DNA of 64,000 nt from Mustelus asterias (lineage: Eukaryota). The stretch spans positions 121,396,001 through 121,460,000 of the forward strand of contig NC_135803.1 of NCBI RefSeq assembly GCF_964213995.1, given 5' to 3'. The notes beneath the pieces are model-generated. The model made no database searches, was not told the origin of the DNA, and saw nothing but the letters and a program-made list of their open reading frames with translations. The translations under genes were made by a program, and so were the position numbers. Below, one piece after another: positions 1-64,000 of the stretch; position 1 is the first letter of the stretch; the number at the start of each line of letters is the position of its first letter.

Positions 1-220
1 ATAATCTGGCTCCTGATGTGCAAGAACATAGACATCAACACATAACAAAATACAAAATTCATAATACTCTAATGAACCAGAATAATTTAGTTTGCATTAT
101 AATAGATTGTGTTATATTAAATGTTTACATGTGAAGAAATGTCCTTCCTCTAGCTTGGCTGATCAACTGCTTTGTGAGGGGGGAGGAGAGCAAATGATCT
201 CAATGACATATTTAGTAATC

Positions 221-461
221 AAAAGAGAAAATGCAGGAAAATCTCAGCAGGTCTGGCAGCATCTGTAAGATAAAGAGCTGACATTTCGAGTCCAGATGAC
301 CCTTTGACAAAGCTGTGAGCTGTGAGCTTTGACAAAGGGTCATTTGGACTTGAAACGTCAGCTCTTTTCTCTCCTCACAGATGCTGCCAGACCTGCTGAG
401 ATTTTCCAGCATTTTCTCTTTTGGTTTCAGATTCCAGCATCCGCAGTAATTTGCTTTTATT
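221..461. mobile_element. Palindromic non-autonomous Penelope-like (PLE) terminal-repeat element
   Basis: Inverted arms ~220-314 and ~325-423. Flanked by direct repeats ATATTTAGTAATC (208-220) / ATATTTAGTGATC (462-474). The arm sequence (CAGCAGGTCTGGCAGCAT...) recurs next to a PLE RT fragment at 32905-33835. Confidence 0.8.
324..364 (+). ncRNA. Minimal type I hammerhead ribozyme motif (U3-A8 core variant)
   Basis: Stem I GAGCT/AGCTC, core TTGACAA (329-335), stem II GGGTC/GACTT, GAAA (352-355), palindromic ACGT stem III, GUC cleavage triplet. Confidence 0.65.
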
Positions 462-819
462 ATATTTAGTGATCATATAATTTGCAAAGCCTCAGAAGTG
501 TCATTTTGGAATAACTAAATGCAATATTTACATCACTTAAAAGTAAAAAGAACATAATAGCTAACTTAAATATGAACACAATTGATTTATATTCTCAAAC
601 ATTGGTGAAAAAGCCTTCACGACAACAGGCAAACTTTTCCACTGAAACAAAGTGAAACTAGTTCCGATGTTCCATCCGATATTAAATATATTCACAAACA
701 ACTAAAACCGGATGGTTTTTAATTCAGGATTTATCAGATTAAAATATGTCAGCAGGTTGCGAAAGGAGTGTGTCACTCCCATTTTCTTGCAATGTATACA
801 ATGTTTAAAAATCATAGCA

Positions 820-1130
820 TTTCCTGTTGCTCCCACTGGTGGGATCTTCCGGTCCCACCAACAGCGAACCCCGGGTTTCCCAGCAGGGGGGCTCAAACAA
901 TGGGAAACCCCCATTGACAATAGTGAGACCCAGCCGATCCTGCCACTAGCCAATGACATGCAGCCGCCGCCACAGCGAAGCACGCCATGGGGAGCAGGGA
1001 AAGTCCCACCCAGAGGGTGGAATTTCACAGCTCCATCGCGGTGGGAGCAAGGCCATAAAATTTGGCATCATTCAAACGTCCATTGACTTTGATGGGACTG
1101 TAAAGTCCCACCAGTGTAAAATTCCGCCCA
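820..1130. mobile_element. Two adjacent short Harbinger-type MITE remnants
   Basis: Ends GGGAAAGTCCCACCC and GGGTGGAATTTCAC...GTAAAATTCCGCCC. The first is similar to the MITE at 29475-29700. Confidence 0.5.
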
Positions 1131-1179
1131 GTAAACTTTGCAGATTAGCAGTATCCAAGCCTGCTGATTTCAACTGAAT

Positions 1180-1496
1180 GGGTGGCACAGTGGTACAGTA
1201 GTTAGCACTGCTGCCTCACAGCGCCAGCAGTTGGGTTCAATTCCGGCCTCGGGTCACTGTCTGCGTAGAGTTTGCACGTTCTCCCTGCACATGCGTGGGT
1301 TTCCTCCGTGTGCTCAGGTTTCCTCCCACACTCCAAAGATGTGTGAGTTAGGTTGATTGGCCATGCTAAATTTCCTTAGTGTCAGGGGGATTAGCGGGAT
1401 AAGTACATTAGCGGGTTATGGGGATAGGGCCTGGATGGAATTGTTGTCGATGCAGGTTTGATGAGCCCAATGGCCTTCCATCTGCACTGTAGGGAT
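1180..1496 (+). mobile_element. HE1 (V-SINE) tRNA-derived SINE, CR1-type tail
   Basis: tRNA-like head (GGTGGCACAGTGG...GGTTCAATTCC), V-domain GAGTTTGCACGTTCTCCC...GGTTTCCTCCCAC, tail CTGCACTGTAGGGAT. Confidence 0.9.
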
Positions 1497-1550
1497 CTTG
1501 TCTCATCAACATGAATGATTTATGCCCTTTTTGCAAAAGTAATTGATGAA

Positions 1551-2498
1551 AAATTAGTAGGCATGGTTAGTAAGTTTGCAGATGACACCAAGATTGGTGG
1601 CATAGTGGACAGTGAAGAAGGTTATCTCGGATTGCAATGGGATCTTGATCAATTGGGCCAGTGGGCTGACGAATGGCAAATGGAGTTTAATTTAGATAAA
1701 TGCGAGGGGATGCATTTTGGTCGATCGAACCAGGGCAGGATTTGTTCAGTTAATGGTAGGGCGTTGGGGAGAGTTACAGGACAAAGAGATCTCTAGGGGT
1801 CCAGGTTCATAGCTCCGTGAAACTGGAGTCACAGGTGGACAGAGTGGTGAAGAAGGCATTCAGCATGCTTAGTTTCATTGGTCAGAACATTGAATACAGG
1901 AGTTGGGACATCTTGTTGAAGTTGTACAAGACATTGGTACGGCCACACTTGGAATACTGTGTACAGTTCTGGTCACCCTATTATAGAAAGGATATTATTA
2001 AACGAGAAAGAGTGCAGAAAAGATTTACTTGGATGTTACCGGGACTTGATGGTTTGAGTTATAAGGAGAGGCTGGATAGATTGGGACTTTTTTCTCCGGA
2101 GCGTAGGAGGCTGAGGGGTGATCTTATAGAGGTCTATAAAATAATGAGGGGCATAGATCAGCTAGATAGTCAATATCTTTTCCTAAAGATAGGGGAGTCT
2201 AAAACCAGAGGGCATAGGTTTAAGGTGAGAGGGGAGAGATACAAAAGGGTCCAATGGGGCTATTTTTTCACACAGAGGATGGCGAGTGTCTGGAACGAGT
2301 TGGCAGAGGTAGTAGTAGAGGCGGGTACAATTTTGTCTTTTAAAAAGTGTTTGGACAGTTACATGGATAAGATGGGTATAGAGGGATATGGCCCAAACGT
2401 GGGCAATTGGGACTAGCTTAGGGGTTAAAAAAAAGGGGCAGCATGGACAAGTTGGGCTGAAGGGCCTGTTTCCATGCTGTAAACCTCGATGACTCTAT
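1551..2498 (+). mobile_element. CR1/HER1 LINE, 5'-truncated ORF2 RT C-terminus plus 3' UTR
   Basis: ORFs 1515-1796 (KFADDTKIGG, WQMEFNLDKC) and 1817-2416 (LVRPHLEYCVQFWSP, RRLRGDLIEVYK), separated by a frameshift. CR1 3' end GGGCTGAAGGGCCTGTTTCC. Confidence 0.95.
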
Positions 2499-3084
2499 AA
2501 TTACAATTAATGGAATTGATCACTTACTCAATTCATAATGATATGCTCCTTGGTCACATGGAGTTAATGACTTTATTTTATTTATACATGGATGGTTTCC
2601 AATGTAAAACCAAAACTCTGAATTCTAGCAGCAATTCAAATACCCTTTAACAACCAGCTATTTACAATGATTTTTGTGGTTTAGTAAGAAGATACTGCAG
2701 CTGTTTTTCAGATAGTCAGATGGCAGCCATCAGTAAACCACCAATCAGTGCTGAGGAAGGAGGCAGTCATGTTTGATTGAGAGGCGGCACATGCAACCAA
2801 ACTTGTCATTGAATGATTGCATGCTTGACCCTGCTTGCATGAGTATCTGGGAGCAAACAAAATCTCCCACACATAGAGTACATTTGCCATTTCAAAATCC
2901 AGCTCCTGGTTGAAAACATCTCATTTTAGAATTCAGTGTGCAAAAGAAAATAAACAAGAAATGGAGATTGGTCTTACCATAAATTCAGATTGGAATAGAG
3001 GATTCTCTGGGATCTTGTGACAAATGATGCCTTGATTCAGTCTTTTTTTAATAAGAAAATGAAGCAACAATTTCGAGTTTAAAA

Positions 3085-3345
3085 ATTGGCAAGTCATGTT
3101 GCAGCTTTATACAACTTTAGTTAGGCCGCACTTGGAATGTAGTGTTCAATTCTGGTCGCCACACTACCAGAAGGATGTGGAAGCTTTGGAGAGGCTACAG
3201 AAAAGATTTACCAGGATGTTGCCTGGTGTGGAGGGGAGGTTAGAGAAACTTGGTTTGTTCTCACTGGAGTGACGGAGATTGAGGGGGTGACCTGATCGAA
3301 GTCTACAAGATTATGAGTGTCATGGACAGAGTGGATAGTCAGAAA
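3085..3345 (+). mobile_element. CR1 LINE ORF2 fragment
   Basis: TTAGTTAGGCCGCACTTGGAATGTAGTGTTCAATTCTGG (LVRPHLE.SVQFW-like). Breaks abruptly at the Harbinger-derived sequence. Confidence 0.85.
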
Positions 3346-3725
3346 CCTGGATCCACATCTGTGTAGTGGGTAAGGGATCTGAAACCTCCATACATGGCCC
3401 TGGGATGGATGGGGTGGGGACGGGAGGGGATGGATGGGGTGGGGACGGGAGGGAATGGCTTGTGTGTTCTGGGGAACCAATGCCTTCCTTTTCTCAGTGA
3501 CACAGCATTGAGGGGCCTCCCCAACTGACATCAACATGAAGCATCGTTCCGGCGATCATCAATGGAAGAGGATTCATAATCGAAACAAATTAGTCACAGG
3601 TGGGTGGTGAAAAAATATTTAATTACAATAAAGCTGTTTAAATAAAAAGTTCTAACACAAAAACTTGTGAACAAAAAATGTTTCTAACTAGTGCAGCCCT
3701 TCACCTGTGCCACCTCAGTGCAACT

Positions 3726-5990
3726 ACAACCTCCTAACCTTACATGGCCTACCGCTATGTCTCAGTGACTCCCCAGAATGTACATCGGAGGTGGAGGGGG
3801 CCAGCTGCCTACCTCACCCCATTGCCTGTGATGTGTGTGGTGGGCGTCCTCTGAAGGCCCTGAACCTTGAGGGCCCTGGCCTGCTTCCAGTTGTCTGGGA
3901 TGTTTCTATGACACCTTCTTCATCCCGCTGCCCCTGAGATGCCCCGGTGTCAGGAAAGGGGGAGTTAGAAGTTATAGCCATAGCCACAGCCACAGTCTCC
4001 TGGCTGGATGGGCTCGAGCCCTTCCTTCTCCCTTGGAGTTCCTGTGGGCCCCTGGGTCACTCCATGGGACAGCAGTGCTTCTGCAGTGAGCTCCAGAAGC
4101 TCCGGCATCACCTGGCACTGCCAGTCCTGGAGGACCACCTGCATCCTACCCATGGTGGTCGAGCCCTCTGCGATGACCACTTGAGTCGGGGGCCACCTCT
4201 CAAAGGACACAGCAAGTGCCCTCTGAGACTGGGCCATGCTCTGCAACTCCTCAACCATGACCTTCTGTGACGAGGCCATGTTCTCAAGGGCTGCTGCCGT
4301 AGCCCGCTGTGTCTCAGCGCTGTCCTGCTGGGTCTCCTGCAAGCTCTCGAGCCTCTCAGCCATGGGCCGCAGGATCTCGAGAAGCCTGTTCAGTCCCTCA
4401 GCTGTAGCCTGCTGTGACTCAGCCATCGCTTGGAGCCTGCCACTCATGGTGAGGATCCCCTGCCCCAGGCTTTCCACTGCAGACTCCACCCTTGCAGTGT
4501 TGGCCTGGGAAGCATGCAAGACAGATCAGCCTGAAAGCTTTGGGACTCCTCCCAACAGCCTCGCAGTTGGTCCAGTGTGGCCGTCAGCCCCTCCTGCATT
4601 CCCTGGCCCTGTTGCTGCATCTCCAGCAGCTGAGGGAGAAGTGATCTCAGAGGCCCAGGATGTAGCCTGGGGCCAGCTGAGTCCTCGCCTCCGGCAGGCC
4701 CCCGCATGCCAGAGGTATTGGACATTCCCTCCTCCAACCGATGTACATTATCAGATGTGTTGTGCTCACCAGAGAGTGACCCAGAAGCCTCACCACTAAC
4801 TGGATCCACCGACATGTCAGTATCTGGGATGGTGAGTTGTGAGGTGGCAGCTGACGCCAAAACGGTGCCATCCTCAGAGGTCCCTTCACTCACATCCTCC
4901 GAGGACTCGTCCGAGCTATCTGGACCAGGATGGGCAGGAGCTGCAGTACGGGCCTGGAGTCCAGAAGGCCCCGGGGCGTCCGGATCTGTCCCTGCAACAC
5001 AGGACACAAGGTTAAGTGCAAGGGAGGGAGAGGAATTCGGGATGCAAAACATGTGATTCACATTTCTCCATTGAACATAGAACAAAGCAACAAGAAAATT
5101 ACATCACAGGAACAAGCCTTTGGCCTTCCAAGCGGGTAGTGACCAGGCTGCCCACCTGATTTGTAACCCCCTACCCTTCCGGGACCATATGCCTCTATTC
5201 CAATCCCATTCACAGAGCTGTAAAGACGCCCCTTTAAAGGTCACTTTCGTATTTGCAAGCACGACCTCCCCTGGCAGCGAGTTCCAGGCACCCACTACCC
5301 TCTCTGTGCAAATAAACATGCCTCATACATCTCCTTTAAACCTTGCCCCTCACATCCGAATCGCGTGTCCACGAGAAGTTGCCTCAAAGTGAGTGGAGTA
5401 ATGACAGGTGCTCACATCTTGACGGCAGCCCGACCATGCTGTCACTGACAGGCCGCATCTCCCCTTCTCTTGAGAACTCCAGCACCCGCTCCTCAAAGGG
5501 GGCGAGGACCCAGAGGTCTGGTTCACCATCCCCTGTCTTCGCCCCCTCCATGGGTGTTATGGTCGGTCTTCTCCTGTGGAGACAGAAGGAGCCATGAAAG
5601 AAATGGTGATGTGACTCCTGCAGAATATCAGGTGGTGGCCCTTCAAAGACAAGCACAGTGGGGGCCTTGGGGGGGGATAGGAAGGAGCTGCTTGGGGGTC
5701 AGGAGCTGGAAGCACGCAGGGTGTTGGGGATGGGAGGATCTGGGGGAGATTTGGAGGAAGATGCAAGATGGGGGTCAGCCCTCACCCTTGCTGCATGGAT
5801 GAGGTCATTAACTCTTTTCCGGCACTGCTTCCCGCTTCGGGGGGCCAGTGCCCTGGCACTGACCGAGGCGGCGACTTCCTCCCAGGCCACATTCCCATCA
5901 GCTCCCCTGGGTCTGCGTCCTCCTCTGCTGCATCCAGCAGCCTCCCCAGGTCGCCCTCAGAGAATCGGGGGGCTGGTCGTGCACACATTT
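3726..5990 (-). pseudogene. Three-exon Harbinger Myb/SANT-like DNA-binding protein gene, frameshifted
   Basis: Exon 1 PAPRFSEGDLGRLLDA / AWEEVAASVSARALAPRSGKQCRKRVNDL ends at a GTGAG donor (exon end 5786). Exon 2 starts at 5573 after CCACAG (KTGDGEPDLWVLAPFEERVL). Exon 3 starts at 4991 after TTGCAG and encodes an acidic/Ser region, a heptad-rich region and the basic C-terminus LRHSGRPCKVRRL*. Confidence 0.75.
5075..5350 (-). mobile_element. CR1 LINE 3' fragment inside the Myb gene intron
   Basis: TERVVGAWNSLPGEVV motif and CR1-like 3' tail. Confidence 0.8.
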
Positions 5991-7077
5991 TGTGCAGGAA
6001 TGCCTGCTTGCTTGTCCATTCTTGAGTTTTTAATGGAACTGCCCCTCGTTAGGGCAGATCAGCTGCAGGCAGTTTGGCAGAACATTCCAGCAAGTTCCAT
6101 GCAGTTTGCTTGTTAGCATTGAGGGGAAGGCAAGTGAGCACTTGCAGGTGTGCTGATGGGGAGGGGGCTGGGTAGTGGATCAATGCCTCAATGATTGGGG
6201 ACAGGGGAGAGAGAGGGAGGGAGGTGTTACACAGCCATCGGAGTCCAGAGGAGATGGGGGCCTTGTGTGGGAGGATCCGGGGTGGGGGTGAGGGGGATCA
6301 CTCTGCCTGATATCTGTAGGGTGGAGGATGGATCTCTCTGCCTGAGATCGGTGAGGGGGAAGGGGGGTCCGCTGCCACTCTGCCTGAGATTGGTGGGGGG
6401 GAAGGGGGAGGGGCCTGCAATCGGTCAGGGGGGCGGGTGGGTGGGGGGGATAAGGGGGTCATTAGTGTTGTGGGGGTGGGGTAATGTCTATGGGGGCAGG
6501 GGGAGGCATTATCCGGCCCGGGAGGGATGTGGCAGGGGAGCGTTATTCTACCTTTTGTTTTCTGTGCATGCGCAGTTGGAGGCGCCGATCGGAACTGCAG
6601 GATTTCGGGTACATTAAGCCTTGCCCAGAGGTTTGTGCAGCGCGATTCGGAATCGCTGATATTTTTGCAGGCAGAGTGCGTATGGGGGCGCCTAAAAGTT
6701 GGATCTGAAAAACTCCCAGTTTCAAGTCCGCCCAGCACTTAGAATCAAAATGGTAAAATAGGGCCCAATGTTTCGAGTCTGGATGATTTTTTGTCAGACC
6801 TAAGGAGCGCTGGAAATAGGGGGAGATTTATACTGCGTGGGGGGAAGGGGTGTATGGAGCAGTAGGGACTCGATAGGGGGCCAGCGATAGGTGGAGTCTG
6901 GGGAGAGACTGACAAAAATGTCACGGACAAAAAGACAAAGGGAATGTGGTGATGATGGCTACGAAGGGTGCTAATAGCGGCCATTAAGAGATCAGAATGT
7001 GTAAATGGCAGAACAAAGGTAGTAAGAAGTCTCATAACACCAGGTTAAAGTCCAACAGGTTTATTTGGTAGCACAAG

Positions 7078-7114
7078 CCACAAGCTTTCAGAGCGCTGCT
7101 CCTTCATCAGATTA
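7078..7114 (-). ncRNA. Minimal hammerhead ribozyme motif in pseudo-LTR (stem I degenerate)
   Basis: Minus strand CTGATGA-AGGAGCAGCGCTCT-GAAA-GCTT. Confidence 0.6.
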
Positions 7115-7947
7115 GTGGGAGTTGTGTTCACAAACAGGGCATATAAAGACACAAACTCAATTTACAAAATAATGGTTGGAATGCGAGTCTTTACAGGTAA
7201 TCAAGTCTTAAAGATACAGACAATGTGAGTGGAGAGAGGGTTAAGCACAGGTTAAAGAGATGTGTATTGTCTCCAGCCAAGACAGTTAGTGAGAATTTGC
7301 AAGCCCAGGCAAATCGTGGGGGTTACAAATAGTGTGACATGAACCCAAGATCCCGATTGATGCTGTCCTCATGTGTGCGGAACTTGGCTATCGGTTTCTG
7401 CTCAGCGATTCTGCGTTGTCGTGTGTTGTAAAGGCCGCCTTGGAGAACGCTTACCCAAAGATCAGAGGGTGAATGCCTGTGACTGCTGAAGTGTTCCTCA
7501 ACAGGAAGAGAACACTCCTGCCTGGTGGTTGTCAAGTGGTGTTCATTCATCCATTGTCGTAGCGTCTGCATGGTCTCCCCAATGTACCATGCCTCAGGAC
7601 ATCCTTTCCTGCAGCGTATCAGGTAGACAACGTTGGTCGAGTTGCAAGAGTATGTACCGTGTACCTGGTGGATGGTGTTCTCACGTGAGATGATGGCATC
7701 CTCAACCGGGATCTTGGGTTCATGTCACACTATCTGTAACCCCCACGACTTGCTTGGGCTTGCAAATTCTAACTAACTGTCCTGGCTGGAGACAATACAC
7801 ATCTCTTTAACCTGTGCTTAACCCTCTCTCCACTCACATTGTCCGTACCTTTAAGACTTGATTACCTGTGAAGACTCGGATTCCAACCATTATTTTGTAA
7901 ATTGAGTTTGTGCCTTTATATGCCCTGTTTGTGGACACAACTCCCAC

Positions 7948-7984
7948 TCACCTGATGAAGGAGCAGCGCTCTGAAAGCTTGTGG
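7948..7984 (+). ncRNA. Minimal type I hammerhead ribozyme motif in pseudo-LTR
   Basis: Stem I TCAC/GTGG, core CTGATGA (7952-7958), stem II GGAGC/GCTCT, GAAA (7973-7976), palindromic AGCT stem III, CUU triplet. Confidence 0.75.
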
Positions 7985-8484
7985 CTTGTGCTACCAAATA
8001 AACCTTATGGACTTTAACCTGGTGTTGTGAAACGTCTTACTCTGCTTACCCCAGTCCAACGCCGGCATCTCCACATCAGAACAAAGATAAGCAGAGTGTC
8101 AAAGGACAAACTGAAACAGATGTACCTAGTGGGCGGGGTGTGGGGAGGGGAGATGGTGGTAAGGGTAAAAGGTGGAGGATAAAAATATGGGACGGGAAAA
8201 TGAATCAATGGAAGAAATAAAAATAAATTGATGGAAATTTAAAAAATACGATGAAAGTGGAGGAGTGAGTTCATGCTCTAACATTATTGAACTAAATGTA
8301 CAGGCTGTAATTGGAGGATTAGTTGATGTTCCTCCAGTTTGTTTTGGGCATTTCCAGCAGTTTCTGTTTTGTTTCAGATTCCAGCATCTACAGTAATTTG
8401 CTTTTATCTTAGGGTTGCCAACTCTGGCTGGACATATTCTGGGAGATGTCATCACATGACGTCTGACCTGTAGCTGTCCCTTTG

Positions 8485-10155
8485 AATTGAGTTGATTTAT
8501 TTTGTCACATGTATTGGATACAGTGAAAAGTATTGTTTCTTGCAAGCTGTTACAGACAAAACATAACATTTATAGAGTCCATAGAGGATAAGGATAAGAT
8601 GCAGAATATAATGTTGTAGTTACCGATAGGGTGAAAAACAAGATCAACTTACTGCCTGATAGGTCTGTTCAAAAGTCTGATGAAAGGAACTGTTCTTGAG
8701 TCGGTTAGTATGTGTTTTCAGACTTCTATATTTTTTTCCGAATGGAAGAAGGTGGGAGAGAATATGTCCAGAGTGCGTGAGGTTCTTGATTATGCTGGCT
8801 GCTTCCCGGAGGCAGTGGGGAGTGTAGATGGTGTCAATGGACAGGAGGTGGGTTTACATGATGGACTTGGCTATGTTCACAACCCTTTGTAGTTTCTTGC
8901 GGTCTTGGTTAAAGCAGGAGCCATACCAAACTGTGATCCATCTGGAAAGGATGCTCTCCATGGTGCATCTGTCAATTGTAGTGGACATACTGAATTTCCT
9001 TAGCCTTCTGGAAAGTAGAGGCATTGGTGGGCTTGCTTAACATTAGTGTTGACATGGAGGGACCAGAACTAGGTGATTTGAACACCTAGAAACTTGAAGC
9101 TCTTGACCATCTCCACTTTATCACCTTTGATGTAGACAGGGGCATGTTCTCCACTGCGCTTCCTGAAGTCGATGACAATCTCCTTCATTTTGTTGACACT
9201 GAGGGAGAGATTATTGTCGTCACACCAGTTCACCAGATTCTCTATCTCATTCCTGAACTCTGTCTTGTCATTTTTTGAGATCCGACCCACTATGGTGGTG
9301 TCATCAGCAAACTTGAAAATCAAATTGGAGGGGAATTTGGCCACACAATCCTTGATGTATAAGGAGTATAGTAGGGAACTGAGAACATAGCCTTGTGGGG
9401 CACCGATGTTGATGATGGTCGTGAAGGAGGTGTTGTTGCCTATCCTTACTGATTGTGGTCTATGGGTTAGGAAGTTCAGAATCACCAACTTCTACAGATG
9501 CACCATAGAAAGCATTCTTTCTGGTTGTATCACGGTTTGGTATGGCTCCTGCTCTGCCCAAGACCACAAGGAACTACAAAATGTCGTGAATGTAGCCCAA
9601 TCCATCACGCAAACCAGCCTCCCATCCATTGACTCTGTCTACACCTCCCGCTGCCTCGGCAAAGCAGCCAGCATAATTAAGGACTCCACTCACCCCAGAC
9701 ATTCTCTCTTCCACCTTCTTCCGTCGGGAAAAAGATACAAAAGTCTGAGGTCACGTACCAACCGACTCAAGGATGGCTTCTTCCCTGCTGCTGTCAGACT
9801 TTTGAATGGACTTACCTTGCATTAAGTTGGTCTCTCTCTACACCCTGGCTATGACTGTAACACTACATTCTGCACTCTCTCATTTCCTTCTTTATGAATG
9901 GTATGCTTTGTCTGTTAGCACACAAGAAATAATACTTTTCACTGTATGTTAATACACGTGACAATAATAAATTAAATCAAATCAGTTGCAGAGGGAGGAG
10001 CCAAGCCCTGATCCACAGAGTTTGGAGATATGTTTTGTGGGGATAATGATGTTGAAGGCTGAGTTGCAGTCAATAAAAAGGAGTCTGACATAAGTGTCCT
10101 TGTTGTCTGGGTATTCCAGGGTTGAGTGTGGGGCCAGGGAAATGGCATCTGCTGT
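8485..10155 (-). mobile_element. Rex1/Babar LINE RT fragment and 3' end, interrupted by a second Rex1 copy
   Basis: ORF 9069-9488 (GAPQGYVLSSLLYSLY, KFADDTTIVGRI) and 9982-10179 ([15 protein letters not shown]). Rex1 tail at 8485-8540. Confidence 0.9.
9484..9984 (+). mobile_element. Rex1/Babar 3' fragment nested antisense in another Rex1
   Basis: NFYRCTIESILSGCITVWYG...HLLPSGKRYKS...FFPAAVRLLN; tail GTGACAATAATAAATTAAATCAAATC. Confidence 0.9.
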
Positions 10156-11647
10156 TGTCCTCCCCCAGGCTCCTGCCATTAGTCAACCAACATGTGCATC
10201 ATCATGGGGCCCCACCTTCTCAAGGCTTAGCTTTGACTTTTGAAAATCTGCTCACACTGGATAGCCTTGATATTGCTAAGGAAATGTAGCGACTTGAAAG
10301 TTAAAACAGAAAATAGGAGAGGTCTGAAGTGGTATCTATCTTTGACACTTGTGGTGAAGTCATTACATTACTTTCTGCATTGCTGCCAGGCTTTGGAACT
10401 AATGATGCTGTGTTGATTAACATATATATGGGTGACATAAATGGCAGCTAGATGGCTGGTTTTTTAGAAGAATCTCTGTGTAATTAGAACAGGTACTTTG
10501 CAAGTTTTAGTTTGAAACTGTAAAGAGTCAAGTTATTGAGTTAACACATTAGATGTCCATTGAAGGATTGAAGGACAGGTGAAGAAATCAACAACACATT
10601 TGTTCCACCAGCATAATAAGATTCTCTAATTATTAGCAACAGATGTATTTTAGTTTTACACAAATATTTAGATGTCCCTAAATAATAGCTTGCAGTGTGA
10701 AACTTGCCAAATGCTGATCATACCACAGCTGTTCTAATGCAGCCTGTTACATGAAACTAGAACAGACTTTCCTATGTCTTTGGTTACCTTTAGCATGCCC
10801 TATATTATTTGCTTCTGAGGCCAGGGCACTCAACCTGTAATCATTAGGGTTAATGTTACCATAATATTAGACTGTTTATTCAATTAGTGCTTAGATTACT
10901 GACCATCTCTTCATTCAGGAAGTCATAAGTGTCGGAATACTCAGACGCAGCGCTAATTCCTTCAAACCCGCTCTCCTTTACAAGCTCAGCCTTCTTGTCC
11001 ATATGCCTGGCAACTCAGATATGTGTCAGTTTTTTTTCTCAAGCTCTTAAAGATGTATCTCTTCCAGCAAGAAATAGAGGAACCAAAATTTACTTGGGAT
11101 GTGCAAGAATCTGTAGTGCCATAAGTATTCAGAGTAGTTTTGCAAAAAATGGTATTTTCAGCAGTAGTGTATGCTTTAATAAAAATAATTTGTGTGCAAC
11201 TGTACTTGCTACAGTACAAATGTCTGAGTGCTGTGTTTTATCGCATTGTGCAGATGAAGAAACATATGTCAGGAACAAATGATGTTAGAAAACCCTGATG
11301 CTGTGTTCCCCAGAACCACCTCTCAATGTGGAACAGTTAAGCAGGCAATCCTTATGGATCAGATTGTCTTATTATTATTCAATTGCACCAAACTAAAAAA
11401 CTTTTATTTGTGAGAGCTATTTTTGGTAAAATTACTAAAATGACAATATAAGGATACTTGTGGCATACTGGAAAATAATTTTCCTTGTGGTCGTTGACAT
11501 TTATTAATTGTAAATCAATCAGATAAACCTGTATTCACATTTTAAAAACATTTTATAAAACTCCTTTTTATTCTCCGTTATTTGCATTGTGTTAATTCTG
11601 TGAAAGATCTTGGGCTGAATATTTACCTGGGTGTGGAGGCATGTTTT

Positions 11648-11918
11648 GGTGGCACAGTGGTTAGCACCGCTGCCTCCCAATGCCAAGGACCCAGGTTCAA
11701 TCCCAGCTTTGGGTGACTGTCTGTGTGGAGTTTGCATGGTCTCCTCGTGTATACGTGTGTTTCCTCCCACAGACCAAAGATGTGTAGGTTCGGTGGATCA
11801 GCCATGGTAAATGTGCAGGGTTACAGGGATAAGCAGAGGGTGGGATGTTCTTTTGGAGAGTCAGTGAAGACTTGATGGCCTCTTTCTGCACTGTAGGGAT
11901 TCTATGGTTGTATGGTTC
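11648..11918 (+). mobile_element. HE1 SINE (internally deleted)
   Basis: tRNA-like head and tail CTGCACTGTAGGGATTCTATG. Confidence 0.85.
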
Positions 11919-12790
11919 AAAGGTTCTATGCAATGGCCGCATTTTGATTTTGGTTGGAGGAAATAGAATTTTCTTCTATTTTTCCAACCCCAGGCCATTT
12001 TCCTCTGTCCTTTGTGTAGGTAGGGCATACAATGCCCCGCTAAGGTTAAGTTGGCCATTTTGAATGGGGGATGAAAATGAGATTTGCTCCTGCACATCAT
12101 TTTCACCTGGTGGTGAAGGTTTAAGAAGCCCATTAAAAGTACACAAGCTTGGGAGTTTGTGAAGAAAATAGAAAATCTACTGAGGAATTGGGAACATTCC
12201 AAAAGATAAGTGTAAAGCATTTTCAAATATTGAAATGTCAATATTAGGTACTGTATTGTAATGCAGATGTGGTTTTAATGCAATGATTCATCATAAGGAT
12301 CTGTCCTGTAAAGGTAAGTTAATGCTTACATCGACCAGCATTATGTAATTGCTCACATGCATTATAGTACTTTTCCAATGGAAAAAATGCCATAAAGCAT
12401 TTGAAAAAAAAAATCCTCTGCAGTCATGTTTTTGTGCTTTGATATAATTGGACTGGCGGATCTGGCTTTTTTAAAAAAAAAATTCATTGCTTCTGAAGAT
12501 AGACAAATGTCCTCACACCCTCTAGACTTCACAGAACCTGCAGTATAACTGCAACTGGTAAAAAGCCGAAGGGTCTGTACTGCGCTGTAATGTTCTATAT
12601 GTTTAAAGCCAAGTCTTTGATCTTGAATGTTCCTATATCCTTACATTTTTAATGCTAGTTGCAACCTAACTGTCCTACTTTTCATCATCATTAAAAATGT
12701 CGCTAGAATGTAGGGGAGAGTGACTAGATCTTGATGCCTGCAGCCCTGATGCTCTGATTTTTCTCAATCTCAAAAGCAATGGGACCAGCA

Positions 12791-13100
12791 GGGGTGGCAT
12801 GGTGGCACAGTGGTTAGCACTGCTGCCTTACAGTGTCAAGGACCCGGGTTTGATTCCCGGCTTGGGTCACTGTCTGAGTTTGCATATTCTCCCCGTGTCT
12901 GCGTGGGTTTCCTCCTAGTGCTCCGGTTTCCTCCCACAGTCCAAAGATGTGTGGGTTAGGTTATTGGCCAGGCTAAATTGACTCTAGTTTCGGGGGTATT
13001 AGCAAGGTAAACATGTGGGGTTACGGGATATGGTGGGATTATTGTTGGTGTAGGCTCGATGGGCCGAATGGCCTCTTTCTGTACTGTAGGGATTCTATGA
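12791..13100 (+). mobile_element. HE1 SINE
   Basis: Head, V-domain and CR1-type tail GGGATTCTATG. Confidence 0.9.
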
Positions 13101-13304
13101 TAAATCCATGTTGTTAATTCATTCTACTTTAAAGCAGAAATCACTTGATGAATGCAAATTTAGATGAGGAAGAAGTTTTTTGATAAGCTTTAACCCAGGA
13201 CGTATCTGGACAGATCGGAAATTTTATTTTATTTCAGTCAGTTATTTTGAATAGGTGAATTAAAATACATTCTAGGAAACTTATAACTCCAGTCCAATGC
13301 ATAT

Positions 13305-13815
13305 TTGATTTGATTTATTATTGTTACATGCACTCTATTACAGTGAAATGTATTGTTTCTTGCGAGCTATACAGACAAAGTATACCGTACATAGAGAAGG
13401 AAATGAGAGAGTGCAGAATATAGTGTTGAAGTCACAGCTCGGGTGTAGAGAAAGATCAACTGAATATAAGGTAGGTCCATTCAAAAGTCTGATGGCAACA
13501 GGAAAGAAGCTGTTGTTGAATCGGTTGGTGCGTGACCTCAGACTTTGGTATCTTTTTCCCGACGGAAGAAGATGGAAGAGAGTATGTCTGTGGTGCATGA
13601 GGGTCCTTGATTATGCTGGCTGCTTTTCTGAGGCAGCGGGAAGTGTAGACAGAGTCAATGGATGAGAGGCTGGTTTGTGTGATGGACTGGGCTACTTTCA
13701 GAACCCTTTGTAGTTTCTTGCGGTCTTGGTCAGAGCAGGGGCCATACCGAGCTGTGATCCAACCAGAAAGGATGCTTCCTATGGTGCATCAGTAAAAATA
13801 GGTGAGAGTCATAGC
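13305..13815 (-). mobile_element. Rex1/Babar LINE 3' fragment
   Basis: HTLFHLLPSGKRYQSLRSRTNRFNNSFFPVAIRLLN; tail (TTTGA)n on the + strand at 13305. Confidence 0.9.
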
Positions 13816-15450
13816 ACTGAATGCAGTGCTTAGAGCAAAAATAAAGTATTCATTCACTAAATATTTACGGGAAAAGAAATTATAAATACAATGGCCTGCA
13901 CGTGTATGTTTCAGAACGTTGGCTTACATTTCAACCCATATTAGTTCCTTTTGGCTTCTGATTGATCCAGCAAAGAATCAGTCACATGTTCAAAATTGTA
14001 ACTTAGTAAAATTTGAACCAGTAATTATAATATACTCTTGCTTTTAATTAACATTATTATATAGTCTATTTAACTGATGTAAGTAATTTAGGAGTTGTAT
14101 CTAAAGTCTCAATCTTATTTCAGACCTATAATCTATATGTTGGTTTTGATACTTGCTTCCTTCCCTGTTTAAGCTATGTCGAGTGTAAATCCTTGGAATC
14201 GTAAAGTGAGTGTGTTTCTTAGGTATTGTCGGAAAAGGTTTTTACTGTAAAAATCTGATGAAAAAAGTGCCAAGTTCAATTTTTGTAAACTCTCAATAAA
14301 AGAGTTAACCACCCAAATTACTTATTAGGAAGTGGAGTGCGGAGGATTTTTTGGAAGACTTCTTCTAATTTTCTTATTGATTTATTCACTTTTTTTTTTT
14401 GGTTATTTGGTAACATCTCTTCCTCATGTTTTCTAATTGGTTTGCTATTTTCATAATCACACCAATCATGTTGCATAAAACTCTTCAAGTCTCAAACATT
14501 CCTCCAATCACTTTCAGCAAAAGTGTTTTTTTTATATAATTCATTCATGGGATGTGGGCACCGCTAACTGAGCCAGTTTTCCTGAGAGATAGCTGAGTTT
14601 CTTCACCTGCTTCAGAACACTCAAATGTTGAGAATTGCATGTTCTTTCCAAAAACTACCAATAAAGCTGACTTAGTCAAATGACTGAAGTGTTTATAGAA
14701 TCTGCATAAGCAGCAAGCCACTAGTAGTTCACAATTACATCACAGGTAAAGTTACTCTTCTCACCATTTCTACCACAATTAGGCATGTTTATTAAATTTA
14801 AGGTATGTCTTTTGATGAAATAGGAGAAAACTGTACATAAGTTTCTTTAATTGATAAACCTCAATTTTCGGAACTTTATAAGGTTGCCTCCATTGTACAT
14901 GAACTATTATTGCATTGTAGCATAGCTGTCAGTTTCTGCAAGTATGATTCATCTAAAATGTGTGCAAAAGTATTGCAGGTTTAACTTTACATAAGACTAG
15001 TACAAGCAGCATAAAATATATATAATTTGGTATTTAATAGCATTTTATAACATTACCATGGTGACAAGAGTTACAAAGAAATCAACTGACACTGGGGAAT
15101 TTTCTGTCTTTTCCATACTTAATTACTACATCCATTTTTTTGTGGATTAGTTTACCAATTTCAAATTCATTGTACATAGTGTATAGTTCCTTCATTCAAG
15201 TGGAATAGGATCTCAAATATAACAATGAGAAGACAAAAGTTAATCCTTGGAGTAAAAGAAAACACTGACAATATTTTTTCCATACTGTATACAAAGGCTT
15301 TGAACTCAAAAGCACAATATTATATTGTGAAGTCTAAGTAAATGAAATTGATTGGAAGTGTTGAGTTCAAAGGAGGATTGGCAAGGAAAATAATTTCCAT
15401 ATTTAATCAGGAATCTTGTTTTTAGCAGTGGCAAACCTTTTAGGGTGTTT

Positions 15451-15766
15451 CATAGAATCGCTACAGTGCAGAAGGAGGCCATTCGGCCCATTGAGTCTGT
15501 ACCGACCACAATCCCACCCAGGCCCTATTCCCATAACCCCACATATTTACCCTACTAATCCACCTGACACTAAGGTCAATTTAGCCAATCAACCTAACCC
15601 ACACATCTGTAGACTATGCGAGGAAACCAGAGAATCCAGAAGAAACCCATGCAGACATGGGGAGAATGTACAAGCTCCACACAGACAGTGACCCGAGGCC
15701 AGAATTGAACCCAGATCCCTGGCGCTGTGAGGCAGCAGTGCTAACCACTGGGCCACCGTGCCACCC
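15451..15766 (-). mobile_element. HE1 SINE
   Basis: Reverse-complement head, V-domain and tail. Confidence 0.9.
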
Positions 15767-16081
15767 GTTTCCTTGACTCGAGTCCATAAGGCATATCAAA
15801 AAATTCTGTTTGATCCTATTCATTCTTAATACTTTTTCACATCTTTGTTTTTCTTAATATTTGTTTCATCCACTACAGTATCAAGATTGTTAAATAGAGA
15901 ACAATTGAATGTAAAACATATTAACTTTTAACACATTCCATTAGTGTAAACTTTCTTCACTGCTTGTATTTTTCTATTTCTGAACCACAGTGTAAAGTTC
16001 TTTGATGCTATTGCAAAAATACATTATTTGAAAACTTGTTTCCATTTGCCTCTCATGAAATGTTCAATCTAAATGAAATAT

Positions 16082-16410
16082 GAAACTTTTTCCCTTGGTG
16101 GAGGGATCAATCACCAGGAGACATGGATTTGAACTCAGGGGCAGGAGGCTGAGAGGGATTGCGAGGAAAAGCTTTTTCACCCAGAGGGTGGTGGGAGTCT
16201 GGAATGCACTGGCTGAAAGGTTGGCTGAGGCAGAGACCCCCATAACATTTAAGAAGTATTTAGATGTGCACTTGCGATGCTAAGGCACACAAGGTTATGG
16301 ACCAACTGCTGGAAACTGGGATTAGAACAGTTGGGTGGTTTGTCTTTGACCAGCACACACTTGATGGGCTGAAGGGCTTTTTTTCTGCACTGTGGATCTC
16401 TATGACTCTG
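16082..16410 (+). mobile_element. CR1 LINE 3' end
   Basis: FFTQRVVGVWNAL...FKKYLDVHL plus 3' UTR GGGCTGAAGGGC...CTCTATGACTCT. Confidence 0.85.
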
Positions 16411-16747
16411 TTTTTTTGATGTGATAAATAGAGAAAGAAATTTGTGACCTACGATACCTTAACAGGAATAAGGAATCCGACTTATCCACACTTGCAATTT
16501 TCTCCCACAGCTGTGGAGTGCATGGTCTTGTTTTGTGTACCCTTCTTGAGGTTAAAGACTAGAAAAAGGAGGTAGTGCATGCATGGGGAAGTAAACGTAG
16601 CAACACAACAGCATTACAAAATAAATTTAGAATATAAAATCACTTTACCAAGTTTGCTGAATTTTCAGATTTATTTATCAAATGTTAATTATTTTTTATT
16701 TCGTACATATGACATTTTGTAAGAAACACATTAAAAATAATACTTTA

Positions 16748-17516
16748 GGGGAAGTCTTACCGAATAATGGCGGAATGCTGTTTCTGGCGAGAAAACCAGC
16801 ATGTTTCTTCCAGAGAAACTGATCAGTTTTCTCCGCAGAGCTTACAACACTCTGCCGAAAAAAATCAAGAGGATTTGTTTCATACTGTCATGCAGGGGAG
16901 CAGGGCCTTAACTCGACGGCGAAACCCAGCAGGACTAAGATTGGGCACCGTCTTAAAGGGTGCCCCGATCATAACTTGAGTAAATCTCCGCCCCCCCCCC
17001 AGCCCATCACAAAGGTCTCAGGGGCTCCCTTCCCCAACCCCAACAACAGTGTCACAACATCTTTGCCCCTCTCCCCTCCGATCATTGTAACCCCCACGCC
17101 CCCCCACCATCGGAGTTGGCACCCACCTGCCTCCCCCCCCCACCCCCCCCCCACCCCCCCCCCCCCCCACCCCCCCCCCCCCCCCCCCCCCCCACCCCCC
17201 CACCCCCCCAAAAAACAGCCATCGCTGGCATCTCCAGCTACTTCATCTACTCCCGGCCACCACCACATCAACTAAGTAAATCCCCCATCTCCCAGGAGGC
17301 TCCCACTAGGACCCCTTGGTCTTTGCATGCGCAGAGGCCTGCTGGTTTCAGCCTCCTGGGTGGGAATAGCCCCCCGACCCCTGAAATCTAATGAGATTCA
17401 AGCTGGTGGCCTCTGCATTGCACAGAGTGTGGGAGATTCAGTCTAAACTCCCACTGAAAAAACCAGCTTGTATTACTCCAGTTTCCCCGTGGATTTCTTT
17501 TGGCAGAATCACCCCC
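16748..17516. mobile_element. GC-rich Harbinger-type MITE with long poly-C tract
   Basis: Degenerate termini GGGGAAGTCTTACC / GGCAGAATCACCCC. TGCATGCGCA motif (17324-17333) shared with other Harbinger relics. C-tract ~17131-17209. Confidence 0.55.
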
Positions 17517-17726
17517 AATATGAGTAGAAAAAGAACAAACATAATTTTGAGTTCACTCTGCTACATTATATTCATAATCTGTACCATGTTATTGGAATCT
17601 ATTTCCTAATAAAGTAAAGTTGTTCCTGAGGTTTCAGTCGGGCAGTCATTAGTATAAATTCCATCCTGCTTCAGCAGTATGACAATAAAGAAAGTGCTGA
17701 AAGAATTTGGAAGTATTTCAGATATT

Positions 17727-17862
17727 GGGTGCAATCTTACCGGCCGGTTACGCCATGTTCCCGCTGCAGCGAGGTCGGAGAATTTGGCAGCCAGTTTAAT
17801 CTCCGCTCACTGTGGCAGGATGGGAAAATCCTGTCACTGTGAACGGTGGTAAGATTCCGACC
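17727..17862. mobile_element. Short Harbinger-type MITE
   Basis: TIR-like GGTGCAATCTTACC / GGTAAGATTCCGACC; a related remnant lies at ~20347-20450. Confidence 0.6.
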
Positions 17863-17943
17863 GTTGACTTTTGAGTTCTTTGAGGCTTGTTTGTCCCAAA
17901 AAATAGATTATTACATTACATTACATCATGGGGAATCATCGCA

Positions 17944-19490
17944 ACATAGAAAATCGGAACAGGAGCAGGCAATTTGGCCCTTTGAGCCTGCTCAATCATT
18001 CATGGCTGATCATCCAACTGATCCCACCATCCCTACATATCGTTCACTCCCCTTTGCCCCCAAGCGCTCTAACTAACTCTTTCTTGAAAACATACAATGT
18101 TTTGGCCTCAACTGCTTCCTGTGATAGTGAATTCCGCAGGCTTACCACTCTCAGGGTGAGGAAATTTCTCCTCATCTCAATCTAAATGGTTTACCTCGTA
18201 TCCTTAGAATATGGCCCCTGCTTCTGGAACCCCCAACATCAGGAACATCTTTTCTCCATTTATCCTGGCCAGTCCTGTGAGAATTTTATAGGTCCCTCCT
18301 CACCACAAGCTCTATATAACTGCAGCAAGACATCCCTGCTCCTGTACTTGAATCCTCTTGCTATGTAGGCTAACATACCATTTGCCTTCTTTACCACCTG
18401 CCGCACCGCGAGGTATTTTGATTCAATTATTTTACGCAGAGAAAATCCACTTTCCACTATCCACTTTTCTTTAAGAAACACATTATTTTCACCAATGAGA
18501 GGACAGAATTCCAGACTTTTCACTCACACGATTTTGCAACAAAGGAAATAACTCCGACATTGCTTACCTTCAGCAACTGGTCTGCAAGGACAGCCAGGTC
18601 TTAAGGCACATTCGCCTCTCTCAATTTCTAGCCAGATATAATCTGTCTTCCTGTTTTTGCTATCAAAGTGGATAAGCTCACATTTATCCACATTAGACTG
18701 CATTTGCCCACTCACCCATCTTGTCCGAATCACACTGAAGCATCACTGCATACTCCTCAGAGCTCACCCTCACACTCAGCTTTGTGTCATCTGCAAATCT
18801 GGATTATTACATTTAGTTTCCTAATCTAAATCATTAATATACATTGTGAATAGCTGGGGCCCCAGCACTGATCCCTGTGGTACCCCACTAATCACTGCCT
18901 GCCATTCAAAAAATTACCCATTTATTCCTACTCTCTGTTTCCTGGCTGCCAACCAGTTTTCTATCCATCTCAATACACTACCCCCAATCCCATGCGCTTT
19001 AATCTTGCAAGCTAATTCTTATGTGGGATTTTGTCGAAAGCCTTCTGAAAGTCCAAATAAAACACATCCACTGGCTCTCCCTCATTGAATCTACTAGTTA
19101 CACCCTCAAAGAATTTCAGTAGATTTGACAAGCACGATTTCCCTTTTGTAAATCCATGTTGACTCTGTCTGATTCTACCATCGTTTACCAAGTGCTCTGC
19201 AATAAAATCTTTGATAATGAACTCTAGAATTTTCCACACTACCGACGTCAGATAAACTTGTCTATAATTCCGTTTTCTCTCTACCTCCTTTTTTAAATAG
19301 TGGGGTTACATTAGCTACCCTCCAATCTATAGGAACTATTCCAGAGTCGATGGAATCTTGGAAGATGACCACAAATGCATCCACTATTTCTCGGGCCACT
19401 TACTTAAGGACTCTGGAATGTAGATTATCATTATGGGATTTATCATTATGGGATTTATCATTATCATTATGGGATTTATCGGCCTCCAAC
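17944..19490 (-). mobile_element. Degraded CR1 LINE ORF2 (RT) with 3' end
   Basis: QHGFTKGKSCLSNL, YLDFQKAFDKIPH, KKANGMLAYIARG on the minus strand; tail at 17944. Confidence 0.9.
19424..19480 (+). repeat. Short tandem repeat, (TTATCATTATGGGAT) x3
   Basis: Directly visible within the CR1 remnant. Confidence 0.85.
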
Positions 19491-19589
19491 TATCCCAACC
19501 AGTTTGAATTCAAAACACAAAGTGCTAGAAATACTCAGCAAGTTTGGCAACATCTGTGGAGAAAGAAAGAGGGTTAACATGATACTGCA

Positions 19590-20310
19590 TCAAGCCAAAA
19601 AGACATTCTGCCCATCTCACAAATGAGTAATGTGTATATGAACTTCAGTGCTAGTGTGATGCCATACGTCCCAAAGACTGATGTATTGAACAGCATGTCT
19701 CTTCCACTGTTCGCAAAGGTCAAGATACAGGCTGTACCCAAGCAGCCCATGCTTGCAAAATTCAAAACACAGTGCCCAACATTAGATGTGATTCTGCGAT
19801 TGGGCAACTTTTGCTAAGTAATCCACCGCGTGCTAAGAATTATGCTGACAACTAATTTAAGATTGTGAGTTGGGCTAGTCATAGTGTGACATATTTGCAA
19901 GTACTGGAAGCTGCATATATTAATACACAAGCCCTTTCTTTTACAGATAGAGAGAACATGTACACACATTGCACTGGTTCTGCTAAACAAAATACATGAT
20001 AGCCGTTCACTGGTTTATTCCACAGGGTAATGCCTTGACGATCAGAGTCAAGCTGCCTGCTTTAAATTTCAAACAATGCTTGGCAGATAATTGTCAGTCA
20101 CATCAACTAGTGCATTCTCCATGGCAACGCCTCTACAAATCAGTCAACTTGCCAACAAATCCACACTCGCTCCTCATACAGTATAAAATTGTTGTTTCCC
20201 CTGACATTAGTATTCTTGTGATTGTCCTGATGAGTGCAAGATGAAAATTTTGACAAAATATCTTTTTTCAGCAATACTCAAGTTCTGTACTACCGAACGA
20301 CTATTTGCTT
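19590..20310 (+). mobile_element. Degenerate Penelope-like element of a second family (GIY-YIG C-terminus plus pseudo-LTR)
   Basis: Broken frames resemble LPISQMSNVVYEFQC.CDA, DSAIGQ.LL, FKIVS and LQVLEAAYINT. Hammerhead motif downstream at 20222. Confidence 0.65.
20222..20256 (+). ncRNA. Minimal type I hammerhead ribozyme motif
   Basis: TTGTC-CTGATGA-GTGCAAGAT-GAAA-ATTTT-GACAA; 5-bp stem I TTGTC/GACAA. Confidence 0.65.
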
Positions 20311-21614
20311 TTAGGTCCTCTAAAATGTTTGCATCGGAAACCCATAGGCCAGAATTCTCCAACCTCACTCGCGGCTGGGATTCTCCGGTCCCGCTGCAGT
20401 GAATGGAGTTTTGGCTGAGCAGCAAATTCTCCATTCTCGCTGGCAGCAATGCCATAGTTTAATAAACAATATCCTTTGTGACTGCCTTAGTACTTTATTA
20501 TCGAATTGTGATCGTCGGAACCATTAAGTCAATGCAAAGTGCATTCGGGGAGAAATTCATTCTCGTCGTGTCGCTTCTACTGTGTCACAGGTATCACCTA
20601 TGGGGCATCCTTTATTGATCCCACTGAAGAATATCCCACAATGCTGGCTGCCCCCAATAAATTAACATCCTCCTCATTATCATTACGTTGCACAAATCTT
20701 TGGAATGTACTTTGAATACTCTGTCCCATTTTGCTCCCCGCAGATGGCAAAGGAGCTGGAGGTTTGGTAAAAGTTCGGACTAGAATAATACTATACATTA
20801 GAGCTTTTACTCTGGTGTTTTTCCAATTAACCTGAAGCATAACGGAATCCCATCTATGCAGCAAATAAGCTTTGCACTGAACTTTCGGTGGCCCTTTAGG
20901 AAAATCCATGAGAAAATTATAGATCTTTTAGAAGAGTTTGAGTCACTTATGTTGGAGGGAGAAAGCTTTAGAGTGGTCACAATTAAGATTTTTAAAGATT
21001 TCTTCAGACTGGTTAGCTAGGTTATTGTATGTACTGCGATGGCAGGCCATAATGACATAAATATGAATGCTGTAGGCACTAAGATTTAAGTTGGATAGCA
21101 GGAAATATTTATTTTTCACAATACTCTGGAACAAGCTACTAAAATATGCGGTGGCTATAAGTTTGCTGCTGTCCTTTGGAAAGAAAAGCTGATAAGTTCC
21201 TAAATGAAGAGGTTGTCTCCAGTTATTAGTTAACCAGTACAATGATGTTTAATGGCCCACTGCAGTCTCCTTGCTTGATTGCAGCAAACCATTGAATAGA
21301 ACATTCCCAGAATTCGACCTGAGTCACAACTTTACTGTTTGTTGCCTCGCCTAGGGGACTGCATGATTCAGAAATGTGTAAATACTGTATGTGAGTTGTC
21401 TTTTCCCGTGTTCACCTATCAGTTAGGTGAAACGATTGGGGTTTTCATAACATTGCAGTGGTTACTTAACTGAGAGCTAAACAAAAGTGTGTTACATGTT
21501 GAATTATTGCTTTCTGCTTTAACAGATAACCTAATATTGCCCCAGGTTACACAGAGCTGTTCTAATTCTGTTTACACCAAGTTTCCCTTGTAATTTTGAG
21601 CATAAAATTGGCAT

Positions 21615-22212
21615 GCTTGCCTTTATTAGTTGGGCCACTGAGTACAAGAGTCAGGATGTTATGTTGCAGCTTCATAAAACTTTGGTTAGGCCGCACTTAG
21701 AGTATTGCATTCAGTTCTGGTCGCCACAATACAGGAAGGATGTGGAGGCTTCGGAAAGGGTGCAGTAGAGGTTTACCAGGATGCTGCCTGGATTAGAGGG
21801 TATGAGCTATAAGGAGAGGCTAGACAAACTAGGTTTGCTTTCTCTGGAGCGGTGGAAGCTGAGGGGAGACCTAATAGAAGTCAATAAAATTATGAGAGAC
21901 GAAGATAGGGTTGACAGTCAGAATCTTTTTCCTAGAGTTGAAATGTCTAATACGAGGGGGCATGCATTTAAGGTGAGAGGGGGAATGTTCAAAGGAGATG
22001 TGAGGGGGAGGTTTTTTTACACAGAGTTGGAACGCGCTTCCAGGGGTGGTGGTGGAGAAGATGGGGACATTTAAGGGGCTTTTGGCACATGAATATGCAA
22101 GGAATAGAGGGATATGGACCTCTGGCAGGCAGAAGGGATTAGTTTAATTGGGCGTTATGTTTGGCACAACATTGTGGGCTGAAGGGCCTGTTCCTGTGCT
22201 GTATTGTTCTAA
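21615..22212 (+). mobile_element. CR1 LINE 3' fragment
   Basis: MLPGLEGMSYKERLDKLGL...LRGDLIEV; tail GGGCTGAAGGGCCTGTTCCTGTGCTGTATTGTTCT. Confidence 0.9.
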
Positions 22213-22799
22213 AAAAATCATTTTGCATAATAACATCCTGGAGGGAATTTTAATTCCAACCAACCCATCAGGAACATGGAGGTGGAATAGGCGGGGCGGA
22301 GGACTCTTCATTTAAAATGGAGGTAACAACCTTGCTAACCTATTCTTGCTGGAATCCACCTGCCACCATTTTACCTGCTGGCTGCACTTTGATGACTGAG
22401 TACTCTTCAGAAGCAGGAAGGTGCATCAAAGATTTAGGTCAATTCAGGTCCCACTGGAAGTTGTAATAAAAAAAATAAGGTTACTTATATATATGTATAT
22501 TATAATATCTGTATATTCCTTGTTTTCTATACAGGCATCAGATTTATAATGTCAAAATATCTTTTTGTTTGTCCTACATAATACTAATGGTCTGAAACTA
22601 ATTGATATGTGTGGTTTAAGCAATATATGCTGCAGGACATACATTGTAGGTGAAGCAGCTAGCACTAGAAATTGCTTCGACACTAATCTTCCTGCTCCTT
22701 ACATGAATACAATTTAAATCACAAGGTAGTAAATGTTCTACCAAGTTTATCTGTTTATTAAAAAAAGGTCAGTCTTAACCTACCAACTGTAACATTCTG

Positions 22800-23750
22800 T
22801 TCCCTCTAATCAAATGCAATTTCCTTGTATGCATTGAAGTTCTCAATGTCACCTGCATAGTGAACCATGTCACTGCAAACTCGAAACTATTTTGATAGGC
22901 GTACCCATCTCCTCACCATATCCTTCAATCCTTTAAACTATGAGGTCACGCTGTATACGTTTGGATCGTATTCCCTTAAGTTTAGAAAGTGAGTCAATTG
23001 CAGTGTTTAAAATGGATGAAGGAATAGCGATCTGGACATCTAAGTTTCTCCTTGACATTGTTAGGAGGCACAGCACATTATATGGATAGGAGCAGGAAGT
23101 GAAAACGGATACAAAGTACTCACTTAACAAGTCTGCCATTTCCTTAATGTCAATTATAGTCTTGCTTGCATCCGTCTTTAAAAGTTCACATTCTCCTTTA
23201 CCACTCTTTTTCACACTGCAGTTATAATGGAAATGTTGCTGTTATGTTTGATATCCATGTTTTTGTTCATACTCCTTTTCGTACCTCTATACTTTCTTTG
23301 TCTCCCTTTGCTTTTTATAATTCTCCCAGTCTGCTAGATTTTCACTTCTCACTGAATTTGTGAATGTTTCTTTTAGTTTGATCCTCTTGACTTGTTACTC
23401 ACAAATGGAGCCTTTGCCTTTTAGGGTTTTTTTTCATTGGTTTTGTATTGTACGAAATACTTATTTGAATATTTCCCAGTGTTTATCAGTAGATCCACCC
23501 ATTAAATGTTCCACCATGTGTGCAATAGTTAATTTATTTCTCATCCCCTCAAAGTTTGCCTTACTTAAGTTTAATTTTGGTTCGTGACCTAATGTCAAAT
23601 TCAATCATATTAAGGGCATTATTTGCCAGATGCTGTCTTAATGTCAAGTTGTCAACTCATTTTGATGCATCGCTCATGATTAAATACAATATGGTCTGTT
23701 CCCATGTCAGTTCAAGAACTCACTGGCCTGGATTTTGTGGTAAGAATAAC
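22800..23750 (-). mobile_element. Highly decayed CR1-like ORF2 remnants
   Basis: KEMADLLSEYFVSVFT motif in ORF 22933-23214. Confidence 0.5.
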
Positions 23751-25730
23751 AGTGAGGCTATTGGCACTCTCCTTACTCAGTATGTATGTCGTTAAAATCA
23801 AAAATCAAGCAACTGTGATCCAATGTGCCCTGTTCCTCCAAAGTTTTGCTGCGCCGTTATCTTATCCAGAAACTCAGTACTCACATAATTAGTGAAACGC
23901 ACAAATAGAATTTCTCAATCTTCTGTAAATGGATTTTTAATCATGTGATCAGTCTTAATTTGGAGAGGCGGTGAGACCCAGGGTAATGTTCTGGGGACCT
24001 CTGAGATGGCTACTCAGTTACAGGGCAATTAGGGATGGGCAATAAATGCTGGCCCAGCCAGCAAGGCCCAGATCCCATGAATGAATGGGAAAATAAACTA
24101 CAACCAAACAGCTCATATGGCACAGCAAATTTAATAAGGAGTGGGATTTCATTCCTTCAGATTTAATACTGTGGGAAATTTTTTTAAAGTGAAAAAAATA
24201 CTTTACTCTGTCCCTTCTATTTCTTTCTTTTTCACCCTTTCTGTGCATGATTTTACATTGAATGCTGAATTAAATAACCTATGAAAATGGGCATGAGGAT
24301 TGTGATGTGCAATCATCCCTCGCCTGTTTGATGTGATGCAGGCAACGTAGCATTGACATGGTGCCGGTTCATTAGCATGATTGCAGCATGGAGTCTGCAT
24401 TAGCCATGCTTTGACTGCTTGCATCAGCAGGAGACCAAAACAGCCGCCGCCAGCACTGCTTAGAGCTAGCCTGCACCTCTGAAAGGGGACCTACACTGTT
24501 GTTGGAGAAGGTGATGGGAGTCCTTTACGAGCTGAATCTGACCCCAAGGTGCCCCCCCCCAAACATCCAGGTTTCCCAATGTCACAAGGAAGCTCCTGGT
24601 GGCAGAGGTGTAAAGAAGTCTCATGCCCTGTAAGTCATAGATAATACTCTACAGTGAAAAGGCAGTGGGGAGCAGATCGCTGTGCCAGTCAGTGCCAGAG
24701 GTTTAGCCCAAAGAATCAAGATGCAGGAGTCACAAGAGCTTTAAGGAGCTTACACAAGTGGCCGAGGTCAGTTAATTCCATCCCCTCCCAATTTCACCAC
24801 TAGCCTCTGCCCACTTTCCAATGCCTCACATTCCATCGCTTACCTATCAACACTCTATTATCAATCCAGACTCACATCTTATGGAAATGCTTCACTCCAT
24901 CCTCAGGCACTTAACACTGTTCCAAACCTGAAACCCACATATTATAGATTGTGCATACTGCCACCAATTCCACCATGCCAACCAGATAGCCAAACATATT
25001 GCATCACACTCACTGACTTCCCTCTCTTGCTGGTGTGGTGGTGCACAACTGAAGGCAGCAGAAGGTAACCAGAGGAAAAGTGACTTGCTGAGTATCCATA
25101 TCACCATGGTGGCGATGGTACTGGTCATTATTGGAAAGGCCATTTCAACATCTGTGACCAGCAGCTTACCAGCATCTGGAGATTATGGTATACTCACACC
25201 CAACCCTTCTCCTCCATCTCGCATGCCACGTCCACCACAACCTCTGTGAGAACGGTGTCGGCATACACCCCTCACTTTCCACCTTTCCCATCAGTACAAC
25301 CGTACACATGTGTCTATCTTCTATCAGATACCCAAGAACTCTGACCGGGCCAGGAAGCGGAGGAACTGGTGAACTAAAAGAGCAGAAAGACAATGATGAA
25401 GAAGCCACGCCATCACTTTATTTCACACTCACAGCTATCAGCTCAGATACTAACACTACGCTTTTCTGAGGAGAAATAACAGAGATGGGATCTGCACGGA
25501 GTGAGACATGGGCACAAGAACACTGCAGCTTGGGCAGGGGGCAGGACTAGTGCAGGTGCCAGCTCACTGGAGGATGAAGTCGCACATGAGATTGGCCATG
25601 CTACAGAAGAAAGCTGAATGTATGTACACATTGAAATGCTTGATGTATTGTGCACAGGCTTTCAGGTGAGCCTGCCAATGTTAAGGAGCTTGAATTAATC
25701 CGTCACCAACTTGGCAGAGGACTTTGGGCA

Positions 25731-26581
25731 TGTAAGGGGATTTTCTCGGGGCGTCCCACTGGGGGGCCTTGTATTCAGCTAATCTCAGCAAACACAAAGA
25801 CTTATGAAAGACGGTGTGCGGTTAAAGACATTCTTTATTTGACCAACACATTGGAGGAGAGATAGTCAGAGGATTCCAACTTCTCTCTGACCTTACATGA
25901 CATGGGTACAACAGATATACATTTCTGAAGATTTGATACTCCCGCCCAACCTGTCATCCAGGCTGGACGGTCCAGTTAAAACACTTTACTTACTTTGGCC
26001 AATAGCATTCAACCTTCCAGCAGAATTAAGAATTCATTGGTCAACTGGACACAGAAGTTCTTCCCCCCAGTACGTAGTAACCTTACCCACGCAAATCCGG
26101 TAGGTTCAAGGGTCGCCCCTAACTTCTGCTGTCCTGGGAGCGAAAAGGGAGTCATCCTCCCTTATCGTGGAGGTTGAATTGCAGCTATTCATTACAGCTA
26201 AAAACTCAATACTTCCATTCATTTCAATAACCTTGGTCACTTGTAGCTGCCTGGCCTACCCCTGATAATAGGGTATACGCTCTCTGCTTCATTGTTCCAA
26301 AAGAATGTGGTCTGTCTAATTAAACTTATTTCCCATTATGTTCAGAGGTAAATTGCTTGTTGGCCAAAGCTCACAGGAGAATGCAAAAATACAGTTTAAA
26401 TCTGCAATACTTGTTCAAAAATGATTATATATGTGCTTATACAGAAGATATCTTCGTATGATATATAAGTGAGGCACATTGTGATACCTTTGATATATAA
26501 GGCACACTGTGGTCCCTATTTTAAACTAATCTACTTGTTTTAATTGTCTTATAAGCAGGGATTTCTGTATCCCTTGCTACA
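25731..26581 (-). mobile_element. Solo LTR (851 bp) of unassigned LTR retroelement/ERV
   Basis: Termini TGTAAGGGGAT...ATCCCTTGCTACA; perfect 5-bp TSD GGGCA (25726-25730, 26582-26586). Orientation inferred from a minus-strand AATAAA near 25835. Confidence 0.7.
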
Positions 26582-26856
26582 GGGCAGAACTTGTAGCCCA
26601 TCCTATCCAGCATGGAAGTGGTGGCTAATTCCATCAACACATGTGCGAACCTACCTATGATGCAGAGTCCAGTGGCCAATGTCTCTGTTTCCATTACAGC
26701 AACTTCCACAGGAAACATGAGTGCTTGTGAGCTCGGATTGAGGTCATGCCAGGTCAGAGTGCTGTCGATAATGCTGCAAGCATCAGTGTTCAAAGGGATT
26801 TGCAGGATCTCACAACAGAACTACAATCCACTGCCCAACAGATTATGAGGATCGTT

Positions 26857-27198
26857 TAGAAGATTAGAAACCCTACAGTACAGAAAGAGGCCATTCGGCC
26901 CATCGAGTCTGCACCGACCACAATCCCACCCAGGCCCTACCCCCATTTCCCTACATATTTAACCCGCTAATCCCTCTAATCTACACATCCCAGGACACTA
27001 AGGGGCAATTTTAGCATGGCCAATCAACCTAACCCGCACATCTTTGGACTGTGGGAGGAAACCGGAGCACCCGGAGGAAACCCACGCAGACACGAGGAGA
27101 ATGTGCAAACTCCACACAGACAGTGACCCGAGCCGGGAATCGAACCCAGGTCCCTGGAGCTGTGAAGCAGCAGTGCTAACCACTGTGCTACCGTGCCG
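26857..27198 (-). mobile_element. HE1 SINE (young)
   Basis: Full head, V-domain and tail; nearly identical to the copy at 52696-53025. Confidence 0.92.
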
Positions 27199-28013
27199 TA
27201 CCGTGTTGAGGTGATGTCCTGAGATATGTGGGGATGGGGGGGGAGGAAGGAGCAGTATATAGTGACTCCATGGAGAATGGAGTCCGCATTCAGCTTCCCA
27301 TCCATGCCACAACACCAGTTGCCAGTCCCCTGGCCAGCTCAGGCTGCTGCTGCCCATGCCCAGATGGCGCAGTCTACAGCCAGCATTCCACTAGTTATGC
27401 TGCTCTCACTGGGGTGGCACTGTGTAGGAGCACGAGGACAGGCAAAGTATACAGAAGACAGGCAAATAGGCAATGTCAAGATTGATTAGTTTCCGTTTAA
27501 TGCAATACAGCAGCCAGAGGCTGGGTCCTCTTGCTGCTCCTTCTGTCGAATCACTGGTGTCTGGTCCTCCCTCCCTGTGCACTGTTCTTCCCTCATATTT
27601 CACTCTTCCCCCACATATCTCACCACCACCTCTGGCATCCAAGCCTGGTAACATTCTAGCCATTACATGCATGTTACACATGTGTGCATAATTTGTGGAC
27701 TGGAGGAGTTACAAGCCATGTTGTCAGTGGATTGCCCTTATCACTCAGCCACTCTTTTGTTTGTTGTGTTGGCTGAAATATAGCTGACAAGGCAGACTAT
27801 AGCAAAATAATGGCATCATGACTGCTGCCAAAATACCACACATTCACTGCATGACTCACTGGTCAAATACCAAGTAGATGTTGAGAAAGTAGAATCGCTT
27901 TTGGTTCCAGAATAGGGCTGAGTTGTTAAACAGTGTCACAAAGTGATGAGTGTGCAGTAGTGGCACCCTGCACCAGTGGGAATCCCTGCAAACCCTCATG
28001 CTCACTCTGGCTG

Positions 28014-28344
28014 TGTGGTGAACCATCGTTGGTTCCCACTAGGTAGTACTGAGCCAGGGTCTGGCCAGTACTACGAGTATGTATATATGTTGCTGTTGGG
28101 GTTAGGGATGGGTTGTTCTACTTGTTGCTGTTGGGGTTAGGGTTGGGCTGTTACACCTGTATTATAGTTATTATGGTACATCCCAGTCGGGCTCCGCCTC
28201 CTGGGTGAGGTATAAAGGTCACTGCTCTGTCTGGGACCCCTCAGTCTGGGATCGTGTACTATACATGGTAGCTTCGTTGTAATAGTAAATAAAAGCCTTT
28301 ATTTCCTTGAGCATCTCAAGCCTCGTGTGTGATAACGCGCATCA
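28014..28344 (+). mobile_element. Solo LTR of a Gypsy family related to the element at 36245-40946
   Basis: TGTGGTGAACC...CGCGCATCA termini, GTATAAAGGTCACTGC TATA block and AATAAAAGCCTTTATTTCC are shared with that element. TSD GGCTG (28009-28013, 28345-28349). Confidence 0.92.
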
Positions 28345-29474
28345 GGCTGCTTATCCCAAATGAAAATAAAATGGAGTTATCTCTCTTTGAATAAGCTAGC
28401 TTCAGTGAGCTCTCTCATGCAATCGTGGCTGGAAATTGTAAAGATGTTGCTGATATTGCCATCAACAGCCTGGAAGGGTGTCTGATGTGTAAAAATTCAT
28501 AGCTGCAGTCATCTTCATAGCCTCTGCCCAAGCAGTTCTTGCCCTGCTTTGCGATTGGATTTGTGGCTGCGACAAGCAGCAGATTTCAGTCAAGGCCTTC
28601 TGATGAAGCGCTGACATCTCAAGCATTGGTCAGATGTGTACAACAAGTTGTTGATGGCCAGTCTGGAAAGCTAAGGGCACACATACACCTGAGCTCAATT
28701 TCTTGCCCTGTGTGAGTAAAGATTCTTCAATCTGGTTGAGGAGACATGCTATTGATTACCCTGTTCGGGCAGGTCCCAGGTGCCCTCTTTCAAATCTCTG
28801 ATTACAGCAAATCGCAGTGTAAAGGCCCAGGGAAAGTCTGTGGGTAAGTGTATGTGCAATGATAGGCTGTGCAGCTCATTTGCCGCTGATTGCTAAATCC
28901 AAACCATTGTGTTGGATACATGCTGGAAATGAATTGCCTTTCCGACTTGGAAGTGTTTTGGGCCGGGCTGGGACAAGGTTAGGCTTACAAAGCCTCAATG
29001 ATGGCCACTCCAATGGTGGCAATCACCACCTCCTTTGTCGAGATGCTTTATGCAATCATGTAGCTCGTGCTGCCTCTGGTTACATGTTACCTTGTCCTTC
29101 AAGAGGAAAATGTGCCAGTGAGTGACAGGCAATGTGTCTGAGTGATATTGCTGTCATGGGTCAACAACTGGCAGTGTGTGCAAGCAGTGAATTGTGGATG
29201 TCAGACTAGCAGCAATGCCAAGTCTGCGAGGGTGAAGTGAAACTATAAATGTTAGGTATGAGTGACGATTAATAGAAATTGGAGGTAGATGAGTAATGAA
29301 GATCTGATGCATAGATAATGATGTAGTTGGTGGACTATGGCATTTGATGATGCATTACTGACCTTCACCGCTTGTGCAAGGTCACTGAACTTCTTGCGGC
29401 AGTCCATCCAGGCGCTTGGATTTGACTCCTGGCATTGATCACCACAATGTGGCTTGGCTGCCTACACACTCTTT

Positions 29475-29700
29475 GGGTGGGATTTTCCGGCTGTTCCCGC
29501 TGGCAGGATCTTCCATTCCTGCCCACAGTGAGGCCGCCCCCCCCCCCCCCCCCCCCCGCCCAAACACTGTGGGTTTCCGGTGGCAAAAAGTACAAACAAC
29601 GGGAAAACCTGTTGGACCGGAAGATCCTGCCACCAGCCAATGGCCACCTCTCCTGCCATGAAACATGCCACAGTGGGGAGGTACGGAAAATCCCAACCTT
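29475..29700. mobile_element. Harbinger-type MITE inserted in the minus-strand Myb pseudogene
   Basis: TIR-like GGGTGGGATTTTCCG / CGGAAAATCCCAACC; the Myb reading frame continues on both sides. Confidence 0.7.
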
Positions 29701-30494
29701 TGTCTGGAGGGCTTCCTGATTCCCTGTGGATAAATCACACCTCTGATCTGCTCAACCTCCTCTGCTCAGGTATCCAGTGGATTGACAGAGCACCCTGTGT
29801 TGAAATGCACCTTTCTTGCTCAGACTCTCTTCCATAAACAGATCCTGCACTTGCCCCAGCCAGCAAGCACCTGCTTTTAGAAGATGCAGATTTATTTTAA
29901 ATGGTGCTGTCTCGGCATTAGTGGTGCTAACTTCTCATGTAATTGGACTCCCTGCTGAAGTGTGCAGACACTAAATAGGGTTTTTTTTTGGGGGGGGCGG
30001 TTCTCAAGGTTTTTGGGAATTTTAATTGAAGCAAATGTCACGTTGCACCTATACTCTCGTCGATGCCTTTTGGTCTCAGTCAGAGGTAGGCTGACGGATC
30101 TTATTTCTTATCATTTTATTTTCACTTTGTTCTTGAGTAAATTTGTATGGTGTTCCATTCACGTGTTTGCATGATTACAAATTTCAAGGTTTCTGGTCTG
30201 GATGTTTTCACTAAGTTTTCTGTGAACTGGGTCAAGATCCTGGAACTCGCTCCCTAACAGCTCTGTGAGTGTACCTACACCACATGGACTTGGGGGCTCA
30301 CTATTGAAACAATGTATGCAGATTACTACCCCTGCTTTTGGTCCATTCTCAGTGGTGTCATGTTGGAGGTTGTGGTCTACATTTTTCAATTTGCATTATT
30401 TTAACCCATTGAACATAAATGTGCATTTCCACTGGGTTCACATCATTGACCTTGTGTGCCGAAACCAGATGGCCAATCAATTGTTTTCTTCAGT

Positions 30495-31030
30495 CGTGGT
30501 CAGATTCTAAATGGCTTGTTCTGGAAACAGTCTGGAGAGAGATGCAGTGGTATTTGTCGAGGTTCATCCCAAGCAGCTCTGTGATGTAGGACTCTGTGCT
30601 CTATGGGCTGTTCCCAGGGACGCACACCAAGACAAACATCAACTGCTGCCAGAGGATTATCAACGCGGTGAAAGATGCTCTTTGGTCTGCCCAAAACTTG
30701 TTGATCTTCCAGTGCAAATAATTGCCCTTGACTAAGTGTTGCAGACTGGCACATTCCAAGGTCCAGGATTATGTGCTGAGGGACGCACCCAGGCTTGGGG
30801 CAGCAGCTGCCAAGACGCAATGGGAAAAGGCCACTGTACACCAAGGGGCTGATAACAGTGTAAAGCCCCTTCGGGCTGTGTGTTTAACCTTAACGGTATA
30901 TAACTATAGTGAAGCACCTCAGAGTGCAACATGACTGATGTATATAAATTGAATAGAATTGTAATGAAAATATTGAAAAGTTTGTAATGTTCTTAATAGT
31001 GAATTAAAGCACCTCAGAGTGCATCTTGAT
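30495..31030 (+). mobile_element. Tx1/L1-clade LINE ORF2 C-terminus and 3' UTR
   Basis: LYGLFPGTHTKTNINCC..IINAVKDALWSA.NL, then CCRLAHSKVQDYVLRDA..LGAAAAK.QW. Confidence 0.7.
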
Positions 31031-31039
31031 CTCTGGAGA

Positions 31040-31260
31040 CAACGTCGACTCAAGAGCAGCTTCTTCCTTGCTGCTGTCAGACTTTTGAATGGACATACCT
31101 TGCATTAAGTTGATTTTTCTCTACACCCTAGCTATGATTGTAACACTACATTCTGTACTGTCTCGTTTCCTTCTCTATGAATGGTATGTTTTGTCTGTAT
31201 AGGGCGCAAGAAACAATACTTTTCACTGTATGTTAATACATGTGACAATCATAAATCAGA
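31040..31260 (+). mobile_element. Rex1/Babar 3' end
   Basis: Nearly identical to 9760-9984. Confidence 0.85.
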
Positions 31261-32904
31261 TCAAAAATGTGAATATCATTGTGCTTTCCCATTATGACAA
31301 TTTGAAATGTCTTGCAATTTAAACTTCTAAAATTTAAACTTTTTCTTATCATGAGCCCAGGTTTCAGAGTTACTTTCATTAGGTGCTAACCTATTTGGAC
31401 AAACTACAATTGATAGGAAAATAAACATTGAAAGGACTAATAACTATATCAAAAAAGTCAGAATTTTATGTTAATGGAAGTTTGAATTCATTAAATAAAG
31501 AAAATTGCTCGTGAATCAGTAATATAATTGGCAATGATCAGTTGGAATTCAGTATGGGAAAAGAGGATCCACACACTATTTCATTGTCCTTGCCATCTAG
31601 AGTAAAGTTATGAATGCTACATTTAGCCTGTAACACTATATTGGTTTAATTATGTGAACTGATTCACCATGGAGAGAAATAATGGACTGCAGTGTGTTGT
31701 AAACCAACTATTCCATCCATTAGCCTGCTGCAGAACATTCCTTTCCCCACAGAGAATCTGTCCACATTACAGATCAAAAATGTGAATATCTAAGACTGCA
31801 GTTCAGTTTTTATTCACCCACATGGATGACATATATCTTTAAGAAAAAAACTGGTACATTATACAAGATAAATAAAATGGATAAGCTGCTAATGAAAGCA
31901 GAAAACGGAAAGTAAATTGGGTAAAGGGTGAATAAATCATTAATTTTCTAGAAACAGTCTTTTCTGGGAACTATGCAGGCCTCACCATCTAGACTTCTTA
32001 AAAATATTGTACGAACACTTGTTCGATTCAATCAAAAACACCATAGATACAAGCCTGGTCAACAACTACTTCCTGCCTTTGTCCCAAATATGGCAGTAGT
32101 TCAAAAGCTGCAACGCTGATGCTTTGTTTTGTCTTACTCGTTTCCTTTTCTAATACCTGCATGAAATCAACTACCTCCATTTCCTTCAGTAATAGTAACA
32201 GCTTAAAGCTTCCTTCGGCAATCTTTTCCTTCTGATAAGGATGTTTACCGTTGTATAAAAGGCTCAATTGTTAATAGATGGCCTGCAATGAAAATGATCT
32301 ACATAATGAAAGCCTAGTATTGAGATTTTTAAAATGGAGAAAGCACTCCATCCACCATGGAATTTTGCTCAATTCCCGTAAAATCCATTTTTTGATCTTT
32401 GGGAAAGAAGCACCAAATATGGATCCAGTGAAACAAAAGGGAAACCAAAGAACATTTTACGGGGAGTTACGGGGTTAGTGCTTGGGTGGGAGTTTTCATA
32501 GAATCATCATTTGTCGGTGCAGGCTCGATGGGCCGAATAGCCTCCTTCTGCACTGTAGGGATTCTATGATTTTGAGCTGCTCTGACATATCTTGTCATCA
32601 TGAAGCAAATTTTAGCAATTATTTCAGAAAAATTTCTTAAGGTGTTTTTCTTAATTAACTCAGTTGTCCTTTTCCACTACTTTTTTCATCATGTAAATGT
32701 TCACTAAAAACTACATGTGCTATAACTCCTTACATAAAGTACATCATGGTTTCTCTTCTTCTACTATCTGGTGAATTAATGGCCAATACATGTTTCTGTG
32801 TGGAAGCAACGCATCGATCACATAACAATCCTTCTGCTCAACACAGAGAGGAGCCTTGTGTGCAGTTGACCTTCTGGTTTGGGAATCTCCTAAACATTTT
32901 TACT

Positions 32905-33835
32905 TAAATAAAAGCAAGATATTGGGGATGCTGGAAATCTGAAAGAAAAACAGAAAGTGCTAGATTAACTCAGCAGGTCTGGCAGCATTTGTGGAGAGAA
33001 AAACACAAGTTTGAGTCCATTGCCCCTTCTACAGAACTGAAAAGGAATAGAAATGTAATCAATTACATGGGGCGGCACAGTGGTACAGTGGTTAGCACTG
33101 CTGCCTCACAGCGTCAGGGACCCAGGTTCGATTCCCGGCTCGGGTCACTGTCTATGTGGAGTCTGCACACTCTCCCCGTGTCTGTGTGGGTTTCCTCCAG
33201 GTGCTCCGGTTTCCTCCCACAGTCAAAAATGTGCGGGTTAGGTGGATAGGCCATGCTAAATTGCTGTTTAATGTTGGGGGACTAGCTAGGGTAAATGCAT
33301 GGGGTTATAGGGATAGGGCCTGTGTGGGACTGTGGTTGGTGTAGACTCGATGGGCCAAATGGCCTCCTTCTGCACTGTAGGATTCTGTGATCAGTTTTCG
33401 ATACTGGGAGAGGGAGCTGAGGCAGAATGGAAAGTGTCCTTTAACTTGTCTCACTTGCTGCAAATAAAAGGTGTAGCTATGAGTACCCACATGAGCCCCA
33501 GTTATGCCTGTCTTTTTGTGTGTTATATGGAACATTCCATGTCCTAGTCCTACTCAGGCCACTCCCACAACTCTTTCTTTGTTACATCAATGACTGCATC
33601 GGTGCCACGACATGTTCTCGTCTAGACCTGGAAAAATTTATCGATTTTGCTTCTAATTTCAATCCCTCTCACACCTTCACATGGTCCATTTCCGACAATT
33701 CCCTTCCTTGACCTCTCTGTCTCCATTTCTGGCGATAATCTGATCACCAATATTCATCACAAACCTGCCGACTTACATTGCTACCTTGAATACACCTCCT
33801 CACACCCTGCTTCCTGGAAGAACTCCATCCCATTC
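32905..33835 (+). mobile_element. Penelope-like element: inverted pseudo-LTR piece plus RT fragment, interrupted by HE1
   Basis: SFNLSHLLQIKGVAMSTHMSPSYACLF and LFLCYINDCIGA (PLE RT motifs GxAMG/YIDD, decayed). Pseudo-LTR-like sequence at 32905-33040. Confidence 0.8.
33069..33390 (+). mobile_element. HE1 SINE
   Basis: Head, V-domain and tail. Confidence 0.9.
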
Positions 33836-34780
33836 TTGTACCTGATCTGGCAGCTCTTTGCATTAAAGGGAATATATTTGGCTGTGTCCTCAGTCCAGGT
33901 AAGATTGCACCACATCTCTGTGTCAACCCTTATGTGATAACAGAAATTAATAACATTGGCCGAGGTACTTGTGCCCTCTTTGCCACTTCGAAGCCTTCAT
34001 GCATGCATTGGGCCACTGCCTCAGAGTGACAAATGAGTAAGAGCTGAACAAACATGGGTAACATTCCATTGTCCAGCGCTTAGGAAAGTGTCTCAACCCC
34101 AGATATGTCACATGGAAAAGTGTAGATAACAAGAGAGAGAACGGGAATGAACTCCCGCATGCTTTCTTGAGATCAACAAACACTTGCTTGTACTCAGAGG
34201 CACTCCAGTGAACCAACAAGGGGCCCAGCATACCAAATAGAGGGGAATAGCAAAGCCAGGAACAAGAAAGGCAACCTCAGCCAAGAGGCCCCAGCTAAGG
34301 ATCATTTTCCCTGAGGACCAGCTTCGGGATTGACAGGAAGCTCTGAAACAAGATTAATCATGATAATTCAAACGGACCACAAATGGGGCGGACATTAAAA
34401 TAGTATTCCTAAAGTACAGGTTCACAACCTTTATGTTTCTGATTTCCCCCTCTCCCATATTACTAACATTCTCCTGTGACATAACATAAGTATTTCTTCT
34501 GCATAAAAATTAATCATACAATTCAATGTTATTATTGTTTTATTTAGTGTGAAACATACTGCTAGTGCTGAACACAGGGTCCAGCTGCAACAAAAGAGAA
34601 ATGTTCAAATTTAATGCCTTGAATTTCACAATCTGAATTGTTTGGTCAGAGAAATTTGCAGATTGGAAAGTACTTTTGAGTTTCACATTCCAAGAAAAGC
34701 AGTCTCTCTTGGCAACAAATGCAGAAACCAACTTAAAAATATGATGCCAGGTGGGTGACAAATAGATTCTTTTGCAAGAT

Positions 34781-35081
34781 CATAGAACCCCTACAGTGCA
34801 GAAGGAAACCACTCGATCCATCGAATCTGCACCGTTCTCTGAAAGAGCGTCTTACACAGTCCCACCCCCACCCTATCCCTGTCACCCTTTTTAGCAGTTA
34901 ATGGGTAATTTACCATGGACAATCCAACTAACCCACACATCTTTGAACTGTGAGAGGAAACCGGAGCACCCAGAGGAAACCCACACAGACTTGGGGAATA
35001 TGTACAAACTCCACACAGTCACCCAAGGTTGGAACTGAACCCAGGTCTTGGTGCTATGAGGCAGCAGTGCTAGCCACTGTG
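34781..35081 (-). mobile_element. HE1 SINE
   Basis: Reverse-complement head, V-domain and tail. Confidence 0.85.
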
Positions 35082-35169
35082 ACAAACTAGAAGAATTATA
35101 GGGAAGATATTCCAAGCTCAGGTTGGCACCTTATAGAGATTATATATCTCTTCTCTTCAAGGCAACCCT

Positions 35170-35450
35170 AATGACTTGCTTCCACTCCAATTCAATGAGT
35201 CCTGGCATGGCTGATAAGTCCAGTATGTGACTTTACTGCAAGTAGTGCTTGAAGGGTTGAATAGATGGGCTGTTTTGAATGTTTGTACATTTTCTGACCC
35301 CTCAACTTTCTTTCCTCACATTCCCAATAAAATCTCTTAATATGGACTTATATTGGATAAGTCTTTTTGTTAGGTCTTAATTCAGGAACTTCCACGAGTC
35401 AGTGGGGTTGTTTGATCCCTTCAGGGAAGCTTTGAGGACATTCCTAAAGC
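35170..35450 (-). mobile_element. RTE-clade LINE 3' remnant
   Basis: Minus strand FRNVLKASLKGSNNPTDSW resembles the RTE KDTLKASLK...W motif. Confidence 0.5.
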
Positions 35451-36614
35451 TATACACTATGTACATCAAGAGTAGTCATTCAAGAGTGTGGAGGTAAGAG
35501 GATGGTGGTTGTGGATTGATAGTGTTGAAATTATGATTCAGGGATTGGGAATAGGGATCCTGGGATGTGGGACGATTGTAAAGGAGAGTAAGGTTCTGGA
35601 AGAACGTCAGAAAAGTAGCGGAACATGAGAGTACTGTGAAGATGTACAGGATTAATGGGGGTGAATCAGTATAAGAAATCTCCAGGTAGCAACCTGAATG
35701 CACATGATAGCATTGCATTGTGAAGCTACTTTTAAAAATAAGAGGCAATTTAGCCACTTGGACTATGACTTTTGGAGGATTAAAATCTATTACTAAAAAT
35801 CTAAGCACAATTTGATTCACAAAATTACAGAGTCTCATCAGCACAAAAGATAAGCTGGAACATCACACCTGTGCTGCCGTTTTAGTTTCACTTCCCTGCT
35901 CTCTCCCCTTTACCCTGCAATTTGCTCCCCTTGAAGTATTTATCCAATTCCTTTTAGAAAGTTAGTATGGAATTTTCTTCCACCACATTTTCAGGCACTG
36001 CATTCCAGATTATATTAACTAAATGTGTTTTCTTTAATTCTTTTCCTCTAACTGCTGTTTTGTTTTGTTAATGACCTTGAATCTGTGTACACTGGTTACC
36101 AACCTTTCTGCCATGGAAACAGTTTCTCTTTATGAATTTGAATCCCTCTATTTAATTTTCCCTCCAGCTTTTTAACTATAATGAGAACAATTCCAGCTTC
36201 TCTGGTCCCTCCTGTAACAGAAGGCCCTTATCTCCAGTACGTTCTGATGCGCGATTAAATCACTCGGGAGGCTGGATCGTACCCGGGAAATAAAGGCTTT
36301 TATTACTAACAAGAATGGAGCACACTATACACAATACAATCCCAGACTAAAGGGTCACCAGGCAGTGCAGTGACCTTTATACTCCTCCAGGTAGGCGGAG
36401 CCAACTGGAGTGTACCACAGAACAATATCAACAGGTAGAACACCCCAACCCGAACCCCAACAGTAACAACAGTAACATATCTACAAGTACCCATAGTGCT
36501 GACCATCTATGGTTCAGTACTCATAGTGGTAACCAACTATGGTTCACCACATTCACCCCTCCTTTAAGACAAAGGCTGGCGGGGCAAAAAAAACCAGAAC
36601 AACTGTCCATATAT

Positions 36615-37505
36615 TCACAAGTTCAGTCGTATTGGAGGACCGCACCGTCTCTGCGACCTCCTCAACACTGGCGGTAACGCCGGTTCTGGTGACCGTGGTG
36701 ACCTTCTCTCCAAGGCGGTGTCCAGTGACTCCTCCAGTTCTTCACGGACAGGTGGACCTCGAGGTGGCGACAATCTGCTGGACTCGAGCACGCCTCGAGG
36801 TGGCGACAATCTCCTGGACTCAGGCAAGCTGTACACGGGAGTAAGAGGATTAAGTGGTGGTCCCGATACTGCCCGCGCCGTGTCAGGAAGGGAGATAAAG
36901 ATCAAGGGGTCCCTAACTAGGGTTGTGGGAGCGACTGGGGTTTCCAAGTCCCCTACAGGCGCCAGATCGCTAATAGAGACCGTGTCCTCTCGCCCGTCAG
37001 GATATGCCACATAGGCATATTGAGGGTTGGCGTGGAGGAGATGGACCTGTTCAACCAAAGGGTCGGACTTGCGGGTCCTAACATGCCGCTGCAGGAGGAC
37101 AGGTCCTGAGTACATCAACCAAGACGGCAATGAGGTCCCAGAGGAAGACTTCCTAGGGAAGGAAAACATCCTCTCATGTGGAGTAGCGTTGGTTGCCGTA
37201 CACAGGAGGGACCGGATGGAATGGAGCGCATCAGAAAGTACCTCTTGCCAACGGGAGACTGGAAGACCCTTAGACCTCAACGCCAGTAAGACAGCCTTCC
37301 AGACTGTAGCATTTTCTCTTTCAACCTGCCCGTTACCCTTGGGGTTGTAACTCGTAGTTCTACTTGAGGCAATCCTTTTTGAGAGCAGGTATTGCCTCAA
37401 GTCGTCACTCATAAATGACGAGCCCCTATCACTGTGGATATAGCTGGGGTAACCGAACAGGGTGAAAAGATCCCGTAATGCTTTGATAACCGTGGCTGCG
37501 GTCAT
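36615..37505 (-). CDS. Gypsy integrase catalytic core and C-terminus (separated by a 1-nt frameshift)
   Basis: IHSDRGSSF, YNPKGNGQVERENAT, terminal LRRSQR...PP motif. Confidence 0.9.
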   Translation of the reverse strand: MTAATVIKALRDLFTLFGYPSYIHSDRGSSFMSDDLRQYLLSKRIASSRTTSYNPKGNGQVERENATVWKAVLLALRSKGLPVSRWQEVLSDALHSIRSLLCTATNATPHERMFSFPRKSSSGTSLPSWLMYSGPVLLQRHVRTRKSDPLVEQVHLLHANPQYAYVAYPDGREDTVSISDLAPVGDLETPVAPTTLVRDPLIFISLPDTARAVSGPPLNPLTPVYSLPESRRLSPPRGVLESSRLSPPRGPPVREELEESLDTALERRSPRSPEPALPPVLRRSQRRCGPPIRLNL

Positions 37506-40003
37506 GTCTGAACAGGGAATGGCAAAGGGAATCGTGAGTACTCGTCAATCACGTTGAGGAAGTACACGTTCCGATCTGTCGAAGGAAGGGGGCCCTTGAA
37601 GTCCACACTCAGTCTTTCAAAAGGGCGAGTGGCCTTAATGAGGTGTGCCCTGTCAGGTCGGTAGAAGTGCGGTTTGCATTCAGCACATACCTGGCAGCTT
37701 CGGGTTATGGACCTGACATCATCCACTGAGTAGGGTAGATTCCGGGCCTTTACAAAATGGAAGAGCCGAGTGATCCCCGGATGGCAGAGATCATTGTGGA
37801 GGGCCTGTAATCGATCCTCCTGCACACTTGCACATGTTCCACGCGACAGGGCGTCTGAGGGCTCATTGAGCTTCCCCGGATGGTACATGATATCATAATT
37901 GTAGGTGGAGAGTTCGATTCTCCACCTCAAGATTTTATCATTTTTGATCTTACCCCGTAACGTGTTGTTGAACATGAACGCCACGGACCGCTGGTCCGTG
38001 AGCAGGGTGAATCGTTTTCCCGCTAAGTAATGGCGCCAATGCCAGACGGCCTCCACAATGGCCTGAGCCTCTTTTTCCACCGCGGAGTGCCGAATTTCAG
38101 GGCCTTGGAGGGTGCGAGAGAAAAAGGCGACAGGCCTGCCCGCCTGGTTAAGTGTGGCGGCCAGGGCGAAATCAGATGCATCACTCTCCACCTGAAAGGG
38201 GATGGACTCATCAACCGCGTGCATCGTGGCTTTCGCAATGTCGGCTTTTATCCCTTCAAAGGCTAAGCGAGCCTCTGCTGCCAGGGGAAAAGAGGTAGAC
38301 TTTATGAGCGGACGGGCTTTGTCCGCATAATTGGGAACCCACTGTGCATAGTATGAAAAGAAACCTAAGCATCTTCTCAGTGCTTTTATGCTAGTGGGCA
38401 GGAGAAGTTCAAGGAGGGGACGCATACGGTCTGGATCAGGGCCAAGGACCCCGTTTTCCACCACGTATCCGAGAATAGCTAGGCGGCGCTTGCTAAATAC
38501 ACTTTTCTCCCTGTTGTAGGTCAGATTCAGGCGAGGCGCAGTGCGTAAAAATCTAAGGAGATTGGCATCGTGGTCCTGCTGGTCATGGCCGCAGATAGTG
38601 ACGTTGTCCAGGTACGGGAAGGTAGCCCGCAGCCCGTTCTGGTACACCATTCGGTCCATTGCACGCTGGAAGACCGAGACCCCATTCGTGACGCCAAAGG
38701 GAACCCTTAAAAAGTGGTAAAGACGACCATCCGCCTCAAAGGCCGTATATTTTTGGTCCTCTGGGCGAATGGGGAGCTGGTGGTAAGCTGACTTCAAGTC
38801 AATGGTGGAGAACATCCGGTACTGCACAATCTGGTTGACCATATCAGATATGCGCGGGAGAGGATACGCGTCCAGCTGCGTGTATCTATTAATGGTCTGA
38901 CTATAGTCTATGACCATCCGGGGTTTGTCTCCAGTTTTAACCACCACGACTTGCGCTCTCCATGGACTAGTGCTAGGTTGAATGATCCCTTCCCTGAGGA
39001 GCCGCTGAACTTCAGATCGAATAAAGATCCGATCCTCAGCGCTGTAACGCCTGCTCTTATTTGCGATGGGCTTGCAGCCTGGCACGAGATTCTCGAATAA
39101 GGATGGTGGGGTGATTCTGAGTGTCGAGAGGCTACACGTGGAGCGCGCTGGGCAATTTGGAGGCTGCTGTGCTCCCACTGAAAGTGGAGGGAGTGGTCCA
39201 TCGTACTGCAGGATTACACTCCTCAGGTGGACCATAAAGTCTAGTCCCAGGAGTATCGGAGCGCAAAGGTGCGGTAACACGAGGAGCCTGAAGTTCTCAT
39301 GAACTGTGCCCCGCACCGTTAGGTTGACCACGCAGCTCCCAAGCACGGTAACAGACCGGGACCTTGACGCCATCGAAATTGTCTGTCTGACAGTCCGTAC
39401 TCGGAGACCCCACCGTTTCACGGTGTCAGGGTGAATGAAACTCTCCGTGCTCCCGCTGTCAAACAAACAATGAATTAGGCGTCCATTTACCTCTATGCCC
39501 ATCATGGACTTGTCGAGTCTGTGAGGCTTGGCCTGGTCCAGGATGATTGACGCCACCGTTGGGTCTTGAGTGCAACTGCAGGCAGCTGAGATGGTTGATG
39601 ATGATGACCCCTGCTGGTCGTCTGCGGTCGGTGCCGACCAAAATGGCTGTGCCCATGGATCGCATGTGGTCGGTGGCGCTAAAAGTGGCAGCTCCTGCAG
39701 GTCGCACGTGTCTTGCGTCTTCGTCGTCAGGAATGGCGGCGCTCTGGAATCGCACGTGGTGGAAGACCTCGAAGAAGCAGGAGACAAGGAGACAGGCTCT
39801 GGAGAATCACACACCGCGCTGCTATGCTTGGAGGGTGGTTTGGCCCTGCAGACTTTGGCATAATGCCCTTTCTTCCCACACGCGGAGCAAAATACCGTTC
39901 TGGCTGGACATCGCTGCCGAGGGTGTTTCACCAATCCACAGAAATAGCACCGCAGGCCTCCTGGAGCTGCTGCCGTCGTCAGGTCCGAGGTTGAAAACCA
40001 CAA
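37502..40003 (-). CDS. pol: Gypsy Gag zinc knuckles, protease, RT, RNase H and integrase N-terminus
   Basis: CYFCGLVKHPRQRC / CSACGKKGHYAKVC; LFDSGS protease; IDLKSAYHQ, PFGVTNG, YLDN; SDASD, EKEAQA, TDQ; HHCC zinc finger; SVDFKGP. Confidence 0.93.
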   Translation of the reverse strand: MWFSTSDLTTAAAPGGLRCYFCGLVKHPRQRCPARTVFCSACGKKGHYAKVCRAKPPSKHSSAVCDSPEPVSLSPASSRSSTTCDSRAPPFLTTKTQDTCDLQELPLLAPPTTCDPWAQPFWSAPTADDQQGSSSSTISAACSCTQDPTVASIILDQAKPHRLDKSMMGIEVNGRLIHCLFDSGSTESFIHPDTVKRWGLRVRTVRQTISMASRSRSVTVLGSCVVNLTVRGTVHENFRLLVLPHLCAPILLGLDFMVHLRSVILQYDGPLPPLSVGAQQPPNCPARSTCSLSTLRITPPSLFENLVPGCKPIANKSRRYSAEDRIFIRSEVQRLLREGIIQPSTSPWRAQVVVVKTGDKPRMVIDYSQTINRYTQLDAYPLPRISDMVNQIVQYRMFSTIDLKSAYHQLPIRPEDQKYTAFEADGRLYHFLRVPFGVTNGVSVFQRAMDRMVYQNGLRATFPYLDNVTICGHDQQDHDANLLRFLRTAPRLNLTYNREKSVFSKRRLAILGYVVENGVLGPDPDRMRPLLELLLPTSIKALRRCLGFFSYYAQWVPNYADKARPLIKSTSFPLAAEARLAFEGIKADIAKATMHAVDESIPFQVESDASDFALAATLNQAGRPVAFFSRTLQGPEIRHSAVEKEAQAIVEAVWHWRHYLAGKRFTLLTDQRSVAFMFNNTLRGKIKNDKILRWRIELSTYNYDIMYHPGKLNEPSDALSRGTCASVQEDRLQALHNDLCHPGITRLFHFVKARNLPYSVDDVRSITRSCQVCAECKPHFYRPDRAHLIKATRPFERLSVDFKGPLPSTDRNVYFLNVIDEYSRFPLPFPVQT

Positions 40004-40613
40004 TCGCGCAGTTTTTCAGAGCCGCTGGGTAGAGTTGAGTCGGTGGCTGCACTTGCCACGATGTTCCCACGTGGTCGGTGGGGTAAGTTTCTAGACTTCT
40101 GGAGGCCGTTTCCATCGTGTCAGCCAATTCCACCGTCTTAGCGAGGTCTAGGTTTCCTTGCTCTAGCAGCCGCAGGCGAATATACGATGAGCCGATTCCC
40201 GCCACGAACGCATCTCGGATCAAGTCGTTCGTATACTGGGCCGCCGACACTGGCTTGCAGTTGCAGGCTCTGGCTAGCTGCTGAAGTTCGTGCAGGTACT
40301 GTCCTGTCGTTTCACCGGGCTGCCGCCATCGAGTGGCTAGAAGGTGTCGAGCATGGATCTCGTTTGGCGGTTTGTTGTACAGTTTCTTAAGTAGTTCGAA
40401 AGCCCCTTTGTAGTCTTGGGCATTGCGGATTGATGAGTATACAGTGTCGCTTACCCTTGCGTGGAGGACCCGCAGTCTATCGGCGTCGTTTTGAATGGCT
40501 GTTGAGGCATCGATGTAGTCTTGAAAACACTTTAACCAATGGTCGAAAGTGTTCGACGCTCCCGCTGCACGTGGATCTAAGGTAAGCCGATCAGGTTTCA
40601 ACATTTGCTCCAT
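39822..40613 (-). CDS. gag: Gypsy Gag N-terminal part (frame diverges from homology near 40010)
   Basis: MEQMLKPDRLTLDP...HWLKCF...ARHLLAT.WRQPGE...LIRDAFVAGI..IRLRLLE. Confidence 0.85.
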   Translation of the reverse strand: MEQMLKPDRLTLDPRAAGASNTFDHWLKCFQDYIDASTAIQNDADRLRVLHARVSDTVYSSIRNAQDYKGAFELLKKLYNKPPNEIHARHLLATRWRQPGETTGQYLHELQQLARACNCKPVSAAQYTNDLIRDAFVAGIGSSYIRLRLLEQGNLDLAKTVELADTMETASRSLETYPTDHVGTSWQVQPPTQLYPAALKNCAIVVFNLGPDDGSSSRRPAVLFLWIGETPSAAMSSQNGILLRVWEERALCQSLQGQTTLQA

Positions 40614-41492
40614 GGTTTTTTTTACCAAAATTTTGTTAGTAATAAAATTGATGCGCGATTAAATCACTCGGGAGGCTGGATCGTACCCGGGAAATAAAGG
40701 CTTTTATTACTAACAAGAAGGGAGCATACTATATACAATACAATCCCAGACTAAAGGGTCACCAGGCAGTGCAGTGACCTTTATACTCCTCCAGGTAGGC
40801 GGAGCCAACTGGAGTGTACCACAGAACAATATCAACAGGTAGAACACCCCAACCCTAACCCCAACAGTAACATATCTACAAGTACCCATAGTGCTGACCA
40901 TCAATGGTTCAGTACTCATAGTGGTAACCAACTATGGTTCAACACACGTTCTAGTAAATCTCCTCCCCAGCTAAGACTTTGTCATCCTTCCTGCAGTCCA
41001 GTGTCCAGAACTGATCATTATAGTCCAAATAAGGCCTAGCCTACAGCGTCTAAATATTTAGCATTACTTCCTTGCTTTTGAGCTTGATGCCTCAACTAAT
41101 AAAGTCATATTTACTTGTGCTGCCACCTTCAAAGATTTCTTCTATAAACCACCAGGCCAATTGGATCATTTATGTTATATCACCTCTCCTCATCCTTACA
41201 AAATGCATCACTTCATCGTGCTTTCAATTGAATTTCATCTACCATGTGTCTCCTCATTTCACAGATGTCCCACTGGAGTCTGCTGCTATCTTCTGCAATA
41301 CTTTTCTGAGTTGTGTGCTATGGAGAAAGTATTGACGCCCTGAATACCAAATTCAGAAAAATAGCAAACAGCTTACATACAGTTGGACAACTCCTTGGAT
41401 GAGATGCATTCATTCCTGCAAACTCGCTTGGGAAAACATGTTAAAATTATTGGTTAGCATGCTGACTCATTTGGACTCCGACAGGGCATCTT

Positions 41493-41842
41493 ATAGAATC
41501 ATAGAGTCCCTACAGTGTAGGAAGCCATTCGGCCCATCAAGTCTGCACCAGTTCTCTGACAGAGAATCTTGCCCAGGCCCACTGGTCACCCTATCCCTGT
41601 AATCCCACACATTTACCCCGCTAATCCTCTTAACCTACACATCTTGGGACACTAAAGGGCAATTTAGCATGGCCAATCCACTTAACCTGCACATCTTTGG
41701 ATTGTGGAAGGAAACTGGAGCACCCAGAGGAAACCCATGCAGACATGGGGAAAACGTGCAAATTCCACACAGACAAGGCTGGAATTGAACCCAGGTCCCT
41801 GGCGCTGTGAGGCTGCAGTGCTAACCACTGTGCCACCGTGCC
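41493..41842 (-). mobile_element. HE1 SINE
   Basis: Reverse-complement head, V-domain and tail. Confidence 0.9.
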
Positions 41843-42597
41843 ATTCATCTAAACCATGTTGACAATAACTGTATTCGTATGTCATCAAATTACCTTCCAG
41901 GAGGAAATATTAAAGTGGATTCAAGTATGACTTTGGCTGAAGGTCACTATTAATGTTGGTTTTAAACTATGATACCTCTGCCTTCCACTGTACAAGTAGA
42001 AAATACAATTAAATATAAATTAAAATTAAAACACAATTAAACTACTCGTCATGCCACACCATTAAATATATATAATTAACAATATTGTTTGGCAACTAAA
42101 ATATTTTCAAAATACCACCTACTGGTTATTTCCCCTACACTTACTTCCTTTATAATTGAAACAAGAGTTCTGAAATCCAAGATCCAAGTCTATGGTGAAA
42201 GTGCTTTTAACATGAGCACTGGATGCAATATGGCAGTTCATTAGCTTCCCCTTCATTTTCTCTTATATTCAAATGAACATCGATTGACTAGTGACTTTCT
42301 AGCACATGCCTGAAGTTGCACTGAACGTAACTGGAAAAACCGTGAAATGATATTGGTAGTTAATGCATTGTGTAATTCTTAAATATAATCTCAATGATTT
42401 ACAAAAACTAACAGACTAACAATTATTGCTTTCCAAGTGAGCCGTGTAATTTATAACAAATTTAAAAATAGTAATTTCAAAACATTTTGTACATTTCAAA
42501 AGTACTTCATTGTGAAGTGCCCTGTCGTAGTGAAAGCCCCTTTGTAAATGTAGATCATTATTTTATGGTTTATTATCACCTTGTTTGTGTGTAGTTT

Positions 42598-42948
42598 TTT
42601 TTATTCATTTGTGGGACATGGGCATCGCTGGCTGGCCAGCATTTATTGCCCATCCCTAGTTGCCCTTGAGAGGGTATTGAGAGTCAACCACTTTGCTCTG
42701 GAGTCACATATAGGCCAGAACAGCTAAGGATGGTGGACTTCAATCCCTGAAGGACATTAGTGAACCAGATGGTTTTTCCCCCACAATCGACAATGGTTTC
42801 ATGGTCATCAGTAGTTTCTTAATTCCAGATTTTTAAAGTTGAATTCAAATTTCACCATCTGCCATGGCTGGAATCGAATCTGGTTCCCCAGAACATTAGC
42901 TGAGTTTCTGGATTAATAGTCCGCAATAATACCACTAAGCCATCGCCT
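42598..42948 (-). mobile_element. tRNA-derived SINE of a second family with LINE-derived tail
   Basis: Head GGCGATGGCTTAGTGGTA...GATTCGATTCC; tail AGGGATGGGCAATAAATGCTGGCC...TGAATAA, also seen at ~24020-24090. Confidence 0.7.
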
Positions 42949-44989
42949 TGCTATGCTATATAAGCAATTTGAATGAATTTGGAAAGTTGTTATTGCGGCA
43001 CAGTTCTCACAAAATTGCAAGTAAACAATTTTCTACTGCTTTGCCCATGCATTAGGAGTATAATCATTCTGGGAGTAAACATCATAGTGACTGAAGCAGA
43101 GTGGAAATTCTAAACTTGCGCTAAAGAGAGTCTGGATTTGCAGCATTAAATCCACTTAATCACTGCAAAAGATAGGTTCTTAGGTTGTAAACATCACTGA
43201 GTTTGTTTTCTCATTGTCAGAGTTTCTTTTGTTGGTGTGACATTGTGTAATTTTCTTCCCGAGAACTTCGAAGTTTAAGTTGCATCACACCCTTCTGCTT
43301 AGTTTCAATAAGGTTTATGGAGAAACAATTGACAAATTAAAGAGATTTGGGGGAAGCTCAATTCCTGGAATGAGCCTCTCAGAAAATTGTTACCGCAGTG
43401 GCTGTGGGCCAAGTATGCACTATGGCAGTGATTTTTATCTGCAGCAATATAAACTGATGCATTTTTCTGGTTCAGCTGAGGTTTTAAATTAATAATGTAA
43501 TCAGATTGCCAACGTATCCTTTTACTTTAACCAAAGATGGTACCATGTGAGAAAAGCCTCCTAAAATGTTTTAACATGATCTTGTCTATTTCCAAGTGCT
43601 GTTCCTAATAATTAAAATGTTCTTAACTTATTAGTTAGCAAATCAACATTACTTGTTTAATATTGTATCTGCCCATTTGATAACCATATCAGAGTCTCAT
43701 CAATCATTCTTGTTCTGGTGAATCTTATCTCTTGCCGTCTGATATTATTCTGTATTGGATCCTCCCCAGTATTGTTTCAACTGGTTTTGTAATTCATTGC
43801 CTATTCTACCTAATTGACCATTTTGTGGCAGCGAAGTAGCTCGGTGTTGATACCACTGTCAATCTTTTTTTCCATTGCGCCATATATAGTGATAACATTA
43901 CTATTTATTCACAATGTGTTTCACCTTTTAAGCAGCATATTTGATGTTAGATTATTTTTCTCTTTCGCTCCATTAATATCTCAACAGTCTGCCATTTATC
44001 TCAATATCTAGTCATTTGATATCTTGTATTGCCTGCTCTAAGGCTTACTCATAATGCATTACATAAAGCAGTGATTGTAGACAGTGCACTGCTTATTCTC
44101 ATTAACGTCTGAAATGTGAAAATACCATCCAGTCTACCCCACTTAAAGATCAGGCCCCAATTGTTTTACCCTCCCACCTCGATTGAGCTGTAATGAGGAA
44201 TCACACTTAAAAAAGGAAATTTCCTTCTGATGGTGTTGAATGAGTTGCTGCGAATTTTCAACATCTCTTGCTTTCATTGTGCTTCATTCACTACCTTTAA
44301 TCTGTCCAATTTACCTAACTTCCTAAGAAAGGTGAAATTTTAAAAATAACTTATTTGAAATTTCACCTTCACTCCAGAGAAGCATCCAGATACTGATCTA
44401 GCCTCGCAACTGGTATTATTCGGTTTGATTAGATATTTCACACATGACTCACCATGGATATTTTCCATCCCAGCAACATGCCTTCATATCATGCAGTATT
44501 TATTAATTGCATTGTGGTATTTAAGAATAAACTAAACTCCTAGCAGAATAGTTCAATGTGTAGAGCAGCAGCAGACCACTGCTGTTTATTGTATTTTTAC
44601 TATGCCTGCCCACTAAGTCTTGTTCCCTCCTAATTGCTCCCATAATCTGTACATTATTTGGTGTTAAAGTATTCTAACATTATTTTCTCAAGACATTGTT
44701 CATGGGTGGTCTGGGGTCTGCTTACTTTCAGGCTCAGAAGCACAGTATAGGGTGAGCGAGTGCAGGAGAATGGGACTGAGGCAAGCATGGAGCGAAGAGT
44801 AAAACACAGAGGGTCAAGAATTTTAAAATAAAACCTGCTGGATCTTGACAGGAGTATTTTTTCTATTTATCAGCTCCTGACATGGCAAACTTTTGACAAC
44901 TGCTCTGCTAGAAAAGAAAGTCCTGGATTTGACTGTAACTGGGAGAAAAAGCTTGCTTTCGCCAATCAAAATTTGGATGTGTCATTAAA

Positions 44990-47900
44990 GCATTTTTTTA
45001 TGATTGGCTGGTCCAATTAAATGTTTAGTCAATGGTGACTTCTGGGATATTGATGGTGTGGGATTCAGCAATATTAATACAGTTGAATTTCAAGTGGAGA
45101 TAGTCATTGCCTGGCACTTGTGTGGTGTGAAGGTTAGATGACACTTAGCAACATAAGCCTTAATGTTGTCCCAGTATGGTTGCAAGCAGGCACGGACTGC
45201 TTCGGTGTCTGAGGATATTGCAAATGTTACCAAACATTGTGCAATTTTCAGCTAATATCCCCACTTCTTACCTTCTGATGGAAGAGATGTCATCACAAAG
45301 TAGCTGAAGATGATTGGGTTTAGGACATTGCCCTGAGGAACTCCTGAAGCAATATCCTGGAGTCGAGATGATTGACCTCGAACAATAACCTACATCTTCC
45401 TTTGTGCTAAGTCTTACTCTAGCCAGTGAAGAGATTTTCCCCTCCATTTCCATTGACTTCAGTTTGGCTGGGGCTTCTTGATATCGCACCTGCTCAATTA
45501 TTGATATCAAGAGTCGTCACTTTCACCTCTAAATTCAGTTAATTTGTTCATGTTTTAGCCAAGATTGTAATGAGGTCTGGAGCAAAGTGCCCCTGGCTGC
45601 AATTATGTCTAAAGTCAAATGGTCCTGGCAGAATGCAAACTGAGCAGGTTGTTGGTGTTTGATAGTTTTGTCGACAACATGTTCCATCACTTTGCTGGGA
45701 ATTGAAAGTAGACTGATGGAGTGGCAATTGGTCAAACTGGATTTGTCCCTCCTTCTTTGTGAGTAGGGAATACTTAGTTTCCCTACTTAATTTTCCACAT
45801 TGTCAGTTAGACACAGCTAATTCTGAAGCACAAGCCTTTAGTATTACAACTGGCATGATGTTGGGTCACATAGCCTTTGCTGTGTCTAATGCATGCAGTC
45901 ACTTCCTGATTTCAGGCAGAGTGCATTGAATTTGGTGAAGATTGGTGTGTGAGATGTTGGGGAACCCAGGAGAAGATGGAGATGGTTCATCCACTCAGGC
46001 TTGTGGCTGAATATGATTGCGAATGCTTCAGCCTTGTCTTTTGCATTCATTGAGAATGCTGATGTTCATGGACCCTTCTCTTCCCTTCAGTTGTTTAATT
46101 GTCCACCGTCATTCCATGACTGGGTTTTACAGGACAACACAAGTTTTGATCTGTTCTGTTGGTTGTGGGATTGTTTACCTCTACTGCATGCTACTTCCAC
46201 AATTTAGGGCCCAATTTTACCATTGCTTCGCGCCCGTTTTTGGGCACGAAAACGTGGTAAAGTCAGGTGTGAGGCCATTAACGCGATCCGCGCCCGCGCC
46301 CGCGTCCACGCAGATGGCCACTTTACCGAGGCCCGGGAATGGCCGCGATCCGATTTGTGGCCCAAACGGGCGCAACGGCGATTTAAATGCATTTGCATGC
46401 ATTTCAATTGAATTAATGAACTGCCCGCCCAACTTTATCAGCATTTTCCCCATTATCACTGCGTTCACCAATCCGGAATCGGACCTCAATGGACATGCTG
46501 AATAAAAGCCTGTTTCGGGCGCTCCAGCTGCCGAAGAGATAAGTTCAACCAATGGCTCTTTGACTCAGATCAGTGGTGGGGGTGGGGGGCAGGCCAGATC
46601 ATTCTCTGGTTGGGGGGGGGGAAGGAGGAGATCGTTGTCTGGTTGGCGGGGGGGAGGGGGGGGGAGGAGGGCAGATCGTTATCTGGTGGGGGGGAGGAGG
46701 GCAGATCGTTGTCTGGTTGCGGGGGGAGGCAGGCAGATTATTCTCTGGTGAGAGGGTGGGGAGGGAGGAGGAGGCGGGTCAGATGTACCTCTAGGGGGGA
46801 GGGGAGGGAGGCCAGATGGATCTCTGGTGGGGGTGACGGGGGGGCAGGGGGGCCTGCTGCCACTCTGCGGGTGATCAGTGGGGGGGGCAGGGGGCAAGGG
46901 ATTGTGATCGGTCTGGGTAGCGGGGGGGTGAGTGGATAAGGGGGACAGTGATGTCTGTGGGGGCCATCGCTCCCGCTTTTTGCTCCCGGGTCGCTTTCTC
47001 CGCTTTCTGCGGCCCGGGAGCGATCCGACATGGGCGCGCTTTTTCAAATTTTCTTCTAACTGCGCATGCGCAGTTCAGAGCTCCGATTGTTTCGGGTGCG
47101 CTAAGCCGCGCCCACAGCGCAATTCAGACTCGCAATTTTTTTTCCAGGCTAAGTGCTAGTGGGGGCGCCTGAAAGCAGATTTCCAAGTCGGATCTGAATT
47201 GCACCCAGGTTCAGCACTTCGAATGAAAATGGTAAAATCAGGCCCTTAGTGTGCATGATGTGTAGCTTCACCAGGTTGGCACTTGTTTTGAGGTATGCCT
47301 GTTGCTGCTCCTGGCATAATCTCCTTCACTCCTCTCTGAACTAGGGTTGCTCTCCTGACTTGATGTAATAGTAAAGTGAGGGATAAGCCAGGACATGAGG
47401 TTAGAGATTTTAACGGAATACAAGTCTGCTACTGCAGCGCCTCATTGGATGCCCAACTTTGAGTCGCTGGAATCCATTGACCACTGTGGTTGTGCCACAA
47501 TGTTGGGTGTCTTCAGGGTGAAGATGGGATTTCAGACAAGATGTGGTCACTTCTGTGAATACTGGCTTGGACAAATGTATCTATTACAGATAGGTTGATG
47601 AAGACAAGGCCAGGTAGGTTTTTCTTTTATCACTATTTCATTCAAGGGATATGGGCTTCACTGGCTCATATTAGTCCACATATCCCAGACCTGGTCTGCC
47701 AGCTGTGTGTTTCAGACTTGGTCAGCACAGTCAGTAGTGGTGCTACTGAGCCTCTCTTAGTGATGGATATTAATGTTCTCCATCTGAGAGCATTCTGTCT
47801 TTTTGGTATCCTCTGTGCTTCTTCCAAGTGGTGTCCAACAAGTAACAGTACTAATCTTTCAACTGAGGGAAAGCAGTAGGTGGTAATCAGAGGATATTTT

Positions 47901-48010
47901 CTTTGTCCATGTTTGACCTGATGCCAAGAGATTTCATGGAATCCGGAGTCATTGTTGAGGACCGCCAAGGTTAACCCTCTCGACTATACACCACTGTGCC
48001 ATCATCTCTG
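44990..48010 (-). mobile_element. Old CR1/L2-group LINE (APE endonuclease and RT remnants) split by a Harbinger MITE
   Basis: SISLLSIPSKVME...AQFAF (RT, 45535-45735) and HEISWHQVKHGQ...LITTY..PS (APE region, 47666-47968). Confidence 0.75.
46207..47245. mobile_element. Complete non-autonomous PIF/Harbinger element (MITE)
   Basis: TIRs GGGCCCAATTTTACCATT / AATGGTAAAATCAGGCCC (16/18 match); TTA TSD (46204-46206, 47246-47248); CpG-rich, so probably young. Confidence 0.9.
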
Positions 48011-48214
48011 ATGTGTCTTTCCTGGTGGTAAAACAGGACATAATCAGGGATGATGCTGCAGAGGTCTGACATATTACTGAATGACACTGCTGCATTCTGA
48101 ATCTCTGCTGCTTGGTTAAAGTTCTTAAATTGAACAAGTCCCAGATGCATAAAGATAGCTGAGAACGCAGCAAAAATGAATCCATGGACTACAGATAAAG
48201 TGATAGATATAAGA

Positions 48215-48670
48215 ACAAAAGGACATAAGAACTAGGAGCAGAAGTAGGCCATCTGGCCCCTCAAGCCTGCTCTGCCATTCAGTAAGACCATGGCTGATCT
48301 TTTCCTGGACTTAGCTCCACTTACCCACCCGCTCACCATAACCTTTCATTCCTTTACTGTTCAAAGATCTACTATTCTTGCCTTAAAAACATTCAATGAG
48401 GTAGCCTCAACTGCTTCACTGGGCAGGGAATTCCACAGATTCACAACCCTTTGTGTGAAGAAGTTCCTCCTCAACTCAGTCCTAAATCTGCTCCCCCTTC
48501 TTTTGATGCCATGCCCCCTAGCTCTAGTTTCACCTGCCACTGGAAACAACCTTCCTGCTTCTATCTTATCTATTCCCTTCATAATCTTATATGTTTCTAT
48601 AAGATCCTCCCTCATTCTTCTGAATTCCAATGAGTATAGTCCCAGTCTACTCAGTCTCTCCTCATAAGCC
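48215..48670 (-). mobile_element. CR1 LINE 3' end
   Basis: YEERLSRLGLYSLEFRRMREDLIETYK...FFTQRVVNLWNSLP. Confidence 0.92.
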
Positions 48671-48714
48671 ATATGAGAGATGGAAGCTTCTTGAGCACAC
48701 CTCTAACATTTTTT

Positions 48715-48920
48715 GATTTGATTTATTATTGTCACATGTATTAGCATACAGTGAAAAGTATAGTTTCTTGTGCGCTATGCAGACAAAGCATACCATTCAG
48801 AAAGAAGGAAACGAGAGAGTGCAGAATGTTGTGTTACAGTCATAGCTAGGGGGTAGAGAAAGATCACCTCAGTGTGAGGTAGGTCCATTCAAAAGTCTGA
48901 CAGCAGCAGGGAAGAAGCTG
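48715..48920 (-). mobile_element. Rex1/Babar 3' tail (another at ~51050-51145)
   Basis: TTTGATTTGATTTATTATTGTCACATGTA matches the other Rex1 tails. Confidence 0.8.
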
Positions 48921-49335
48921 TAATTTTATGAGTAGTTTCATGAAAAACTGCTAAAATTGTATAACAAATTTGGAAAAAATAAACTACATCATGATTGCTT
49001 GCATTGTATTTCTTTCAGACAGATAATTTTTCAGAAAAAATGGAGGAAGGGAATTGGTTGCTTTTGCCTGGATTGCTCATTCCTGAAGAATATATTTTAT
49101 ACAATGTTATAATCAGAGAAGTATGATTGTTGCATTTTTCTACAGATACTCAAAGTGTGACATAGGCCATGCATACAACTTTTAATTATACATATATGTA
49201 TATTTTCCCATCTCAATTGAATATCAGGTGCAATTTCTTTATTCTATGCTTACAAAGAAAGGTGAGTTAAATGCCAATACCTGCCAGGAATACTACTGCT
49301 GTTTGAAATGTAGGATCATAGGATTTCACATATTA

Positions 49336-49654
49336 GGGCAGCAAGGTGGCACAGTGGTTAGCACTGCTACCTCACAGCGCCAGGGACGCGGATTCAATTC
49401 CCAGCTTGGGTCACTGACTGTGTGGAGTTTGCATATTCTCCCCGTGTCTGTGTGGGTTTCCTCTGGATGCTCTGGTTTCCTCAAAGATGTGCGAGGTAGG
49501 TGGATTGGCTATGATAAATTGTCCATTCGTGTCAGGGGGATTAGCAGGGTAAATATATGGGGTTACAGGGATAGGGCCTGAGTGGCATCATTGTCGGTGC
49601 AGACTCGATGGGCCGAATGGCCTCCTTCCACACTGTAGTGATTCTATGATTCTA
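49336..49654 (+). mobile_element. HE1 SINE
   Basis: Head, V-domain and tail ATTCTATGATTCTA. Confidence 0.9.
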
Positions 49655-50252
49655 GTTTGTGTAATGGCATATATATACTATCACTTTAATACATATTTAT
49701 CATTCCTTTCCATGAATATTTATTACATCACAATTTAGCACTGATTTTTATCCATTTACATCTACCCAACTTTGCATTCCAAGTTGCGTACACAGTGACC
49801 TAATCATTTTGTAAAGCTAAATGCATTGCATGCTTAAAGGTTAGCGAAAAACAATCAGGCCTTTCTAAGCCTTCCTAGATATTAGATCTGGATATAGTGC
49901 ATTAAACACACTAACATATTCCTAACCATACAATCTCTTTGAAGAGGCAGGAATTCTAATTCAACATTTATTCCTGAAAACTATAAAATGTATCATAAAT
50001 TGCAAGAAATCTTACTGCTTCAATTCAAAACAATTATGGAAGAGACTGTAAAAATCCATCTGTGAGCATTCACAAACTCTGCCTTGAGATATATGTGTGT
50101 TGGCTTTTTTAAAATCTCTCTGCATTCTTGCTGACATGTTTTATGTATCTTTGCATTTCTGATTTCATTCTGAGTCTATATTTCCCCGGTTACTAAGATA
50201 TATGCAGCACTTTCACTGTTCTTGCAGTGTGCACAGCATGTATGTGTCAACT

Positions 50253-50636
50253 GTGGCTCAGTAGCTAACCTCAGAGTCAGAAGGTTGTGGATTTATGCCC
50301 CACTCCAGAGATTTGTTCATAAATCTAAGCTACCCTCCCAGTGGTGTGCTGAGGGAATGCTGCACTCCAGAAGGTGCTGTCTTTCCAATGATGACTTCAA
50401 ACCCATGGCCATACCTGCCCTACCAGGTGGACAGTATTTGAAGAGCAGAGGAGTTACCCCAACGCCCTGGTCAATATTTGCCCTTCATCCAACTAAACAA
50501 CAGACCGTTATTTGGTTATTGTTATACATTTGGCTGCCAAATGTCTAACATTACAACAGTGATTTCATTTCAAAAAGTTTTCATTGGATATAAAGCTCTC
50601 TGGGTCATCCTAAGATCATGAAAGACAGATATAAAT
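50253..50636 (+). mobile_element. SacSINE1-like Deu-domain SINE (ancient)
   Basis: GAGGGAATGCTGCACTCCAGAAGGTGCTGTCTTT...CAGGTGGAC...GAAGAGCAG...CCTGGTCAATATTT resembles the recalled Deu domain; L2-type tail ...TGAAAGAC...ATATAAAT. Confidence 0.7.
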
Positions 50637-50642
50637 ATTGAG

Positions 50643-50927
50643 ACGGCATGGTTGCACAGTGGTTAGCACTACTGCCTCACTGCGCCAGGGACCCGGGTTT
50701 GATTCCTGGCTTGGGTCACCGTCTGTGTGGTTTTGCACGTTCTCTCCGTGTCTGCGTGGGTTTCCTCCGGGTGCTCCGGTTTCCTCCCACATTCTGAAAG
50801 ACGTGCTGCTGGTTAGGTGCATTGACCCAAACTGGTGCCGGACTGTGGCAACTAGGGGAATTTCACAGTAACTTCATTGCAGTGTTAATGTAAGCCTTAC
50901 TTGTGACTAACAAATAAACTTTACTTT
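50643..50927 (+). mobile_element. HE1-headed SINE with alternative (non-CR1) tail
   Basis: Same head and V-domain as HE1; tail CTAGGGGAATTTCACAGTAACTTCATTGCAGTGTTAATGTAAGCCTTACTTGTGACTAACAAATAAAC. Confidence 0.85.
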
Positions 50928-51329
50928 AAGTATAGCCCCATCAGGTTACACAATTTGAAATCTAGCCAAGCAAACAAAAATATATTTTCATGTTTGATTA
51001 CTTGGTGGATCTTTTTACTGATCTCACCTTACTTTATGTCTATGAGCATTTGATTTGATTTTGATTTATTATTGTCACATGTATTAATATGCAGTGAAAA
51101 GTATTGTTTCTTGCATGCTCGACAGACAAAGCATACCATTCATAGAGACTGATCAATAGTTGAAAGATTATTTTCACTTATTGAAGAACACAGTTTGGGT
51201 TTGTAATTAGTGTTAGACACATAATGGTGAGGTAGGATTTTTTTTTCATGCAAAGGTACATTAAAATCTGGAATACATTAGAATACATGACTACCAATTC
51301 AACCAGACCATTTAAATACGTGAGTAAAC

Positions 51330-53540
51330 ACTTGAAGGGGAAAGTTCAAGGAAATTGGACCTTTGCTTTGCTAAATGACACAAAACTTAAATGTGGGGGG
51401 GATAGTTATAACCTTGTAAGAGGACATAGATAGACTAGTGGAGCAGGCATGTGTGTGGAAACAAATTTTAATGCAAAGAAGTGTGAAGTAATTCACTTTA
51501 GTAGCAAGAAAAAGAGAAGCAATACAAAATAAAAGATACAAATCTAAAGTGGGTGCAGGAACAGAGAGACCTATGCACAAATCATTGGAGGTGGCTGGGC
51601 AGGTTGAAAAAGTGGTTCATAAAGTAAACTGCATCCTGGACTTTATAAATAGGGACATAATACAAAAGCAAGAATGTTATCAGCTGAAATATTGGCCTGG
51701 ATTTTCATACCCAAGGCACGTGCCTAGACTCAGCAAATTTCCCTCATTGAAATGCCTGCCTCAGTACTTTGGCACTTTGTTCCAGTTGTATAGTTGAATA
51801 TTAGGTCCTCTGGTCTTCATCCTTTACCTCTCACCCCCATTCTCCCCACCCCATTGCACTCCCCATGGCCCAACCAACCTCAAATGGCCCCTCAAAGCCA
51901 CCTATGTCCCCCTCAATCCCATGGTTTCTTATAGCCCTATTGCCAACTTAGTACCAACTCATGCCAACCGATGACCACCACCTTTTGCCCTGAAGCCTTC
52001 CATGCCAACTCATCCAGTATCCCCAATAGGCAGACCTGAGGAGTGATACTGAGATGAAATAGAAATGGTCTAAGTATCTATTACGGACATCACTATGTAA
52101 AACAAAGTGATAAAAGCTCTCATTCAATATATTTAAATCTCCTTGCAAGTACTTGATCTCTTTATAAAAATAAATATTTAGATTCATAACCTCACAAAGA
52201 TAACTAATCTCTTAATAATCTCTTGGAGCTGTCAATCAAATTGTGAATTTAACACCGTGTCACCGCCCCCCCCCCCCCCACTATGATAATAACAGGTTGA
52301 GGCACATTTAAAGCGGTATTAATATGCTAAGGTTTGCCTTTAAGATTATGTCAACAAATAGCTACTGAAATTGCATGGAACATTTTTTCTCAGTTGGGTT
52401 TTTTTCAAAATTTAATTGGCAGGAGGTTTAAATATCCTGACAGCTTAACTGTTCTTCAGACCTTATCTGCATTTTGCAAGCGTTTACATCTACTCTTAAA
52501 AATTGTAACTCACATACTGAGGGATAAGGCCCTTACTCTTGCAAAAATGAGGGCTGTTTGAACTCAGCACTGTATTCTAGTGGCCCTGCTGGGACTAACA
52601 TCCTGACCCCGTTCCCCTACCAGCAAAAGTAGGATCTGTCAGAATGATAGGTGGGACTTCTGGATTTAGGGTCACAATGTCATTTGGATGCGGCAGGCAT
52701 GGTAGCACAGTGGTTAGCATTGCTGCTTCACAGCTCCAGGGTCCCGGGTTCGATGCTCGGGTCACTGTCTGTGTGGAGTTTGCACATTCTCCTCGTGTCT
52801 GCGTGGGTTTCCTCCGGGTGCTCCGGTTTCCTCCCATAGTCCAAAGATGTGCGGGTTAGGTTGATTGGCCAGGTTAAAAATTGTCCCTTAGAGTCCTGGG
52901 ATGCGTAGGTTAGAGGGATTAGCGGGTAAATATGTGGGGGTAGGGCCTGGGTGGGATTGTGGTCGGTGCAGACTCGATGGGCCGAATGGCCTCCTTCTGC
53001 ACTGTAGGGATTCTATGATTCTATGAGGTGTAGAATCTTTAGGAATCCAGAAAATCATGCCATTGGATCCAATTCTGGGCATGACATTTTAGGAATGATG
53101 AGCAGGCATTTGAGAGGGTATGAACAGAATTAGTAGATTAGATCTTTGGACCTTTTCCAAGGATAGGTTGGAAAAGCTGAGGTTCATCACCTTAGTGAAG
53201 GGAAGATTAAGAGGAGATTTTATGAAAATGTTCAAAACCAAGAGGGGATTGCACAGAGTTGATATGGGGAAATTGTTCTCATTGGCTGAAGGCTCAAGAC
53301 CAGAGGATGCTGATTTAAGTTGATTGACAAAAGAAACAATGGTGACGTGAGGTTTTTTTAATACAGTGTATTATTAAGATCTGGAATGTTCTGTGTGAGA
53401 ATGCAGTGGAGGCACTTGAAATCAAGGCATTCAAAATAGAATTTGTCAATTATCTGAAGAGGAAACATTTGCAAGGCTATGTACAAAAGGCGGGGAAGTG
53501 GGACGAAGTGAATTGTCTTTGCAGAGAACTGCCACATACA
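51330..53540 (+). mobile_element. Old CR1 remnant interrupted by a TIR element (~51693-53062) that itself contains HE1
   Basis: CR1 motifs (TTTGCTAAATGACACAAAAC; RLRGDF) on both sides; TIR-like GGCCTGGATTTTC / GAAAATCATGCC. Confidence 0.6.
52696..53025 (+). mobile_element. HE1 SINE (young)
   Basis: Head, V-domain and tail (ATTCTATG)2. Confidence 0.92.
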
Positions 53541-53545
53541 CAACG

Positions 53546-53670
53546 GGGCAAATTTTCCTGTTCCACCTGCCACAGGGATCGTAGCAGGCAAGGGGCGGAC
53601 CATGGAAAGGTCCATTGACCTCGGCAGGATTTTCCGATTTGGGGTGAGCGTGGCCAGAAAATCCCACCCA
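53546..53670. mobile_element. Short Harbinger-type MITE
   Basis: Ends GGGGCAAATTTTC / GAAAATCCCACCC. Confidence 0.55.
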
Positions 53671-53729
53671 ATGAGACAATAGCCTCCTTTTGAGCTGATC
53701 TATGCTTCCATCCAGTGTGTATGTTCCTA

Positions 53730-53814
53730 AAAGGAGCAGTGCTCCGAAAGCTTATGGTATTTGCTACCAAATAAACCTGTTGGACTTTAACCTGGTGTTG
53801 TGAGACTTCTTACT
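53730..53814 (+). mobile_element. PLE pseudo-LTR fragment (3' half of hammerhead)
   Basis: GGAGCAGTGCTCCGAAAGCTT...CCAAATAAACCTGTTGGACTTTAACCTGGTGTTGTGAG matches 7960-8040; the CTGATGA core is missing. Confidence 0.8.
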
Positions 53815-54451
53815 CCATCCAGTAAAACAGCTCCAATGTGCAGCCTACAGGATTGGCCGTAATGACCTCCTTCTGGACTTAAGTACTGATGATCCAGTGA
53901 TCATAGTTTCCATATTTTTGTATTTGTGTTGAGAGCATTGCTGGTTCAAACATAACAATTAGATGTTCTAGTAGCATAACTTCATTACTTATAATTCAGT
54001 AGACGCTAACCTGGAAACTTACACAGTGACTCCTGTAGATAAATACAGGTTACAATGTAATCAAAGGATATCTAATCAGAGATTAGTTACGCTCCGGAGA
54101 TAGAAAATTTGTTATTAGGCTATTTGCGGTCTGGAAGTAGTTTACAGGATGGCAGGTTTGCTGAAAACTGATTTAAAGTATAACTTTTCAACAAACTAAT
54201 TGCTGGTTGTACTGCAAATATGTAATCATTTATATCATATACATGGCAGGTCAAACTGTTCTTTTGGGGTTGAAAGCAGCACCATTGTTAGTAATTAGTA
54301 TTTTATTAGCAACTCCAGAGCATAATTTTACTGGTGGCAGTTGGAAGAGTGAATTGTCTTTTTTTCTACATAATAGTTTTTTTCCTCCCATTTCTTGATA
54401 TTGATGTGAAGGTTCAATATGGGTAAATACAGCTAATTGAGCTTTCTAAAA

Positions 54452-54810
54452 AAAAGTTTATTTATTAGTCACAAGTAAGGCTTACATTAACACTGCAATG
54501 AAGTTACTGTGAAATTCCCCGAGTCGTCACACTCCCGTGCCTATTCAGGTCAATGAACCTAACCAGCACATCTTTCAGACTGTGGGAGGAAACTGGAGCA
54601 CCTGTAGGAAACCCACACAGACACGGGGAGAATGTGCAAACTCCACACAGTGACCCAAGCCAGGAATTGAACCCGGGTCCCTGGTGCTGTGAGGCAGCAG
54701 TGCTAACCACAGACACTAGAGTGTGGTGACTAGGGGATTTTCGCAGTAACTTCATTACAGTGTTGATGTAAGTCTACTTATGACAATAATAAATGAACTT
54801 TAAACTTAAA
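54452..54810 (-). mobile_element. Alternative-tail HE1-like SINE fused head-on to an inverted copy of its own tail
   Basis: Minus-strand SINE at 54452-54710, then a plus-strand tail at 54718-54810. Confidence 0.8.
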
Positions 54811-55004
54811 CTGTAAATTACGCATTTAACCGTGCGTGTGGACGCCAGAAGTTACTGTCGGATTTCCCCTGTAACAATGGCGAGCGCTGAAAGCATCGCT
54901 GTTATTATTACAGTAAAATAAGGGCCATTGTTTGTCTCAGTGGGACAGTTTTAACATTGTTAAATTGTACAACACAGCGGGGCACCCTTGACAAATACTT
55001 ATTA

Positions 55005-55020
55005 CAGTGCCACCTACAGG
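55005..55020 (-). promoter_or_regulatory. Candidate CTCF-binding site
   Basis: Minus strand CCTGTAGGTGGCACTG matches the CTCF core by eye; located in non-repeat sequence. Confidence 0.45.
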
Positions 55021-55739
55021 GGTAACAGGTACTTCAGGATGTTTCAATGACATTACCAACCACATAGCAAGTTTAACATTGGGTTGGATTTTGCGGTGCC
55101 AGTCTAGGCGACGCATTCAACGCTCACTGCTACCGTACGCCAGAGAGGTCCCGCATTTCTGGGAATGCACTGTGCGCTGATCCGAATGTTGCGGTGGGTG
55201 AACCGCTCTTATCTCCAAGTGCTTGCTAATTCAAGCACCAAAAAAGGAACCAGCACAAATGTGTCCACTCAAATTAATCATATTTAAATTTTACGTCGGT
55301 ATTTTTAATTTAAAACACTTTATAAAAGTGATCATATGATCAAAATTATTGTACATTTTAAAAAAAATAACATTTTAATTTTGTAAAATATCCACTGAAA
55401 TTGTGTTTTTTCGATGCCTTTTCAATATGATTTTGAAGAGCCTCTTTTTCATACATTATTCTCCATCCCCTTTTGATGCATCAGTCAGTGCAGTGATTGT
55501 AAGTCATGCCCAAAGTCTGGGCCTGGCTGCTGCCCCCGCCGGGGGGGGGGGATGATCCTCCCTCAAGGCAGCCAAATTCTTGCTCTTGGGATCAGTTTTC
55601 CGGCCGTTATACAATAGATAATGCAATTCAGACAGATGTAGATTAGAGCAGGCATCTTAACACATTATATATAGATATATAGAGAGTAAAATAATCGTCA
55701 ATCCACATTTTAATGTCTGAACTACAGTAACCAAACCAA

Positions 55740-56177
55740 TCATGAAAACCCTACAGTGCAGAAGCAGGCCATTCGGCCCATCATGTCTACACTGACTCTC
55801 CGAGTGAGCATTCCACCCAGACTCTATTCCCCTAATCCCATTGAGCCCACTACTCCCCTATCCTACACATTTTGGGACCCTAAGAGGCAACTTAACTCTT
55901 GGCTGCAAACTCATACCTGCACCTGCCACCCCTTTCTCTTCAACTTGGCATGCCACTTAGAGAGAATCCCTACTGTGCAGGAGGAGGCCATTTGGCCCAT
56001 TGAATCTGCACTGACTCTGAAAGAGCATCTTACCCAGGTCCACCATTCCCCCAATCTCTGTAACCCCATGCATTTGCAATGGCTAGCCCACCTAACCTAT
56101 GCATCTGTGGATACTAAGGGGCAATTTAGCATGGCCAATCCACCTAATATGCATATCTTTAGACTGTGGGAGGGAAC
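55740..56177 (-). mobile_element. Two partial HE1 SINE 3' halves
   Basis: CCCTACAGTGCAG...GGCCATTCGGCCC and GGGGCAATTTAGCATGGCCAATC...GACTGTGGGAGG. Confidence 0.75.
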
Positions 56178-58281
56178 CAGTTTTAGATATCTCCATTCCT
56201 TTGCATTGTATATCTATGTTGTGTGATATCTTTATTTCTAATTCATTTGGTAAAACATATATAATAGTTTGCCTGTACAGTTACAGTCTTAATAACATGC
56301 TTTCAAAAGACAAATGTGATCTTATGTAATATAGGATCTTAATAGCTGTGTACTGGCATTACAGATTTCCAGCAATGCTAAATATACATAGGTGCAAACA
56401 TAAATGAATTGAAAAATGTCTAGATAACTTGTGCTCTTCCTGGGGAGAAGCAATTGTAGCATCGCAAGATACAAAATAGTTGATAATTGTGTTGCTCGTG
56501 TGAAATGTCTCTATCCAAATGGAGAATTCATCGCTAACTGCGTTCAACACTTTAAATCCATCTCATTAGCAAAGGAAGCAGCTGCATCTGACAGTGAGGA
56601 TCCCAAGCAAGCGCCACGGGCTAATTCTGATGCAGCAAATCTCACTGAGTGTTATGAGTTCTCTAATCCAACCGCCAGCAAACATGAGACTTGAATCTGT
56701 TGTTGGTGTGGTTAAGGAAGCTCTAATGTACAATCTGCTAACCAGTGTGGAAATTGTTGCTGCTGTGTAGGTGGATTCTGCTGCAAGTGGGAGAGAGCGA
56801 GGAAGAGGCCCAAGCAAGGAGGTAAAGAAACTAGTCCCCACCATGGTGATGGTTTCCAATCTGAGAGCCTGCTGAGGAAGTGGTTGGCAGCCAAATCACA
56901 TCTCCCAGTAAAACCTTTCTTTGTGATAACTACTTTGTAGACGAATGTTCTGTAAGCAGGAAGCAAATCACAACATTTTCCAAAATGACGGAACATTACA
57001 TTTCATGGTTTATTCTGTGCTTAAGTTGTAACAGAAAATGCCACAGCAAATTTTAGAATGCAAAAAATAAGATTTCTTTCCACAAAATGAATGAGTTTAC
57101 TTTTTTTGGAGTCATGGCTGTTGTTCCCTGTGGTAACATGACTGAAATCTGTACTAAATTCGGGCAAAAACTATAGTTCAAGATGGGAGCTTATTCACGT
57201 TTTGGCCCTTACCTTATATTTTCACCTGAATGCAATGGTGTGTAATGATGTGGTTCTATATCTGTTGGTAGCCCTCCATTGTGTGTGAGCAAACAGTGAA
57301 TACCGATACTGGAGTTATTTAGGGGGCACGTCGTTACTGCTGAGGTCCAAGCCTCATCATCTTGAGGCTTCACTTATTAACATCCATCCACCACAGGCTT
57401 CAATTATTCTAGAATCTACTTCAGATTCTATCCACATTCAACACCCATCCAACTTTCTTTATGGCCTTCACGTGTGATCTCGAGCTGTACATTTTTGCAA
57501 AAACTATACCCTCCACTCTTATGACACTGCCTATTTCTTTGCCCAATTCCTCTGTTTCATTGTTGCCATCCATTCACTCAGCCGTTATATAAGCAGCTTT
57601 TGAAGCACCACTCTCTCCTGAAATACTCCTGCTCACCACGTCTGGTGCTGATCTGGTCCGGCCATTAATTTCCAGATCTGCCAAGACCATGTTCAGCACA
57701 GATGTCACATTACGCTCAACCTCCTACTATTTCAGACCACCCAATAGGGAATGCTTCATTTCCTCTATGTCACAATGCCTCCTCAAACCACTTTCCGAGC
57801 TCCTTTATTCTTCTCTTCACCCCAAATACTAACTGCAGAGATTTTCGAAATTTCCCCTCTCAGATTAAGACCATCTATGCAGTTGTGTCTACCAAAGGTG
57901 ACCAAAGCTTCTCTTCCTCCTGCTCCTGATTTGCCACCAGTCATTTGTCAATTCTACCTTTCAGTGCACATTACTTAGCAATTTCTCCCACGTCTGCATT
58001 TGACCTCTCAAGCTCATTTCTTCCATGAGACCCCAACTCCTGCTCCTTTGAATTTTTCCCCCACTCAGGAACACCTCCTTGTCCTCAGATTGCTGTCTAG
58101 AAATTACTCTTTGTTTCAGATACCATTCATTCCCCTTTCAAAAACTACATTATCCTCTTATGCAGAAAAAAAATCCATCCTCTCTGGCCACCATCTCATC
58201 ACTAACATTTCCCTCTCAAAACGTGTTCTAATACATTGTCACCTTCCAGCTCCCTGCCTATGTCTCCAAAAGCTCATTGTT

Positions 58282-58327
58282 TGAATTCATTTGGTCCAAT
58301 ATCTACTGAATTCATTTGGTCCAATAT
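58282..58327 (+). repeat. 21-bp direct repeat TGAATTCATTTGGTCCAATAT x2
   Basis: 58282-58302 and 58307-58327 are identical. Confidence 0.9.
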
Positions 58328-58372
58328 GTAATCTTTTTGCAGTACCAATACTATAGTCAAAGTCACACCTGA

Positions 58373-58655
58373 GTTTTTTTTTGTTTAGATCCAATACAAT
58401 CCAATCAAAGTCCAATTCAAAGTCTCAGCAAGTGAGACATTCCAGATCCAAGCTGATACTTCCTGTCTTGGGCTGATCTACATGATCCAAGCTGATTGGA
58501 GCAGACATTGCACCTTCTCCAAGCTTGATCTCATTTGCATCTTAGCCAAAAGCTCGAGATGCCGCTTTAAAAAATTGCTTCAAATGAAGCCTCAGCGCGA
58601 CCTCATGACTTCAACCAAGTGCAGGATGCCAAAACTACACTTGATCTTAGCCAAA
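58373..58655 (-). mobile_element. U2 snRNA-headed short retroposon (SINEU-like / non-autonomous Keno-like)
   Basis: 5' end TTTGGCTAAGATCAAGTGTAGT equals U2 nt 16-37. Internal U2 nt 4-27 mimic (21/24). A9 tail at 58374-58382. Perfect 15-bp TSD CAAAGTCACACCTGA (58358-58372, 58652-58666). Confidence 0.8.
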
Positions 58656-60323
58656 GTCACACCTGAAATTGGGATATGAGTGTGACTGTATTATCCCTCC
58701 TTGTCTTCCTCAACCTTTTTACTGCATTTGATATGGTTAACAAATTTCTTTTTGTCCAGCTCCATAGGACTGGGTTTGCACGATTCCATCCTTATTTGTT
58801 TGAATACAACTCAAGGTTCTCCATCAAAAGCTTTTGTTCCCATCCCTACGCTCTTCTAAAGATCTAACTTTCATTGTCTTATTTTACATGATGCCCATAC
58901 GATTTTTGCAACCTCCTTTGGTCTGGTTTTCCTTCCCAATACCCTTTGGTCCTCCTGCTCTAGGCATTTATGCATTCCCCCATAATCTTTGCCTCGCGAG
59001 TAATATAAATTATCTGGAATACCTACCTTAAACCCCTCAGTTCCCAAAACCTACTCAAAATTAATATTTTCAACAAAACTGTCATCACCAAACTCTTCCA
59101 CACAGCTTGCTCTCAATTCCTTTTAAAATATATTTTTCTTTTCACCACAGTATACCCACCCTCCACCTGCCATTAAAGGTGTGATAATAATTGCAAGTTG
59201 TTGCCATTGTGCATGGAAAAATCATTCCCCAACAAATGTTAAGTGAGCTCAAAATATACATAGAATTTTAATTCAAAGAGAATGAGGTACCTACTGAAAA
59301 TATTACTTAGGCAAGTTTATAGACAAGAACTGGCCTAGGGGAGAATTCTACTCAGTTAATTAGTCAAGAAATGAAATGACAGGTCGATTGGTGTTTGTTC
59401 CTTGCTTAGTGAAATACGATGACACATTAATTTGTGTCTTCATCATTGTTTGAATAGTTCTAGGGTACCACTGATAAGTTAGTTTAGTTTTTTTTGTCAT
59501 CAAGCTGTATATTGAAAGTTGGTGAACTATTAATTACATTCTTACATCATCCTTGAATAGTTTTAGTGAGCCAACCTTGAAATATTGCAAAACTTAATAA
59601 TTTCATTTTAATTTTAAAAAGCCACTGTTTTTTTAAAAAAATGACTGAAGAATTATCCTAAACCCGAAAGCTCAAAGGTGTGAAAAGGGTGAAGACTGGT
59701 GGAATTATCAGGGGAATTAACTTGAAGGAGTTAGAGTCTGACAAGTGCAAAGAAAGATAAATATTCCCAATTGAAGCTGAAATGTTCTGAATTAATGATG
59801 TGTGCAACTGCTGATATTAATTCAATTCTGTCAGCACCGTGCTGGTTCCAGAACTCCAAAGCAATGACTCCATTGTGATATCATGACAGCATGCTGAAAT
59901 TTAAAAAAGCAGAAAAATAGAGATAAATGAAAGGTGTTGCTATTCATGGTAATGTGGAATTTGTTTTAAAATGGTGTTCACTAATGAGTTTTATTGCAGT
60001 TGTTACGTGAACACAAAGTTGGCTTCTTGAACTTGTGCTACAAGCCAATTTGTGAGAAGATCCTGTTTACAAAGTGCATGATCTTTTTTCTTTTATAATT
60101 ATCTCCTGATGCATCAAGAGGAGACCATAAATGTCAATAGGGTGGCATACTAGCTACGACGTGATGGAATCATAATCTCTTTAAGTGCATTGGCATTTCA
60201 GTTGTATGAAGACAGAATAGGAACAAGTTTTTTTCACCTGCAACGTAACAGATTATTTAATGAATCTCAAATTCATGCATGGAATACTGTAAGAGATAAA
60301 ACTTAAGTCTTCTGAAAAAAGAA

Positions 60324-60623
60324 GCAGTGGCAATAGTGGTTAGCACTGCTGCCTCACAGCTTCAGGGACCCAGGTTTGATTCCCGGCTTGGGTCACTGTC
60401 CGTGTGGAGTTTGCATGTTCTCCCTGTGACTGTATGAATTTCCTCCAGGTGCTCCGATTTCCTCCCACAATCCGAAGGATGTGCTGATTAAGTGCACTGG
60501 CTACGCTAAATTCTCCCTCAGAATACCCGAAAAGGCGCCGGAGTGTGGCGACTAGGGCATTTTCAGAGTAACTTCATTGCACTGTTAATGTAAGCCTACT
60601 TGTGACACTAATAAAATAAACTT
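60324..60623 (+). mobile_element. HE1-headed SINE with alternative tail, flanked by 68-bp direct repeats
   Basis: Same tail as 50643-50927; repeats at 60246-60313 and 60631-60698. Confidence 0.85.
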
Positions 60624-61369
60624 CAAAACCTAACAGATTATTTGATGAACCTCAAATTCATGCAAGGAATACTGTAAGATATATAACTTAAGTTTTCTTT
60701 TTAAAAAGCCCTCACCGCTAACTAAAATTTAAACAAAATCCTTCTAACATTTTGAGAAAACAACAGGACCACACTTTAAAAAATATATATTTTAGGTCCA
60801 TCGATAAAATAGATAACTGACTCTTTATATAATCGAGGAAGACAATGAATAGTAGTAGTTCCTGTGACCACCACCCACTCTAATCGCATCAAGGTCGTGG
60901 TGCATCCTGCCGGCTGCGGTTGTCAGAGGCAATGCACTGGAGATCTCAGGCGTACAAAGAGGAAATGATTATTGGGCTGGGAACTGGTAAATTATAAGGT
61001 GCCCTTGTGTCCAAGCGCTGGTTCGCGTAACGTATGAGCATTTCCTGCAATGCAAGACCTATTCAGAGAAAGTCAAGAGATAACGAACAAGTAAACAGTG
61101 TCCTTTGCCATTTTTATTTTGTCTCTTGGAGTTTTAATTACTTATGCATCTATGATCGTTAAAACCCTCGATCTGTTAAACCAAGTGCAATACATTCCTG
61201 AGAACTATAGACAGCACTGTAAAGAAAATGGCACTGTTTCAGATTTTAACCTTTTTTAAGTAGGTGAAATTAAGTTACTGGGGAAGAAAAGATGCTAAAG
61301 CTTATACAAAGTTCTTGATAATAAAGGAAATCCGTATTTTTTGACAGTGAGAGATAGTGGCAATAGCTA

Positions 61370-62027
61370 GCTGGGGGGCGGGAGGGGGGGCACAGAAAGT
61401 CTCACTTTAAATATTTGACTTGGTAAATCAAAACAGACAATTAACAATTGTCAAAAGTATCCACAGCTGAGATAGTTTTCTTGTTCCAGAGACTTGCATA
61501 CTGTTCTTGCATATTTCTGCACTTTTGATGCTGGAGAAGGAAGGTTCGTAAAAAAAGAGAGGGGGGGAAAAAAGTACCAGCGTTTGATTAGTATCCGCCC
61601 GACAAAGGCAGGCTGACATACCATTGGCCTCGATAAGGAGGAGAGGGGAGGTCTCTGGGAGACGTCAATGGTTTTCAGATTAGCAGGGTTGAAACTCTTG
61701 AGTCCGCCGAGCCGTCACCGCCCCCAACCACCTCCAACCACCCCCCACCCCCCCAAACTAAAAAAGATCAAATCCTCGAGTTCACAGGCACTGGGAGTAA
61801 TGTAAAAAAACTAGCCAGCACTGACTTTCCCCCCACTGTGTACCACCTCTTTTTACATTATGTTCTCTTACCTAATATTACGCCAACGCTTTCGGATGCT
61901 ACGTTCGCCAAGCACCGACTCTCACAGCACTGCTCAATCGAGGATAAATTGAATGAAAGATCCCGAGTGCTAAGTTACAGTGGTTCTGACCTGTGGTGAG
62001 GGCTCTCTTGGTGCACAGTCGCTAATC
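61370..62027 (+). promoter_or_regulatory. Putative ADAMTS9 proximal promoter / 5' UTR
   Basis: CpG-enriched and TE-free. GC boxes (61376-61381, 61595-61600, 61718-61723), inverted CCAAT (61623-61627), CRE-like GACGTCA (61661-61667). TSS not determinable. Confidence 0.55.
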
Positions 62028-62109
62028 ATGCATCTTGTGTTTTGGGTAGGGGTAACGTTACTTTTCGCCTGCAGTATAGAAGGAACACCAGAAATGTACC
62101 AAAGACAAG
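62028..62109 (+). CDS. ADAMTS9: ADAMTS9 coding exon 1 (signal peptide)
   Basis: MHLVFWVGVTLLFACSIEGTPEMYQRQ, a hydrophobic leader similar to human MQFVSW...HPRQ; phase-1 donor G|GTAAAT. Confidence 0.88.
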
Positions 62110-62298
62110 GTAAATACCTGATTGTATTGTGTACCGTGCATTATTTACCTTGCGTTGCAAAAAGAAAACTATTAAGCCTTTTTTAAAAAATAAAGGGAAC
62201 AGCATTTATCAAAGTGAATCGTCAATAATTCTACACATTTAGGCATGACTTTGTGGTAACGTCCCATGTGTTAAATCAAGATTTTTATCTTGTTTCAG

Positions 62299-62654
62299 CC
62301 AAACTACGAGAGCAGCTGACGGTCTATGAAATCGTGACTCCCACTCGAGTGAGTGAGTGTGGGGAACCTTTCCCAGACACCATGCATTTTAGAAGGAGAA
62401 AGCGAAGCGTAGACACCGATCACTGGGCCTCCGCAACCCACTACAGAATTAGTGCATTTGGGCAATTCTTTCACCTCAACCTGACCGCCGATTCTGGATT
62501 TATCGCGCCGATATTTACCGTTACACACCTTGGGATACAAGCTAATGTGACAGACTTTCACCAGGAGGACACTGACACGAAGCACTGCTACTACACAGGG
62601 CAGGTCAATGCTAAACCAGAGCACACAGCTGTGATCAGCCTCTGCTCAGGACTC
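62299..62654 (+). CDS. ADAMTS9: ADAMTS9 coding exon 2 (prodomain); the gene continues beyond the window
   Basis: Acceptor TTGTTTCAG|CC restores the phase (GCC). YEIVTPTRV..GEPFP, furin site RRRKR, HYRISAFGQ.F.LNLT, GFIAPIFTVT and EHTAVISLCSG are closer to ADAMTS9 than ADAMTS20 as recalled. Phase-0 donor GTAAGT. Confidence 0.92.
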
Positions 62655-64000
62655 GTAAGTAAGATTTTTAACCCTCGCCATGCTGAATTGTAACTTTTTT
62701 TGGGAGTTTCCAAATCACTGTTCTGTATAATAGTGGTGATTTTTTAAAAAAGAAAATAAGTTGTGTGTGTGTGTAAAGAGGGGGACACAGATGATATTTA
62801 AAGTCTGAATTTGGAAACATAACGATATTGATACAATTCCACACTGATTGCCAATGGGGAATGAAGTTTGGATTAAAAGTTCATCAGTGCTACAACGTGC
62901 TGACCATCCAGCCAGACCTCACTGGGAAACATAACGTACTCCTCTGGGTAATATGCGTAAGTCGTCATTCCAACCCCCCCCCCCCCCCCCCCCCATGAAA
63001 AACACCTTCAAGATAACTATCTCTAAATAAGGTTGGAATAGTGGTACAGAATAAGATTGCAGTTTGCTCAGTTCGCACGGTGGAACACGGGGCTTCGGAG
63101 ATCCTGGGAATAAGTTTTTTTTCCTCTCTCTGTTTGAGATCGACGTCAAGAGGGTAATAACTCCAGTTGAAAGACGCCTCTTTTACGTGTACACTCAGCA
63201 AAAGGCACCACCCCCACCACAACACTGAACTAAAAACCTACAGCGCCAAGGCGGAGTCAGCACTCTTTCTGGCCAAACCCACTTGATTTCCCGGTTTAAT
63301 TCTTCGCCCAGACTGATAGCTTGGGTTTAAGCAGATTTGCCCACAGCACTGAATTACTGGGGGGTGGTTTTGCTTTGTAAAGGTTTTTTTGTAAAAGTTT
63401 AAAGTCATGCACACCAAACATTCTTGACCTCAGCTGCATGTTACTAAACTTCAAAATGCACCCGAGTGGAGATGCTTGCTGAAACTTCTGCTGTATTTTA
63501 AAAATATATATACAGGGGCTGGGTTGCTTACAGTGCCTTGCCTGTAGATCCAGAAGCAACAGTTCCTGGACAAACCACCTTTTTTTGTTTCATTTGCTTA
63601 CCTCGTGTTCACTATTTGGGAGTGCTCTCCCCTTGAATTATTGGATGTGACGCCGCGACCCCAAAGTCTTTTTTTTTGTTTTGGTCACTTAAATCTCCAG
63701 TGTTGGAAACAGCGACAAGTTCTTGAGGGTTTTTTTTTGGTTGGGGGCAGAAGAGGGAAGAAGATTATCGGAGCAGTCTCCATTTTCATCTCACTATAAC
63801 CTGGATCGCCCGTATATAAGCAGACAGCAGCTAACCCCTTTAATTTATCAGCGTGACAGTTGTTTTGCTGGGTTGTGGGGCGGAGCTGGGTTCTTTGCTC
63901 AAGAAGGTACGGTCACTTTTCTTAAGGCGGTCGAGAATGCTACTTGTGCATCCCTTGGCATCTTTATGTCGAGCTAAAAAAACACAAACGTGCACCCTGG

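Follow-up and report, generated by a model that had tools for sequence, protein, structure and literature searches.

The window, i.e., the whole stretch of 64,000 nucleotides that we analyzed, carries at positions 222–461 a non-coding element of two inverted arms with a target-site duplication (TSD). This had been predicted originally, and both the reading of the sequence and a repeat search confirmed it. A head-to-head inverted repeat spans 217–426 around a 10-nt spacer and is followed by a 3′ extension to 461; the arms are complementary at 94% (217–269 with 374–426) and 91% (272–314 with 325–367). The TSD copies lie on the plus strand at 208–221 and 462–475 (repeat family D12) and are identical at 13 of 14 positions. 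The last five bases of the left copy also resemble element sequence, possibly as microhomology. We number the element from window position 325 as +1. The direct arm (325–461, plus strand) comprises the last 137 bp of the pLTR (+1 to +137), and we conclude that it is the pLTR end of a Neptune/Nematis-type Penelope-like retroelement (PLE). It starts at the 5′ end preferred by its family, and no TATA box at −30 is present in the window copy. The optional 30–40 bp PLE tail, a known feature of these elements (PMC8557442, PMC3846280, as far as these sources were available), is found only on the direct arm (425–461, plus strand); 3′ ends cluster at +100–104 and +134–138. The inverted arm (222–314, minus strand) corresponds to +1 to about +99, lacks the tail and has a small internal deletion. 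The junction spacer between the arms (315–324, plus strand) consists of short repeats of the AGCT end and is unique, with one genome match at up to one mismatch.

The direct arm contains a minimal type I hammerhead motif without helix III (325–363, plus strand), as assigned from its sequence, its predicted fold and the consensus in Fig. S3 of PMC4209133; the anatomy expected for this arm was hence borne out. On the plus strand, helix I is formed by AGCU at 325–328 and 360–363, with a fifth pair (G324) supplied by the junction spacer. The core UUGACAAA (329–336) has U3 at 329 and A8 at 334, which is the state throughout the subfamily, and an extra base between positions 9 and 10.1, typical of PLE motifs. 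It is followed by a 5-bp helix II (337–341/347–351), the GAAA (352–355), the palindromic ACGU (355–358) and C17 (359), directly after which cleavage is predicted. Its stems had been called intact, but C11.1 has decayed to U (351), and the conserved G10.1–C11.1 pair is now G–U. The left arm carries a damaged minimal hammerhead (276–314, minus strand) that, as noted before, keeps U3 and A8 and has additional lesions, i.e., A6>U at 307 and C15.2>U at 283. The right arm and the subfamily majority fit the core of PLE minimal hammerheads (U4 G5 A6, A9, G12 A13 A14, A15.1–U16.1, H17 and a Watson–Crick 3–8 pair), whereas A6>U takes the left arm outside it. The subfamily also has helices I and II, the G10.1–C11.1 pair and the palindromic 15.2–16.2 without helix III; the window copy has G10.1–U11.1 and, with its motifs on opposite strands, no second same-strand motif for a dimer. 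A read-through RNA of the whole element is predicted to fold as one hairpin (−158.6 kcal/mol) that buries both motifs. Cleavage by this copy is very improbable, and the copy is predicted to be inert. As a separate observation, the U3–A8 core is an 11-nt quasi-palindrome (window 303–313; also L206, L215, L216 and L272). Template switching at this site is suggested by the A6/U6 flip and several fold-back junctions, which coincide with it.

Rfam returned only chance miRNA-hairpin matches below the gathering score and no hammerhead, both for the window and for five other loci (two U3–A8, three C3–G8). Since C3–G8 sister copies are missed too, the Rfam miss is not due to U3–A8. The expectation that standard searches would overlook the variant is right for a strict CUGANGA pattern, with which surveys undercount PLE motifs in this genome by more than half, and wrong for Rfam insofar as C3–G8 copies escape it as well.

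We counted the states of positions 3 and 8 with an exact 25-nt core pattern over the 3.68-Gb assembly, leaving positions 3, 7 and 8 free. The pattern matched exactly 12571 times genome-wide, compared with 0 for the reversed control. A fixed U3–A8 subfamily (6665 matches) stands beside C3–G8 (3856), as the check proposed with the original prediction had anticipated; C3–A8 was found 1361 times, U3–G8 265 times, a purine at position 3 198 times and the remaining state classes 226 times. The odds ratio for the association of positions 3 and 8 was 71, which reflects two master lineages and not independent covariation. What had been described as a naturally covarying variant is thus a fixed subfamily, and its covariation is one evolutionary event, not thousands. 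All 30 fetched close copies of the right arm carried U3 and A8, in a sample biased to the query. A minimal-hammerhead descriptor gave 117 matches over 658 kb, with 1 of 15 among the matches listed outside both hammerhead families (see below for the second).

From their sequence backgrounds, the mixed forms look like products of mutation and CpG decay. C3–A8 stood on the C3–G8 background in 91 of 100 among the matches listed, and 41 of 100 listed C3–G8 matches had the mirror CpG change; the U background accounted for about 40 of 100 U3–G8 and 9 of 100 C3–A8 among the matches listed. Single reversions on the U background amounted to about 1.6–1.9%, as estimated from the matches listed, compared with a background transition rate of 2.3–2.9%. 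A G3 subfamily, suggested by 4 of 100 among the matches listed, was rejected, with purine-3 copies numbering 198 in total and occurring on both backgrounds. Likewise, an intermediate U3–G8 subfamily was not found; such copies occur at the reversion rate and on both sides of an 11-bp indel (six long copies).

The two subfamilies also differ in loop II, H17, position 1.1 and downstream sites. In arms picked by their 3′ anchor alone (67 of 100 in register for U, 42 of 73 for C), non-CpG divergence was 4.1% for the U subfamily vs. 6.4% for the C subfamily and CpG decay 12–16% vs. 20–26%, by which the U3–A8 subfamily appears to be the younger one. C at position 3 was found in 5 of the 67 U arms, above background, some of them being junction letters. 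A second hammerhead family, unrelated to the first and encountered incidentally in flanking sequence, was C3–G8 in 33 of 34 grouped matches. As the U subfamily is younger and this second family C3–G8, U3–A8 is most likely the derived state. The second family has a helix II of the GGAGC/GCUCC type, a GC palindrome and a helix I that covaries among subgroups; one of its C3–G8 minimal hammerheads, with one decayed base, lies in the window at 7948–7990 (plus strand).

The proposed PLE origin is supported by longer U3–A8 copies, which extend upstream into the endonuclease (EN) C-terminus and the reverse transcriptase (RT), with the GIY-YIG domain C-terminal. Pfam matched three of five family frames, all broken and all below the gathering cut-offs (GIY-YIG, E 6.7e-4 and 1.5e-3; RVT_1, E 0.007). 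In locus L142, a CxxC lies between the counterparts of GIY and YIG, with two His further downstream, i.e., the CCHH motif as defined for EN+ PLEs in PMC8557442, and a CX2-5CxxC zinc-finger linker is present between RT and EN. The part of PMC8557442 that was available assigns this cysteine linker to Neptune and Nematis and describes it as absent from Penelope/Poseidon. Judging by these motifs, the parent should be an EN+ PLE of the Neptune or Nematis type.

We chose 39 loci by RT similarity to a U3–A8 copy. The sense motif behind EN was callable in 31, with U3–A8 in 28, U3–G8 in two and C3–A8 in one. A direct 5′ pLTR was found in five loci; in L432 and L439 both direct-pLTR motifs could be called, 3250 and 3266 bp apart, and L432 has an inverted pLTR as well. 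The parent hence had the two same-strand motifs that a dimer needs. Among 428 arms, no common main body was found to follow the tail; one appeared only with the RT-selected loci. None of the latter had a complete ORF, the longest frame being 732 aa. More than half of 150 scored copies (e.g., L112–L141) have a common EN frame break, also carried by the query, suggesting a defective sub-lineage amplified in trans. With no complete ORF and this common break, part of the spread may stem from defective parents that needed no ribozyme. Several features were noted in passing. In L408 (G000:C6:126.325 Mb), a pyrimidine tract ending CAG right before an ATG lies about 30–35 nt behind the 5′-pLTR tail, possibly a 5′-UTR intron acceptor as in Drosophila Penelope. 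Short +1 to +100 copies lie within or directly behind same-family RT/EN sequence in L411, L419, L423 and L441, and in L142 a 596-aa RT+EN frame of another PLE family (3220–5007, minus strand; RVT_1, E 2.2e-10) adjoins the U3–A8 element.

We explain the window element as a terminal pLTR fragment of a PLE subfamily fixed for U3–A8, likely derived from an uncleaved RNA in trans and left as a presumably inert copy of a probably active parent; to this explanation as a whole we assign a probability of about 80%, and we are very confident of the identity and origin of the fold-back. In the parent, two pLTR motifs would pair via ACGU and cut after C17, and C3>U and G8>A may have been kept because together they restore the 3–8 pair. 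Natural U3–A8 hammerheads are reported to be active in vitro (PMC3088659, section 8), whereas for PLE minimal hammerheads low activity is reported, also in dimeric form (PMC4209133). The predicted dimer fold is less stable than an alternative pairing by 2.8 kcal/mol for the U3–A8 motif of L278 and by 3.3 kcal/mol for its C3–G8 sister L041. All six fixed subfamily differences in the 39-nt motif keep the fold. Two of them lie in loop II and two make up the 3/8 pair, the others being H17 U>C and G1.1>A; in a rough simulation, carried out post hoc, P was about 0.001 for the six and 0.02–0.04 for the 3/8 pair alone. On this sequence evidence the parent U3–A8 motif probably cleaved, and it likely worked as a weak dimeric hammerhead.

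Alternatively, the U3–A8 motif could be catalytically dead or irrelevant, two transitions having drifted to fixation in one master that spread without self-cleavage. The double change at 3 and 8 was a single event, G8>A is a CpG-type change, and the double change perfects a local quasi-palindrome (CUUUG-A-CAAAG), which offers another cause for it. Moreover, just 2 of 100 arms begin at the cleavage site, many copies have the common EN frame break, and Naiad and most Chlamys PLEs spread without hammerheads according to the accessible part of PMC8557442. Against this, the fold is kept by each of the four remaining fixed differences in the motif, none of which falls in the nine invariant core bases. 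CpGs at C11.1–G12 and in ACGU decay in 9–22% of U copies yet remain the majority state in both subfamilies, an argument that is weakened by the tail CpG, which is kept too. Together with the in vitro activity of U3–A8 in other hammerheads, these points make a dead motif a somewhat unlikely alternative to an active parent. A high copy number does not in itself show that a ribozyme works. The unswapped C3–G8 sister branch in the same genome provides a natural comparison for a clean 3–8 swap that can be counted genome-wide.

The 5′ ends of the copies were analyzed in 100 U arms that lie in the first 15 Mb of C1. Of these, 30 started exactly at +1 and 54 within −5 to +5; no start fell between −54 and −5, 13 arms started further upstream than −54, and 87 had no upstream region. 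Compared with a flat expectation, the peak at +1 has a binomial P of 7e-39. At +36, the expected start of the cleavage product, which shares AGCT with +1, only two arms began. In the C subfamily, 29 of 73 arms start within −5 to +5, and TATAAA starts at −30 in the reference copies of both subfamilies. The copies thus appear to preserve a sharply defined RNA 5′ end at helix I and hardly any at the cleavage site. We infer that transcription starts at +1, driven by the TATA box, and that the RNA was reverse-transcribed in its uncleaved form: with 30 of 100 ends at +1 and only 2 at the cleavage site, the short copies likely stem from uncleaved RNA, which would have been reverse-transcribed in trans. 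In contigs from four runs and four organisms, the most frequent loose end among the matches listed was at the same base, which shows the boundary in related DNA and says nothing on RNA. An untemplated G from cap copying was not supported, as G precedes +1 in only 5 of 30 copies. In the literature, mainly open access, neither a fixed start at helix I nor a U3–A8 PLE family in a shark-like genome was found to be described.

The +1 boundary could instead be a splice acceptor (pyrimidine tract plus AG/CU) or a microhomology hot spot. Both subfamilies do have a pyrimidine tract ending YAG at helix I, the end of the intron in Drosophila virilis coincides with the 5′ terminus of helix I (PMC4209133), the AGCT sequence is a palindrome, and inverted junctions are frequent among those at +1. 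On the other hand, inspection by eye shows no upstream exon sequence common to the +1 copies, the starts peak at +1 (30 arms) and not at +3 (6 arms), and non-inverted solo copies also start at +1. TATAAA, moreover, stands at −30 in both subfamilies though the 24-nt spacer is identical at only 9 of 24 positions in the two reference copies. We therefore regard this reading as improbable and retain the transcription start at +1.

From there, a broader model, although a somewhat unlikely one, can be drawn from the sequences. Transcription would start on the first base of helix I, and the cut at C17 would clip off a 35-nt capped leader, turning message into template. Uncleaved RNAs would spill over into thousands of promoterless SINE-like copies, and the U3–A8 swap would be a selected, active retuning in a vertebrate lineage. 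If such a cap-clipping switch were true, the C3–G8/U3–A8 sister pair would offer a natural way of asking whether PLE hammerheads play a part in transposition. In any case, sister subfamilies and 5′ ends make it testable with natural sequences whether and when the motifs cut.

We examined arm pairing in 90 U-subfamily loci and the window, which yielded 57 head-to-head pairs, three loci being counted twice. One arm started within −5 to +7 in 48 of the 57 pairs, and 50 consisted of one tailed and one untailed arm. TSDs of at least 8 bp were found for 41 of 57 inverted pairs compared with 9 of 488 mismatched flank pairs; in the fold-back family their length is 10–20 bp. The commonest junction, a perfect palindrome on AGCT, occurred in 5 of 57 pairs. 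Same-strand motif neighbors within 600 bp were present at 2 of 91 loci, none of them an array. Over all loci, 120 of the 121 pairs that could be clearly assigned had both arms from the same subfamily, and 22 further pairs were unclear or mixed; L211 is a fold-back with arms from different subfamilies. This pattern could also be explained by different periods of subfamily activity or by later conversion. Paired arms shared 15 rare variants in the U subfamily (shuffle mean 4.6, maximum 12.6) and 32 in the C subfamily (shuffle mean 19.0), and the caution that the two arms are not independent evidence is vindicated by this excess over shuffles. The window arms have no rare variant in common, and their damage hence postdates insertion.

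We conclude that the fold-back very probably arises in the course of insertion and is not propagated as a unit. The two strands of a staggered cut may each have primed synthesis, at +100 or +137, and copying would have run back to +1, where the self-complementary AGCT end would favor fold-back joining. Both arms would be copied from one template, the inverted second arm likely being made in the same insertion. That the two arms come as a rule from the two RNAs of a hammerhead dimer was not supported, given one clear hybrid in 121 pairs, seven mixed-arm pairs and the excess variant sharing.

The claim that the 240-bp fold-back is a retrozyme-like non-autonomous unit spreading through its two ribozymes could draw on the majority of short copies (87 of 100 arms without upstream region), the frequent inverted arms (51 of 100) and the TSDs, but it is very improbable and for the window copy already refuted, barring assembly-collapsed copies with the same junction, as the window junction is unique and junctions are heterogeneous, the arms, being on opposite strands, cannot give a double hammerhead within a single RNA and by prediction anneal to each other, tandem arrays and a TATA box are absent, and the variant sits on RT+EN-bearing 3.25-kb elements. 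Neither head-to-tail tandem hammerhead units nor intact spread of the unit, as in retrozymes, was found. Retrozymes are tandem repeats (PMC7229834, PMC6765202, bioRxiv 10.64898/2026.07.22.740005); the last of these, a preprint by Li et al., sampled one chondrichthyan, according to the part available. The element resembles the non-LTR retrozymes of Cervera and De la Peña (2020, PMC7229834) in being non-coding and PLE-pLTR-derived with a type I hammerhead. Theirs, in the sections at hand, are head-to-tail tandems with circular RNAs and a canonical motif, whereas here a minimal motif stands in single, head-to-head copies.

Both U3–A8 in PLE hammerheads and the inverted-pLTR/tail/TSD structure have already been published. 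In the available part of PMC4209133, Cervera and De la Peña (2014) report U3–A8 in the Cercyon PLE minimal hammerheads of Schistosoma mansoni, with about 1300 matches, and describe dual motifs on opposite strands; their chordate examples are C3–G8. Shared with Cercyon are a type I minimal hammerhead in the pLTR, the U3–A8 core with an extra base after A9, G10.1–C11.1, the palindromic 15.2–16.2, and mostly single truncated copies with close opposite-strand pairs. In contrast to Cercyon, the host here is vertebrate-like, the parent is of Neptune/Nematis type, helix II is shorter (5 bp), and the swap can be dated as an independent and more recent event from a close C3–G8 sister subfamily that the genome also contains. 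The chordate rows examined in Fig. S3 of PMC4209133 were all C3–G8 and included no cartilaginous fish.

Inverted pLTRs, tail, TSD, junction palindromes and pLTR promoters are described in PMC3846280, PMC8557442 and PMC2377424, as far as these were accessible. Like EN+ PLE inserts (Arkhipova 2013, PMC3846280; Craig 2021, PMC8557442), the copies here have head-to-head inverted, 5′-truncated pLTRs, a 30–40 bp tail on one arm, a junction palindrome and a TATA/Inr-like pLTR motif. Unlike those, most copies here are pLTR-only and end at the first base of helix I, and TSDs measure 10–20 bp instead of 8–10 bp; a fixed boundary of this kind was not found in the accessible text of the two papers. The window locus is likely an inert scrap of a very abundant PLE, i.e., a new example of a known phenomenon that changes little.

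Two further repeats were noted in the window. A 28-nt inverted repeat (834–861 and 1089–1116, 82%; I3) encloses about 230 bp with inner repeats and is possibly a MITE. At about 1180–1500 (plus strand) lies a tRNA-derived SINE, which we take to be HE1-like of cartilaginous fish; similar repeats flank many of the fetched loci.

Follow-up and report, generated by a model that had tools for sequence, protein, structure and literature searches.

A Ty3/Gypsy element of Mustelus asterias appears to prime its reverse transcription with the first ~50 nt of its own RNA. [quoted passage not shown] The complementarity behind it is real and clade-wide, and the priming is most likely a longer-tailed variant of the Tf1 type. 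An abundant clade without chromodomains appears to use a tailed primer of ~50 nt that ends at a poly(A) signal. Such elements would be independent of host tRNA, and annotation tools would count them as defective if they insist on a tRNA PBS. The approach used here is reusable: it locates the start site as well as the cut site from integrated mis-copies, with genome sequence as its only input. The model yields base-level predictions and would account for one class of short palindromic LTR insertions that carry target-site duplications.

A primer-binding site complementary to its own LTR

The element lies on the minus strand at 36245-40946 of the window, by which we mean the whole stretch of DNA analysed (64,000 nt; positions 121,396,001 to 121,460,000 of NC_135803.1). 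It encodes gag, protease, reverse transcriptase (RT), RNase H, then integrase in that sequence (Table 1). The features that place it in Ty3/Gypsy are the PR-RT-RH-IN order, the TG...CA LTRs, the polypurine tract and the target-site duplication, the last features being found in relatives as well. The LTR pair is 98% identical over 224 nt and has one additional 9-nt indel. A profile search detected the RNase H domain, and a Pfam search of the gag frame gave no match. In the window copy, the frame that carries protease, RT and RNase H is out of frame with both gag and the integrase core; relatives P0006 and P0007 have single frames of 1457 and 1338 aa. The window copy is thus frame-broken twice (between gag and pol, and within integrase), and related copies in the genome are open over up to 1421 aa.

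Table 1. Features of the element and its flanks, listed from the 5' side of the minus strand.
Feature	Position in window	Strand	Basis
Target-site duplication, upstream copy, 5 bp	40947..40951	-	sequence
5' LTR, TG...CA, 298 bp	40649..40946	-	sequence comparison
TATA box, TATAAA	40780..40785	-	sequence; spacing to initiator
Putative transcription start, +1 A of initiator	40752	-	homologous base is the stop of 5 aberrant related-family loci
36-nt leader, putative unpaired 5' tail of primer	40717..40752	-	copied behind PBS in aberrant insertions
LTR arm, putative pairing part of primer	40702..40716	-	complementarity to PBS
Putative RNA cut site, AAAA/GCC junction	40701..40703	-	inverted U5 ends there in 21 fold-back loci
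54-nt loop: rest of R, U5, LTR-end CA, 1-nt spacer	40648..40701	-	
Primer-binding site, complement of LTR arm, no TGG	40633..40647	-	sequence
gag frame, ATG 20 nt behind PBS	39822..40613	-	look-alikes in the Atlas: clusters of retrotransposon gag
Zinc knuckle, protease, RT (YLDN), RNase H, integrase zinc finger	37502..40015	-	
Integrase core and C-terminus, without chromodomain match	36615..37544	-	Pfam
Polypurine tract, AA at end, before 3' LTR	36552..36565	-	
3' LTR	36245..36551	-	
Target-site duplication, downstream copy, 5 bp	36240..36244	-	

Behind the CA of the 5' LTR (40649), the minus strand reads A and then TTTTATTACTAACAA. An earlier note on this DNA had claimed that a tRNA PBS is missing, and the TGG start is indeed absent. 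The same note had described a 15-bp inverted repeat in its place. The PBS proved to be the perfect reverse complement of the LTR arm across the 54-nt loop, and the match extends by not one base on either side. Because the target-site duplication directly adjoins the 3' LTR, the partner strand exists only behind the 5' LTR, as the note had also stated. The TATA box and initiator that it predicted are present, and from their positions the arm would begin at +37, where the earlier estimate was ~35. The predicted RNA fold of 40600-40760 has a free energy of −39.5 kcal/mol (z = −2.97), which 1 of 200 shuffled sequences equalled, and the PBS-arm stem dominates the predicted fold of this 5' region.

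We sampled 88 loci from metagenome and genome collections, together with 60 from this genome that were found via the gag proteins of two relatives. The 120 loci with a gag start were grouped into 46 families, each represented by its first member. An anchored stem, defined as perfect and standing one base behind the LTR-end CA, reached at least 11 bp in 30 of the 46 families (one of the 30 being the rearranged copy L200), compared with 16 of 2070 non-cognate PBS-LTR pairs. The earlier note had proposed aligning relatives for compensation between the two arms; pairing was kept with changed sequence in those 30 families. Stems shorter than 8 bp occurred in 13 of the 46 representatives, many of which look truncated, rearranged or mutated. 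Among the 33 families with a stem of at least 8 bp, the PBS begins with TTT in 30 and with TGG in none, and the base triplet after the arm is GCC in 22 and ACC in 7. The paired part is mostly 12–19 bp across families. A second helix is predicted from the first base after the arm: its first four bases had a pairing probability P > 0.5 in 26 of 32 families vs 3 of 32 when shuffled (Wilcoxon p = 3.5e-7), the signal being weak in the window copy (0.51 vs 0.40). As a separate observation, an inverted LTR+PBS piece abuts the PBS of L200 head-to-head, and the join falls at a sequence resembling the LTR end.

Compensation was also seen within the window's family. Copies chosen by a PBS variant alone carried the compensating arm base in 20 of 25 cases, and two further PBS variants were compensated in 26 of 30 (30 read of 322 matches) and 28 of 30 copies (30 of 117); these compensated copies represent a few subfamilies, not independent events. 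Three singleton PBS variants were all uncompensated. L144 has the arm variant in its 5' and 3' LTRs alike, which means that the variant was inherited. Of the two PBS alleles in L327, the first agrees with the copy's own arm and the second, which adjoins gag, does not; this one case suggests a genome-derived second PBS beside an arm-matched first. Another locus, L313 (G000:C817:150477), is an ordinary copy except that the sequence following its PBS agrees with 7 bases of the leader upstream of the arm and that its own arm mismatches its PBS.

Probable ends of the primer

In five shark-type families, the distance from TATA box to initiator A is 30–34 nt in nearly all scored copies, and that from initiator to hexamer is 43–67 nt. 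A scan of distant families for TATA and initiator showed no consistent motif. More direct indications of the primer 5' end came from loci in which copying ran on past the PBS. L263 continues beyond its PBS as the complement of LTR sequence that lies upstream of the arm, and we therefore searched for similar PBS-leader junctions; L263 itself was rejected as a start-site marker, its run-on passing through all of U3. The search found 57 run-on loci, of which 56 were aligned. Thirty-eight cross all of U3, nine stop in the leader, four stop inside U3 and five stop at the initiator A, with offsets of 0, −1, 0, 0 and 0. Each of these five jumps to a site of its own, in gag, pol or the 3' region. Microhomology to the last copied bases is 6–7 nt in three of them and about 3 nt in one, and it leaves an uncertainty of up to 7 nt in where the stops fall. 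The probability that 5 of 13 independent stops fall in the 2-nt start-site window is about 1e-7 to 2e-5 when weighted for microhomology. In this count L370, L371, L374 and L382 form one deletion subfamily and enter as a single stop, and L322 (internal deletion), L380 (crosses U3 repeats) and L335 (unaligned) are left out. The deletion subfamily has lost the stretch from PBS to gag start, and its gag start is itself complementary to the leader; the gag start is complementary to the leader in the window's predicted fold as well.

Only one of the five start-site stops, L383, comes from a close sister of the window's family. Within the window's family group, 22 of 23 run-on loci pass the start site and the single stop was already known; a directed search for start-site stops yielded nothing beyond two known loci. 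For the long-leader family, a first run-on search had no match and a gapped pattern gave five run-ons, 0 of 5 stopping at the start site. The stop predicted at the longer leader's own start was absent, all five continuing into U3. Contigs from two presumed-RNA runs cover U3 too, and mark neither transcript start nor end. In the five loci that do stop at the initiator, copying ends 52 nt from the putative primer 3' end, and the paired segment would not be the extreme 5' end of the RNA. The simplest reading of these stops is that plus-strand DNA copied the attached RNA primer to its 5' end.

A geometry like that of Tf1 would instead have transcription begin at the arm and make a tail-less primer of ~15 nt, the upstream TATA and initiator serving another transcript. 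We judge this highly improbable. PBS complementarity in ordinary copies normally ends at the arm boundary, which agrees with such a primer, and the available text of PMC5341516 gives alternative start sites for Tf2. However, the whole leader was copied with a stop at the initiator A in five loci, and the TATA-initiator spacing is kept in five shark-type families. A TATATA-like word 19 nt before the arm in the window copy would suit a start at the arm, but it is altered in the 3' LTR and too near to be a TATA box, 19 nt being too short for the established spacing between TATA box and start.

The 3' end of the primer is indicated by fold-back insertions. In this class inverted U5 comes first, followed by a fold-back into PBS, inverted leader and U3, and several members have a target-site duplication. 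The shape is that expected of self-primed minus-strand strong-stop DNA which went on to copy its primer. In a set of 77 loci chosen regardless of their left side, 7 had inverted U5, and in 7 of 7 it ended at the AAAA/GCC junction; a match in L385 within this set was rejected as a false self-match. A directed fold-back pattern, which selects for strands reaching GCC, gave 46 matches compared with 1 in the control. Forty of the 46 were inspected. Fifteen of them end at the junction (14 new ones and L407 again), 2 reach past it into the arm, and the other 23 are chance matches or ordinary junctions. Four of the six left aside are loci already in the set. The junction-ending fold-back loci thus total 21 (7 unselected and 14 directed). 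All 13 that were checked keep 1–4 A's before GCC, which fits a cut one base inside the A-run; microhomology blurs the cut site by 1–4 nt. Such a cut would leave the CA plus two bases, just as two bases precede the TG of the 3' LTR. Indirectly, these loci point to a cut of the RNA at the 3' end of the paired segment.

The fold-back loci also favour a cut in cis, because an uncut template would be copied to +1. An uncut template is part of priming in trans, for which we see a slim chance. There, short LTR transcripts (running from the start to the 5' poly(A) site, or from a solo-LTR) would be trimmed to the duplex edge and anneal to uncut full-length RNA. After trimming, such a transcript would have the primer's ends at +1 and the poly(A) hexamer; the two fold-back loci that overshoot into the arm and the differing PBS and arm alleles of L313 and L327 are also in keeping with it. 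The strong-stop DNA that it predicts would nevertheless reach +1, whereas inverted U5 ends at the junction in all seven unselected and in 14 selected loci, and the conserved second helix begins exactly at that junction. Together, the start-site stops and the inverted-U5 ends make it most likely that the primer comprises the first ~50 nt of the RNA, is released by a cut in cis and has an unpaired tail of ~36 nt.

Twenty-four loci are short palindromic insertions built from LTR, PBS, inverted leader and U3; both of their ends are U3 ends, and a 5-bp target-site duplication is present (L303, L312, L320, L330/L331, L333, L337, L342, L363, L365, L376, L378, L385, L387, L389, L391, L393, L394, L396, L397, L400, L402, L403 and L405). 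They represent 23 events, L330 and L331 having common flanks and the appearance of segmental duplicates. Since 5-bp target-site duplications surround two integrase-type ends, the palindromes and several fold-backs were inserted in that form. In L405 and L400 the palindrome halves differ in leader or arm alleles, each half matching sister subfamilies, which suggests that two co-packaged RNAs lie behind these palindromes.

These insertions weigh on another account, which we regard as exceedingly unlikely: that concealing the 5' poly(A) signal is the hairpin's sole role, the primer being a tRNA fragment or other host RNA and the odd insertions being post-integration rearrangements of inverted repeats. 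In its favour, folding predictions have the hexamer paired in the 5' context, inverted repeats cause inversions, and L304, L311 and L362 continue into the inverted polypurine tract and could be of that origin. The host tRNA set was moreover covered partially, 63 matches having been scored and the 7 loci scanned yielding Lys, Thr, Tyr and Val genes only. Yet TGG is absent and the PBS sequences are family-specific and track their own LTR; this specificity argues against half-tRNA priming. A DNA rearrangement would also not stop at +1 or at the junction, nor does it account for 24 palindromic loci (23 events) and several fold-backs with 5-bp target-site duplications around two integrase-type ends.

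Proposed mechanism and the 5' poly(A) signal

In the self-priming mechanism that we propose, transcription would start at 40752, the arm would pair with the PBS, and the second helix would begin with the base that follows the arm. The RNA would then be cut within the last A's, just past the poly(A) hexamer, and a 3' OH would be freed. By analogy with Tf1, the element's own RNase H is the probable cutting enzyme, with odds somewhat better than even. RT would copy the ~54-nt U5 loop and run off at the cut, and the first strand transfer would use the short stretch of overlap that lies from the cut to the 3' poly(A) site. Plus-strand synthesis could copy the attached primer to its 5' end, rewriting the PBS from the arm. 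Because the primer would be copied into the PBS, compensation could arise without two independent mutations. Occasionally the copied primer would snap back, giving the palindromic insertions.

The earlier note had proposed that one hairpin both replaces the tRNA primer, in a geometry other than that of Tf1, and hides the 5' poly(A) signal. The first part is strongly supported by compensation, TATA-initiator spacing and fossil intermediates; the second is plausible only. In the window, the only A(A/T)TAAA hexamer of the LTR (40708-40703) lies inside the arm. Across families, AATAAA or ATTAAA stands at the arm end in 22 of 33, and 11 of 33 are without it, 3 of these having one in the loop. In 22 families the predicted pairing of the hexamer was 0.93 in the 5' context vs 0.42 in the LTR alone; the LTR-alone fold served as the comparison, and the 3' LTR folded with host flank also paired the hexamer. 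A PBS change at one hexamer position was seen once and was uncompensated, and a pattern search for poly(A)-tailed copies behind the hexamer had no match. From these folding predictions, the helix may, at rather less than even odds, also serve to block the 5' poly(A) signal. A simpler constraint would also fit: the RNA 3' end must pass the cut site for strand transfer, and the poly(A) signal would therefore be placed at or behind the cut.

A more far-reaching version, which we hold to be doubtful, treats the one helix as a double switch in a large clade of animal Gypsy elements. It would block the 5' poly(A) signal while the RNA is transcribed and later set the cut that releases a capped primer of ~50 nt; the conserved WAAA/RCC junction with its stacked second helix could be cut by an agent other than RNase H (for example a host endonuclease or the RNA itself). 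If this were true, the priming route would be mechanistically separate from that of Tf1 and would have evolved independently of chromoviruses.

Relation to known systems and distribution of the clade

To our knowledge, Tf1 is the only element for which experiments have shown self-priming; its primer is 11 nt long and forms the extreme 5' end of the RNA. Repbase entries reportedly call some animal Gypsy families self-primed. According to the available portions of the papers cited, the Tf1 primer is the first 11 bases, which pair with the PBS and are cut by RNase H between bases 11 and 12 (PMC7175516); the copied primer is kept in about half of Tf1 cDNA (PMC11042837); and Tj1, Tf2, Tcn1 and TAR are described as self-priming (PMC4600332, PMC5341516, PMC6317226). 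The Ty3/Gypsy domain order is common to the window element and to Tf1 and Tf2 of Schizosaccharomyces pombe, Tj1 of S. japonicus and the Tf1/sushi chromoviruses. The likeness extends to a PBS that complements the element's own LTR and to a primer that would come from the RNA 5' end and be copied into plus-strand cDNA, as those portions describe for the Tf1 type (PMC7175516, PMC4600332, PMC11042837).

Tf1 pairs its first 11 bases, whereas pairing in the window element would run from +37, behind a tail of ~36 nt. Unlike that of Tf1, the paired part in this clade ends in the poly(A) hexamer or a look-alike. The second helix beside the primer recalls the U5-IR-like stem of Tf1, which Tf1 reportedly needs. 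A Pfam search found a chromodomain in 0 of 11 integrase-bearing proteins (that of the window, whose RT motif is YLDN, and those of 10 relatives). The element appears to work like Tf1, but by the chromodomain it falls outside the Tf1/sushi chromoviruses.

In HIV-1, the 5' AAUAAA likewise lies in a helix; HIV-1 is tRNA-primed, and its poly(A) hairpin lies wholly within the repeat. Also shared with HIV-1 are the LTR-end CA, one spacer base and a PBS T opposite the primer's terminal A. Unlike in HIV-1, the partner strand of the window hexamer is the PBS, present only at the 5' end. For plant Tcn1 chromoviruses and TAR Ty1/copia elements, the prediction of self-priming relied on sequence after the LTR that has a complement of at least 10 bp within the 5' LTR; these belong to other lineages, the prediction is a sequence-only one, and the available text gives neither primer ends nor a poly(A) link (PMC6317226). 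Skipper of Dictyostelium is a Gypsy element without TGG and with a pyrimidine-rich stretch at the PBS position, but its LTR is reported, in the available text, to be without a complementary region (PMC5006619), whereas the complement in the window element is clear.

The full-text literature that we searched, a scope outside which subscription papers and Repbase lie, contained no account of priming in this clade, of a tailed self-primer or of these insertions. Motif searches for a clade name (Mag A/B/C, CsRN1, Cigr-1, MolGy) in full text and in part of the supplementary files of PMC6238403 and PMC8556966 had no match. The candidate name 'Smaug' was dropped, the literature matches being only to an unrelated gene.

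The closest named proteins are from catsharks and rays, then from cnidarians and a damselfly. In this genome, a first look gave 3430 candidates for one family. A scan of viral contigs found no relative. Eight loci of the clade (L111-L118) stand in genomes filed as bacterial MAGs and are probably host contamination. Loci L214-L239, mostly at G000:C16:97-99 Mb, are tandem tRNA-Lys/tRNA-Thr arrays with a period near 1.8 kb. Both strands of the window also carry many copies of a tRNA-like short interspersed repeat (e.g. 33069-33405, 49335-49663 and 52691-53032), which may be the shark HE1-type SINE.

Follow-up and report, generated by a model that had tools for sequence, protein, structure and literature searches.

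The window, i.e. the whole stretch of 64,000 nucleotides from Mustelus asterias that was analysed, carries on its minus strand a retroposon of 283 bp that starts with a piece of U2 snRNA, ends in an A-rich tail and is bracketed by a perfect target site duplication (TSD). In the 5' to 3' direction of the element, the following features can be distinguished:

58652 to 58666, minus strand: 5' TSD, 15 bp, overlapping U2 nt 16-19 with its final 4 nt
58634 to 58655, minus strand: U2 snRNA head, nt 16-37, truncated at its 5' end (the head of relatives extends to nt 1)
58624 to 58633, minus strand: subfamily-specific linker, forming the loop of the head hairpin
58598 to 58624, minus strand: antisense arm to U2 nt ~11-36 (Watson-Crick and G·U pairs), predicted to fold back on the head
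58569 to 58590, minus strand: short hairpin and U-run
58539 to 58562, minus strand: internal block resembling U2 nt 4-27 (stem-loop I, extended), likely the relic head of an older short family
58533 to 58540, minus strand: ATGCAAAT octamer across the junction of two helices
58482 to 58534, minus strand: hairpin module 1, whose homologue is the short-family hairpin
58445 to 58478, minus strand: hairpin module 2, shortened by 14 nt in this copy and with a 3' side of U2 origin (nt ~40-65)
58422 to 58439, minus strand: hairpin similar to U2 stem IIb
58388 to 58418, minus strand: GAATTG/GATTG short repeats, common to the short family
58374 to 58387, minus strand: A-rich tail with A9 at its end
58358 to 58372, minus strand: 3' TSD, 15 bp

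The head, the internal block, the octamer, the A9 stretch and the TSD had all been described in the first-pass annotation, and the description proved exact in every point when compared with the window and with the genome's own U2. The head (58655-58634) is identical to this U2 at 22/22 positions and the internal block (58562-58539) at 21 of 24; the octamer occupies 58540-58533, and one single base (58373) separates the A9 (58382-58374) from the 3' copy of the TSD (58372-58358), while the 5' copy (58666-58652) has 4 nt in common with the head. The U-run at 58569-58590 resembles an Sm site and is at most a putative one. The 14 nt that are missing from the third hairpin are present in most relatives, and the truncated window copy alone is not recognised as U2 by Rfam (17.1 bits, E 3.6). 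An exon coding for a reprolysin propeptide (PF01562, ADAM/ADAMTS type) lies at 62229-62693 on the plus strand; the element is located 3.6 kb upstream of this exon, is antisense to it and probably sits in an intron. Just 3' of the element (58281-58326) there is a short direct repeat of ~21 bp with the core ATTGGACCAAATGAATTCA.

The element belongs to a dispersed multi-copy family, as the first-pass annotation had suspected. A genome search with the 283-bp sequence returned 3,721 first-look candidates and all 40 that were scored are near-full-length (the element itself and 39 copies with 88-92% identity), so the structure cannot be explained by chance. The exact word U2 nt 19-34 occurs 5,068 times genome-wide (control word: 0), and the linker type of the window copy is found in 5 of the first 100 matches listed. 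Among 66 heads sampled at 60 loci around the first word matches, all on contig C1 and selected by the exact head word, 60 continue into the full body of ~300 nt, and the match to U2 ends at nt 34-40 in all but one. Elements are ~300-330 nt long with poly(A) tail and TSD; TSDs of at least 8 bp were detected by a strict script in 19/30 young copies and in 10/30 copies of the window subfamily. Many subfamilies are apparent in an alignment of 54 copies and differ mainly in the loops and the linker after the head. The constant junction at U2 nt 37 that had been postulated is indeed fixed inside each subfamily, but it ranges from nt 34 to nt 40 across subfamilies. Divergence from the column majority is 3.9% for the 30 best relatives of the window copy and 0.7% for 30 copies of the youngest subfamily. 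The window copy is an older, 5'-truncated, dispersed and inert product of the SINE family. Bodies related to the family are also present in contigs of three other organisms (X1, X4, X6).

The 5' truncation of the heads is variable. Heads that start at U2 nt 1, which had been predicted, make up 5/30 copies of the window subfamily, 11/30 of the youngest subfamily and 12/66 of the unselected sample; none of 16 such heads extends into the upstream DNA of the class-1 U2 genes described below (at most 4/12 matching bases). A stop at nt 1, as on snRNA, is what would be expected of independent template-switch chimeras, for which a reverse transcriptase (RT) copies a headless RNA and then jumps to U2 snRNA, and additional U2 pieces in front of the head do occur in a few copies (L169, L222, L236), as do repeated 5' additions in the SINEU-2 element, described in the sections of PMC4494074 used here. 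Independent events, however, would fix neither the junction nor the linker within a subfamily, and they do not account for the 60/66 heads that run into the full body, for an antisense arm in register with the head across subfamilies or for the head-plus-body units within U2 arrays (both below). We regard such an origin as very unlikely.

The sequence downstream of the head had been considered non-U2; it actually consists of a copy of the head in antisense and, after it, of diverged U2. Complementarity to U2 nt ~11-36 directly after the head is significant in 40/54 copies when G·U pairs are scored, compared with 6/54 under plain scoring and 3/54 when A·C is allowed instead. A U4 origin of the same segment had given p ~0.02 in 3/4 copies and 0.17 in the window copy, and was rejected in favour of antisense U2, as it is significant in 1/54 copies only. 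The remainder of the body can be compared with an older short family of ~240 nt (2,110 candidates) that is colinear with U2 nt 1-154 but carries a hairpin where U2 has its branch-point region; U2 38-191 is matched in 25/25 of its copies and U2 91-191 in 21/25. The last module of the long form aligns end to end with this family, and the first module together with the internal stem-loop I matches its head and hairpin when aligned by eye. Judged by these alignments, the SINE body is largely U2-derived and the internal block is likely the relic head of the older U2-colinear family; this is the best reading of the block, for which an aid to targeting or folding had been considered. With a nested head above a body derived from the short family, snRNA heads appear to have been added recurrently at the 5' end. 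Examples of the short family are L061:8821-8960 and L209-L233, and a copy of the window type (L022) is inserted at the head of one of them.

Folding predictions indicate that the arm rearranges the head. Stem-loop I has a probability of at most 0.18 in the head of 10/10 full-length copies, in contrast to 1.0 in both classes of U2, and nt 25-36 of the head pair downstream with a probability of at least 0.82 in 10/10. The z-score of the predicted fold is -2.52 for the window copy and -6.67 for a copy of the young subfamily. Changes of stem pairs that are common to at least three copies comprise 20 G·U and 2 A·C, whereas private changes comprise 21 and 25, respectively (Fisher p 4e-4). The excess of shared G·U over A·C points to selection on the RNA strand in the source genes, with the proviso that the stems were drawn from the same alignment. 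Two-sided change was found at 1/68 pairs, no better than in shuffles. ADAR editing was considered as the cause of the G·U excess and rejected: private A>G and T>C changes are balanced (6:5 and 23:28).

The octamer had been interpreted as a possible enhancer for neighbouring U2 units. It is intact in 48/54 aligned copies, its two unpaired A are invariant, and neither the class-2 spacer nor 300 bp of DNA in front of class-1 U2 contains an octamer within one mismatch, all of which would suit a DNA element under selection. Against this, 6/8 of its bases are paired in two helices; a visual alignment places it on U2 nt 26-32 of the ancestral head, allowing for one insertion and one substitution; among the 54 copies, unpaired linkers elsewhere show the same degree of conservation; and most copies are far from U2 genes. 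An enhancer role finds no support here and is extremely improbable.

Copies within U2 arrays, with U2 upstream DNA in front and U2 nt 38+ behind, had been anticipated and were found at the level of the family. The class-1 U2 genes are organised in units of 1,833 bp and 8,035 bp on contig C24. The first array ends (C24:43.06 Mb) with the series upstream DNA, U2 1-39, SINE body with a deletion, its tail, U2 38-55, 5'-truncated Tx1 retrotransposon, U2 38-55, head with an intact SINE and U2 38-191; two SINEs and a truncated Tx1 are thus stacked here, with duplications of U2 38-55 between them, and the internal block is absent from the promoter-linked copy. A search for the SINE tail followed by U2 38-52 yielded 8 places and exposed a second class of U2 genes on contig C21, with units of 448 bp and Rfam scores of up to 175.5 bits. 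There, one SINE lies behind a complete 263-bp class-2 spacer (C21:28.06 Mb); it carries an A1T change and differs by ~3% from young copies. The end of the class-2 upstream region has 15 exact matches (controls: 4), 12 of which precede U2 nt 1, and 7/12 of these U2 starts run on into a SINE body, with at least six linker types. Behind class-1 upstream DNA, there is 1 exact match for any subfamily. Altogether, eight SINE copies are directly behind U2 upstream DNA. In situ insertions at nt 38 were observed in three cases, with a random expectation of ~0.0001 (5,068 insertions, ~100 U2 genes).

Further traces of array residence are dispersed. TSD-bracketed retrocopies of SINE-occupied array units are found on C1, C6, C7 and C14, the latter with three units in a row; C8 has a retrocopy of an array piece without clear TSD, and the copy on C12 has U2 33-52 in front and U2 38-58 behind, both inside the TSD. 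These retroposed fragments indicate that several subfamilies were once resident in U2 arrays. For the window subfamily, exact matches to class-1 (0) or class-2 upstream DNA include no promoter-linked copy, and its tail precedes decayed U2 38+ only at two neighbouring sites on C13.

Several of the promoter-bearing retrocopies include upstream spacer, and their RNAs must therefore have started farther upstream, by read-through rather than at the adjacent promoter. This raises the question of whether the RNA of the element is mainly a product of read-through from upstream U2, Tx1 or host genes, followed by processing. The retrocopies on C1, C6, C7, C8 and C14 with their upstream spacer or Tx1 tail are in line with this, neither in situ promoter-linked copy (C24, C21) qualifies as an intact current master, and transcription from flanking sequence was suggested for SINEU-2 in the sections of PMC4494074 on which we draw. 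Yet such long extensions at the 5' end are scarce (7 exact cases of class 2 versus 5,068 heads) and ordinary full-length copies stop exactly at nt 1; we consider read-through as the main source unlikely.

A host-maintained, variant snRNA-like gene, with the dispersed copies as its processed pseudogenes, was also weighed. It would explain the strand-specific conservation of the stems, the retention of stem-loop I and the U-run, the relatives in the three other organisms and the fact that a full-length copy scores 57.8 against the Rfam U2 cut-off of 46. Among ~150 loci, however, there is no array of the element with constant flanks of its own; instead, it has inserted into U2 genes at a site used by a retrotransposon and is accompanied there by duplications, its subfamilies turn over fast, and as for the branch-point sequence, the internal block lacks it and in the head it is masked. 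This explanation is highly improbable. As full-length copies pass the Rfam cut-off, they can inflate U2 annotations.

Several peculiarities of the U2 arrays were recorded on the way. The class-2 array (G000:C21:28,045,000-28,082,000; L248-L252) has ~85-90% identity to the C24 class and a different upstream region, and it is largely filled by Tx1 copies of either orientation inserted at nt 38. At G000:C24:44.81-44.94 Mb (L063-L068), the 8,035-bp tandem unit, which consists of an intact U2 gene and a second U2 that holds a broken Tx1 (itself split by another SINE), is amplified ~15 times. In seven units of 207 bp (L056:124-330 and six similar units, L056-L059), nt ~38-49 of class-1 U2 are replaced by repeats of nt 18-37, which removes the Tx1 target site and doubles the branch-point sequence. 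A 5' fragment that is U1-like, to judge by its motif, directly precedes a U2 head and a Tx1 with an internal deletion (L062:3640-3720).

An autonomous Tx1/Keno or Utopia partner that shares both ends with the SINE had been predicted. The 8,035-bp unit contains a near-complete Tx1 that ends at U2 nt 38; ORF2 with an APE-type endonuclease, RT and zf-RVT and ORF1 with a zinc-knuckle were identified in neighbouring copies. The 3' flank of Tx1 is U2 from nt 38/39 at 8 junctions and at 15 more in the amplified 8,035-bp unit, and wherever an nt-38 junction is interrupted in the two array regions examined (10/10), a tail stands before it, of Tx1 in 8 cases and of the SINE in 2. Tx1 is also dispersed: there are 905 candidates, 23 of the top 40 are outside the C24 arrays, and 0/13 inspected dispersed loci are followed by U2, which does not agree with strict U2 specificity. 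Dispersed SINE sites resemble the U2 site, with A at -3 in 21/34 (p 5e-5), G at -2 in 15/34 (p 0.003) and a pyrimidine at -1 in 30/34 (TSD of at least 9 bp, stacked copies excluded); A at +1 and non-A at -1 are partly forced by the poly(A) tail. Of nine Tx1 insertions tried, seven had a readable TSD and all seven sites are Y|A. The identical insertion site stands, but the prediction of a common 3' sequence holds only for an A-rich tail motif of ~7-10 nt, which is restricted to younger SINE subfamilies and is not the tail of the window subfamily; a search for long SINE-Tx1 homology found none (best E 0.19). To judge by the common site, the stacking and the similar relaxed targets, mobilisation of the SINE by the Keno-like Tx1 at the same U2 site is likely.

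The Tx1 variant of C24 itself opens with U2 1-35 and a similar antisense arm (p 0.004-0.007, above all 51 control windows), in which the same two A do not pair. For the C21 variant, the alignment gives no significant arm (p 0.26); folding still removes stem-loop I. Another U2-headed Tx1 5' end is located beside U4 genes (L084), and a Tx1 copy with TSD lies inside a U4 pseudogene (L113, G000:C23:12.096 Mb). Among 30 young SINE copies, 9 abut another SINE or Tx1; the label 'stacked' of one copy of the older set (L008) was rejected as a chance motif, and this copy was not counted.

Taken together, we consider it quite probable that this is a dispersed, U2-derived family whose U2-resident members are transcribed from the U2 promoter and copied by Tx1, with the arm folded over the head. 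Copies that reside before nt 38 would be transcribed by Pol II from the U2 promoter into an RNA that starts at U2 nt 1. The U2 bases in the arm-paired part of the head include those that pair with U6 and with the branch point; the arm is predicted to pair with nt ~11-36, undoing stem-loop I and covering these bases, and because they are masked, the SINE RNA would not act as a defective U2. Tx1 ORF2p would then prime on the A-rich tail, and insertion of the cDNA at U2 nt 38 would renew the source genes, while insertion at relaxed look-alike sites would give dead copies such as the one in the window. The family may have evolved from U2 via the U2-colinear short family, followed by duplication of the hairpin module and acquisition of a fresh U2 head with its arm.

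A more far-reaching version, to which we tentatively give slightly less than even weight, is that the U2 arrays serve as a nursery: Tx1 and SINE would both use the U2 promoter and both disarm their U2 5' end with a masking antisense arm, and transduction of SINE-occupied units by Tx1 would seed promoter-bearing masters. If true, this would explain how a promoterless snRNA-headed SINE has persisted through many subfamilies.

Among known systems, the family is closest to SINEU (Kojima 2015, PMC4494074), whose structural definition it matches; it is likely a SINEU variant, and likely one that is driven by the U2 promoter and mobilised by Tx1. In the parts of that publication on which the comparison is based, SINEU is found in crocodilians only, where it targets Mariner-N4_AMi via Tx1-Mar, and its transcription is left open. 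Common to both are, for SINEU-1 and SINEU-3, a length below 500 bp, a U2-derived head, a poly(A) tail, TSDs and the repeated addition of snRNA heads, and further tandem insertions around one TSD, a likely Tx1 partner, oligo-T tracts, which speak against Pol III, and a U2-colinear form (SINEU-3 in crocodilians, the ~240-nt short family here). The likeness is one of structure, as the bodies of crocodilian SINEU-1/2/3 were compared by description alone. Unlike SINEU as described there, the present family has a host from the sharks, its target is the U2 gene itself, recurrently at nt 38, some copies are preceded by U2 upstream DNA, the head is covered by an antisense arm and divergence goes down to 0.7%.

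Keno and Utopia share the U2 target site, according to the portions of PMC4640811 used. The partner resembles Keno in its APE-type endonuclease and RT, its Tx1-like two-ORF layout and its insertion before U2 nt 38/39 (PMC4494074 and PMC4640811, in part), a likeness of layout and site; it differs in its relaxed U2 specificity (0/13 dispersed loci, see above). A non-autonomous passenger of Keno was not found in the literature searched. With Utopia, as far as covered by the same portions of PMC4640811, it has the target site and tandem insertions in U2 genes in common, but the autonomous Utopia encodes a restriction-like endonuclease and the partner here an APE-type domain. An snRNA 5' fragment fused to another sequence, poly(A) and TSD are also features of U2/U6 template-switch chimeric retropseudogenes; these are, in the account given in the consulted part of PMC4494074, one-off events with variable junctions, in contrast to the fixed subfamily junctions and array-resident copies reported here. 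Nor does the element qualify as a Pol III SINE: its head is U2, it has T-runs inside and there is no tRNA, 5S or 7SL match in Rfam at E up to 10. The consulted parts of PMC5786205, PMC5499810 and PMC7245038 do not mention a shark snRNA-headed SINE, and the open literature searched contains no report of a SINE with a U2 head from cartilaginous fish; Repbase/Dfam may already list the family.

Loci with the order U2 upstream DNA, U2 1-39, body and U2 38+ allow the question of SINEU transcription to be tested directly. With ~300 nt, the RNA of the family is a candidate natural passenger of a retrotransposon that targets U2, and the arm provides a testable rule for how an RNA that starts with U2 escapes acting as U2.

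Finally, a few SINEs have inverted 5' parts or head-to-head nested insertions (L071:800-850, L142, L165), consistent with twin priming. Many of the loci examined also contain a tRNA-headed SINE that resembles shark HE1.
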